Source: Octopus sinensis
Taxonomy: Eukaryota
Assembly: GCF_006345805.1 (NCBI RefSeq)
Contig: NC_043022.1
Span: 25,358,001-25,422,000, forward strand
Direction of reading: 5' to 3'
DNA: 64,000 nucleotides
Of this stretch, positions 1 to 64,000 are shown piece by piece. A program made the translations under genes and the position numbers. The notes under the pieces were generated by a model. That model did not search any database. It was given only the letters and a program-made list of their open reading frames with translations, and was not told the DNA's origin. Positions within the stretch are counted from its first letter, which is position 1. Each line of letters starts with the position of its first letter.

Positions 1-600
1 GTTTGCGCCGTTGTTCGCTTCCGTATTGGATTACTCCCTCCTGTATAGTCTTGCGTGATCATTCTAACAACGGGGAGATCATTCAATGGTGATTTTATGT
101 TTTTTCTACCTATTAATTACGTTAACCTGAACAAAGTCTGTTTCGTTTGCATAAATCAGCTTCTAGCTGCTACTTTGTCGCTTCCATATATAGATATAAG
201 GTTTCATTTTTATATTGCCTTGTTAAAATAAGTCTGTCTAAATGTACTTGCTTGTAAAATACCTTTATAGTCACTTAATATTTCTTTCATTGCATCAATT
301 CCTCCCCCTCTTTCTCTTTTTATTTAGCTATCCATACTGCATTATATGTATATATATGTGTATATATATAATTTTAAAATAGGATAAAATCTTTATAAGA
401 ATTTATCAAGTAGTTAGTGTGAAAAACCTCATAAGGGAAAAAATTATTAATTATTCCCTTTAAATATATTTATTTATATTAAGAGCATTACTATACGTAA
501 ATGTAAAGTCAAAACTACCATAATAAACACATTTTGTACAGAACGCGAGGGAATGGAACTCTCGAAGATTCAGCTGCAAATCATATGATTTCGTAATTAG

Positions 601-990
601 TGGAAGAAGGTTTATCTTCCTATAACCTGTGTTAATTCTGTAACCCTTTAAAATGGAAGATAAGAAAGTTCATTTTCGGCACTTGATGCTTTGGGAACCA
701 GACAAAAATTGCTGCAGCTTGGCTGGATGCGTTACCCCACCCACCATATTCACCAGATATTGCTCCTTCGGATTTCCACTTATTCAGGTCTCTATTAATG
801 GTAAAGATTTCAATTCCTTGGATGACGTAAAAAGATACCTTGATGAATTCTTTGCCATGAAATCACCTCAATTCTGGGAAGAGGGTATTTCAAGTTGAAT
901 GATGGAGACGCATTGTGTAACAAAATGGTTCATATTTGGTTGATTAAAAATCTAATGGCAAGTATTTATTGACCTTTTTCTTTTCTTTAT
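601..990 (+). mobile_element. Truncated, internally deleted mariner element
   Basis: N-terminal MEDKKVHFRHLMLWE is fused to a frameshifted C-terminal region (HPPYSPDIAPSDFHLFRS...LDEFFAMK). Near-identical to 26350-26750. No TIR visible. Confidence 0.85.
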
Positions 991-1082
991 TATTACTAAT
1001 ACTACTACTATTATTATTATTACTACTTCTACTACTACTACTATTATTATTATTATTTTTACTATTATTATTATTATTACTA

Positions 1083-1113
<31 letters not shown>

Positions 1114-1265
1114 TACTACTATTATTATTACTATTATTGTTATTATTACTATTATTGTTATTATTACTATTATTATTATTATTACTATCATTATTATTAT
1201 TACTATATTATTATTATTATTATTATTATCATTATTATTATTATTATTATCATCATCATTATTAT
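990..1265. repeat. (ATT/ACT)n microsatellite
   Basis: Direct reading; explains the poly-I/L/N ORFs. Confidence 0.95.
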
Positions 1266-2073
1266 TGGTTTTGTTGTAGCTTTTGATATTCAATAAATGT
1301 CTATGACAGGAGAACCCATATGGACAGGGAGTTAGTTAAAGGGATTGAGGAAAATGGGAAAGGTAAGCGGCGTGGAAAAGAAGATTTATTTCTACAACAA
1401 CCAAACGCGCGCGCGCGCACGCATGCACAACTGCAGAGTTCACTTTTTTTCTGTCCCCGCCAAATACCATTCATCTGCAACACAATACGCACGTACACAG
1501 CAGCACGACGAACAGACAGACGAACATTATTACCACAAGCATCACCATCTCTCACTTGCCATGCATTGCCACCCATATAAAAACCTTCCCTTCATGTTTG
1601 TCACTCTGAAGCTACTAAACAACACTGCCCCCACACACAAACACTTCAAACCCCGTTGCCCCCAAATCGCTACCATTATCATCATCATCATGATCATCAT
1701 CATCATCACGAAAATGGTGTCAAATATCAACTTATAACGAGGACAATTATTACCTGAACAATCCAACCAACACTACCATTAAAATTACTACTACGACTAC
1801 CCCTCCTCCACCTCCACTATCGCCTTTATAAAAACAAAACAACCATTCGCATCGCCACCATCTCCACCATTCTCAAAATCACCGTTAATATCTTCACCAA
1901 CACCAAATCCATCATCATTAAAAACAATCTCTACTACCAACACCATCTCCACCGCAACCACTACCGCTGCCATCATCATCATCAAAAGAACCTTTTGCAC
2001 AACCACCAATACTTCCTGCACCACTGCCACAACAATCGTTATAACCACCATCAAAACCCGTCATCATCATCAT

Positions 2074-2270
2074 GCCATCAATCAACATCAATATCTTCTA
2101 GTGTTTTTTCAACCATTTTTTTTATCTATGGACCCCTTTGAATCCTGTTTTATTCTACTGGAACTCCAGAGATATTTAATGTTAAAAATCTCATTTTTAT
2201 CATTAAATATTATTAGGAATTGTATTAAAAGATTGTTAAAATATTTTGTGCATTGTAGAAATATAACCAA
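2074..2270 (+). repeat. Dispersed duplicated segment (copy 1), possibly the left end of a hAT-like MITE
   Basis: Aligns to 9348-9530. Contains tagtgttttttcaacc, loosely inverted at gttgaaaaccact (~3156-3168). Confidence 0.7.
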
Positions 2271-2675
2271 CTAACAGTATCGCCCGGCGTTGCTCGGGTT
2301 TGTTTCAACCCTTTAGAATTGGAATTTTTGATAAGTAAAAATTTTGCATTATGTAGCTTCTTATTCTCTTTAAGTGAACATTTTTCTGGTTGAAATACAC
2401 TGAAAAATTGGCGACACAGCAGTCAAAAAATCGTAAAAAGTAGGGATTTTCATAGCAAAAAAGCACCTTTTTGATGGAAATAATTTTTGGTGCTAACACG
2501 GTCCGATTTGAATTTTATCTTCTAAAGAATGAAGAGCAAGCTTTCTTCTATCATACTCTCAATTTTGGTCAACTTGCGCCGCGGGGTCTCGGAGGAGTTA
2601 GTTGAAGTATTTGAGGAGTAGTTGAAGGCTACTAAACCTGCCATATACAGACAACTTCAGCTTTATATATAGAGA
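2271..2675 (-). mobile_element. Non-autonomous Helitron
   Basis: Minus strand starts TCTCTATATATAAAGCTGAAG and ends CCCGAGCAACGCCGGGCGATACTGTTAG. Same termini as 12063-12569 and 12841-13143; sits between A and T. Confidence 0.8.
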
Positions 2676-3483
2676 TATTTATTGCGCATAGACTTTAACA
2701 ACAGAATCTTATATGCTCCCCCCCCCCCCCATGGTTGATAACTCTCGTCCTATATGGTCAATCAACCTACTAGAAACAGCTGCAAAATCTGCTTCGAATT
2801 ATACTTTATCGTTTTTGCATTAAAACAAAGGAAGATCGCACTTTAGATAATGTAGTTTTAGATGTCGCTCAGACTGAATGGTCAGAGCTAAAATGCCTTT
2901 GGTCAGAAGTCTGCTAGATCAGAATAGCCAACAATAGGGCGCCACCAATACCAACGCCATATCAATTACAATAATTACAATAACAAGCCAGTATCGTTAC
3001 CAAGAGTGAGTTTCAAATCGTTTTGGATTAGTGTCATCTTTTATAACAAGTAAACCAACGCCTTATAAGTATATTGTAGAAGTCTATCCAATTTATTGCA
3101 GAAAAATTTTAACAACAAAATCTTATGTGGACCTCCAAGGGCCTTATGGACCCCAGTTGAAAACCACTCGACTAAAACTTTCGAGGCGGTGCCCCAGCAT
3201 GGCCACAGTCAAATGACTGAATTAAGTACAAGATAAAAGATAAAGAACTATAATAAATGAAACAAGTTAACCATTAGTTCTCTGTATAGTTTCAAAAATA
3301 ATAACCTGAAAACATTTTTTTAAAGAACTTTCCATGCATGAAGCTCTAATATTGGTTTATTGATCTCCAGTCCACCGGGGATCTTAGGGAAATAATTGGT
3401 ACGGTGGTGTTTGAATTTCCAGTGCAGTGCATTGGACGGATTCCACACACACTACGTCGACTAAATGTCACTAACAAGATGTA

Positions 3484-3637
3484 GACGAGGCTGTGTGGTT
3501 AAGAAGCCTGCTCTCCATATGGTCATCAGTTCAATCCCATTGAACAGCACCTTGGTCAAATGTCTTCTATAGTTCCGGGCCTACCAGTGCCTTGGGAATA
3601 AATTTGGGAGATGGAAATTGTGTGGGATCCCGTTGTG

Positions 3638-3714
<77 letters not shown>

Positions 3715-4190
3715 TGTATGTATGTATTTATATATACTTGTGTATATCTGTTTCTTTACTGCACACAAGGAGCTAAACACAGGGGGTACAAACAAGGACA
3801 GACAAACGGATTAAGTCGATTACATCGACCCCAGTGCGTAACTGGTACTTAATTTATCGACCCCGAAAGGATGAAAGGCAAAGTCGACCTCGGCGGAATT
3901 TGAACTCAGAGCGTAACGGCAGACGAAATACGGCTTCGCATTTCGCCCGGCGTGCTAACGGTTCTGCCAAGCTCGCCGCCTTCTGTGTATACGTGTGTAT
4001 ATCATGTGCGTTTCTGTGTTTGTCCTCCCCCACACTGCTTAACAACCGGTGCTGGTTTGTTTACATCCTTGTGAATTAGTAGTTCGGTAAAAGACACTGA
4101 CAGAATAAGTACCAGACTTAAAATGAATACTGAAGCCTTTAAGGCAGTGCGCCCAGCATGGATGGCCGCTGTCCAATGACTGAAACAAAT
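3484..4190 (+). mobile_element. tRNA-derived SINE family A, interrupted by a family B SINE
   Basis: Head gctgtgtggttaagaagc...gttcaatccc and core gcaccttggtcaaatgtcttct; internal TA/TG microsatellite; tail cccagcatgg...aatgactgaaac. Confidence 0.75.
3751..3983 (-). mobile_element. tRNA-derived CORE-like SINE family B
   Basis: Reverse complement of ggcggcgagctggcagaa...gagttcaaattcc...gcctttcatcctttcggggtcgataaa...gtaaagaaa. Confidence 0.9.
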
Positions 4191-4239
4191 AAAGGGGGGG
4201 GGGGTGGGAAATAAACCTCTTGGCTCGACTTTAACAGTC

Positions 4240-4482
4240 TCTGACAATCCGTCGTTTGCGACGAGGGTTCCAGTTGATCCCATCAACGGAACAGCCGGCT
4301 CGTAAAATTAAGGTTCAAGTGGCTGAGGACTCCACAGACACACGTAAACTTAACGTAGTTCTCAGGGAGATTCAGTGTGAAATAAAGTGTCTTGCTCAAG
4401 GACACTACCCGCTGCCATGAATTGAACTCACGACCTTGCAATCGTGAGCCGAACGCCCTAACCACTAAGCCATGCGCCTTCA
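4240..4482 (-). mobile_element. tRNA-derived SINE family C
   Basis: A/B-box head (ggcgcatggcttagtggttag...gagttcaattc) and body homologous to 45745-46070. Confidence 0.8.
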
Positions 4483-4729
4483 CTGGTTCGATTTCAGACT
4501 GTAGTTAAAAGGCTGCTTAATCATCTGGTGACCATCCTGTCTCAGCATTATATGTACAAGTGCCAGACCGAATTTCCGGTACCAATAGTTCCATAACCTC
4601 ACCGGATTAACCGTTTTGCCAAACCTGAGGATGGTCACCATCCGTCTATACTCACACAAAAACAAAAAGGCCTAAAAACTTTAAAATATATAAAATAAAT
4701 TTGCAGCAGCAGCAGTATTAGTAGTGGCG

Positions 4730-5790
<1,061 letters not shown>

Positions 5791-6844
5791 TTTTCGTTAA
5801 AATATAGATGCGGCGCGGTAACGGAGGAACTAACGATTCCTTGAGGTATTGTGTCGCCATCTTGATTTATGATATTCTTCCCGTTTTTAATTATTTAAAT
5901 GTATCTTGCTTGGTGTGTTGGAGAGGACTGGTGGGCTAATGGGAGGTTCTCGAGGACGGTTCGATTGTGCTGCGCCGATACGAGGTTCGCATCGAACCGA
6001 GTCCGCTTCGCTCGGCGGTCCAAATTCGCTTCACTTACGATGCAAATGTCAGTTTTTTGTTTATCGCTGGCGGCGGTGGTGGTGGTAGTGGGGGTTGCTC
6101 GAACTGTAATGGATGTATTATTAAAGACTTGATGAACATCACAACATCACATTTATACATCCCATTCACGCCGCTAGCAAGTAACATATAGGAAAATGGG
6201 TTTATAAAAGAAATTCATATTTCATCGTTGTTTTAAAACCCGTCAGTCCTGACACAGTGGTTTATCATCAATACCATTTATCTGGCGATTATTTTACAGA
6301 CAGAATACCAAGAATTATATTTTCCAGTATGCTCGTTTCTAAAAATGGTTGACTGCAATTTGAGGTATATTTTGGTTACTATTTCTAGCATTCCCTTGGA
6401 ATGCATAGTGCAGTTGATCTAAGGATGTTGCAGGTTTTAATGTCAATAGAGTAGATTTCATCTATTGACCAGTTAAATATCACAAATGCTGGTACTACAA
6501 AAATATTTTGGAATATTGCCATGCTGCAAGTGGAAAACTTTGACTGCCATAGTCTGGTACAATACTCTTTGGTTGCTTTGTCTATGTTCATAACACCTTT
6601 GTATAATATATTTTCATCAATACCTAGTTGTAAGGCACAAGGTTGCTCTTATTTCGAGAAGCAATCGGCAACTCTATGTAGAAATCAACAATCAACACCT
6701 TTTCGTAAATTTCCTGAAAAAGGGCTCCTAACTTTGAAATATTGAAATATTAAGTAACAGTACTAATCGCCGACATGTATTGTTAATTTCTTTAATACTT
6801 ATATTTTTTGGCTTTTAAGAATATATATATATATATATATATAT

Positions 6845-7105
6845 TCGTTTCTTGTATTTATATTCGTCTCTGTTGCGTTTACATTCTTTCCTTCTACCAA
6901 GAAATCTAATGCCCACAGCTTAGTTTTTTCCTTGGGGCTGGCCGAGTTGGAGCAAATATCAGAATTAATCAGCCGAAATTTGCCATGATGATTCGGTTTC
7001 TGACTGAAGATTGAAGGCTTCGAATGACTTGTCTGTTTTCCGTGTTCGTCCCTTCGTGTATTTCACGTTCTTTATATATAAATTTTTATTCCTATATATA
7101 TATAT
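6845..7105 (+). mobile_element. Diverged homolog of the terminal repeat of the 31251-32230 element
   Basis: Shares tctaatgc..gcttag..tt.ccttgg..gctggcc...ggagcaa...attaatcagccgaaatt...gactga.ga.tga.ggcttcgaatg with the minus strand of 31251-31480; flanked by (TA)n. Confidence 0.65.
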
Positions 7106-7139
7106 ATATATCAAACAGAAAACTACACTCGGCCTATAT

Positions 7140-7900
7140 TTTGATCTGGAAGTCAGTTTAAAGAAAACAAAAGTCCTCGATCAACCCACACCACAACAAG
7201 GCTACCACCCCCTTCACATCACCATCGGAGAGACTGAATTAGAGATAGTCAACCAGTCCACCTACCTAGGGTGCACCTTATCGTTAGATGTCAAAATCGA
7301 TAAGCAAGATGATAACGGACAGGTCGAGGCAGGCAGTGAATTCGGCAGGAAATGAGTCTAAAACAATAACCATCTGAAGAAAGGGACCAAGGTTAGTGTA
7401 AATAGAGTTGGCGGTTTGATCACCTTCATGTGCAGCGCAGAGTGTTCGGTCATCTGTCGACACCCCCTACGATTGCTTGAGCGATTCCATCACCGTTGTC
7501 TTCGCATCGTCTTCACCAATCACTGGAGAGACTTTGTACCTAACGTCGAGGTCTTAGGGTAGAAGGTCATCAATATAGAAAGACTTCGCTGATGACATAG
7601 CTATACAGGGCAGGACACGTCAACACGATGGAAAATCGTCGATTCTCAAGATCATTCTGTACTGGCAAACTCTTCCCTGATCAGCGCGATAAAGGAGTAC
7701 CTGAAGAGTTACAAGAACTTCTTCAAGAAATCTCTTGGTTCCTGCATGATTGACCACCGCCAGTGGCCTATTCTTGCTACTGACCGTGAAGCCCGTTGTC
7801 TCATTGTCTACCGGGCAACAGTGTCCTTTCAAGACACTCGCAGGCCAAATCTTGCAGACGAGAGAAAAAGGAGGTAAAACAGGGACGCTACAACAAAACC
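7140..7900 (+). pseudogene. Degenerate RTE/BovB-like LINE, RT C-terminal region
   Basis: Frameshifted peptides KTKVLDQP...IGETELEIVNQSTYLGCTLS, RLLERFHHRCLRIVF..HWRDFVPNVEVL and KKSLGSCMIDHRQWPILATDRE match RTE ORF motifs. Confidence 0.85.
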
Positions 7901-8085
7901 TGATCAACTTACTTTCCCATGCAGCTTCTGCAGTCCTGTCTGTCTGTCTGTCTGTCCCGAAACTGACAAGTTGGGCATCAGCAAGCCAGCAACAAACGTG
8001 GTCATACTTCTCCATAAATTTTCGCACGCGAAATTAAACCAAGACATCATTATATATATATATATATTCCTTTTTTTTTTTTTTA

Positions 8086-8470
8086 CTTATTCCAGTCATT
8101 TTGGCTGCGGCCATGCTGGAGCACCGCCTTGAAGGGTTTTTAGTTGATGAAATCGACTCCAGGACTTATTCTTTCTAAGCCTAGAACTTATTCTATAAGT
8201 TACTGCTAAGTTACAGGGGCGTAAACACACCAACATCGGTTGTCAAGGGACGGCGGGTGTAAACACTGACACGCACACACACATAAATATGCATGTGTGT
8301 GTGTGTATACCACGGGGTTCTTTTCAGTTTCCGTCTACCAAATCCACACACAAGGCTTTAGTTGACCTGAGGCTATAGTAAAAGACACTTGCCGGAGGTG
8401 CCATGCAGTAGGACTGAACCCGGAACTATGTGGTCGGGAGGCAAGCTTCTAAGCATACAGCCACGCCTAT
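8086..8470 (-). mobile_element. SINE family A
   Basis: Full-length reverse-complement match to 19320-19702. Confidence 0.85.
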
Positions 8471-8811
8471 ATATACATATATATATGTCAACAGCTGAAC
8501 ATTATATCCATCTTTATACCCAACTTATCAACGATGACTAGTTAGGTTACCAAATACTGCATCATTAGCCTTGAAAGATCCCCTCATTTAGGTCCTAGGT
8601 GCATAATAGCACGCGCATAAATCGTAGCGGATGAAATTCATCTGCCACTGGCATCAGACTACCCTTATCACGTGACTTCAGTTTATGAGATCTTACCAGT
8701 GGGGATTACCGCATGCCCGTCAAACCTCGCTGCAGCGAACTATGTGTGCTTTAAAGCGCCGACCGCCTGCATGAGAGGATCTCTAAAGGCTAGTAGGTGT
8801 TCTAATGATTG

Positions 8812-9251
8812 GGATCTTTTCGGTTTGAACGGCAGTTTTTTCTAGCGGTGTCATATGAAATTGTCACACATAATTATGACCCTAGAATCGATCTATTGCA
8901 TTTCAATCTCTTTTAGGGTTAGGGTTGATTAGGGTTAGGGTTAGGATTAGGGGTGGGGGAAGGCTATCTTTTTTTTCTTCACAAATGTAAATAAACCCAA
9001 TCTGTTTCTTAAACGAGGGACATAGTCATACGGCACAGAATGCTTTTTAACTCAATAGACGTCACTGATTGGTTGAAATTGCAGAAATTGAAGAAAAAAA
9101 AACAACAAATATCTTACAAACTATAGAATTTTCTCAATAAAGCCAAGAGAAAAATATGTTTTATAAACACATTCTACCAGTATACGAAGTTTAAAATTTT
9201 TTAGTTGCCTAGAAATTATGTTAAAAACTGCCGTTCAAACCGAAAAGATCC
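8812..9251. mobile_element. MITE with ~28-bp TIRs (GGATCTTTTCGGTTTGAACGGCAGTTTT) and 8-bp TSD; Merlin-like
   Basis: Perfect TIRs; flanks aatgattg/aattattg (7/8 match); internal degenerate (TTAGGG)n at ~8912-8950; second copy at 18783-19195. Confidence 0.85.
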
Positions 9252-9347
9252 AATTATTGTTCTAACAAGGAATCCGTGTTAAGTTGGATATAAAGATTAC
9301 GTTTTGATATTATACTGCCTCTGTTATCAACATTTTGATATTATACT

Positions 9348-9530
9348 GCCATCATCGTCATCAACATCAATATCTTCTAGTGTTTCTCAACCAATGTTTT
9401 TATCTATGGATCCCTTTGATTCCTTTTTATTCTACTGGAACTCCAGAGATATTTAATGTTTAAAAATCACATTTAGGAATTATATTAAAAAATTGTTAAA
9501 ATATTTTGTGCATTGATGAAATATAACCAA
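9348..9530 (+). repeat. Dispersed duplicated segment (copy 2)
   Basis: Aligns to 2074-2270; homology ends at the same atataaccaa. Confidence 0.7.
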
Positions 9531-9534
9531 TTTA

Positions 9535-9758
9535 TAGGCGCAGGAGTGGCTGCATGGTAAGAAGCTTTCTTCCCAAACACATGGCTCGGGGTTCAGTCCC
9601 ACTGCATAGCACCTTGGGCAAGTGTCTTCTACTATAGCCTCGAGCTGGTCACATCTTTGTGAGTGGATTTGGTAGACGGAAACTGAAAGAAGCCCGTTGT
9701 ATATATATTTATATATGTGCGTGTGTGTGTGTGTGGTGTGTGTGTGGTGTGTGTGCGT

Positions 9759-9838
<80 letters not shown>

Positions 9839-10023
9839 GTGTTTGTGTGTGTGTGTTTGTGTGTTTGTCTCCCCACCACTACTTGGCAACTGGTGCTGGT
9901 GTGTCAACGGCCCTTTAACTTAGCGGCTCGGCATAAGAGACCGACAGAATAAGTACCAGGCTTTAAAAGAATAAGTAATGGCGTCGATACATTACCCTAA
10001 AAATTCTTCAAGGTGGAGCCCCA
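9535..10023 (+). mobile_element. SINE family A
   Basis: Head aggcgcaggagtggc...gttcagtcccactg, internal (GT)n, family tail. Confidence 0.85.
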
Positions 10024-10158
10024 GGTGGAAGTGTGTATTTGTGGGCGTTGTGTGACAAAATCCTTTTTATAGAATCGCACGCCACCTTTTTAACAAATCA
10101 TTTGAATAATCAACAATGTGATCAGAGTCACGATTCAAGGAGTGCCGTTTTCTAGTAA

Positions 10159-10191
<33 letters not shown>

Positions 10192-10790
10192 GGAGAGGAG
10201 AGAAAGGGGGAGAGTTAGAAGGTAGGGAGATACGCTCATTAATGTTACTCTACGCTTTGCGGTTCCGACCCACGAACGCTTATGGAAATTGGAGCAAAAT
10301 CAGTCATATACAGCGTTAGAAATATTCAATGAACCGAGGTTCTCAGGTAAATAATTTTGCATAAAGACGTCGTGTGACAATGAGGTTATATAATACGAAA
10401 AGTTAATCCAGTTTATCTTAATGGAGAGAAAACTGCAAAAAAAAAAATTCCATGAACAATGTTTGATGAGTATATAGTTGTGTGTCCCTGCATTTATATT
10501 CAGTTTATAATATATACATTTAGGAAAGTACAAGGCGGGGTAATGGGGAAAAAAATGTTATCTGAGATTCAACATTTGGTTTCTGCAAACATTCTTCTAT
10601 TTCGTCTCACACCTTTATGCATGTCGATATATAGATATATATATATATATACAGATTAGTCATGCTTTAGGGTATAGAATGCATGCATGCACATGTGTAA
10701 ACATTCGCACATCGTATGCAAACACATGTATAAGTTCATGTAGATATACTTGCATATGCACGCTTATAAAGTCACATATCTGTTTGTATA

Positions 10791-10835
<45 letters not shown>

Positions 10836-11039
10836 TACACACACATCCGTATGAGATATCCCACTCTCATGTGTATAAATTTGCACGTAATGAACTCAGA
10901 TGCTCATAAACATTGGCATGCATTTATGAGGCATTTTCACATACACATCGTGTAATAGCCTCGAATGTTCTTATAAATATGTGTTCCCAGCGCAAATGTA
11001 CATGCATACGCGCTTATAATACCTGTGGCATACATGCAT

Positions 11040-11084
<45 letters not shown>

Positions 11085-11638
11085 ATTATATATATATCTG
11101 TAATCCATATTTATATATATACAGAACCATACATGACTACACTAACGCGAACACATGTACGTCTTCGTGCTCACGCTTATAAATACACATATATTCACGC
11201 GTTTACACGTGCGCACGCATGCACTATACTCATGCATGTCAAAGATTTACAAGCATGCTCGATCGTTCTTATGAATAGCCATTGAAATGTAAGCTGAGGA
11301 TAAAAAGCAGGATGAGTCAGGTAAGTTACATTTGAAAAAAAGACAAAACCGAAACGAAATGAATGAAGAAGGCGAATTACATTAAACCTATAAATTAAGT
11401 TCGATGATTGATGAATAAATCAGGGAGATAAAAACAAGATAAATCAAATCGTGATAAATGGCGATAAATGGTGAATGATGAAAGGTGATAAAAGGTGATG
11501 ATAAAGGTGGTAAAATAAATTTAATAAATTGGTGCTAAAAGGAATTTGTTTTGGCACAAAAATCAGTACAAAGCAAAGGAAGGGGGCATTATGTGATTGA
11601 ATATGGGGATTAGCATTCGAGTGTATTCTGCGTGACTC

Positions 11639-11673
<35 letters not shown>

Positions 11674-12062
11674 ATATGACAGTCTACATAAACTTGTAAA
11701 AAGGATGCATATTTATATAAACGTATACACGAATGTTCATATAATATACGATTATGTATTGATGTGCACGTGTGCAAGCAGGAGTGTAAACAGATGCACG
11801 CCCGTGGGTTCACATACCAACATGCATACATGTGCGATAGAGCAATAGAAAATTTAACGCAAAGTACTTGTTGCAAGAAAACATTCGCTTTGAACAACAA
11901 ATTGAGGATTCATCCATTCCAAAACTGAAAAAAAGGTTCCCTAGTATTCTGCCTTTATTTTCATATTTTCTTCCCCGTCTATAATATCAATTGACTTTAT
12001 TATATAACTACACACATATCTAGAGACATTGCTCATGTAACCTGTCCACGATATTCTCCATA

Positions 12063-12569
12063 TCTATATATATAAAACTCTAGTTGTGTGAGTGTCTGTC
12101 CCCTTCGATTTAGATTCCTAACTCCTCCCACATTTTGCGGTGCAGTTTAACCAAATTCGGGTATCTTATAGTCGTGATTCATATCGAGCCCGTCTGACTA
12201 TTAGCGCGCGTCAACGATGAGTCTACGATTTTAAAAATAATTTAACATCATTTTTTTATTCCATTTTAATGCATAAAATGCATCGTGTGTCGATGGCGGC
12301 GGAGTTGGCGTCCACGTTCACAGCTGCACCTGTTTGCTTCTCCCCCTTCCCACCCTCGTGAAGCTGTGGGGAAGGGAGTGTAAAGAAATCAACGTCGTAA
12401 TGCGTTGTGAAGGAGACCAGCGTTCTTTTAGAACAACGACTTCATGGCTTGAAGACACCAAAACAGAAATGGCTAAGAAAGCCCGAATTTATAAGGGAAG
12501 TAACTCTCTAAAAATGCTTATATAGTTATTTCCCTTACAAACCCGAGCAACGCCGGGCGATACTGCTAG
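12063..12569 (+). mobile_element. Non-autonomous Helitron (~507 bp)
   Basis: A|TC start, CTAG|T end, subterminal CCCG-8nt-CGGG hairpin, no TSD. Confidence 0.9.
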
Positions 12570-12840
12570 TTTAATATAAATTTGATTGTCTTTATTGTAA
12601 TTTTCATATCGATTTAACATCGAGTGATTTTTTCCCCCTGATTAATATAATATCGATGAGCGTTCCAATATAATCTCAACGTCACACGACTTCCTTTCGG
12701 AAAATTATTTACTCTATAATCTCTGTTATTAGCACATTTCCCACACTTTATGTTTCTGGGTCATCTTATCGCAAAGCAAGAATGACTTACACATCCTCGG
12801 GGCCTTCACAATTAATATATTCAAACAAGCATATAATATA

Positions 12841-13143
12841 CTAGCAGTATCGCCCGGCGTTGCTCGGGTTTGTAAGGGAAATAACTATATAAGCATTTTT
12901 AGAGAGTTACTTCCCTTATATAATAGCAAAAAATTGCATTAAAAATGGGAAAAAATGATGGTAAATTTTTTTTTAAATCGTAGACTCATCGTAGACGCGC
13001 GCTAATACCCAGACGGGCTCGATATGAATCACGACTATAAGATACCCGCTTTTGGTTAAACTGCACCGCAAAATGTGGGAGTAGTTAGGAATCTAAATCG
13101 TAGGAGACAGACACTCACACAACTTCACTTTTATATATAAAGA
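12841..13143 (-). mobile_element. Non-autonomous Helitron (~303 bp, internal-deletion form)
   Basis: Reverse complement of 12063-12569 lacking ~200 bp of interior; TC/CTAG termini intact. Confidence 0.9.
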
Positions 13144-13684
13144 TTATACAGGAACACACACACACGGTCCCCAGCCACCGCTTCACACCCGGCGCTGGTG
13201 TGTTTATACCCCCGTAACTTAGCGGTTCGACAAAAGAACCGACAGAAGTACCAGACCTTAAAAAATACAAGTACTGAGCTTGATACATTCGGTTAAAAAT
13301 TCTTTAAGGCGTGCCCCTTATGACCACAATCAAATAACAGAAACATGTAAAAGAGAGAAGATAAAAGTTATAAAATCCCTTGGATGCAATTTTCAGCACA
13401 CAAAATGGCCTTGCTGACACTTCATCGGTCCCTGTTTAAATTGCATGATAAAGGAAAGCCTTAAAAGGCACTGATTATTGAAATGGAGCCTCAAAGATAG
13501 TTTGTGGTACCCTGGAGAGTGACATGAACTTGAAAAGCTATTTTTCCTGCTATAATGATTAAAGTATCCAGGAGCATAAATATTGTCAACAATTTGAATG
13601 TAGGGTGGGGGAGGAAGGTTATATGATGATACATGTTGCATGAAGCTTTTGTTCGAAGTAAAAGGGACATAGTGAATAAAATAG

Positions 13685-13855
13685 ATGTATAGAGAGACAG
13701 ACAGACAGACAGACAGACAGGAAGGCAGGAGGATAGGTAGATAGAGAGAGAGAGAGAGAGACAAACAGAATGACAGAGGGATAAACAGAGAGAGAGAGAG
13801 AGAGAGAGATGGATAGAGAGACAGGACAGACAGACAGACAGGAAGGCAGGAGGAT

Positions 13856-13892
<37 letters not shown>

Positions 13893-14230
13893 CAAACGGA
13901 CAGACAGAGAGATAAACAGATAGAGAGAGAGATGGATAGAGAAACAGACAGACAGGCAGGCAGGCAGGCAGGAGGATAGAGAGAGATAGAGATAGAGAGA
14001 GAGAGAGAGAGAGAGATGGATAGAGAGACAGACAGACAGGCAGGCAGGAAGGCAGGAGGATAGAGAGAGATAGAGATAGAGATAGAGAGAGAGAGAGAGA
14101 GAGAGATGGATAGAGAGAGAGACAGACAGGCAGACAGGCAGGCAGGAAGGCAGGAGGATAGATAGATAGAGATAGAGAGAGAGAGAGAGACAAACAGACA
14201 GACAGAGGGATAAACAGAGAGAGAGAGAGA
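13685..14230. repeat. Compound (GA)n/(CAGA)n/(CAGG)n higher-order microsatellite
   Basis: Recurring module (GA)n-tggata-(GA)-(CAGA)n-(CAGG)n-aggata. Confidence 0.9.
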
Positions 14231-14235
14231 AAGAG

Positions 14236-14650
14236 AGGCGGAGGAATGGCTTATGTGACAAGAAGCTTGCTTCCCAACCATATGGTTTCGGATTCAGTTC
14301 CACTGTGTAGCACATTAGGCAAGTATCTTCTACTATAGCCTTGGGCCAAACAATGATTTGTGAATGGATTTGTCACACAGAAACTGAAAGAATCCCGTCG
14401 TGTGTGTGTGTACCCCACCATCGCTTGACAACCGATGCCGGTGTGTTTATGTTTCCGTAAATTAGCGGTTCGACAAAAGAGACTGATAGAATAAGTACTA
14501 GGCTTAGAAAAATAAGTCCTGAGGTCGATTTCCTCTACTAAAACCCTTCAAGGCGGTGCTCCAGCATTGCCGCAGTTAAATGACTAAACAAGTAAAAGAA
14601 TAAGAATGTGCTCCAGCATGGCCTCAGCTTCTGACTGAAACCTATAAAAG
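14236..14650 (+). mobile_element. SINE family A with a duplicated 3' tail segment
   Basis: Family head, core and tail; gtgctccagcat...tgactgaaac is repeated at ~14608-14650. Confidence 0.8.
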
Positions 14651-14722
14651 AACACCCAAGAATAAGCGCCCGCACTCTCTCTCTCTCTCTTTCTCAGTCA
14701 CTCTCTCCCTCACATACACGGT

Positions 14723-14787
<65 letters not shown>

Positions 14788-14869
14788 AAACAGACAGAGG
14801 GATAAACAGATAGAGAGAGAGAGACATAGATGGATAGAGAGACAGACAGACAGACAGGCAGGAGGATAG

Positions 14870-14880
14870 AGAGATAGATT

Positions 14881-14957
<77 letters not shown>

Positions 14958-15002
14958 GTTTCTTTATTGGCCACACAGGGCTGCACACAGATGGGACAGG
15001 TT

Positions 15003-15005
<3 letters not shown>
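14870..15005 (-). mobile_element. Retroposon 3' end with (TATC)n tail
   Basis: Minus strand ctgtgtgcagccctgtgtggccaataaagaaa followed by (TATC)n; second copy at ~37880-37920. Confidence 0.6.
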
Positions 15006-15094
<89 letters not shown>

Positions 15095-15616
15095 GAGGGA
15101 AAATAACCAAAACGACGAAAAGTACATGAGGAAAAAAGTGACAAGAAAATTGGGAAAGCAATAGACTTCAAAAAATTTCATTTTCTAGATTTTTTTCTTC
15201 TCTGTTCATTCTTAATCTTTATTTTTTCATATTCTTGAGTGTTTTATGGTCTCAATATTATTATTGTTGTTGTTGTTGTTGTTGTTGCTGTTGCTGCTAT
15301 TGTTGCTATTTCCAATGAAATTCATTCAACATTTTATTACTTTTCAAAAAGAAAGAAATCAGAAGATATATGAAATATGAAAACTGTTCGTTATGGGACT
15401 TATGAAACTTCTACGCAAATTTCATTTTGCTCTCGAATTTCCTTCGTCATTACAACTACCACTACTACTACAAATAGTAGTAGTAGTAGTAGTAGTAGTA
15501 GTGTAGTAGTAGTAGTAGTAGTTATATAACGGACTTCATTTTCGTATTTGAATTTCATTCGCTTTATTACATTGTAGAACGTACCATCAGTTATATTGCA
15601 GGAAAACGAAAACCTA

Positions 15617-15621
15617 ATATC

Positions 15622-15683
<62 letters not shown>

Positions 15684-15701
15684 TAAATAATAATAATAAT
15701 A

Positions 15702-15743
<42 letters not shown>

Positions 15744-15829
15744 TAATAATAATAATAATAATGATAAATAATATAATAATAATAATAATAATAATAATGA
15801 ATAATAATAATAATAATAATGATAATATA

Positions 15830-15908
<79 letters not shown>
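15617..15908. repeat. (AAT)n microsatellite
   Basis: Direct reading. Confidence 0.95.
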
Positions 15909-15909
<1 letters not shown>

Positions 15910-16339
15910 GAGAAAAATCAAATTTCCAAGCAGGATATCTTCAGACCAACCCTGATTTCATGTCAAAAGGAAGTGGTATTTCCCTAGGCACTTCGAAAGG
16001 AAATAACAGACATCGAAAGATGACGAAAGGAATTGGTGAAACAAACAAACCAAGAACAGAACATATTGTATGAAATAGAAGCCAGATCACTTTAAAATAT
16101 TTCATTTTATTTTTGATTATTTCATAGATTTTATCTATATTAATATATAGGAAGAAACGAATATGCATATCAAGTTATAAGACAGTTACTTCCCTTTGCT
16201 ATTGCCATATCTCGTGGCTGTGTCACAGAACACCATAGTGGATATTCTAAGTTATTGTTGATGTCGAGTAGCCACAGATCAGACCTAATCCAGAAGAAAT
16301 GTGATCAAAGATTCACGCCATTAGCCACAAAGATTAATT

Positions 16340-16782
16340 TCTAATTCGAGCCTACTCTAAGCTTCTTAAGAATGCGTGAGGCAACTTGAAGATCCACCCA
16401 CCACACGTGATAGACTGGCGGTTGCACGGGCGCGAAAGCTGCGTTGTTATCCTCATTCCGTAAACGGTGGCTTTTTAATGGGTGGAGAGCTGAACCATCC
16501 TGGGGTACAGAGGATTCGCAATCTAGACTAGGGTCTGAAAGTTTACCACACCATAGTGGGTTACACCATGGTTCCTCTGCTTTGTGACAGAAGTAGGAAG
16601 AAAGAGTGAGAGAAAGCTGTGGTGAAAGAGTACAGCGGGGTTCACTACCACCACCCCGCTGAAGCTTCGTGGAGCTTAGGTGTTTTTGCTCAATAAACAC
16701 TCACAATGCCCGGTCTGGGAATCGAAACCGCGTTCTTACGACCGCGAGTCTGCTGCCCTAACCACTGAGCCATTGCGCCTCC
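16340..16782 (-). mobile_element. tRNA-derived SINE family D
   Basis: Head ggaggcgcaatggctcagtggttagggc...gtttcgattccc; body shares actctttc.ccaca.ctttctctcactctttcttcct with 49325-49578. Confidence 0.7.
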
Positions 16783-17357
16783 ACTAGCTGCAGGTGTTGC
16801 TGGTTGTTGCCGCTGTGGGTTCGAATCGGGTCAGTCTTAATCGATAAAATAATTCCGTCTGTTTGTATTTCTACATTGCCTAATTTATCACGCATTTCTC
16901 TAAAATAACAACGATATTGTCCGAGGGATATTTGTCGGATATTTCTTTCACATCCAACCTTCTTAGCTAGTTTCTGCTATTGTAGAAAACGACAGCAACA
17001 AAACCACCACCAATTCTAACAATAAAAATACAATGACTTCCAGCATTCAGTTTCTATTTAGTATTTTGTAGCGTTTCTTTTTCATTAAATATGTATCATT
17101 TCTTATCCGGTTGCTTCCTATCTTTCATAGTCAGTCAAAAGCCGCTGTTGCGCAGTTAAGAAGTACACTACCAGAACATATCGTTTCCATTTTTATCTCA
17201 CTATGGCAAGTGTCTTCTACTGTTGCTTAGTATCTACAAATGATTTACTTGTGAGCAAGATTAAGTAATAGAAAGTGTGCAGAAGCCCTCTCAATACATA
17301 TCATGAGAATATATCAACATTCCCCAAAACGAATTCATATATATATATATATATAAT

Positions 17358-17400
<43 letters not shown>

Positions 17401-17479
17401 GAAAAAAAACAAAAGACGAAGACAGGTGGTGTACAAAACAAACAGATGTATTAGTATAACGCTCAGGAATAGAAAAAGT

Positions 17480-17515
17480 CTTTTACGTTTCGAGCCTACG
17501 CTCTTCTACAGAAAG
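17480..17515 (-). ncRNA. Minimal type I hammerhead-like motif (Penelope pLTR type), core variant CUGUAGA
   Basis: Minus strand CUUU-CUGUAGA-A-GAGC-guag-GCUC-GAAA-CG-UA-AAAG: 4-bp stem I, 4-bp stem II, palindromic ACGU stem III. A6 is replaced by U. Confidence 0.55.
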
Positions 17516-17571
17516 GGACACAGAAAAAAATAAGGAGAGAAAAAAATGTGTGTAGTGGCTAACAATATATA

Positions 17572-17840
17572 TATATTGTTACACTTGGGTATGGTCATTT
17601 TCTTTTTTGGTCAATGAAACACACGCACTATTCACTTGATCAAATTTTATTCGTATTATTTTTAGTTTAAACGTCTGTCCAATTTTTTCATCATATTCTG
17701 TGACCTCATCAGTAACTCTGTCCTATGTGTCTTCTCTATAAGCTAAAAATAATACGAATAAAAACTCAAGTGAAAATCAAATGAATATAGCGAGTGTTTA
17801 ATTGGCAAACAAAATGACCATTGCCAAGTATAACAATATA
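17572..17840. repeat. Imperfect long inverted repeat (~95-100-bp arms, ~74-bp core)
   Basis: Includes the perfect 21-bp pair ttttattcgtattatttttag (17645-17665) / ctaaaaataatacgaataaaa (17743-17763). Confidence 0.8.
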
Positions 17841-18782
17841 TGTTTCTACACACGTTTCCACATCAAGAATCTTGCAGAAACAAATGCATAAACATCAAAA
17901 GTTGATGTATACATATCGATATGCTACCAGTACTGTTCGGGGGTTTGATAAAGTGGCGCACAGTTCCATAAACGTAACTGCATGTTTTTTCACATAATAA
18001 ATGGGAGTTTACAGAAACACGTGTAGCTCAAAATGGACCGCCTTTGTTCTACCCTTTTAACTGTATTCAATTTATGACATACTAGCAGCCACCGATATCA
18101 GTTCTGTGAGTGGAGTTGTGAAATACCTGGTTTATCTCCTAATTTGTAACTGAAGCTTGGAATAGTTTATTAGTCAGTCTACTTACTGATTGATCTACAT
18201 TGATCCCTCAGATTACCTCATTAGCCAATTATATGCTGAAAGCAACTAATCGCTATGATCCCTAACATCTATATAATAAAAGCGAAATTCTGTCTGTTCG
18301 TCTGGGAACCCTGTATTTCAGCTTACATTTGCTCTATATAGATATATTATACCTTTTTGGGAATCAGGATGATCACGGGATTGAAAATCTGCTTTTCATT
18401 TGGTTCTTGAATATCCAGCATTGGGATCTGATTTAAAAGCATCTGGGTTGCTGTTTCTAGCAGGTAAAGCTTGGCTAATTCCCGCCATCTTGTTGGCGTT
18501 TGTCAGATGACGTCAGAGATCAAGTGGGGGAAGATAAATGACATTCGCTTCGTTAATTTTATGTCGAGATAAGAATTTTGAGACAAAATGGCCAACAGTT
18601 GGAATTCAAATTGGGACTGAAACATAGAATGATTGCATTACAGAATTAATTCTCATCCGTCCTTAACCTCTGATCAAACACCACCGGGGCATATAGTCAT
18701 TATAGAGGTATTATAATCATGCCATTTAGCTTTCTTTAGTTTTGGGTTGCAGGCCCAATTAGCCCTCCACAGGAGCTAACTT

Positions 18783-19195
18783 GGATCTTTTCGGTTTGAA
18801 CGGCAGTTTTTTCAAGCGGTGTCATATAAAATTGTTCCCCATAATTATGACCCTAGTATCGATCTATTGCATTTCAAGCTGTTTTAGGGTTAGGGTTAGG
18901 GGGAAGGGTATCTTGTTTTCTTCACAAATGTAAATAAACCCAATCTGTTTTCTAAACGAGGGACATATTCATACGGCACAGAATGTTTTCACCTCAATAG
19001 ACGTCACTGATTGGTTGAAATTGCAGAAATTGAAGAAAAAAAAACCAACAAATATCTTACAAACTATAGAATTTTCTCAATAAAGCCGCGAGAAAAAGAT
19101 GTTTTATAAACACATTCTACCAGTATACGAAGTTTAAAACTGTTTAGTTACGTGGAAATTATTTTAAAAAACTGCCGGTCAAACCGAAAAGATCC
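18783..19195. mobile_element. MITE with ~28-bp TIRs and perfect 8-bp TSD (GCTAACTT); Merlin-like
   Basis: TSD at 18775-18782 and 19196-19203; homologous to 8812-9251 throughout; contains ttagggttagggttaggg. Confidence 0.9.
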
Positions 19196-19319
19196 GCTAA
19201 CTTAAAAGTCTGCACTGAGTGCGGCTTTTAAGGTAGTTTGATATAAATAAGAGATCGGAAATGTGTTCACTTGAAGGTGCCGACAGAAAAGACCTGTTAT
19301 TGATGATACGGAGCAAAAT

Positions 19320-19702
19320 GCATAGGAGTGGTTGTGTGGTAAGTAACTTGTTTACCAACCACATGGTTCCGGGTTCAGTCCCACTGCGTGGCACCTTGGG
19401 TAAGTGTCTTCTACTATAGCCTCGGGCAGACCAATGCCTTGTGGGTGGATTTGGTAGACGGAAACTGAAAGAAGCCCGTCGTATATATGTATATATATAT
19501 ATGCGTGTGTGTGTTTGTCCCCTAGCATTGTTTGACAACCGATGCTGGTGTGCTTATGTCGCCGTCACTTAGCGGTTCGGCAAAAGAACCCGATACAATA
19601 AGTACTGGGCTTACAAAAGAATAAGTCCCGGGGTCGAGTTGCTCGACTAAAGGCGGTGCTCCAGCATGGCCGCAGTCAAATGACTGAAACAAGTAAAAGA
19701 GT
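19320..19702 (+). mobile_element. SINE family A
   Basis: Near-consensus full-length copy. Confidence 0.9.
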
Positions 19703-19764
19703 ATATGTGTCCTGAAAAAACAGAATCACCTCAGAACCGATTAACCTTAAGAACTCGAAAGACT

Positions 19765-19814
<50 letters not shown>

Positions 19815-20042
19815 TTACGTAGAGAAATATGAAGATAATATATGTGAATGTATATGTTTATATACAAACATACTTATGTTTGTACGTGTGTGTCGATGTA
19901 CGCGTATGGTATTTATGTATGTGTATGTAGGTGTATGCGGACGTGTGTGTGTGTGTGTGTGTGTGTATGCGGACGTGTGTGTGTGCGTGTGTGCGTGTGT
20001 ATGTGTGTGTGTATGTGGACGTGTGTGTGTGTGCGCGCGGAC

Positions 20043-20073
<31 letters not shown>

Positions 20074-20225
20074 CGTGCGTGTGTGTGTTGTGTGTGTATG
20101 TGTGTGTGAGTGTGTGTGTGTATGAGAGCCTGAACGCCAAATGTCAAGCGATGACTTCAAACAGTTTGATGGTGTCTAACTCTTTCACCCATATATCTCA
20201 CTTTCACTTTCATTCTCTCTCCCTC

Positions 20226-20599
20226 CTCTCTCTCTCTCTCTCTCTCTTCACTTTCAATCTGCCACGTTCTCTCTCTCACATTTCCCCAATCTTTCTTTCT
20301 CACACAATCTCTCACACCTACCCTTGCTCCTCCTCCTCTCACGTCTCTCTCCTACGATTTCACACGATTCGCTTCTTCATCGTAAATGAAGGTTACTGTT
20401 GCTCTTCCTTTTCCTCATCTCTCTCTCTCTTCTTCACTTTCAATCTGCCACGTTCTCTCTCTCACATTTCCCCATCTTCTTTCTCACACAATCTCTCCGA
20501 CCTACCCTTGCTCCTCCTCCTCTCACGTCTCTCTCCTACGATTTCACACGATTCGCTTCTTCATCGTTAAATGAAGGTTACTGTTGCTCTTCCTTTTCC

Positions 20600-20630
<31 letters not shown>
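20226..20630. repeat. Tandem duplication, ~188-bp unit, ~2.2 copies, CT-rich
   Basis: gccacgttctc recurs at ~20261 and ~20449 with near-identical intervening sequence. Confidence 0.9.
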
Positions 20631-20636
<6 letters not shown>

Positions 20637-20829
20637 TTCGTTGTTGATTACTATTTTGTTTTGCTTTAGCGCATTTCAACCAATTAACATACGTCATTGC
20701 AATGACGTATGTTCTACATATGACATTGCTGGTTTATGTCGGTCACAGATCAAAGGAATACTTAGCGATCCCTGTCGACATGACGCTATACATATGTGCT
20801 TAGCTATGTTATATTTAATATTTATCTAT

Positions 20830-22613
<1,784 letters not shown>

Positions 22614-23237
22614 CATATAAATTAATCAATACCTCCGGCATCATCATGTCGTAGCTATGGTTAGAATTATTGAATGTCACACACATTCGCGTGGGAAATG
22701 TTGACTCATAAATAACTACACAACAGTTCATAAACATATAAATACAGTGTGACATCACATATGAAATATGGGGAGAAGGAAAACTTCGATTAATTGAGAT
22801 TATTCATAGATTTAGTAGACAAAAATTCTCTCTGGGTGTACAATAACTAAAAAAGAAAAAACTAAAAGGAAGAGAGGTAACTCTAATATAATCACCTGAT
22901 CGAAATTTTAGAAATTTTATTATCTATGTGGGATACATTGGATCAGATCCTTCAAGCCAGTCTGTGAAGGAAACGCAAATGTTTGAATCCAATCTTACCT
23001 CCTCAACGAAGGTTATTCTACAATTCAGTTGATAAGTCTAAGAGCGACATCTGCATGTGAGTGTGTTTGTAAGTTTTCTAAGCTATTTTTCTAAAATTAC
23101 CTACATGGTTAAGTACAGCTGTAGTTTAATTTAACATTATTTCTATTAAATAATTTATTGTACTTACAGCTATATGGAAAGAATGTATTACTTTATTCGG
23201 ACTGGTTTCTTATCGAGATTTTTTTATGGTTTTTATG

Positions 23238-23382
23238 TATAAGGTTGTCCCAAAAGTTCGTAGAAAGTCTTGGAAAATAATGGTCTTTATTTTGAAGAAT
23301 AATTTTTGTTGTTTTTGTTAGTACTTGGCGAGTAAAAATTCAATTTTCGCAAGTGTTTACGAACTTTTGGGACAACCTAATA
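23238..23382. mobile_element. 145-bp Tc1/mariner-type MITE
   Basis: TIRs tataaggttgtcccaaaagttcgta / tacgaacttttgggacaacctaata with TA ends. Confidence 0.85.
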
Positions 23383-23519
23383 TTAAATACTTCACCGCTA
23401 AATCATGTACCAAACTCTCTAATAGATTCACCACGTGATATCGTAATATATATTACGATATTGTCCATACTTTCGGATCTTGTAAACACACCGCTGGTCA
23501 CTATGCGCTTCGCATTGTT

Positions 23520-23731
23520 TTAGCTTTACATGTTCCTCCACTGGCTTGGCAGACAGAACAACATCACCCCTACCCCACCACCCGAACGGAACGCCGGTCC
23601 GTCGCAGGGTTACTCAGTGGACTGGATTAATGTGAAATGAAATAGTTTGCTCAAGAACGCACAACTGGTCTGAGAATCGAAACCACAATATTGCGATTAT
23701 GAGCGCAACACCCTAACCATTGATCCATACG

Positions 23732-23735
<4 letters not shown>
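23520..23735 (-). mobile_element. Degenerate tRNA-derived SINE (family C/D-like)
   Basis: Minus-strand head aaggcgtatggatcaatggttagggtg...gtttcgattctc. Confidence 0.55.
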
Positions 23736-23786
<51 letters not shown>

Positions 23787-24163
23787 TCTCTTTCCCTCGC
23801 TTTAGCTTACACACACACACACACACATACACAAACACCTTGTGCCAAAAATTGAAACCAAAATTATTTCAGATTTCAAATTCATATTGAGTGTTACTTG
23901 TCGGGATATTATACTTCTCAGACGTATATAGTTTACATTTTAATTACTGGTAAGTACACAGTCTTTCATTTTGCAATTATGATAAACTACCAAGTATATC
24001 AAAGGTTTACAAGTCAATATTTTGTTTTGCTTTATGTTAGCAGTGCGGTATATTCAATTTTAAGTTTATCTCAACTGATTTCCAATAGAATTCAGAACCA
24101 GCACATAATCGTTTACGAAACGTCGTATCATGCAGTAGTGGCTCAGAATTCTATAGGAAATCT

Positions 24164-24560
24164 ACAGGCGCAGGAGTGGCTTGTAAGTAGCTTGTTTACT
24201 AACCACATGGTTCCGGGTTCAGTCCCACTGCGTGGCACCTTAGGCAAGTGTCTTCTACTATAGCCTCGGGCCGACCAAAGCCTTGTGAGTGGATATGGTA
24301 GATGGAAACTGAAAGAAGCCCGTCGTATAAATGTATATATATGTATGTGCGTGTATGTTTGTGTGTCTGTGTTTGTCCCTCTAGCATTGCTTGACAACCG
24401 ATGCTGGTGTGTTTATGTCCCCATCACTTAGCGGTTCGGCAAAAGTGACCGATAGAATAAGTACTGGGCTTAGAAAGAATAAGTCCCGGGGTCGATTTGC
24501 TCGATTAAAGGCGGTGCTCCAGCATGGCCGTAGTCAAAAATGACAGAAACAATTAAAAAG
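24164..24560 (+). mobile_element. SINE family A
   Basis: Near-consensus full-length copy. Confidence 0.9.
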
Positions 24561-24816
24561 AGAAAAAAAAGAAAAAGAGAAGAGATAAACTTAATACTTT
24601 GCGTTTTCTTTTCGCTCAACAACGAATTGTTTGATATTAAAATTTTCAATGAAATTTTACATGTCTGAATATGACTGCTGTATAACCTCTTTTTAACGTT
24701 CTCGAACGTGAATTAAGAATTCATATAGCATATTTTAAAGCTGCTTTTACTCATGCCAATATAGAACTTTACAACCTGAATCCGGTCTGCTAAAAAATTT
24801 AATCCAACTTCGTAAA

Positions 24817-25086
24817 CTCTTTTACTCTTTACTTTTTTACTTGTTTCAGTCATTTGACTGCGGCCATGCTGGAGCACCGCCTTTTAATCGAGCAACTCGA
24901 CCCCGGGACTTATTCTTTTGTAAGCCCAGTACTTATTCTATCGGTCTCTTTTGCCGAATCCACTCACAAGGCTTTGGTCGGCCCGAGGCTATAGTAGAAG
25001 ACACTTGCCCAAGGTGCCACGCAGTGGGACTGAACCCGGAACCATGTGGTTGGTAGACAAGCTACTTACCACATAGCTACTCCTGC
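24817..25086 (-). mobile_element. SINE family A with the central microsatellite region deleted
   Basis: Head and tail are joined at ttgccgaa|tccactcac. Confidence 0.85.
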
Positions 25087-25169
25087 TTTCTCTATATCTT
25101 TACTGTTTCTTCCGTGGGTATATAGTTATATTCTTTGTCACTTACATTTTCAGAACTAGTTTTTTATGA

Positions 25170-25890
25170 TAATTCAATAATTACATATATAACACGTATG
25201 TATATGATACACACATAATACAAAACCACATTAAAATACAAATCTAGAGCTGAAGTAAATGTCAGAAAACAGCACACAGCTCCCACGACTTTCGGAAACA
25301 TTTTTCCACGCTGAAGCATGGAACAAACTGCCGGCAACAGTTGTTAGTTGTCGGAGCACTGCATCCTTCAAAACTTCCATGCTTCCTGAGATTCGCCAAC
25401 ACTACACCTGATTTTCTCCCTTCCATACACACGCAAGCATGTATCTGGCTCACACACTGTTCACTTCCCAGACATTTGTACATTACTGCATATGCTTTAT
25501 ACGCACTTTTGAGCACGGTATACAATAATTTCATTATTATTATTTTAAACATGGGTGAAAAAAGAAACAAGAGGAAAAAGAGGAATAAAAAGAGAAAAAC
25601 AAAGAAAAATCAATTTAACACTAAGTGCTTCAATTGGCTGCACATCACAAGATTCAACCTACTGAAGATAGCCAACTCGTTCGTGGCATTACCACGACCG
25701 ACGACGAAGCTAAGGCATTTTAACAGCCAAGCACCGTCGTGGGCACCACCTGACACCTCAGTAAGGTGAGCCGCCAACGATGACAAGAACTTCGCTCATG
25801 TTTGTGCTTCTTCAATTTGGATTTGGACTTTAATGCGATTTCGTATCATATATGTATGATATACACACGTGTTATATATGAAAGTACTAA
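25170..25890. repeat. Element bounded by degenerate ~80-bp inverted repeats
   Basis: catatataacacgtatgtatatgatacac...cattaaaatacaaatc pairs with gatttggactttaatgcg...gatatacacacgtgttatatatg. Confidence 0.55.
25262..25550 (+). pseudogene. CR1/L2-type LINE 3' end
   Basis: Peptide HDFRKHF../AWNKLPATVVSCRSTASFKTSMLPEIRQHYT* matches the CR1/L2 ORF2 C-terminal motif; short (ATT)n tail. Confidence 0.7.
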
Positions 25891-26217
25891 ATTATCTAAA
25901 CAAATAGAAGATAAGTGCGTTTTTTAAGATATAATACTACCAACGTTTTTAGAAAATTGCAGCTAACTTTGACATTATTTCAGTTTAAAAAATTATTGCA
26001 CTTCTGAGCATATGGAAAGAAGGTATTAACTCATTCTAAGAAGTTTATGAGATAGCTTTTTGCAATTTTCTGCATTAAATACTTATAACACTGACTTAAC
26101 TATCAATTTGGCTAAATATCTTGCCCCAAGAATATTTGCTGTTAACTTTCTAACGATCCTTGCTCTAAGTAGGTTAGCAATAGCTTAATTGTCTCTTTAA
26201 CTGCCATGAAACAAAAT

Positions 26218-26786
26218 TATTGGGTTGTCCGGAAAGTTCATGCCGTTTATGGTAGCTTACCTTTCGACTTATTTTAGAACATGTTTGAGTTCATAAAATA
26301 AGATTTGACTACACTTCCATTTAGAGCACAGTTTAAGCTATCTTTTCGTGGAAGAAGCTTTATGTTCCTATAACCTGTGTTAATCCTGTAACCCTTTAAA
26401 ATGGAAGATAAGAAAGTTCATTTTCCGCACTTGATGCTTTGGGAACCAGACAAAAATTGCTGCAGCTCGGCTGGGATGTGTTACCCCACACTCCATATTC
26501 ACTAGATATTGCTCCTTCGGATTTCCACTTATTCAGGTCTCTGCAGAATAGTCTTAATGGTAAAAAATTCAATTTCTTGGATGACGTAAAAAGATACCTT
26601 GATGAATTCTTTGCCATGAAACCACCTCAATTCTGGGAAGGGGGTATTTTCAACTTAAAGGAAAGATGGAGACGCATTGTGCAACAAAATGGTTCATATT
26701 TGGTTGATTAAAAATGTAATGGCAAGTATTTATTGACCTTTTTCTTTCCTTTAAAAACCGGCACGAACTTTCCGGACAACCCAATA
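26218..26786 (+). mobile_element. Complete non-autonomous mariner (569 bp), internally deleted transposase
   Basis: 26-bp TIRs ttgggttgtccggaaagttc(a/g)tgccg with TA ends; ORF 26439-26711 carries HTPYSLDIAPSDFHLFRSL. Confidence 0.95.
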
Positions 26787-26805
26787 CCAATATTTTTTGT
26801 AAGCC

Positions 26806-27035
26806 TATCTCTTTACTACCCACAAGGGGCTAAACGCAGAGAGGAAAAACAAGTACAGACAAACGGATTAAGTCGATTATATCGACCCCAGTGCGTAACT
26901 GGTACTTATTTAATCGACCCCGAAAGGATGAAAGGCAAAGTCGACCTCGGCGGAATTTGAACTCAGAACGTAGCGGCAGACGAAATACGGCTACGCATTT
27001 CGCCCGGCGTGCTAACGACTCTGCCAGCTTGCCGC
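26806..27035 (-). mobile_element. SINE family B with 15-bp TSD
   Basis: tattttttgtaagcc at 26791-26805 and 27036-27050. Confidence 0.95.
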
Positions 27036-27419
27036 TATTTTTTGTAAGCCATTTAAGGACACGGTAAGATTAACTTAACATGATATGCATCGATTACATG
27101 CAAAATCAAAATTTCGCCAACGATAGAAAATTGGATACGAGTAAGTTTCCTCGTATAACATGGATATTAAAGAGGCTAAAGGGAAGTAATCTGGATTCAA
27201 CAATACATGTGTTATCGCGACAGAATGTCGGTTTTCCAGTAGCATATGTTCTGATTTAATAGCAAATGCTACAGTTTCATAGGAATATTATGCATATACG
27301 CATAACATCACTATAAACTTTCACCCAAGTACAAACACACGCATATAACTCATATATCTAAATGTGTAAGTGCACGTGCATGTGCCTATAAATACGCGTG
27401 TGTGTGTTTATATATATAT

Positions 27420-27453
<34 letters not shown>

Positions 27454-28404
27454 AGCATATATGTATGCATATACATATGTATACAGATATATATAAATAC
27501 ATATCTACATATATATCGATATATACATACACAAAATACATATATATATACACACGTATGTGTGTGTGTATGTATGTATGTATGTATGTATGTATGTATG
27601 TATGCAAAGAGAGCCATTTTTGCTTAAGTTTCCGACATGAAATTTGATTTAGCTCCTATAAATTTAATAGTCAAGCGAAGCCCCACATTTAATAATGTAA
27701 CATTTGTCGTTCAGATTGGATTATTGTCCTGACATATTTCCATATATTGAAAGAAAGAAAGAAAGAAAGAAAGAAAGAAGAAAGAAAGAAAGAAACGAAA
27801 GGAATCGCACACAGTGAAGAAATAGAAATGAGAAAGAGGGAGAGGGGGAGTCAAAGAGAAGAAAGAGCGAACGAAAGGAAATAAATGTTTGAGAAAGAGG
27901 GAAGATAAAGAAAGGAATGAGAGAGAGAGAAAAGAAGTCAAGAATTGTGAAAGAAAGGAAAAATAGAAGCCAGTAAGATGGAAGAAAAAAAATGTCTAAA
28001 TATTTGAAATCAGCCACGTGATGGGGTGTATGTATGGATGCTCAAGAAGGATTTCCAAGCAAATTATAGACGAGATGGGTATCCCGAATATTTCCTTGCT
28101 ATTTTTTTTATTAACCCTAGGCCAGAGCTGATCTGACAGACTTATGATACGAGGCATTCCAGTCGGGACCATCTCGCCTTTTATGTCTCTCTACTACTTC
28201 TGAAAACATTGTGTCGGGGTATTTTTCATAACTACAAAGTATCTTCTAGAGGGAGATTCGGTCGCTATTTCTAGCACATAAAGCGAACAACGTTGAGATA
28301 ACTTCATTGATGTGCCACTGGAAATGTGATTCTTGCTGCTGTTCTTGTTGTTTAGCCAATGGTTTGCCTTGATCGGGCAGAGCACGGCCAAAAGCGTTAT
28401 AGCC

Positions 28405-28835
28405 TATTACTTTACTACCCACAAGGGGCTAAACACAGAGGAAACAAACAAGGACAGACAAACGGATTAAGTCGATTGCATCGACCCCAGTGCGTAACTG
28501 GTACTTAATTTATCGACCTCGAAAGGATGAAAGGCAAAGTTGACCTCGGCGGAATTTGAACTCAGAACGTAGCAGCAGACGAAATACCGCAAAGCATTTC
28601 GCCCGGCGTGCTAACGTTTCTGCCAGCTCGCCGCCTTCTGTGTATACGTGTTTATATCGTGTGCGTGTCTGTGTTTATCCTCTCCCGCACTGCTTAACAA
28701 CCGGTGTTGGTTTGTTTACATCCTCATGCATTAGTAATTCGGTAAAAGACACTGACAGGATAAGTACCAGACTTAAAATGAATACTGAAGCCTTTAAGGT
28801 AGTGCCCTAACGTTTCTGCCAGCTCGCCGCCTTCA
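28405..28835 (-). mobile_element. Composite SINE B: full copy + ~170 bp captured flank + duplicated head
   Basis: Bounded by ttatagcc (28397-28404, 28836-28843); the inner segment resembles 3984-4150. Confidence 0.75.
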
Positions 28836-30171
28836 TTATAGCCATGACCATCATGTCTTTTTAGGGAAAAATATGAAAACCATTATCCAAAGTGTCCTTC
28901 CTGTATTTTTTCCTCAGGACTATAAGATTTTCAAGCAGACAAGTCGAGCCAGTAACGGGTGCGCTCTGTTACCACGTGGGTATATGGTGTAGCAGTTTGC
29001 TACACGTTATTACTCATCTTAGATCATCAAATATTTCGGCCATCACTAATTTGTCTATGGCTGTTATTTCTAGATGTCAGAGCTACGTAGTTGTGACGGG
29101 GAGAGAACATTGATGGTGCTCGTGGTAGCGGCAGTGTTGGTGGTGGTGGTGGAAACGTTGATCGCGGTATAGGTGTTGATGGTATTGGTGATGTTATTGG
29201 TGATGTTATTGGTGATGTTATTGGTTGGATGGTTGTGATGGATGTGGCAGTGATAGTATATCTCGTTGCGGACAATCTGCGGCAAACAGGATGTCTCTAC
29301 CTGCGGGATTGTTGGGGACCGCTTGTGAAACCCACATATTCCCACGAAACTTCTTCCAAAGTAGAAGAAGCCTGCTCAACCCGCCCAGGGTGAATGTCGC
29401 CACAAGTACAAGTAAGTAACCTAGACCCAGAACAAAGACTAGAAATATCTTGGTATATATGTATCAGTAATAATATTGGTTCCCTACCAGGAGTAGCTGG
29501 AGCTACACATTAGAGACAAGGGTAAACATCTGGAGACGGGTTGGGCTCACAATTTGAAAAATAAAATCGTATTTCTCCAAAGATTATCATAGTGATGAAT
29601 TGCAACAAACAATAAATTCACGAAACATAAGAAAACGATTAAAAGGTTAATTAGGAAAGCAATAACTGAAATCATAAAAGACATTTATTAGCGACAGAGG
29701 CAGTATTAACACTTCTAGGTGTTAAGACTGCCTCGCTCGCTATTAAATATTTTCTTAACAAGAAAACTCTGTCGCTAAAAAATATCTCTCAACAAATACT
29801 CTGGCTAATCGCGACAACAGCGCCTGTTCTGGCAATCTTAGTCTATATATCACTCGGGGAGATAAGTTGCTGCTATCTCTAGCGGTCGAGCATCCATCCT
29901 TGACAAGACCAAGGAAAGTCAAAATCACGTGATCTGATGGTCTTGGCACTGGAGATGGTGAGGATTTGTCTCCCCTCTAGGGTATAAACGAGAGTACATT
30001 TTGTACCAAAAGCCAATATAAGAGTTTCTCTCATGCTAGCTATCACATTTCTTTCTAACAGAGCATCCTCATTGAAGTTGGGATAAAGAAAATTTTAAGT
30101 TCATCTTGAGTTCATCTGGTAAAACAAAAAATAACAGATACACCTACTTATTGCTTTCTCGACTGCACCAA

Positions 30172-30830
30172 ATCATTACTTGTGATGAGAAATGGATACT
30201 CTTTGACAACAGCAGGAGAACAGGACGGTGATTAGATGCAGAAGAGTCACCTAAACACTGCCAAAACACACCATTGCACCCTAAAAAGTTAGTGGTCACT
30301 GTATGATGGTCTACGAAGGGAGTTATTGATTATTCATTTTTGCAACAAGGAAAAACAGTAACAGCAACATCGTATTGCCAGGAAATTGATTGTATTCATG
30401 AGAATTTGAAAAAGAAACAACCCAGACGAGCGAACAGACATGGCCCAATTTTGCTCCACGCCAATGAACGACCTCACACTCCTCAAGCTAAGGTTCAAAG
30501 GTTGCAAAGCCTGAATTAGGAGATTTTGCAACATCCGCCCTATTCCCCTGAAATCTCTCCTACTGATCATTACTTATTTAAGTATTTTGAGCTTTTCATA
30601 AGCAATAAAACATTCTTAAATAGAGAAGAGGTAACTGAAGCATTCGGACAGTTTATCACAGCAAAAGATGAACTTTTTAAAAAAAAAGATAGAATATATA
30701 TGACAGAGAAACGTCGGGTAAATGTTATAAATGAACATGGATCATGCTTTGATTAAAGAAATCAATTCTCTAACACTTCTGAAACATTTTATTGTTACCT
30801 TTCAAATATGACATTTCATGGGGAAACGAC

Positions 30831-30836
<6 letters not shown>
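30172..30836 (+). pseudogene. Mariner transposase pseudogene (DD34D domain) with right TIR; a second mariner family
   Basis: IITCDEKWILFDN...LHPKKLVVTV*W...PILLHANERPH...HPPYSPEISPTDHYLF with in-frame stops; ends ggaaacgacctaata into (TA)n. Confidence 0.9.
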
Positions 30837-30892
<56 letters not shown>

Positions 30893-30904
30893 TACATACA
30901 TACA

Positions 30905-30935
<31 letters not shown>

Positions 30936-31014
30936 CGAGATATATCTACACATTTACGAAAATGTATATACACAAATGTATACTGTGCCTAATATATATA
31001 TACTTTTGTTTTAC

Positions 31015-31215
31015 CTGATTTAGTCATTAGACTGCAGCCATGCTGGGGCAGCACCTTAAATTTTTAGTCGAATGAATGGACTCCGTACTTACTTTTAAGC
31101 CTAGTACTTATTGTATAGGTATCTTTTGCCAAACTGCCAAGTTAAGGCAACGTAAATACACCAACACCGGTTGTCAATAAGTGATGGGTGAGGACAAACA
31201 CACACACGCACATTA

Positions 31216-31255
<40 letters not shown>

Positions 31256-32395
31256 TAAACAGTAAAAATAATTACAGACATGGACAAGAACATGAAACAC
31301 CACAGAGACGACACAAGAACCACAGGACGGGACATTCGAAGCCCTCAGTCATCAGTCAAGAACCAGATCATCTTAGCAATTTCGGCTGATTAATCTTGAG
31401 ATTGCTCCGATATGGCCAGCCAGCCAAGGGAAATCTAAGCCAAGCGCATTAGATCCCCTGGAAGAAAGCTTCGAATGTATACAACGCGAGGACGAAAACG
31501 AACGAAGTACATAAACAAAAATACAGAATACGTGACACCAATAAGAATACAAAAACGTAAAAACAATAACGGTAAAAATAAAAAATAAAAAATAAAAAAT
31601 AAACAACAAAACAAAACCAGGACGTGGGACAAGGGTCTTTCGACAGGACGAGTTGAGTATGGGGCTGGCTTGTGAAGTTGTGCCTAATGGCCACGGGGAG
31701 ACGAACAAATACGTGTTGCTTCTGCGGCTGCTGAAAACGAAAAGAGCGCTCAACGGCGGCTAGCTGTCACGTGAGAACAGAAGACAGGAGAAAGGGACAG
31801 ATGAAAAGAGAGAGAAGGTGGACGAGGGAGGAGAAGAAAGAGACAGATCGAGGGGGCTGGAGGTGAGAGAGATAGAGAAACGTAGAAGGGGGGGGGACGG
31901 ATGGAGAGGGAAAGAAAGGAAGGGGAATAAGGGAGGAGAGAGAGAGAGAAAAAGAGACAGATTAAGAGTCGTATCAATGCTAGAGAAAAAATATACTTAT
32001 CGTATAAGGTCAATTGTGGATACGTAGCCGCCGATTATATAGGTAAACAGTAAAAATAATTACAGACATGGACAATAACATGAAACACCACAGAGACGAC
32101 ACAAGAACCACAGGACGGGGCATTCGAAGCCCTCAGTCATCAGTCAAGAACCAGATCATCTTAGCAATTTCGGCTGATTAATCTTGAGATTGCTCCGATA
32201 TGGCCAGCCAGCCAAGAGAAATCTAAGCCATACGACGGGTTTCAGTTTCCGTCTACCAAATCAACTCACAAATCTTTGGTTTACCCGAGGCTATAGTATA
32301 AAAAACTTGCCCAAGATGTCATGCAGTGGGACTCAACCCGGAACCACGTAGCTAGGAAACAGGCTTCTTACCATGCAGTCACTCCTGCGCCTATT
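31015..32395 (-). mobile_element. SINE family A split by an insertion in its TA tract
   Basis: Tail at 31015-31250, head at 32231-32395. Confidence 0.75.
31251..32230 (-). mobile_element. LTR-like miniature element: two ~192-bp direct repeats, 788-bp period, non-coding interior
   Basis: 31251-31442 and 32039-32230 differ at 3 positions by eye. Confidence 0.85.
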
Positions 32396-32678
32396 ATGTG
32401 TGTGTGAGAGAGAGAGTTTGTATGTGTGCGTGTATATATATATATATATACATAATTAATCAATATAGGGTGGCAAAAAATTTTGTAGAATTTTTTTGCC
32501 ACCAGCGGCCTAGTGGGAAAAAATTAAATAGTCATAGACCATTTATAAGTTCAACATCACAATCAAGGAACGGCCATAATAGGCCCTTCACCCACTAGAA
32601 ATAACAGCCAAAGCTTCAACCGCAAAATAACATTAATTCCGCAAATCAGGAGAAAATTAAAAAAACATTTACCCTGTA

Positions 32679-32785
32679 ATTTCTTATACGATGCACCGTT
32701 TCATCTACTGTTTAATGGTAAACTAACCTGATTAAATTAAATCAAGCCAGTCTCCCATAGGCCCTTAGATTCGTCAGTAAGAAAT
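32679..32785 (-). ncRNA. Type I hammerhead ribozyme, copy 1
   Basis: AUUUCUUA-CUGACGA-AUCUA..UAGAU-GAAA-CGG-ugca-UCG-UA-UAAGAAAU; predicted cleavage between 32687 and 32686. Confidence 0.9.
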
Positions 32786-33162
32786 AGCCAGATCGGAACA
32801 GATATTTTCACGAGGCACTTCTGTCCCTGCCTCGGCAATATCTGACCTAAATTTTTCAAATCATCGCACTCGCGCCAAATTTATCGGCAGCAAATAATAT
32901 AAGCCGCCGATTCCATTACGGAATTAACCAGAAAATTCATATTAATCAATATAGGGTGGCAAAAAATTTTGTAGAATTTTTTTGCCACCAGCGGCCTAGT
33001 GGAAAAAATTAAATAGTCATAGACCATTTATAAGTTCAACATCACAATCAAGGAACGGCCATAATAGGCCCTTCACCCACTAGAAATAACAGCCAAAGCT
33101 TCAACCGCAAAATAACATTAATTCCGCAAATCAGGAGAAAATTAAAAAAACAGTTACCTGTA

Positions 33163-33267
33163 ATTTCTTATACGATGCACCGTTTCATCTACTGTTTAAT
33201 GGTAAACTAACTGATTAAATTAAATCAAGCCAGTCTCAATAGGCCCTTAGATTCGTCAGTAAGAAAT
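33163..33267 (-). ncRNA. Type I hammerhead ribozyme, copy 2
   Basis: Core intact; two 1-nt deletions, both in the distal stem II. Confidence 0.88.
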
Positions 33268-33644
33268 AGCCAGATCGGAACAGATATTTTCACGAGGCAC
33301 TTCTGTCCTGCCTCGGCAATATCTGACCTAAAATTTTCAAATCATCGCACTCGCGCCAAATTATCGGCAGCAAATAAATATAAGCCGCCGATTCCATTAC
33401 GGAATTAACCAGAAAATTCATAATTAATCAATATAGGGTGGCAAAAAATTTTGTAGAATATTTTTGCCACAGCGGCCTAGTGGGAAAAAATTAAATAGTC
33501 ATAGACCATTATAAGTTCAACATCACAATCAAGGAACGGCCATAATAGGCCCTTCACCCACTAGAAATAACAGCCAAAGCTTCAACCGCAAAATAACATT
33601 AATTCCGCAAATCAGGAGAAAATTAAAAAAACATTTACCCTGTA

Positions 33645-33751
33645 ATTTCTTATACGATGCACCGTTTCATCTACTGTTTAATGGTAAACTAACCTGATTA
33701 AATTAAATCAAGCCAGTCTCCCATAGGCCCTTAGATTCGTCAGTAAGAAAT
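33645..33751 (-). ncRNA. Type I hammerhead ribozyme, copy 3
   Basis: Core and stems intact. Confidence 0.9.
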
Positions 33752-34132
33752 AGCCAGATCGGAACAGATATTTTCACGAGGCACTTCTGTCCCTGCCTCG
33801 GCAATATCTGACCTAAAATTTTCAAATCATCGCACTCGCGCCAAATTTATCGGCAGCAAATAAATATAAGCCGCCGATTCCATTACGGAATTAACCAGAA
33901 AATTCATAATTAATCAATATAGGGTGGCAAAAAATTTTGTAGAATTTTTTTGCCACCAGCGGCCTAGTGGGAAAAAATTAAATAGTCATAGACCATTTAT
34001 AAGTTCAACATCACAATCAAGGAACGGCCATAATAGGCCCTTCACCCACTAGAAATAACAGCCAAAGCTTCAACCGCAAAATAACATTAATTCCACAAAT
34101 CAGGAGAAAATTAAAAAAACAGTTACCCTGTA

Positions 34133-34239
34133 ATTTCTTATACGATGCACCGTTTCATCTACTGTTTAATGGTAAACTAACCTGATTAAATTAAATCAAG
34201 CCAGTCTTCCATAGGCCCTTAGATTCGTCAGTAAGAAAT
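34133..34239 (-). ncRNA. Type I hammerhead ribozyme, copy 4
   Basis: Core and stems intact. Confidence 0.9.
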
Positions 34240-34618
34240 AGCCAGATCGGAACAGATATTTTCACGAGGCACTTCTGTCCCTGCCTCGGCAATATCTGAC
34301 CTAAAATTTTCAAATCATCGCACTCGCGCCAAATTTATCGGCAGCAAATAATATAAGCCGCCGATTCCATACGGAATTAACCAGAAAATTCATAATTAAT
34401 CAATATAGGGTGGCAAAAAATTTTGTAGAATATTTTTGCCACCAGCGGCCTAGTGGGAAAAAATTAAATAGTCATAGACCATTTATAAGTTCAACATCAC
34501 AATCAAGGAACGGCCATAATAGGCCCTTCACCCACTAGAAATAACAGCCAAAGCTTCAACCGCAAAATAACATTAATTCCGCAAATCAGGAGAAAATTAA
34601 AAAAACATTTACCCTGTA

Positions 34619-34707
34619 ATTTCTTATACGATGCACCGTTTCATCTACTGTTTAATGGTAAACTAACCTGATTAAATTAAATCAAGCCAGTCTTCCATAG
34701 GCCCTTA
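34619..34707 (-). ncRNA. Truncated hammerhead (lacks CUGACGA and the 5' strand of stem I)
   Basis: Cut by the inversion junction at the base of stem II. Confidence 0.8.
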
Positions 34708-35086
34708 CAGGGTAAATGTTTTTTTAATTTTCTCCTGATTTGCGGAATTAATGTTATTTTGCGGTTGAAGCTTTGGCTGTTATTTCTAGTGGGTGAAGGG
34801 CCTATTATGGCCGTTCCTTGATTGTGATGTTGAACTTATAAATGGTCTATGACTATTTAATTTTTTCCCACTAGGCCGCTGGTGGCAAAAAAATTCTACA
34901 AAATTTTTTGCCACCCTATATTGATTAATTATGAATTTTCTGGTTAATTCCGTAATGGAATCGGCGGCTTATATTTATTTGCTGCCGATAAATTTGGCGC
35001 GAGTGCGATGATTTGAAAATTTTAGGTCAGATATTGCCGAGGCAGGGACAGAAGTGCCTCGTGAAAATATCTGTTCCGATCTGGCT

Positions 35087-35193
35087 ATTTCTTACTGACG
35101 AATCTAAGGGCCTATTGAAGACTGGCTTGATTTAATTTAATCAGGTTAGTTTACCATTAAACAGTAGATGAAACGGTGCATCGTATAAGAAAT
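35087..35193 (+). ncRNA. Type I hammerhead ribozyme, inverted-arm copy
   Basis: Stem I 35087-35094/35186-35193; CUGACGA 35095-35101; stem II 35102-35106/35165-35169; GAAA 35170-35173; cleavage after A35185. Confidence 0.9.
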
Positions 35194-35328
35194 TACAGGG
35201 TAAATGTTTTTTTAATTTTCTCCTGATTTGCGGAATTAATGTTATTTTGCGGTTGAAGCTTTGGCTGTTATTTCTAGTGGGTGAAGGGCCTATTATGGCC
35301 GTTCCTTGTATATATATATACATATATA

Positions 35329-35590
35329 CAGGTGTAGCTGTGTGGTAGGAAGCTTGTTTCCCAACAACATGGCGCCAGGTTCCGTCTCACTGCGCGGCAC
35401 CTTGGGCAAGTGTCTTCTACTATAGCTTCGGGCCGACTCCCTGAGTGGATTTGGTAGACGGAAACCGAAAGAAGAGAACGATTGAATAAGTACTAGATTT
35501 ACAAAGAATAAGTTTTGGGGTCGATTCGTACGACTAAAGGCGGAGCTCCAGCATGGCCGCAGTCAAATGACTGAAACAAATAAAAGAATA
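35329..35590 (+). mobile_element. SINE family A with central deletion
   Basis: Head is joined to tail at aaagaagag. Confidence 0.8.
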
Positions 35591-36862
35591 TGTGTGCATG
35601 TTTGTGTGTGTATTTCTATATATTATTAGTTATTAGATTTTTGTAGTTTGATTAGCACTCTGGTTTTTATAATTTTTCCGCTTTTAAAACTTTGCTTTTT
35701 TTTTTCAAATTCCAGGATTCTTCCCCAAAGTCCACAGTCAAATGCCGGATATTATCGATGTCACAGATACAAGAAGGCTTTTATCAAAACAACTTAAACC
35801 AGCTAAAACTGATGTGAAACCAAAAAAAGCGAAAAAAAATTTATATTTAAACAAAATTTACGATGATAATGATGGCTGGAATATAATTTTCGAAACGTTT
35901 GATGGAGGATTAAAAATCTAATTTCTCCCCAACTTTAAAGTTAAATTTTAGATCTCCATCATTACTCTTAGTATTTTGGTTGTTGTTAGTGTTGTCATTA
36001 TGTTCTTGTTGTTATTACTGTTGTTGTTGCTGCTGATGATGATGATGATATTATTACGGTGTTATTATTCTGCGAATATTATTATTTTTTCTGTTATCCT
36101 TATTTATTTTTGAATCGTTTGTTGTTGTTTGTGTGTTTTGTTTATATATTTCTCAGTTTTCTTGTAATATATCCCCATACATATCCCAACTCGTTATGGC
36201 CTCAAGAATTTATTTCGCACTTTTTTTTAAATTTTAAAGCTATTTCTTGGATGCTGGAAGGAGTATTTTTGGTCAATTTTACGGGTGGGGAGCCAGAGAG
36301 ATTTTGATTTTTCTCATTTTTGCGGCTTTAATTTTATGCATGTTTGTGTTATACTTTTCTTACCATTTAATTTTTTTTTTTGTGTGTGTATCTTTTTATT
36401 TCAAAAACTTATTTTTAAAGGGGGCGGGATGCAGGGAAGTCCTAGTTCTTTCTTTTCTATATGAATAGATGATGAATAGATTAACATTTTTTCCCCCCTT
36501 ATTTTTCGTTTTAAAGAAAATTTTTCCAACCTTCGAAATGCGCCAACCTCGACTATCCACCTCACCACTCTTCTTTCTCCTTCATCCATAAATGTCTCCC
36601 ATATTGTTTTTAATTTATTATTGTTTAGGAATTTATATTTATTTCTTATATTTTTTTATTCTCACATATATTTAATTAAACAACTTAAAACAGCACAATT
36701 TTCTTAAAATGCAAAAATGCAAGCGACAAACCAATAAAACGAAAAAACGTCACATAAAGATCTGAATATCTATTCATAATGTCTCTTATACATTTATTCA
36801 AATATTTATTTCTTACGTTATCAACGTTATTATGAAATCATATTGTATACAGACACACACAC

Positions 36863-36917
<55 letters not shown>

Positions 36918-37549
36918 GTACACGTAAACGCATTCTTTCTTTGTTCTACAGTAAGTGTCCCTTTACGGAGAAAATAAAACAGGAAAAAATAATCATTTAG
37001 AACATAACTAAAACTCAAACAGTCTAAGTACAAAACACAAAATATGAAACGTAAACCCTCATTACATCATTTTTTCTATACGCAGTTATTAACCCATTTT
37101 TCAGTTGCAATTTTTTCCAAGTATTAGCCCAGGCTATATCAAGCTAAGAAAAATGAAAAGTTATGTAATAAACTTTATTCGTTGATTCACGTTTTTTGTT
37201 TAAAATTCTTTAGTATTTTATTTTTATTTTTTACCTTTATGTATTTTTAACGAAATTCTATTTGCCTTTTTACAAAATTTTTACTTGAGAAAACATGCAA
37301 AATAAGCAAAAAATAGAAATTTTTAAACATCTGATTTTCTTTACGTAATAACGAATATATTTATGCAAAGAGGTGTATAGAAACCGCTTGGTATTCCATT
37401 TAGCTGAAACGGCAAAGAAATTTTCCTCGAGTCAGACGATACTATCTCTAAAAAGAAGGATTTCATATCTAACAACCAGGAGATTACCGACGAGGATGAA
37501 ATTGCTTCGTCGCCGTGAAGAATTGTCCCTTCTATTCTAACTATAAACA

Positions 37550-37641
37550 GATAGATAGAGAGGGGAGAGAGAGAGAGAGAGAGAGAGAGATAAATAGACA
37601 GGTATATATATAGAGAGAGATAGCTAGATAGATAGAGATAA

Positions 37642-37709
<68 letters not shown>

Positions 37710-37810
37710 ATAGAGATATATAAATAGATAGATAGACAGAGAGGGAGATAAAATAGATAGATAGATAGACAGAGAGAGAGAGAGATAAATAGACAGGTAT
37801 ATATATAGAG

Positions 37811-37879
<69 letters not shown>

Positions 37880-37930
37880 TGTTTCTTTATTAGCCACACA
37901 GGGCTGCACACAGACAGGACAAAATTACAA
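37550..37930 (-). mobile_element. Retroposon 3' end with long (TATC)n compound tail
   Basis: ctgtgtgcagccctgtgtggctaataaagaaa on the minus strand, as at 14955-15000. Confidence 0.6.
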
Positions 37931-39179
37931 GGTAGAGCTTTTCTTTTGGGGGTAAAAGAAGGGGGTTTGGTTTTCGATCAAAAGGGATCGTAAATGGAAA
38001 GAAAGAGGACAAAAAAAGGGGAGAAAAAGTTGAAAAAATAGAAAAATAGATAGGCCAATGCTGAAACCTCTACGTGGACGTCAGTCTACAAGGAAAATCA
38101 GCCAAATCTCCCTCAAACGATATTTTAACGGTTAGACCCAGAAAGTACAGCGTGGTCAGGGCGGGGACATAATTTGAACACGAGTTTGTTTAGTTAATTC
38201 TGATCTAGGGGCCATAATGTAAACATAACAACAACAGTATTGCCTGTGTTTCATTAACACCGCTGCTGCCCCATGACGACAAACAAGATAGTGGAGCTGC
38301 AAATAAATTGTCTAGAAAATAGAAATAAAGAAAAGACGGGATGGTCACGGCTGAAATATTCTTTAGATCTCGGTTCTGCTCGTTCAGAGTTGACCTGGGG
38401 CTAAGTAAGAAAAAAAAAACCCAGCAGAAATAATAACAAAGCTTAATGTCCATGTTTTAATAACAAACAGCGCATCTGAGAAACGACGATTGACCTAAGA
38501 CGACGTAACAGCTAACTTATGCCTAAATATACTGTGCGTAAAAATAATAAAACATGGGATGGCCATGGTTAGAATGCCTTTGATCATAGGTTTGCTTAAT
38601 CAGGGCTGAACTACGTCTAAACATCATTAGCAAAAACTAAAGAAAAAGACTATTAAAAAGAGTATGTTTTTGTTGAAATACTGTCTAGTGAAGAGAATCT
38701 TAAAAAATGAAAGGCGAAATATAGAATTCAAAGACTTCGTTCTTTCTCGTTTCTTTATCGCCAATTTCTTCACCGTTTTCAGTTCTGCTATTCGTTTATT
38801 TATTTTTATTTATTATTTTTTAAATATTTTCTGCAATATCTATGAAAATTTGTCATTCAGGGGTTTAAAAGTTTAATCTTATTTTTACATAATGGCCCAC
38901 GCCGAAAAAAAAATGGCTAATTTTTCGTTTAAATTACGTAAAATTCCAATTTTTATTTTATTTTTCTGTTTGTTTTTTTATTATAAATCGCGAAAACATT
39001 TTCCATTCTTTACATGCTTGTTGTTCTTCTGATTATCATTATTATTATTATAATCATTATCATTATTGTTATCATTATTATTATTATTATTATTACTACT
39101 ACTACTACATTGATATATATATTGTTTTATGTTCCATAACTTTTATAAAAATTAGTTTTTCAGAGTAATCCTGATTTTT

Positions 39180-39201
39180 GATATATATATATACATACAT
39201 A

Positions 39202-39232
<31 letters not shown>

Positions 39233-39249
39233 TATATATATATATATAT

Positions 39250-39285
<36 letters not shown>

Positions 39286-39483
39286 CATATATACATATAT
39301 ATATACATATATATATACATACATTATATACATATATATATACATATATATACATATATACATATATATATACATATATATATATACATATATACATATA
39401 TACATATATATATATACATACATTATATACATATATATACATACATACATATATATAATATACATACATATATATATACATAC

Positions 39484-39515
<32 letters not shown>

Positions 39516-39555
39516 CATATATAATACATATATATAATACATATATATATACATA

Positions 39556-39586
<31 letters not shown>

Positions 39587-39707
39587 CATATATACATATA
39601 TATATACATATATATATATACATATATATACATATATACATATATATATACATACATATACATACATATATACATATATACATATATATATACATACATA
39701 TATATAT

Positions 39708-39751
<44 letters not shown>

Positions 39752-39780
39752 CATATATATATATATATTGATATATATTT
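39180..39780. repeat. (TA/TACA)n microsatellite
   Basis: Direct reading. Confidence 0.95.
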
Positions 39781-40056
39781 CACATAATGGAACTAAATAT
39801 CTTACAGTGCCTTTCTTTTTCTTTTTAATTTAAGTGACGCGGCAGAAAAAAATACTTCTGGTATAGCAGAGCCAACAACACCAAAAACGACAACGACGAC
39901 GACGATGATTATGACGGCCATACTTTCGAACGCTTCATTTTAATTTTTTTTTTTCCTTAATTTTATAAAAAGAAAAAAATAATACTTAATAAAACCTAGT
40001 AGTAGTAGTAGTAGTAGTAGTAAGTAGTAGTAGTAGTAGTAGTAGTAAAGATAGTG

Positions 40057-40090
<34 letters not shown>

Positions 40091-40140
40091 TAATAATAAT
40101 AATAATAATAATGATAATAATAATAATAATAATAATAATG

Positions 40141-40193
<53 letters not shown>

Positions 40194-40734
40194 CGTTCCG
40201 TTTTATCCTACATTGCTTGTTGCTGGTATTGTTTTGTTGTGTTGTTTTTTTAAATTTTCATTTTCTTTTGTCTTTCTTTTATTCTCCTCCACTTAGGAGT
40301 TTCACGTTTTCTATTAACTTTGCGTTTACTTCTCTGTTTGCTTGTTTATGTGTTCTTTTTCTTTTTTTTTTGTTGAATTTGATTTCTATTTTTATGAAAC
40401 ATTTATGAAATTTTACGACACGTTTTTTGGGTTTTTTTTTTTTTTTTTAGTTTTTTCTTAACAAGAAATGATTTTAGTTTTGATTTTGTCTTTTGATTTT
40501 TTTTTTGTTTTTTTTTCAAACTTTGCAAACATTTAAGCATTTGATTTGGGGGGTTTTATCTCGTGTTTTTTGTTTATTTTTAGTTGGTCTTTATGAGGCG
40601 GGGGGGGGGAGAGGGTGCATTACATAAAAACATAAAATAATGGTTATTGTTTCTGTTCTTTATATTCTCCGTCTCTTACGTAATAGCCAATATTTTGCCG
40701 AAAAACACTATCAAAAACATTGCTAGTGCCATAT

Positions 40735-40744
40735 ATTATTATTA

Positions 40745-40787
<43 letters not shown>

Positions 40788-42030
40788 CATCATGATTATT
40801 ATTATTATATTATTATTATTATTATTACAAACATCAGTAGCAAACAAGAAAAGCGACGGCAGCCAAAAAACTTCATAGCACGTGGAGTATGTCCATCACC
40901 ATCATCATCGCCAACCACAACGACGCCACCACAATGGCCAACAAGCACCATTATACTACCAGTAATACTTCACCAAAGCCACTATCGCCAACTACACAGC
41001 ATTACAACCATCATCATCAGTATCGGTGGTACTTCTACCAACATCACGGCTACCACCAACGACACCATTACTACAAATATATCCAACATTTATCGTCGCC
41101 ATCAGCCGCCATCAGCAACGCCATTACAGTTATTATCCCACCAATCACCATCACCGCCAACTTCCATCATAACCGTCAATATCAACCACCATCACCCCCA
41201 GCATCACCACCACCACCACCATCACTGTAATCATTTCCAATACCACCACAATCACTACCATCATCATCATTATCATCATCACCACCACCACCACCATCAC
41301 TGCAATCATCTCCAATACCACCAAAATCACTACCATCATCATCATTATCATCACCACCACCATCACTAATCATCTCCAATACCACCACAATCACTACCAT
41401 CATCATCACCAACGCCACCACCATCGCTGCAATCCCCATCTCCAATACCACCACAACAACTACCATCATCATCATTATCATCATCACCAACGCCACCACC
41501 ATCGCTGCAATCCCCATCTCCAATACCACCACAACCACTACCATCATCATCATTATCATCATCACCACCACCACCACCACCACCATCGCTGCAATCATTT
41601 CCAATACCACCACAACCACTACCATCATCATCATTATCATCATCACCAACGTCACCACCATCGTTGCAATCCCCATCTCCAATACCACCACAACCACTAC
41701 CATCATCATCATCATCATCACCAACGCCACCACCATCGCTGCAATCCCCATCTCCAATACCACCACAACCACTACCATCATCATCATCATCATCACCAAC
41801 GCCACTACCATCATCATCATCATCATCACCACCAACGCCACCACCATCGCTGCAATCCCCATCTCCAATACCACCATAACCACTACCATCATCATCATCA
41901 TCATCTTCCTCACCAGCTTCACCGCAACCATCACTCTCCATTATCTTTCTTAGCAAAGCCATTACCACCACTACCACCACCACCACCACCACCACCAACA
42001 CCACCACCACCACTACCGCCGCCATCACTA
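40735..42030. repeat. (TAT)n plus (CAT/CAC)-based minisatellite with a ~60-70-bp higher-order unit
   Basis: Repeated caccatcgctgcaatccccatctccaataccaccacaaccactaccatcatcatc at 41150-41900. Confidence 0.9.
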
Positions 42031-42509
42031 CCAACACCAAATCATGGCTGAACTTTCGCTGCTAAATAATATACGCCATATTAATAATGTCTAAAAAAAA
42101 TCTTAATGTGATCATTATGTAAGTGTACCCATAATCCTCAATGGATGACGGCTCACCTAAATTCTCTTTTGGAGTTTTTCATGTTGATGTTGTTTCCGGA
42201 TATTTGTTAGCATTGTTGGTATTATTGCTGATATTTTTAATATTCCACTACGCATGATTCGCCAGCAAGTAAGAAATTGTGTTGAGTAATCGTATATGAG
42301 CTTCTGGTAGAGCGCCGTTTGTAGGAGTTATATATATATATATATATACATATATGTATAAGTCAATCTTCTTTATATGTATATATATATATGTGTGTGT
42401 ATATATATATATGTATGTGTGTGTATATATATATATATGTATGTATGTGTGTGTATATATATATATGTATGTATGTGTGTGTATATATATATATGTATGT
42501 ATGTGTGTG

Positions 42510-42559
<50 letters not shown>

Positions 42560-42694
42560 AGATAGACTCTCATAAATGTTTGAATATCCTTTTCATAGTG
42601 AGTTAATGTTTTACTCTTTTATATATATCCAAAGGCATATATTCTGAGCGCACGTCTGCTTATGCGTTAGTATATGTGCGTAGTATGTATATAA

Positions 42695-42743
<49 letters not shown>

Positions 42744-43462
42744 ATATATATATATATATACACACACATCCAAATACATATATGCATACACAAATATACA
42801 TGCATATAGATATGTGTGTATGTGTGTGTAAATATATATATGTATGTATGTATATGTTTTGTTTATAGATATTTCATTATTATGTTCAGTTCTGCTTTCA
42901 TTATGGTCACTAGCATCATCATTGTCGTTATCGTAGTCATCGCTGATGTTTACACAATCTGTACGGTGTTTAAATTGTTCTAAATGATGTGCTTTTGTTA
43001 CGAGTGATCATCTTCGTTGCTGCTGTGTATGTTCTTCTTTACTGTTATGTTAGCAGTCTTAATATCACTGGGTGCTTTTCACCGCCTAATCGACCACTCC
43101 CTGTTCTCCAAATTCATATCTGAAACCTAGATACTGAAATGTTTTTATAAAATTATTTTAACATTTTCTGTCTTGACTTTTTTTTCCATATATATATGCA
43201 TGCGAGCGCAGGGGTAGACAAGGCGGAAAAAATAGTATTCGAATACTAAAGTTCTAAAGGTAGTGAAAAATACGGTGCTTTATTGAAGCTTAGATATTTT
43301 GTAAATTGTTACTCCAAGTTTCACGTAAGTGATCATCAAATAAAAGTGAAGTTTTAGAACAATGGTTTATAAATGGCTTTAAATGATGCAAGCAAGAATA
43401 GTTGACAAATAATTAAAGCGAACATTTGAAGCTGATTTCAGTCAAAATATTATAAACATTTA

Positions 43463-43625
43463 TAGGCACAGGCATGGCTGTGTGGTAAGAAGCTTCCTTC
43501 TCAACCACATGGTTCCGGGTTCAATCCCACTACACGGCACTTTGAGCAAGTGTCTTCTACTATAGCCTCGGGACAACCAAAGCCTTGTGAGCGGATTTGG
43601 TGGACGGAAACTGAAAGAGGTCTGT
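43463..43625 (+). mobile_element. SINE family A, 5' half
   Basis: Head and core run into a TA/CA microsatellite. Confidence 0.8.
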
Positions 43626-43647
43626 CATATATATATATATATATATG

Positions 43648-43750
<103 letters not shown>

Positions 43751-44519
43751 CAGAAAACTGAGGGCGAATACGAGAAGGCATACATTAGATAAAAAAATAG
43801 GCTGAGAGAGATCTAGTGTTGAGGTTGAGAAATGAAACAATCGTTGATACGCTTGTTACTTGTTGTGAGGAAAGAAAGCAAAAGAACAGAGACACAAAAT
43901 AAATGGTCGAAATTAAGGGATGGAATATGATTTAAAAATCTGAGAACATGAAAGAGTACATAAAAAGTGCATTGAAACGAAGAATTCAAAGAACCCAAAA
44001 CGGGAGCAAAAATTAAAAACTTAATAGATTTTTAGTAAAAATCAAGCAAAACCTATGTCATTATCAATGGAGAGGTATGTAAAACTAAGAATGAAATGCG
44101 ACAGTCAAGAGTAATCATGAAACAAAAGAAAAATCAGGGAAGTATCTAGTATATTCCAAATACTGATGATAACGGTAACAATTGGTGGTAGAGAGAAATG
44201 TCTACGCACATCAGTCGATGGAAGAGGCGTCAGAATCAAGTATTTTGAACAGAGTGTCCGTAACGGTTTAATAATTCAAATATTAGGTCTAAAGCTGATT
44301 TGTTTTGAAATTGGGTAAACTACTTTTCAGGAGTTTACGACGGGTATCTAATGGAATATCGATAAAAGACATGTCCGTGTGGTCATACATTTGCTAAAGC
44401 CGATCTGCAAATTTTGAAAGGAGCGAAACCAGATTCATTTAATAACTATATTCAACGGTGGTGCCCCAGCACGGCCGCAGCTTTCGGGCTGAAACATTTT
44501 TAAGGATTTAAGGATTTAA

Positions 44520-45330
44520 CCATATGTATTTGGAGAAACTCTTTGAAGAACTATTTTTCCGGATACTCAAGTGAATTTGGCCAGGGGTAAGATTTGTAAG
44601 TAAGGCTGTGACCTATTTGGTTGTTAGCCATATACACTATAGCTTTACTCAAGAAGTGACCATTAAGAGCGACGTTGCTGAGATCTACACAATTATATTT
44701 TAGATGATGTTCATTTCTATTGACATTGAAGATCTTGTTCACTTCATATTAGATTATCGACAAGACGAAGTTATTTTGACAAGAATAGTAAGCCTTCGAG
44801 GTGCTTCTACTGGGTATTCCATAATTCCTATACTCTCAGGGAAAATGTCTAGACACTAAGTTTAAGAATTCACTCGCTACATTTGTCTCTATATTCATAC
44901 TCAATGTCAGACTGCACTGCAAAACCCTTCTGGTCCAACTTCTGCGATATCTACCGGGGATATTTTCAGCGCCCTGGTAATGGATCTGCTTTAGGGTGTC
45001 ATTGTCAGAAGGTGAGGTTGCATTGAAAGCCGCCTCATCCAACGACTACGAAGAGATTAGCTAACTTATATCATGAACAATATTCCGAAAGATTATAAGC
45101 GAATGGTTGGAATTTTCATTCACACAGAATCGCCTTTCATTAGGCTTATGATAAGGCCTAAAACTGCTAGTTTCTAGTGCTAAAGTAGCATCTAAGAAAT
45201 TGATACTACTAAAATTCGTATGATAAGTGATGTTTAAATTCACCCAGTGGAAGAATGTAATGAGATATTTCCTAAATCTGTCTAAACCCGTACTCCGTTC
45301 ATATTATGGTTAATAATAAACCCTTTCGCT
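44520..45330 (-). pseudogene. Penelope-like element relic (RT C-terminus, linker, start of GIY-YIG region)
   Basis: DRFRKYLITFF..LNITYHTNFSSINFLDATL..RPYHKPN..NSNHS; NIETNVASEFLNLVSRHFP; YYSC; LNGHFLSKAIVYMA; SKYIWL. Matches Penelope (Neptune/Poseidon-type) motif order from recall. Confidence 0.7.
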
Positions 45331-45744
45331 TTCCAGCCTCTTATCAGATATTAGCATCATAATCATGTTACCACTATGGCTACCACTATAATCATCACAG
45401 CCGCTAGCGTCATTGCTATCATACCACCACAACCGCCGCCATTCCTACCAATGGTTCCCTACACCAATACGTAACGTTTCTTTTTATTCAGCTTTATTTA
45501 ACTTGTTAGTAATATTCGTTTTTGGTTTTCCTTCGACGGTCAATTCAATCGATTCCATTAATTATCGAATCACCTTCAAATGTTTATTTGATCATTTGCA
45601 ATTATTCCTCATTGCACTATTTAAAATAATTATCAGGTGATCGGTGACGTGAAACTCAGAATCAAAGGTGCAATTCTTCGCGGAGATTGAGCAGTAGTCT
45701 TTGCATTTGCGAAGTTCTACATCTTCAGTAAAACAATTCACATT

Positions 45745-46070
45745 GGCGCGTGGCTTAGTGGTTAGGGTAATCAGCTCGCGATCTTACAATCGTGAGTTCG
45801 TTTCTCGACGGCGCGTTATGACCTTGAGCAAGACATTTCATTTCATGTTACTCCAGTCTTCTCAGCTGGCAAAAATGAGTTGCACCTGTTATTCAAAGGG
45901 GCCAGCCTTGTCACATTGTGTGTCGCGCTGAATCTCCATGAGAACCATGTTAGGCATACGCGTATCTGTGGAGTCCTCAGCCACTTGACCGTTAATTTCA
46001 CGAGCAGGTCGTTCTATTGATTGGATGAACTGGAACCTTCGTCGGTGTAACCGACGGAGTGCCAGGAAAG
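45745..46070 (+). mobile_element. SINE family C, full length
   Basis: tRNA-like head; body homologous to 4240-4482. Confidence 0.8.
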
Positions 46071-46207
46071 AACAATCTACATACACATAAAAATGTGGAA
46101 ATATAATATAAATGTATGTATATGGTCTTCCTTGTACCACACTACTGAACCTCCAACCTTCTCAACTGAATTCGGTATCGCGTGTGTATATATATTTCTC
46201 TCTCCCC

Positions 46208-46246
<39 letters not shown>

Positions 46247-46450
46247 GGTGCGTGGCCGAGTAGTTACTTTGTTACCCTCACGATCGCCGGATCGTGGGTT
46301 CGATTCCCAGACCGGGCGGTGCGTTATGTTCTTGAGCAAAATACTTCATTTCACGTTGCTACAGCCCTCCTTTCGATCATATATATATGTGGCTCTGTGT
46401 GTATGAGTGTGTGTGTGTATGTGTGTGTGTGTATTTTCCCTCTCTACACC

Positions 46451-46680
46451 TATTTCTTTACTACCCACAAGGGGCTAAACATAGAGAGAACAAACAAGGA
46501 CAGACAAACGGATTAAGTCGATTATATTAACCCCAGTGCGTAACTGGTACTCAATTTATCGACCCCGAAAGGATGAAAGGCAAAGTCGCCCTCAGCGGAA
46601 TTTGAACTCAGAACGTTGCGACAGACGAAATACTGCTAAGCATTTCACCCGGCATGCTAACGTTTCTGCCACTCACCGCC
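46451..46680 (-). mobile_element. SINE family B nested in a SINE microsatellite region
   Basis: Family match; tacacc on both sides; SINE A tail follows at 46681-46865. Confidence 0.85.
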
Positions 46681-47122
46681 TACACCACTTGACAACCGAT
46701 GCTTATGTGGTTTACGTCCTAGTAACTTAACGGTTCGGCAAAAGACACTGATAGAATAAGTATCAAGCTTAACAAAAGAATAAGTATTGGGGTTGATTCA
46801 TTCGACTAAAGCTTCTCTTAGGCGGTGCTCCAGCAGGGCCACAGTGTAATGACTGAAACAGGGTGAAAGACACGCGCATGCGCATGCGCACGCACGCACA
46901 CACAGACAGACAGGCAGAGCCGTTGATTCTGTCCATTGCTACTCAGAGTTCTCTTTCCCAAGTGATCGTTCACCTTGACATTTACCTGGCGGAAAACTCC
47001 GAGGAACAACGGAGTGAATCAACAGCTGCCTCCGATGAATATAAACCCTTGCAGCCTTTATTGAGTACTTTTTTCGTTTTATTTGCAGCACCACCGCCCA
47101 AAAGAGAAACATGCATATTAAT

Positions 47123-47247
47123 ACGTACGTACATGGAAACGTACGTACATGGAAACGTACGTACATGGAAACGTACGTACATGGAAACGTACGTACATGG
47201 AAACGTACGTACATGGAAACGTACGTACATGGAAACGTACGTACATG
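47123..47247. repeat. 16-bp minisatellite (ACGTACGTACATGGAA) x ~7.7
   Basis: Perfect 16-bp period. Confidence 0.95.
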
Positions 47248-47348
47248 CGTGCATATAGACATACATGCACACACCCGCTTACACACGCATAGTCTTACCA
47301 TACTAACTCATTTTCCCTATTTCCTTTTCCTCCATTATTCCTTACCCC

Positions 47349-47400
<52 letters not shown>

Positions 47401-47516
47401 TCATCTTTATGTGTATATATATATGTGTGTACATTTTTAGTACTCACATCTATGTGTTTGTTGTCTGTTGTACGTACGCTTTTGCCTTTCTCTCACTTCC
47501 CTCCCGGACCACCTCC

Positions 47517-47558
<42 letters not shown>

Positions 47559-47884
47559 TCCGTATCGTCCATGAAGGAAGCGGTGTGTTATGAACCGTTA
47601 CTAAATTATCCTTTCATGGCATGAGCATGCGCAGTATTTCATTATTAAGTTAATGCAAAAGGTGTCGAGACAGACCGATGGTGATTGGCAGCAGGTGGGA
47701 ATGAGTGGGGTGGGGAGGAGAAAGGGAACGATATGGGTATGTGTGTGTGTGTGTGTGTGTGTTTGCGTAAATGTTTGTGTGTGTTTGTATACACACAAGC
47801 ATACATAAATACAAAAGTGTATATAAATATATGCATATGCTAGACATACATACATATATTTCCACATATATGCATACACTTAGA

Positions 47885-47949
47885 TTATATATATATATAT
47901 ACATATGTATACATGTATATATATATAATATATATATATATATATAATA

Positions 47950-47994
<45 letters not shown>

Positions 47995-48354
47995 ATATAT
48001 ATATATATGTATACATGTGTATATATATATATACATATATGTATATATATATACATATATATACATGTATACTATACATATATATACATGTATACATATA
48101 CATAAAGATATATATATACATGTATACATATACATATAGATATATATATATACACACATGTATACATATATATATATATATATATACATACATGTATACA
48201 TATATATATATACATATACACACATGTATACATTATATATATACATATACACACATGTATACATATATATATATATACAATATATACACACATGTATACA
48301 TATATATATATATATATATATACATATATATACACATAACATATACACACATGT

Positions 48355-48395
<41 letters not shown>

Positions 48396-48481
48396 TATAC
48401 ATATACATACACACATGTATACATATTATATAATTATATATATAATATACATATACATACATATACATATATAATATATAC

Positions 48482-48525
<44 letters not shown>
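47885..48525. repeat. (TA/TACA)n microsatellite
   Basis: Direct reading. Confidence 0.95.
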
Positions 48526-48529
<4 letters not shown>

Positions 48530-49323
48530 TGTTATGTTTTAAGTTTAATTCTTTGTTGGAGGTGATAGGACGGAGTGGAACATGAATTTTCGTATTTGTT
48601 TTGCTGTTTTGTTGGATTTTTTCTTGTTTATCTTCCTTTTCTTTTTCATTTTTTTTTTTTTCTATTTTTCATCACACACCATTTAGCTATGGTGGATTAA
48701 GTATTGTTTAATAATGAAAAGATACACCGAACACAACAACAAAAAACAATAACAAAGGCACAGTTTTTTAAAGAAAACAAAAAAAAAAGCAATATATGAA
48801 AAACGGAAAACTAAGGATACAGAGTTAGCAACATGAATCATTTATCGTTAGTTTCGTATTAAACAATAACTAATGCAAAAACCGGAAAGACGAAATGCAA
48901 GAAGTAAAATAATAAACAACAGAATAAAAACAGAAAAGATAGTATTACAATAGAAAATTCTAGAAAATAAAAGAAAAAGGAACAAAGAAGAAATACAGAG
49001 GAAATGGTAACAAAAAACATAAGATGGGGTGTGGTTTGGATAAGGAAAAGGATTATCTTTAGGGAGTTTCTTATCTGACAGATTTCGGTTGCATTTAATT
49101 ATATCAGTTCCTGCAGTAGTAATAGTAGTAGTAGTTGTTGCTGGAACCAAAATCTTGGAAGCCACCAAAAGAGAAAAGAATGAAATCAAATGAGAGAAGA
49201 GAAAGGGTCAACAAAAAAACCTCGTTTTCCATTAATATTACCATATTGTCAATGCCATTCGTCTACAGAGTCATCAATTGCTCTACAGAGTCATTTAATG
49301 GCCATCACCATAAAGGAAGCATT

Positions 49324-49324
<1 letters not shown>

Positions 49325-49354
<30 letters not shown>

Positions 49355-49578
49355 TGCGCCCTTTTTCAAGCCTAACCAGGCTCGTGGGCCCGGTTTCCCG
49401 GTTTCTGTGGCGTATGTGTTCCCCCCCCCCCCAGCTGCACGGGACGCCAGTCCGTCGCAGCGTTACTCAAGAAACAGGAAGAAAGAGTGAGAGAAAGTTG
49501 TGGCGAAAGAGTACAACAGGGGTCACTACCACCCCCTGTCGGAGCCTGTTGCCCTAACCACTGGGCCATTGCGCCTTC
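49325..49578 (-). mobile_element. SINE family D (short form) with (TAAA)n tail
   Basis: Head gaaggcgcaatggcccagtggttagggc; V-domain-like gcgacggactggcgtcccgt. Confidence 0.7.
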
Positions 49579-49634
49579 ACAAAGGAAGCATTAGAAAAGA
49601 CAAAACGAAATTTTCGAGTACAAGATAAAACTGA

Positions 49635-49807
49635 AGGCGATGTTGTTGCTTGTGTGGTAAGTAGCTTGCTAACTAACCACATGGTTCCGGGTTCAGTCCC
49701 ACTGCGTGGCATCTTGAGCAAGTGTCTTCTGCTATAGCCACGAGCCTACCAATGTCTTGTGAGTGGATTTGGTATACGGAAACTGAAAGAAGCCTGTCGT
49801 ATATATG

Positions 49808-49844
<37 letters not shown>

Positions 49845-50086
49845 TTGTGTGTCTGTGTTTGTGTGTCTGTGTGTTTGTGTCTGTGTTTGTCCCCCCTAGC
49901 ATTGCTTGACAACCGATGCTGGTGTGTTTACGTCCCCGTCACTTAGCGGTTCGGCAAAATAGACCAATAGAATAAGTACTGGGCTTACAAAGAATAAGTC
50001 CTGGGGTCGATTTGCTCGACTAAAGGTGGTGCTCCAGCATGGCCGCAGTCAAATGACTGAAACAAGTAAAAGAGTAAGGAGTAAAA

Positions 50087-50090
<4 letters not shown>
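49635..50090 (+). mobile_element. SINE family A
   Basis: Near-consensus copy. Confidence 0.9.
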
Positions 50091-50126
<36 letters not shown>

Positions 50127-50473
50127 AGTGCTTCCAGTCATAACTTCACCGACATTTTTTGTTTAAGTCTAGTACTACATCATTCAATGTTTTCTTCGCT
50201 GTTCTTGTTGGTCCTGTTATTGTCATTATTATTCTCATTGTTGTTGTTGTTGTTTTATCGCTTACTCAGCGGGAACGGATGGCTCCCTTGCAGTTTCAAC
50301 ATGCAGTGTTACACAGTCTATGCATGATATATTGACTCATAAATAGGCGAGCAGACAGAGCTACGAGAGGCCAGCGGTTAGCAGAATAACAAGATGCACT
50401 GTGGAGGTTCATAGCGAGAGATATACGACACATCTGTCCAGCTCAGGAAAACGCTATACGTTCTGATATCTCT

Positions 50474-50702
50474 GGCGGCGAGCTGGCAGAACCGTTAGCA
50501 CGCTGGGCGAAATGCGTAGCCGTATTTCGTCTGCCTTTACGTTCTGAGTTCAAATTCCGCCGAGGTCGACTTTGCCTTTCATCCTTTCGGGGTCGATAAA
50601 TTAAGTACCAGTTACGCACTGGGGTCGATGTAATCGACTTAATCCGTTTGTCTGTCCTTGTTTGTCTCCTCTATGTTTAGCCCCTTGTGGATAATAAAGA
50701 AA
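50474..50702 (+). mobile_element. SINE family B
   Basis: Near-consensus copy. Confidence 0.9.
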
Positions 50703-50789
50703 CAGATATCCAGCAGGCTCAGTCTCCCTGAGTGCCGTGTTGTAGGATGGACATGTATTTTGTTCTTTTTTATCTTTTACGTGTTCCAG

Positions 50790-50961
50790 TCATGGGGCAT
50801 CGCCTTGCAGAATTTTTAGAGGCAAAAATCGGTCCCAGTACTTATATATTGCTAAACCTGAATCTTATTCTATCAGTCGCTTTTGGTCGAACCGCTAATG
50901 TTACAGAAATGTGAACATGCCAAAAGCGGTTGTCAAGCAGTTGTGGACAAACAGACACGAA

Positions 50962-51000
<39 letters not shown>

Positions 51001-51250
51001 CGCGTGCTTGTGTGTGTGTGTGCATCTTCATGTCTGTCTGTCCACCACAACTGCTTTTGGCATGTTCACACACACACACGACGGGTTTCTTCCAGTTTCC
51101 GTCTGCCAAATCCATTCACAAGGTTTTGATCGGCCCATAATCGGCCTGAGATACAAAAGAAGATACTTGCCCAAGGTGTCACACCGTGGGACTGAACCCG
51201 AACTATGTTGTTGGGAAGCAAGCTACTCACCATATAACCACGCCTGCGCC
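50790..51250 (-). mobile_element. SINE family A (diverged)
   Basis: Reverse-complement head, core and tail. Confidence 0.75.
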
Positions 51251-52460
51251 AGTCATAATGAAGTCGAGAACAATTAAGTAACCAGGGCTATCATAATACG
51301 TCTGTCTACAGTGGGAAGCCGAGCATTTAAGTGGTCGTTACACTTTACTCGGACACCAGCCTGTTACAGGGTTAACCCCAGGTGCTGTTGTTGATGGTAG
51401 TGGTACAGACGAATGGACTGGATGGATATGCATTGCTCTAGGGACACAGTGTGCCACTCGGTCCGAGAATCGAACTCACGTCTTTATGTCATGAGCTCAG
51501 CGTCCTAACCACCAGGTTGCGTGCCTTCACGTCTAGCAGTAGTGGGAAGAAGAAGAGGAAGAAGAAGAAGAAGGAGGAGGAGAGGGAGGAGGGGGATGAA
51601 AGGAGGAGGGAGAAGAGAAGGGTGTGGAAAAGGAAAGGAAGCGGAGAACGGAAGAAAGATGAGGAGATGAAGACGAGGAGAAGGGAAGGAAGATGAGAAG
51701 AGAAGGAAGGCGGAGAGGAAAAGGAGAAGGGGAGAAGGAAAAGAGGAACGAAAAAAGGAGGGAAAGAAAAGAGGAGGAAAGGAAGGGGGAGGAAAGGAAG
51801 GAAGGAAGGAAGGAAGGAAAGAAGGAAGGAACAGGAGGTAATGGAAGTCTGATTGCGCTCCGTTTATGTCCTTCTTTAGAAAAGAATTTAAGATAAAAAC
51901 TTTAATTTGACCAGAATATCGAAACCTGGACTCCATCTGCTTAGAAATACAACCAGCGCCCAATAGATCGAGGCTAATGTGGGCGAGTGACTCGTATTTT
52001 AATAATAATGAAAATAAAAATATCACTAGGCTTGCCCCTAAACTACTTCCGGTCTCATAACTTACAAAAGGTAAACTGCAAGTCTAACAAGAATGTTTCA
52101 TAATTTCATCCTGATTGAATCTTTACTTTCTCGGTTCATATCACAAATAGCTTTGTCTTGGTGTATATAACGGTGTATGAATGTTGTCGAGCAAATGCTC
52201 AAGGCAAGAAATATCTCAATTATGTTCTATTGTGCGTAAAATAATTTTCGTCTAATACTATTCGTCCATTTTTGGTAAATTTTATTTGTGAAACAATACG
52301 TAGTTTCAAGAAGCAGCCATAAGTTTACCAGCACGTGTTAGAAATAACTGTTAGACAAGCTTTTATGTACAGAAGGATCTAATGTGTGAGTGTGCGGGAA
52401 TGGGGTAGGCGCAGAATGGGGGACTGGTTAAGAAATTAGCTTTCCACCTACGAAGGTCTT

Positions 52461-53016
52461 GTTAGCGGTAATTCGTCTGCCGCTACGTTCTGAGTTCAAA
52501 TTCCGCCGAGGTCGACTTTGCCTTTCATCCTTTCGGGGTCAATAAATTAAGTACCAGTTACGAACTGGGGTCGATATAATCGTCTTAATCCGTTTGTCTG
52601 TCCTTGTTTGTCCACTCTGTGTTTAGCCCCTTGTGGGTAGTAAAGAAATAGGTACTTCGTCTGCCGCTACGTTCTGAGTTCAAATTCCGCCGAGGTCGAC
52701 TTTGCCTTTCATCCTTTCGGGGTCGATTAATTAAGTACCAGTTACGCACTGGGGTCGATATCATCGACTTAATCCGTTTGTCTGTCCTTGTTTGTCCTCT
52801 CTGTGTTTAACCCCTTGTGGGTAGCAAAGAAATAGGTATTTCGTCTGCCGCTACGTTCTGAGTTCAAATTCCGCCGAGGTCGACTTTGCCTTTCATCCTT
52901 TCGGGGTCGATTAAATAAGTACCAGTTACGCACTGGCGTCGATATGATCGACTTAATCTGCTTGTCTGTCCTTGTTTGTCCTCTGTGTTTAGCCCCTTGT
53001 GGGTAGTAAAGAAATA
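52461..53016 (+). mobile_element. Tandem trimer of headless SINE B units (184-bp period)
   Basis: tcgtctgccgctacg at 52473, 52657 and 52841. Confidence 0.95.
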
Positions 53017-53321
53017 AGTTTAATCCTAACACGTTACTCCGTGGACAAGTGTCATTTTCTGTAGCCTCGATATTCGATCCCACTAAGTTTGTGAACGAAG
53101 TGGAGGAGAAGAAAGATGTGTACCAACCTGTTGGATGGATTATATCTGTTGTTCAAGAGTATCATATTGTTACGTACCGTGACACGCTGATTCTATTAGA
53201 GATATCTGTATATTAAACTAAAGATTCAGTTGTTTGATCAGCTGAACAAGTTGTTCGTTAAATGAAAGTGGCCGAGCATTCCACAGACACGTGTATGTCT
53301 ATGTAGACAGATTATAATATA

Positions 53322-53386
<65 letters not shown>

Positions 53387-53475
53387 TAGATAGATAGAGA
53401 TAGACAGATAGATAGATAGATAGACAGATATAGATAGATAGATAGAGATAGACAGACAGACAGACAGACAGATAG

Positions 53476-53527
<52 letters not shown>

Positions 53528-53594
53528 TAGATAGACAGATATAGATAGATAGATATAGAGATAGATAGATATAGAGATAGATAGATAGACAGAT

Positions 53595-53652
<58 letters not shown>

Positions 53653-54680
53653 CGCACATAGTTTATGTGCGACCGATAACGTTTACATTATTAGAGCGGT
53701 ATTTGTTCTGGCTCTTCACATTACGAGTTCAAATCCCACCTTGGTTGCCTTTGCTTTTTATCCATTCGTATGTTGGTATAATACAATAAAGCGCCAGCCA
53801 AATACTGGGGTTGATAGCATCGACTAGCCTTAGACTTAAATGTTGCTGGCCTTGTGCCTAATTTAGGAACCGCATACGTAGATGCGCGCGCATTAAATAC
53901 AAACACGTACATATACGTAACACGAAGACGGAACGGAACGGAGGAAGAAAATCGTATATGGACGCTAGTTAAGTCGTCAGTATTAACGTATTTAATGCAT
54001 TGAGCAGTTAAAAGGCTAATTAAAAAATGTATATACAGACAGTTTGCTTGTATCTCTCTCTGTCTGTCCCTATATATTCTTTTCTCCCTCACATACACAT
54101 TCACTCATACGCACGCACATACTTCGTTCTCTTTTTCACTGTTTCCCCTCTACTCCCTACCTCTCTCTCTCTCTCTCTCTGTACACAAACACACAGACAT
54201 CATGTCACACGTATATACACAAAGATACATCTATATACACACATATATATATACACACTCATTCATATTTCTTCGTGTTTCTGAAGAGCAGCGTATTGTT
54301 TGGCTGAAGTCAAGTGGAAAAAAAAAATAGAAAAACCTTTATCAATGGAGCGTAACGAATATATTTTGTCTGCCTTCCATTATAGATGCCTCTATCAGCA
54401 CTTTATTATAAGTGTCAGCAATAATGCTGCACAGGGTGGTGGTAGTGGTGGTGGCGGTGGTGATGATGATGTTGAGGAGGTCGACGACGACGACGGCAGC
54501 AGCGCTGATGAACATCATGGTGGAGGTGGCGCTAGTGGTGGATGTTATGATTTTGATTGTAGTGACGGGAATGGCGTTGGTTGTGATGGCGGCGCTGCAG
54601 TGGTAAATGCTATGCTGTTGTTACAAAAGTGGATATGTAGTAGTAGTAGTAGTAGTAGTAGTAGCAGTAGCAGTAGCAGC

Positions 54681-54718
<38 letters not shown>

Positions 54719-54801
54719 CAGTAGTAGTAGTAGTGGGGAACAGACGAAGGCAATGGAAAACCGGTGATATGATACGGAGTGGTGGTATAATGCTGCGATG
54801 T

Positions 54802-55032
54802 GGCGGCGAGCTGGCAGAAACGTTAGCATGCCGGGTGAAATGCGTAGCCGTATTTCGTCTGCCGTTACGTTCTGAGTTCAAATTCCGCCGTGGTCGACTT
54901 TGCCTTTCATCCTTTCGGGGTCGATGAATTAAGTACCAGTGACGCACTGGGGTTGATGCAATTGACTTAATCCGTTTGTCTGTACTTGTTTGTCCCCTCT
55001 ATGTTTAGCCCCTTTTGGGTAGTAAAGAAATA
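54802..55032 (+). mobile_element. SINE family B with 18-20-bp TSD
   Basis: ggtataatgctgcgatgtgg at 54784-54803 and 55033-55052. Confidence 0.95.
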
Positions 55033-55288
55033 GGTATAATGCTGCGATGTGGTTAGCAATGGTGGTGGTGTGTTGAGATGTGTTGTATGGTGCGGTGCAG
55101 TACGGCACAGTATGGGGTAATACGGAGTGGCATGCTGTGATACTGTGTGAGTGGAAATGTGGGGGTAGCCTAGTGTCCATGGTGTTCGATTCGTGATGAA
55201 AAGGTTGTGAGTTCAATTCCTGGACCGAGCGAGTTGTTCCCTTGCGTAAGGTACTTCATTTCACGTTGTCCCAGTTTACTCAGCTGTA

Positions 55289-55794
55289 ATCATCATTGTT
55301 CGACCGTGTTCGAGACAATGGAATTTACTATGTTACGAGACAATGGAATTTACTATGTAAATTTACTATTTACGGTCCATCATAGCATTACGGAGGTTCT
55401 GTTCCTGGATGCCTGTATCCCTGGAGATTACATCAGGGTAGGATAGTGTGCGCCCTCTGGTATCGCTAGCTGATGGCTTCCAGAGGAGAAGAGTCGAAAC
55501 TTCCTCGTTTTCAGCTCTACAACAATGTCCAGCAAACTGGACTCTTCTACCTTTCACAAGAGATGATACAGGTGGTAATTTCCCATATATTTGTACTTTG
55601 GTTGGATGACGCTTCCACGAGAATTTTGAGCTCTCATAAGAGGCAGTGTAAGTTCATCCAACCGCCTCTCAAGCTTCTTTGATAACGTCCAGGTTTCTGA
55701 GCCATATAGTAGATTTGGTTCGACTGTGGCTATGAAGATTTTAAGTTTGAAATCTCTACTTAGATTTGATGACCAGATCTTATACATATCATTG
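55289..55794 (-). pseudogene. RTE-clade LINE, 3' segment
   Basis: NDMYKIWSSNLSRDFKLKIFIATVEPNLLYGSETWTL; RVQFAGHCCRA; GRTLSYPDVISRDTG; short TGA tail. Confidence 0.9.
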
Positions 55795-56154
55795 TCATTG
55801 ACTATGTGCTACGTATGACAGTTGATACCACTTCTGGTAAGGGCTTTGAAATAAAACCTAGAAGTTCCAGACATCCAGCTGAACACTTAACAGACACTGA
55901 CTTTGCTGACAACATCGCTCTTATCAGTGATTCTCTCTCCAATTTCTTGAACAAGCCTCAAACTGTGTAGGTCTTTACCTCAATGAGTCCAAGACTGAAT
56001 ATGTAAACAAGTGCCTGTCCAACAGTGCTTTCATCATCCATACTCTCAACAATACGTTCTTAAATATGGTTTCTGATTACAAATATCTTGGGTCATACAT
56101 ATCATAATCTGAAAAAGATTTTCTAACTAGAAAGGGCATGGCCTGGTCAGCCTG
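55788..56154 (+). pseudogene. RTE-clade LINE, inverted 5' segment (RT core)
   Basis: IIVIDYVLRMTVD..GFEIKPRSSRHPAEHLTDTDFADNIAL..YKYLGSYIS..RKGMAWSAC. Confidence 0.9.
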
Positions 56155-56320
56155 TTAGAGATCTATTTCTTGCAGTGATGTTGAAATTATAACATGGGTT
56201 AAGGTAATACCAACAGGGGTCTTGGGTCACAAGCGTTAGACTTTGAAAAAAAATTCCTACAGTATCATGTTATGATGGGAGTTTACCCCCAAATACTTTT
56301 TTATGGTAATGTATCATCTC

Positions 56321-56462
56321 TGTTATAATGAAGAAAACTTGATTAATTAGTATAGAGTATGTAATTTTTATTAAAAGACAACAATTATTTCTTAATAATT
56401 TTTGTCTTTTAATAAAAATTACATACTCTATACTAATTAATCAAGTTTTCTTCATTATAACA
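56321..56462. repeat. 142-bp near-perfect palindrome (fold-back MITE-like)
   Basis: 61-bp perfect arms + 1-nt bulge + 7 bp + 5-nt loop; TGT...ACA ends. Confidence 0.95.
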
Positions 56463-56759
56463 TCTGCACTGTCTAGAATACATATAATTGCTAGCTCGGG
56501 AACGAAATTTATTAAAGATGTGCAAACCTAGGTCGAAAATTCCTTTACAAACAAGGTCATATTGCTTTTGTTAGTTATTTTTGTTCTTTGTTCTTTTGAG
56601 AAGAATCCAAACTTCAAGCTACTTTTCGCAGATCCCTTTTTACGCAGGTTTCTGAGCCTGAGAAAAATGAGTAGGGATGCAAATCTTAATTTTGCACCCG
56701 TCCAAAAGTTTTGGAGGTGTGCTTGCGCTCCCTGCACTCCGTGTTCCTGGTCCCACGCA

Positions 56760-57076
56760 TATATCTATCTATCTATCTATCTATCCGCTCAGTTGAAGTC
56801 GACTCTCGGTCACTCGTTAAATCAGTGTCCTCCAGTCAGTTCTATCCTGGGCCGCTTCTTTCAGATCGGCTATGTCCATTCAGGTATCCCTCTTGATGGT
56901 GTCAAGCCATCGGGTTCTTGGTCGGCCTCTTCCTCACTTGCCACTGACCATTCCGAGCATGATGTCCTTCTCCAGGGATTTTCTCCGCATAATATGACCG
57001 AAATATGCCAATCTATGCTTGGTGATCCTAGCTTCTTGCGACATTTTCGGCCTGATCTGCTTAAGAACTTCTCCAT
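56760..57076 (-). pseudogene. RTE/BovB-like LINE 3' end with (GATA)n tail
   Basis: Minus strand LEKDIMLGMVSGKRGRGRPRTRWLDTIKRDT..AAQDRTDWRTLI..RVTESRLQLSG*. Confidence 0.85.
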
Positions 57077-57537
57077 ATAACGTGTGTTAAAACAATGTTT
57101 ACATCAAACTAAAAGACATGTGTACGTTTAAGTGACACTGCAATAACAGGATAACGAAAGAAATTGTAATTTTCGACACGCAAGCAAAATGTTCACAATT
57201 ACAGTCGTTATTGTTTCAAACTGTTACGAAGTTGTCACTTCCTCTGACGTATAATGTCATGTGACCGTTGTGTGTGAAGAGAGAGAGAGAGGAGTTATTG
57301 ATGTTGCATGTAGTCTTTTGAAAGATATTTTTTTAGTTTACTTTATGTTGAATAACAAATGTTTGCCAGTGTCTTGTCTTTTCCGTTTATTATCTTATTT
57401 CCTTATTTAATTGCTTAAAACTGATTTCGTTATTGTTTAGCTTCAAGTCAGTAATCAAAGGAATTCAAATTTTACTGTTTCTCTCTATTTTTCTTTTTTG
57501 GCGTAGTATACTTTGAATGACAGTATCCAATATGTAC

Positions 57538-57925
57538 AAGGCGGCAAGCTGGCAGAAACGTTAGCACGCCGGGCGAAATGCTTGCCGGTATTTCGTCTGC
57601 CGTTACGTTCTGAGTTCAAATTCCGCCGAGGTCGACTGTGCCTTTCATCCTTTCGGAGTCGATTAAATAAGTACCAGTTACGAACTGGGGTCGATATAAT
57701 CGACTGAATCCCTTTGTCTGTCCCTGTTTGTCCTCTCTGTGTTTAGTCCCTTGTGGGTAGTAAAGAAATAGGTATTTCGTCTGTCTTTACGTTCTGAGTT
57801 CAGATGCCACTGGGGTCGGCCTTTCATCTTTTCGGGGGTCGATAAATTAAGAACCTGTCAAGTACTGGGATCGATGTAATCGACTATCCCCCTCCCTACA
57901 AATTCCAGACCTTGTTCCTATAGCA
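57538..57925 (+). mobile_element. SINE B followed by a headless second unit
   Basis: Junction aaagaaata|ggtatttcgtc at 57770/57771. Confidence 0.85.
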
Positions 57926-58156
57926 GAAACGATTATCTAATATGTATATCAGGTTTTTTAGACGATGAAGTGTAGATTTGGCTTCTATTTCTAACAAACC
58001 TGTAGAAGCTTTCTTCGATGGTTCGTGTTGTGTTCGGTGTAGGCGTGTTTGGACTTGTTCTGTTTATCTTTCAGTCAGTCATTAGGCTGCGACCATACTG
58101 GGGCACCGCCTTGAATATTTACTGGGATGAATCAACCCCAGGACTTACCTTTTTTG

Positions 58157-58350
58157 AAGGCGGCGAGCTGGCATAATCGTCAGCAAGCCGGGCGAAATGC
58201 TTAGCGGCATTTCGTCCGTCCTTACATTGAGTTCAAATTCCGCCGACATCGACTTTACCTTTCATCCTTTCGGGGTCAATAAAATAAGCACCAGTTGAGC
58301 AATAGCGTCGATACAACCGACAATCCCCGTTCCCCAAAAATTTCAGGCCT
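58157..58350 (+). mobile_element. SINE B-related (diverged subfamily)
   Basis: gaaggcggcgagctggc head and CORE-like block. Confidence 0.75.
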
Positions 58351-58627
58351 TATTATTATATATTATTATATATTTCGTTTTTGGATTTGGTTTGCAAAAT
58401 TCTTTATGTGAGTTTGTTTGTTGGAGCATATTCTGTGGTGTCTGGGGAGAGTCATTTTCTTTTTGTGTCTTATAGTTTTACACACTCACCGGTAAAATTT
58501 CCACTTATTTCTTATTTTTATAAAATAAAAATATAAAAAAATAACAACCAGAAATAAGTGGACATTTTACCGGGGAGTGTGTTAAACTTAAGAACACAAA
58601 AGAAAATGACTCTCCCCAGACACACAG

Positions 58628-59001
<374 letters not shown>

Positions 59002-59003
59002 AG

Positions 59004-59215
59004 ACGGCGAGCTGGCAGAATCGTTAGCATGCCGGGGAAAATGCTTAGCGATATTTCGTCCGTCTTTACGTTCTGAGTTCAAATCCCACCGAGGCCGAGT
59101 TTGCTTTTCATCCTTCCGGGGTCGAGAAAATAAGCACCAGTTGAGCAGTGGGGTTAATGTAATCGACTTACCCCCTCCTCTTAAATTACTGGACTTGTGC
59201 CAGAATTTGAAACCA
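59004..59215 (+). mobile_element. SINE B-related (diverged subfamily)
   Basis: ggcgagctggcagaatcg head and CORE-like block. Confidence 0.75.
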
Positions 59216-60094
59216 ACACATGTCCAGCAATGTTTATGCTGGTAATTCTGATGGATATCGGGAACTGTAATTCTGTAGACTCTTGATGAAAGTGATGCCA
59301 ATCAGGCAGTTTTTTTTTTAATTAGTGAGTATTTTTATTTAGTTCATTAACGTTTATTGTCTATTTTCAAGACAGATTGTCTGAGTCGAACGTACAGTAA
59401 TGGACAGCTTGTCAGAGTAGATTTTGAGAAAGTCTGACACGAGTCGTGGGAGATAGATGTGTCTGGTTGGATCGGTTACTGTTGCCGCTGATGCTGTTGT
59501 AGCCCCAGGTCAGCAAGTTTATGATTAAAAGCATTCCAGCCGTGATCATTCCATCTGTTTTATATGAGCAAATAATCCAAAGCAACATAAACCGATGTGT
59601 TCTTTTCTAAGTGTTGCGCCGTTCAAATCCCCCCTCTCTCTCTTCCACTCTTGCTTTTTCTCTCCTTTCTCTTCCTCTCCTTCCTTCTTATCGTTTTCTC
59701 CTCTGCCCCTATCCTTCTCTATAATTCTGTCTTTCTCTTTCTTTTCCTCTTCAATCTACACTTCACCCTCTCTACGTTCAACCGACGTTCCAGAAGTGAG
59801 CAACCAGTTATTTTTCACAATGTCAGGCTGTGTTCTTTTATCTCTTATCCTTCTTTTACTGGTTTCATTTATTAGACTGCGGCCATGCTGGGGCACCGTT
59901 TGAAGAATCCTTAGTCGAACGAATCGACCCCATTACTTTGTTTTATTACGTGTAGCACTTATTGTGAAGGCGCATGGATCAGTGGTTAGAGTGTCGAGCT
60001 CAAGATCGCGAGGTTGTGAGTTCGAATCCCGGACCGGGCTGCGCGTTGTGTTCTTGAGCAAGACACTTTATTTCACGTCTGGGAAGTCTGGGAA

Positions 60095-60415
60095 GACGAT
60101 AATGACGATAATGATAACGACAACGATGATGACGACGACGGTGATGATGACAACGGTGATGATGATGACCACGAAGATAACGACAATGATGATGACGACC
60201 ACGAAGACAACGACGACGATGATAGTGATAATAATGATGACGATGATGATGACGACAACGATGATGATGGTGATGATGATGACGACGACTACGAAGATAA
60301 CGACGATGATGATGACGACGACGACGACGACGACGATGATAATGAAAATGATGACGGTGATGATGATATTGATAATAATGATGACGGTGATGATGACGAC
60401 GACGATATTGAGGAC

Positions 60416-60447
<32 letters not shown>

Positions 60448-60470
60448 CGATGATGATGATGACGATGATG
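60095..60470. repeat. (GAT/GAC)n degenerate microsatellite following a SINE C head (59967-60078)
   Basis: Direct reading. Confidence 0.9.
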
Positions 60471-60989
60471 CTGATGCTGTTGTTGACACTATCAATGTTG
60501 CTGTTGCCACAAGTGCTGCTAGGATTGCTGATAATTGACTACAGAAGAAGAACAAAAAAAAACAAGTGTTAATATAAAGTATATCTTTTTTATAGTTGTT
60601 GTTGTTGCTGCTACCGATGCTGTTTTGCAACAACTGCTGCTGCTGCTGTTTTTGTTGTTGTTAATATTTTTGATGTTGTTATTCTTGTATTTCACAAGGT
60701 TTTCGGTTAGCGTGGAGGGGGGGGTTGTATTTTTTTAGCAATTTTTCTACTCGCATTATCCAGATATTGTTATTGTATATTTGGTGTTGTTTCTGTTTGT
60801 TTTTAATGGTTGCTGTTATTGTTGTTATTGTTTTTGCTGTTACTGTTGGGTATTTTTTGGAGTTTTTTTGTTGATTATTGTTATTGATGTGTTGTTGTTG
60901 TTGTTGTTGTTGTTGCTGTTGTTGTTGTTGTTGTTGCTGCTGTAGAAGTGGTTATATTTTCAGTAGGTTTTATTGACTGTTTTCACTGA

Positions 60990-61160
60990 CAGGAAGAGAT
61001 AGAGAGAGACCGAAAGAGAGAGAGACGGAGAGAAAGAGAAAGAGAGAGAGAAAAGACCGAAAGAGAGAGACAGAGGTGAAGAACGTGGGTATCAGAAAGA
61101 GCAAAATAAATTATTGCAAAAAAGACAGGAAACAGCAGTATTTTATAAAAGATTAGTGAA

Positions 61161-61197
<37 letters not shown>

Positions 61198-62537
61198 TTG
61201 AAATAATGTGAAAGAGAGAGTGGAAGGGGAGATGAGAGGGATGAGAAAAGGAGAGAAAAGAGATGATAGGGAGAAAGAAAATGAGAAAGAGACAGATAGA
61301 AAAATGGCAGAGCAAAATAAAGATATAAAGGCAAAAAACGAGGGAGGACGGGAAGCAGAGGTAATGGATACAAAAAGGGAGGGGGTAAAAGCGAGACAAA
61401 GAAAGAAAGAAAGAAAGAAGTGAAGAGGAAAATGTCGAAAATATGGCGAAGACATGAAAACAGAAGAATTGTTTCAGTATTTCATTGAAGAAATGAAGGG
61501 GAACTAACTGTGTAAAGCATGTAGCATGAAATAAAGATAAATGACTCTGGAGAAGGATTGGTGAGAGAGAGGGTGAGTTTGAAATAGAGAATGCAGGACA
61601 AAGAGAATAGGGGTTGGAGAATTAGAAGTGGTGAGAGAGAGTGAGTGAGAGATATCAAGGGAGAGAAGGTGAATGAAAATGAAAGAGTGAATGCAGAAAG
61701 GAAGATAAATTGTTATAGGGAGATGGTTAGAGTAGATACCAAAAAATGGGTCCAAAGAGAGAGTGAGTGAGTGAGTGAGTGAGTGAGTGAAATAATAAGA
61801 GGGTGAGTGAGGGAGTAGGAGGGATTAAAAAGACCAGTCAAAAAATGGTGGAATTAAAGAGAGTTGTAATGAATGAGAGCAAGTGAGTGAAAAAGAGGGA
61901 GAGAGAGGGAGAGTTGAAATAGAGGGAGAGAGATAAGGGATAAGGGAGTTGGTGAGGGTCGAGGGGAGAAAGGAAGCGGAAGTGGGGGAGGGGGAAGAAT
62001 AAAGACAAAAAAGAAAATAATTGTAGAAATTCGTAAGAGAGAATTAGAAAAGTAATGGAGGTTAACAAAATTGAACCATACTGCATGAAATAAAGATAAA
62101 TGGTAAGAGGGGGTAGCTGTGGGAGAGAGGGGGAGAATAATGAGCATGAATGAGAGAACAAGAGAGAGTGAGACAGAGAGAGAGAGAGAGGTGAAAGTAA
62201 ATAGGGAGTGTAAGAGGGAAGATAAAATTATATATATAGATATATATAGATATATGTATAACAAATTAATAAATAAAACATATGCATATATACATACATA
62301 TATGTACGTACCTACCTCTACATGTATATATACATGCATATTGGGTACAGGACACCAAAAAACGTCGAACACAATGAGAAAACGAAACATAAACACAAAA
62401 CCAAGGAAATGGACATTTTTCTTAAACAACGAAAACATAGAGTACAGGACATACAAAACAAGGAAAATTCCCCTTCTTCAGTCGCCTCTGTTTCATCTAC
62501 TCCGCGTTTCGAAGGTCATATATATATATATATATAT

Positions 62538-62571
<34 letters not shown>

Positions 62572-62760
62572 AGAAGAAGAAGAAGAAGAAACAAGGTGTG
62601 CAGAAGGACAATGGGAGATAAAGTTGGAAAAGAGAAAAGGCGAGAGAAAGAGTAAAAGAAAGATGAGAGATTAGCAGGAGGAACGAGAGAAAGAGATAGA
62701 GAGTAGGAGGGAGATCGGAAGAATGCGATAATGAGGGAGGGAAGGAAAGAAACACAGATA
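60990..62760 (+). repeat. Purine-rich (GA) low-complexity tract
   Basis: Strong A/G strand bias. Confidence 0.8.
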
Positions 62761-63059
62761 GACAGATGTTTCGGTTGCAGTTAAAGTGAGAGAACGGCTC
62801 AAATTTAAACTGACTTCAAATCCAAAATTGTGGAGACACGAAAAGAGGCTCGAAGAAGCTTGAATTGAGAAGTAATTGACATTTGTATTCCAATGAAGTT
62901 GCATGTACAAGATGCTGTTTCGCTGGAATCATACACAGGTCTTTAAGGTATTAAGTAGTTAAACACTTAATGTGTCATATTCTAAACAACAGTTCACCAC
63001 TAGAGGGAGGGTAGTGACTGTTTTATATTTTTGCATCAATTAATAAAGGCATGGCGTGA

Positions 63060-63350
63060 TCGTTACCAACATCGCCTTACTGGCATCTGTGCTGGTGGCA
63101 TGTGTAAAAATATTCGAGCGAGGTCGTCGCCAGTACCGCCTGACTGGCCCCCGTGCCGGTGGCACGTAAAAAGCACCCACTACACTCTCGGAGTGGTTGG
63201 CGTTAGGAAGAACATCCAGCTGTATAAACTCTGCCAAACCAAGATTGGAGCCTGGTGCAGCCATCTGGTTCGCCAGCTCTCAGTCAAAATCGTCCAACTC
63301 ATGCTAGCATGGAAAGCGGACGTTAAATGATGATGATGATGATGATGATC
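63060..63350 (+). mobile_element. RTE-associated retroposon 3' end with (TGA)n tail
   Basis: gttggcgttaggaagaacatccagctgta...ggacgttaaatgatgatgatg. Confidence 0.65.
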
Positions 63351-63484
63351 AATTTTTAAGGGCCTATTTAAAGTCAGAATGGGGGCAGAGTCTACGCGGC
63401 ACTCAACTGATTATACAGAACTACCTCGAATTACACATAACCATATTAAATGAAGAATTGCATATTTATGTGTGTGTGTTTATA

Positions 63485-63802
63485 TAGGCGCAGCTCGCTT
63501 CCCAACAACATGGTTCCGAGTTCAGTCCCACTGCATGACACATTTGGCAAGTGTTTTCAACTGTAGCCTCGGGCCGACTAAAGCTTTGTAAGTGGATTTG
63601 GTAGAAAGAAACTAAAAGAAGCCCGTCGTACAGACTGAAAGAAACCCGATGCTAATGTGTTTATGTCCCAGTAATTTAGCGGTTCGGCAGAAAAAGAACA
63701 ATAGAATAAGTACTAGGCTTCTAAAGAAGAAGTCCTGGAATCGACTTCTTCGACAAAAAAACGCACCTTTAAGGCGGTGCTCCAGCATGGCCGCAGTCAA
63801 AA
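63485..63802 (+). mobile_element. SINE family A (diverged)
   Basis: Head, core and tail present. Confidence 0.8.
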
Positions 63803-64000
63803 GAATGTATACACACACACAGAATGGAAATCACGAGATTCTTTATTAATCAGAACGATCGTTTCAACCCATCTTGCATGAATCCCTTTTATGGTGCATC
63901 CCTCGCTACAGATGTGTTTTGTCCGGTGACTTTTCAAAACTGTATCGTACCCAATAAAATCTTTTACTCATTCCATCTATTTTATTAATACTGTTACCCT

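What the first reader, a model, noticed from the sequence alone, without database searches (positions are those of the whole stretch)
32451..35308. Tandem array of canonical hammerhead ribozymes: candidate cephalopod retrozyme / ~486-nt circular RNA system
Seen: a non-coding ~486-bp unit (periods 486, 482, 486, 486). Each complete copy folds as a type I hammerhead with all core bases: stem I AUUUCUUA/UAAGAAAU (8 bp), CUGACGA, stem II base AUCUA/UAGAU, GAAA, stem III ACGG-ugca-UCGU and a GUA cleavage triplet. Five intact copies (four minus, one plus). Substitutions and indels between units spare the core. Established: tandem type I hammerheads define newt satellite 2, Schistosoma SM-alpha, Dolichopoda pDo500 and metazoan non-LTR retrozymes, whose multimeric transcripts self-cleave into monomers that circularise. 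Inference: this is an active or recently active retrozyme family yielding ~486-nt linear and circular RNAs. I do not know of one described from a cephalopod, but could not check.
Basis: partly seen in the sequence, partly recalled or inferred. Interest (0 to 1): 0.95.

Follow-up and report, generated by a model that had tools for sequence, protein, structure and literature searches.

The report
Octopus hammerhead-ribozyme tandem repeat (retrozyme)
A ~486-bp non-coding repeat in an octopus-type genome carries a self-cleaving hammerhead ribozyme motif in every unit and looks like a young copy of the known "retrozyme" class of circular-RNA retroelements: a new example of a known kind, not a new kind.

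Summary
A 4.6-unit tandem array lies on the minus strand (32448-34707). It is joined head-to-head to a 1.24-unit inverted arm (34705-35308). Five units carry a complete type I hammerhead core with helices I, II and III; a sixth copy is cut at the junction. A descriptor scan finds this motif nowhere else in the window. None of 400 dinucleotide shuffles of the window reaches its strength.

It is not "canonical". No Rfam hammerhead model reports it, even at E<=10 on 146 nt. Helix II is 5 bp plus a ~58-nt extension, its closing pair is A-U, and helix III is weak as a hairpin but strong as a dimer.

The anatomy fits a metazoan non-LTR retrozyme:
- 482-488-nt units with 37% G+C and no coding capacity;
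- a strongly structured predicted circular monomer;
- both outer ends in (TA)n;
- two arms with their 5' ends at the centre, which is the partial-tandem-plus-inverted-copy architecture of Penelope-like elements.

SINE families shared with Octopus sinensis support an octopod origin.

Not shown: cleavage, circles, other genomic copies, covariation (all 31 helix pairs are invariant in the five copies).

Retrozymes are known in molluscs, and 235 Hammerhead_1 hits are listed for the giant squid genome. I therefore call this a new member of a known kind, of moderate interest.

The parts
32430..32450 (.). Left (TA)n microsatellite abutting the 3' end of the minus-strand arm; presumed target sequence
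   Evidence: Sequence read; (TA)n is the stated preferred target of Penelope-like elements (PMC8557442)
32448..34707 (-). Main arm of the array. In sense orientation it runs from unit position 408 (at 34707) through four full units to unit position 239 (at 32448). Unit lengths are 486, 488, 482 and 484 nt.
   Evidence: TRF; blastn of the monomer; cleavage-site spacing
34619..34707 (-). 5'-truncated hammerhead at the inversion junction. It has the distal helix II, GAAA, helix III, the GUA site at 34627 and the helix I 3' strand. It lacks the helix I 5' strand, CUGACGA and the first three bases of the helix II 5' strand.
34133..34239 (-). Complete hammerhead motif m1; predicted cleavage after A34141
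33645..33751 (-). Complete hammerhead motif m2; predicted cleavage after A33653
33163..33267 (-). Complete hammerhead motif m3, with two 1-nt deletions in the helix II extension; predicted cleavage after A33171
32679..32785 (-). Complete hammerhead motif m4; predicted cleavage after A32687
34705..34707 (.). 3-nt overlap (TTA) shared by both arms at the head-to-head junction; microhomology at the join of the two 5' ends
   Evidence: I1 arm starts at 34705, I6 arm ends at 34707
34705..35308 (+). Inverted arm, running from unit position 8 to 488 (34705-35185) and then 1 to 123 (35186-35308); 5'-truncated at the centre, 3' end at the right flank
35087..35193 (+). Complete hammerhead motif on the plus strand. 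Helix I is 35087-35094 paired with 35186-35193. CUGACGA is 35095-35101. The helix II base is 35102-35106 paired with 35165-35169, and its extension is 35107-35164, containing a 14-bp hairpin with four G-U pairs. GAA is 35170-35172. Helix III with its UGCA loop is 35173-35184. A17 is 35185.
35309..35328 (.). Right (TA)n-rich microsatellite abutting the 3' end of the plus arm
32240..32387 (-). Flanking SINE copy with its head facing the insertion; context only, not part of the element
   Evidence: I11, 76% complementary to 35329-35432
35329..35595 (+). Flanking SINE copy with its head facing the insertion; context only. The family has at least 12 copies in the window and occurs in O. sinensis loci.

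Best explanation
This is a young insertion of a non-autonomous, non-coding retroelement of the metazoan non-LTR retrozyme class, in an octopod genome.

Proposed mechanism (inferred from what is known of the class):
1. Read-through transcription of the array gives a multimeric RNA.
2. The type I hammerhead in each unit cuts after the A of GUA. It may act as a single motif, or, because helix III is weak and nearly palindromic, as a double hammerhead formed by two units.
3. [quoted passage not shown]
4. A host tRNA-type ligase circularises the monomers.
5. A Penelope-like element's reverse transcriptase/GIY-YIG endonuclease cuts a (TA)n microsatellite. It then copies the circular or multimeric RNA by target-primed, rolling-circle reverse transcription from both DNA ends.
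6. The result is two tandem arms whose 3' ends abut the target and whose 5' ends are joined at the centre through a 3-nt microhomology.

At this locus, only the main arm could release monomers, and only three of them, bounded by its four complete ribozymes. The inverted arm has a single ribozyme.

Shown here: the array, the motif and its non-chance nature, the architecture, the target, the lack of coding capacity, and the octopod context.

Inferred: transcription, cleavage, circularisation and the mobilising enzyme.
For: - Array and inverted arm.
- All core nucleotides and three helices are present in five copies, and the motif occurs nowhere else in the window.
- 0 of 400 window shuffles reach the observed strength.
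- The ribozyme-constrained fold is only 2.1 kcal/mol above the MFE, both on 107 nt (-22.9 vs -25.0) and on 150 nt (-27.4 vs -29.5).
- Helix I continues after a 3x2 internal loop with 4 more bp. Helix II has an internal loop 5 bp from the core. These are plausible sites for the helix I / helix II contact.
- The helix III hairpin scores -1.2 kcal/mol, against -19.5 for the intermolecular duplex. This is the same situation as in newt and PLE hammerheads that act as dimers (PMC7761336).
- G+C is 37%. The circular monomer MFE is -145.3 kcal/mol with z = -5.9 and 62% of bases paired.
- No ORF exceeds 77 aa stop-to-stop, and the unit peptides have no protein relatives.
- Both outer ends lie in (TA)n, and the 5'-truncated arms sit head-to-head with a TTA overlap. 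This matches the published PLE architecture of partial tandems plus an inverted 5'-truncated copy with a (TA)n target bias (PMC8557442).
- Retrozymes are proposed to be PLE-dependent or PLE-derived (PMC7229834; preprint).
- Recently active Penelope-like families exist in Octopus vulgaris: 31 families and 336 insertions (PMC13282606).
- The copies are 97-99% identical, so the insertion is young.
Against: - No Rfam hammerhead model reports the motif at gathering score, or at E<=10 even on a 146-nt slice.
- Helix II carries an unusual ~58-nt extension, and its closing pair is A-U rather than the usual G-C.
- There is no covariation evidence; all 31 helix pairs are invariant in the five copies.
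- No second locus of the family was found. This covers the rest of the window, 41 kb of O. sinensis plus 21 kb of ENA contigs, JGI metagenome, IMG/VR and GTDB scans, and the protein collection via unit ORFs.
- Multi-copy dispersal, expression, cleavage and circles are therefore all untested.
- The antisense strand has the same folding z-score, so there is no strand-specific structural excess overall.
- The inverted arm could be a post-insertion rearrangement or an assembly artefact.
Confidence: 0.68

Rival explanations
1. This is a dead satellite. The ~486-bp tandem repeat once derived from a ribozyme-bearing element but is now amplified and maintained only at the DNA level by unequal crossing-over, replication slippage and inversion. 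The hammerhead is a non-functional fossil and no circular RNA is made.
For: - There is no evidence of selection on the ribozyme. Variable sites are as frequent in the ribozyme domain as elsewhere: 3 of 17 in 107 of 488 nt.
- There is no covariation.
- Rfam models do not report the motif.
- No other copies were found.
- Variants alternate between odd and even units at unit positions 19 and 195. This fits DNA-level duplication of a dimer.
Against: - All five copies keep every core nucleotide and all helices intact.
- The copies are 97-99% identical, so the array is young.
- The 3'-out/5'-in head-to-head geometry, with a microhomology join and (TA)n at both ends, is what target-primed reverse transcription predicts. 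Unequal crossing-over does not predict it.
Confidence: 0.15
2. This is a piece of an autonomous Penelope-like element rather than a separate non-autonomous family. The units would be tandem pseudo-LTRs (solo pLTR array) of a PLE whose RT/GIY-YIG ORF is simply absent from this copy.
For: - PLE pLTRs carry type I hammerheads, occur in tandem with inverted 5'-truncated copies, and target (TA)n (PMC8557442).
- Xenopus retrozymes are sister to PLE pLTRs (preprint).
- Penelope-like elements are recently active in Octopus.
Against: - No RT or GIY-YIG coding sequence lies in or next to the array.
- PLE hammerheads are described as minimal variants with almost no helix III (PMC7229834, PMC7761336). This one has a 4-bp helix III and long helices I and II.
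- Four and a half regular units without an ORF fit a non-autonomous element.
Confidence: 0.1
3. The resemblance is chance. An unrelated tandem repeat happens to contain a hammerhead-like string, amplified five-fold by the repeat itself.
For: - The five copies are one evolutionary event, so the motif counts once.
- Rfam gives no hit.
- Helix II is atypical.
- Genome-wide, a relaxed descriptor would match by chance many times; it gave 0.035 hits per 64-kb shuffle.
Against: - 0 of 400 shuffles reach the observed strength (8/5/4 bp), and 1 of 400 reaches 5/4/3.
- The motif sits in exactly the type of element where type I hammerheads are known: a short AT-rich non-coding tandem repeat with PLE-type insertion features. 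That context is independent of the motif itself.
Confidence: 0.05

Closest known systems
Metazoan non-LTR retrozymes (Cervera & de la Pena 2020, PMC7229834), e.g. Mytilus galloprovincialis, Acropora millepora and Ambystoma mexicanum repeats
   Same: - A type I hammerhead sits in each unit of a short non-coding tandem repeat.
- G+C is low (37% here).
- There are no LTR, PBS or PPT features.
- The array has a few units; most families have <=7 (preprint).
- The predicted circular monomer is strongly structured.
- The host lineage also carries Penelope-like elements.
   Different: - The unit of 482-488 nt is above the 170-400 nt quoted for invertebrate circles, although it is within the 51-972 bp family range of the 2026 preprint.
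- Helix II has a ~58-nt extension and an A-U closing pair.
- Rfam models miss the motif.
- Expression, circles and copy number are unknown here.
Penelope-like elements (Penelope/Poseidon, Neptune and others) and their pLTR hammerheads (PMC4209133, PMC8557442)
   Same: - The arrangement is a partial tandem with an inverted 5'-truncated copy at the upstream end.
- The insertion lies in a (TA)n microsatellite, so no target-site duplication can be read.
- The element carries a type I hammerhead.
- A weak, near-palindromic helix III would allow dimeric action.
   Different: - There is no RT or GIY-YIG ORF.
- The hammerhead is not the minimal PLE variant.
- No 30-40-bp tail is recognisable at either end.
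Newt satellite 2 / salamander HHR_Amex repeats, Schistosoma Sm-alpha, Dolichopoda pDo500
   Same: [quoted passage not shown]
- In the newt, helix III is closed by a palindromic tetraloop, and the ribozyme is more active as a dimer.
   Different: - There is no sequence similarity.
- Those hammerheads have short helix II hairpins and are recognised by Rfam Hammerhead_1.
- Their copy numbers are very high, whereas only one locus is seen here.
Hammerhead_1 loci annotated in the giant squid genome (235 loci; PMC6962438)
   Same: These are type I hammerhead motifs in a cephalopod genome.
   Different: Those loci were found by the Rfam model, which does not report this motif, so they are likely a different family. 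No tandem or retrozyme analysis was reported for them.

Membership tests
Hammerhead ribozyme, type I | Conserved core: C3 U4 G5 A6 N7 G8 A9, G12 A13 A14, A15.1-U16.1, and H17 not G | tested here: met
   CUGACGA ... GAA ... A(15.1)CGG-UGCA-UCGU(16.1) A17 is identical in five copies.
Hammerhead ribozyme, type I | Three helices radiating from the core, with helix I open-ended | tested here: met
   Helix I has 8 bp, then 4 more after a 3x2 internal loop. The helix II base has 5 bp. Helix III has 4 bp including one G-U.
Hammerhead ribozyme, type I | Helix II closed by G10.1-C11.1 (usual but not obligatory), with a short helix II hairpin | tested here: not met
   The 10.1-11.1 pair is A-U. Helix II carries a ~58-nt extension with a 14-bp hairpin.
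Hammerhead ribozyme, type I | Scores against the curated covariance models (Rfam hammerhead families) | tested here: not met
   No hammerhead hit at gathering score, at E<=10 on 4 kb, or on 146 nt. The long helix II insertion probably causes this. A trimmed sequence could not be submitted to test that.
Hammerhead ribozyme, type I | Helices supported by compensatory changes across copies | tested here: inconclusive
   All 31 pairs are invariant in the five local copies. No diverged copies were obtainable.
Hammerhead ribozyme, type I | Tertiary contact between helix I and helix II loops | not testable with these tools
   Internal loops exist in helix I (GCU/UA, 8 bp from the core) and in helix II (5 bp from the core). 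No 3D or biochemical test is available.
Hammerhead ribozyme, type I | Mg2+-dependent self-cleavage 3' of H17 | not testable with these tools
   This needs in vitro transcription.
Metazoan non-LTR retrozyme | Type I hammerhead in each unit of a short tandem repeat (about 150-450 bp; family range 51-972 bp) | tested here: met
   Units are 482-488 bp, with 4.6 + 1.24 copies and one motif per unit. Size ranges come from PMC7229834 and the preprint.
Metazoan non-LTR retrozyme | Low G+C, non-coding, no LTR/PBS/PPT | tested here: met
   G+C is 37%. The longest stop-to-stop frame is 77 aa, and it has no relatives among 5.8 billion proteins. The unit has no terminal repeats other than the tandem units themselves.
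Metazoan non-LTR retrozyme | Stable, highly self-paired predicted circular monomer | tested here: met
   The circular MFE is -145.3 kcal/mol, with z = -5.9 against 200 shuffles and 62% of bases paired. The fold is branched rather than rod-like.
Metazoan non-LTR retrozyme | Dispersed multi-copy family in the genome | not testable with these tools
   No cephalopod genome can be searched by DNA here. No copies were found elsewhere in the window or in 41 kb of O. sinensis.
Metazoan non-LTR retrozyme | Expressed as linear and circular monomer RNAs | not testable with these tools
   No transcriptome access.
Metazoan non-LTR retrozyme | Co-occurrence with autonomous Penelope-like elements in the host | not tested
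   Literature only. There are 31 recently active Penelope-like families in Octopus vulgaris (PMC13282606), and Penelope elements occur in the giant squid. There is no PLE coding sequence in this window.
Penelope-like element insertion architecture | Partial tandem with an inverted 5'-truncated copy at the upstream end | tested here: met
   The arms 32448-34707 (-) and 34705-35308 (+) have their 5' ends at the centre, at unit positions 408 and 8, with a 3-nt overlap. The published description is in PMC8557442.
Penelope-like element insertion architecture | Insertion into a microsatellite, typically (TA)n | tested here: met
   (TA)n directly abuts both outer ends.
Penelope-like element insertion architecture | RT plus GIY-YIG endonuclease ORF (autonomous element) | tested here: not met
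   No such ORF lies in or near the array. The element is therefore non-autonomous at best.

The most novel reading that the evidence does not exclude
The family would be an active cephalopod circular-RNA retrozyme. Its hammerhead has a long, structured helix II extension (5 bp plus internal loop plus a 14-bp G-U-rich hairpin) and therefore escapes all curated hammerhead models. That would imply a hidden population of extended-helix-II hammerheads in cephalopod and other invertebrate genomes. The head-to-head array would also be a direct genomic footprint of twin-primed, rolling-circle reverse transcription of a circular RNA by Penelope-like-element machinery at a (TA)n site.
Probability: 0.3. 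Interest if true: 0.6.

Novelty: new member of a known kind. Interest (0 to 1): 0.4.

Why it matters
- If the family is active, it would add cephalopods to the animals that make abundant ribozyme-processed circular RNAs.
- It would provide a natural hammerhead with an unusually long helix II. That is useful for testing how far the helix I / helix II contact can be displaced, and for widening search descriptors.
- The locus also gives a clean example linking retrozymes to Penelope-like-element integration: a (TA)n target, 3'-out/5'-in twin arms and a microhomology join. That link is so far argued mainly from co-occurrence and pLTR similarity.
- It does not change the current picture of what these elements are.

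Tried and rejected
- **Rfam.** I ran Rfam on the whole window at gathering score, on 4 kb at E<=10, and on 146 nt at E<=10. No hammerhead hit appeared. The only hits were weak miRNA-like and other hairpin matches, which I dismissed.
- **Unit ORFs as handles to other copies.** Two exact look-ups and one search with three concatenated unit peptides found nothing.
- **DNA pattern scans.** I scanned JGI metagenomes (twice), IMG/VR and GTDB genomes. The only match, in a Bacilli MAG (L001), has no CUGANGA upstream and lies in ordinary coding-like sequence, so it is chance.
- **Other copies nearby.** blastn of the unit against the rest of the window, O. sinensis loci L004/L005 and ENA contigs L002/L003 gave no copies.
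- **PLE-type minimal hammerheads.** A scan of the window found none.
- **Covariation.** A count on the five copies is uninformative because every pair is invariant.
- **Strand asymmetry of folding.** The sense RNA is 38 kcal/mol more stable, but both strands have z = -5.9. The difference is compositional and is not evidence for sense-strand selection.
- **Exact ORF look-up for the source genome.** It was not on record.
- **tRNA scan.** It found none.
Full report
**1. The observation**

Tandem Repeats Finder reports one long-period array in the window, at 32451-34707. It has period 486, 4.6 copies, 97% matches and score 4367.

The repeat search shows that 34705-35308 is the reverse complement of array units at 99-100% identity (I1-I6). 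blastn with one monomer gives the exact layout. I number the unit from the predicted cleavage site.
- The minus-strand arm runs, in sense orientation, from unit position 408 (at 34707) through four full units to position 239 (at 32448).
- The plus-strand arm runs from position 8 (34705) to 488 (35185), and then 1-123 (35186-35308).

Units between successive GUA sites are 486, 488, 482 and 484 nt.

CUGACGA starts at 34231, 33743, 33259 and 32777 on the minus strand and at 35095 on the plus strand. H17 is at 34141, 33653, 33171, 32687 and 35185. A sixth copy at the junction (34619-34707, minus) lacks the helix I 5' strand and CUGACGA.

**2. Is it more than chance?**

I wrote a type I hammerhead descriptor with these elements:
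- helix I directly flanking the core;
- CUGANGA;
- helix II with up to about 90 nt enclosed;
- GAA;
- A15.1-U16.1 opening helix III;
- H17 not G.

It matches only the five array sites on both strands of the window. This holds even when relaxed to helices of 3, 3 and 2 bp.

In 400 dinucleotide-preserving shuffles of the whole window:
- 12 had any relaxed hit;
- 1 had a hit at 5/4/3 bp;
- none reached the observed 8/5/4 bp.

The five copies are one evolutionary event, so the motif counts once. Even once, it is far beyond chance for a 64-kb window. A scan for the minimal helix-III-less variants typical of Penelope-like elements found none in the window.

**3. How good a hammerhead is it?**

All invariant core positions are correct. 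Helix I has 8 perfect pairs, then a 3x2 internal loop (GCU/UA), then 4 more pairs. Helix III is A-U, C-G, G-C, G-U closed by UGCA.

Helix II is unusual:
- It has five pairs (AUCUA/UAGAU) closed by A10.1-U11.1 instead of the usual G-C.
- An internal loop follows.
- A 14-bp hairpin with four G-U pairs comes next.
- About 58 nt in all lie between the two strands of the helix II base.

The ribozyme-constrained fold lies 2.1 kcal/mol above the MFE, so the active fold is accessible. The values are -22.9 against -25.0 on 107 nt and -27.4 against -29.5 on 150 nt.

Helix III alone is marginal (-1.2 kcal/mol). The near-palindromic ACGGUGCAUCGU forms a -19.5 kcal/mol duplex between two copies. This is the situation of newt and PLE hammerheads that cleave as dimers (PMC7761336).

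Against this, no Rfam hammerhead model reports the motif. That holds at gathering score, at E<=10 on 4 kb, and on a 146-nt slice. The long helix II insertion is the likely reason, but I could not submit a trimmed sequence to prove it. 'Canonical' is therefore not justified.

**4. Variation among copies**

The alignment of all units has 17 variable columns in 488. Ten of them are 1-nt indels, and most of those are in unit m3. Three variable columns lie in the 107-nt ribozyme domain, all in the helix II extension. None lies in the core or the helix bases, where about 1.7 would be expected by chance.

All 31 proposed pairs are invariant, so covariation is zero by construction. The 'core is spared' argument therefore has no statistical weight.

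Variants at unit positions 19 and 195 alternate between odd and even units. This is a weak hint of a dimeric template or a dimer duplication.

**5. The unit as a whole**

G+C is 37%. The longest stop-to-stop frame is 77 aa. Exact look-ups and a search of 5.8 billion proteins with the three longest unit peptides found nothing.

Folded as a circle, the sense monomer has an MFE of -145.3 kcal/mol, with z = -5.9 against 200 shuffles and 62% of bases paired. The antisense circle has -107.2 and the same z. The unit is strongly structured, but the strand difference is compositional.

**6. Architecture and target**

Both outer ends of the insertion abut (TA)n: 32430-32450 on the left and 35309-35328 on the right.

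The sense strand of the left arm reads leftwards and that of the right arm reads rightwards. Both arms therefore have their 3' ends at the flanks and their 5'-truncated ends at the centre. There they share three bases, TTA, at 34705-34707.

This geometry is expected if both 3'-OH ends of a cut target primed reverse transcription of a multimeric or circular RNA, and the two cDNAs were then joined by microhomology. It is also the published hallmark of Penelope-like elements: partial tandems, an inverted 5'-truncated copy at the upstream end, and a (TA)n bias that hides target-site duplications (PMC8557442).

Retrozymes have been proposed to depend on PLEs (PMC7229834). A 2026 preprint finds them sister to PLE pLTRs in Xenopus. 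No RT or GIY-YIG coding sequence is present in or near the array, so the element is non-autonomous.

The array lies between two diverged SINE copies whose heads face it; they are 76% complementary (I11).

**7. Source organism**

The window is microsatellite- and SINE-rich, with no clear genes.
- A mariner remnant and an RTE-like remnant have their best named relatives in Octopus sinensis.
- Two O. sinensis loci fetched from GCA_006345805.1 carry both SINE families of the window at 80-92% identity.

An octopod origin is supported. The species is not determined.

**8. Other copies**

None could be obtained.
- The unit is absent from the rest of the window.
- It is absent from 41 kb of O. sinensis and 21 kb of ENA contigs.
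- It is absent from the JGI metagenome, IMG/VR and GTDB scans. The single GTDB match is a chance hit without a core.

No cephalopod genome or transcriptome can be searched by DNA with these tools. Copy number, dispersal, covariation and expression therefore remain open.

**9. Most likely mechanism**

The steps below are inferred from the class.
1. Read-through transcription of the main arm yields a multimer.
2. Four complete ribozymes cut after A34141, A33653, A33171 and A32687.
3. Three monomers of 488, 482 and 484 nt are released.
4. A host ligase circularises them.
5. PLE machinery reinserts rolling-circle cDNA at (TA)n sites.

The unit next to the junction cannot be released in cis, because its upstream ribozyme is truncated. 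The inverted arm has one ribozyme and releases nothing. Transcription across the junction would give a roughly 600-bp hairpin RNA.

**10. Comparison and novelty**

The element meets the structural criteria of metazoan non-LTR retrozymes (PMC7229834). Its unit size falls inside the 51-972 bp family range, and most families have <=7 units.

I found no description of a cephalopod retrozyme in the searchable literature. However, 235 Hammerhead_1 loci are listed for the giant squid genome (PMC6962438), a mussel retrozyme is characterised, and Penelope-like elements are recently active in Octopus vulgaris.

My verdict is a new member of a known kind. It has two mildly unusual traits: an extended helix II that escapes Rfam, and a very clean twin-arm PLE-type insertion.

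Noticed in passing
window 32240-32387 (-) and 35329-35595 (+); other copies e.g. 19323-19706, 24183-24558, 24835-25085, 49651-50077, 9533-9764, 63492-63807: A ~265-bp SINE-like family has at least 12 copies in the window. Many copies are split into two halves by an internal microsatellite. Two diverged copies (76% complementary) sit head-to-head around the ribozyme array. The family is also present in Octopus sinensis loci at about 80-84% identity.
   Followed up: partly
window 52467-53016; dispersed copies at 3744-3982, 26806-27033, 28405-28637, 46451-46681, 50477-50712, 54805-55032: A second SINE-like unit of 184 bp, with a tRNA-like start, occurs both as a 3-copy tandem (94% matches) and as dispersed single copies. 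It is about 88-92% identical to a copy in O. sinensis locus L004. ARAGORN calls no tRNA in the window.
   Followed up: partly
window 32687-34626 (units m1-m4 and partial m5): Variants at unit positions 19 (A/C) and 195 (T/A) alternate between odd and even units. This hints at a 2-unit higher-order repeat, from a dimeric RNA template or duplication of a dimer. Most of the 1-nt indels, 7 of 10 columns, are in unit m3 (33171-33652) and could be homopolymer assembly errors.
   Followed up: partly
window 34619-35308 with 33530-34707: Read-through transcription across the head-to-head junction would give an RNA with roughly 600-nt perfectly complementary arms. This is a possible source of double-stranded RNA or small RNAs against the family.
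   Followed up: no
window 34797-34807 and 35109-35119 (plus arm; same positions in each unit): The 11-mer AAGGGCCTATT occurs twice per unit. One copy is in the internal loop of the helix II extension. The other is in the small hairpin GGCCUAUUAUGGCC, about 100 nt after the cleavage site. It may be an internal duplication or a shared binding motif.
   Followed up: no
window 30173-30886 (+): A mariner/Tc1-type transposase remnant matches Pfam Transposase_1 at E = 1.8e-10. Its frame is interrupted by a stop codon (two reading-frame pieces, 30307-30516 and 30520-30753). It is 79% identical at the DNA level to an O. sinensis gene annotated 'SETMAR-like'.
   Followed up: partly
window 55369-55793 (-): This is a remnant of the C-terminal part of a non-LTR (RTE-like) retrotransposon ORF. 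It is 90% identical in DNA to a short contig of ENA assembly ERZ27289496, and it has many 60-80% identical protein relatives on ENA contigs that carry RVT_1.
   Followed up: partly
window 47123-47247: A perfect (100% matches) 16-bp tandem repeat ACGTACGTACATGGAA is present in 7.8 copies. It is unusually clean compared with the other microsatellites in the window.
   Followed up: no
window 8913-8952: A short interstitial run of the telomere-type hexamer TTAGGG (about 7 copies, imperfect).
   Followed up: no
window 41185-42040: A complex minisatellite with nested periods of 33, 75, 78, 111 and 159 bp, built from ACC/ATC-rich units. It produces long artefactual ORFs on both strands.
   Followed up: no
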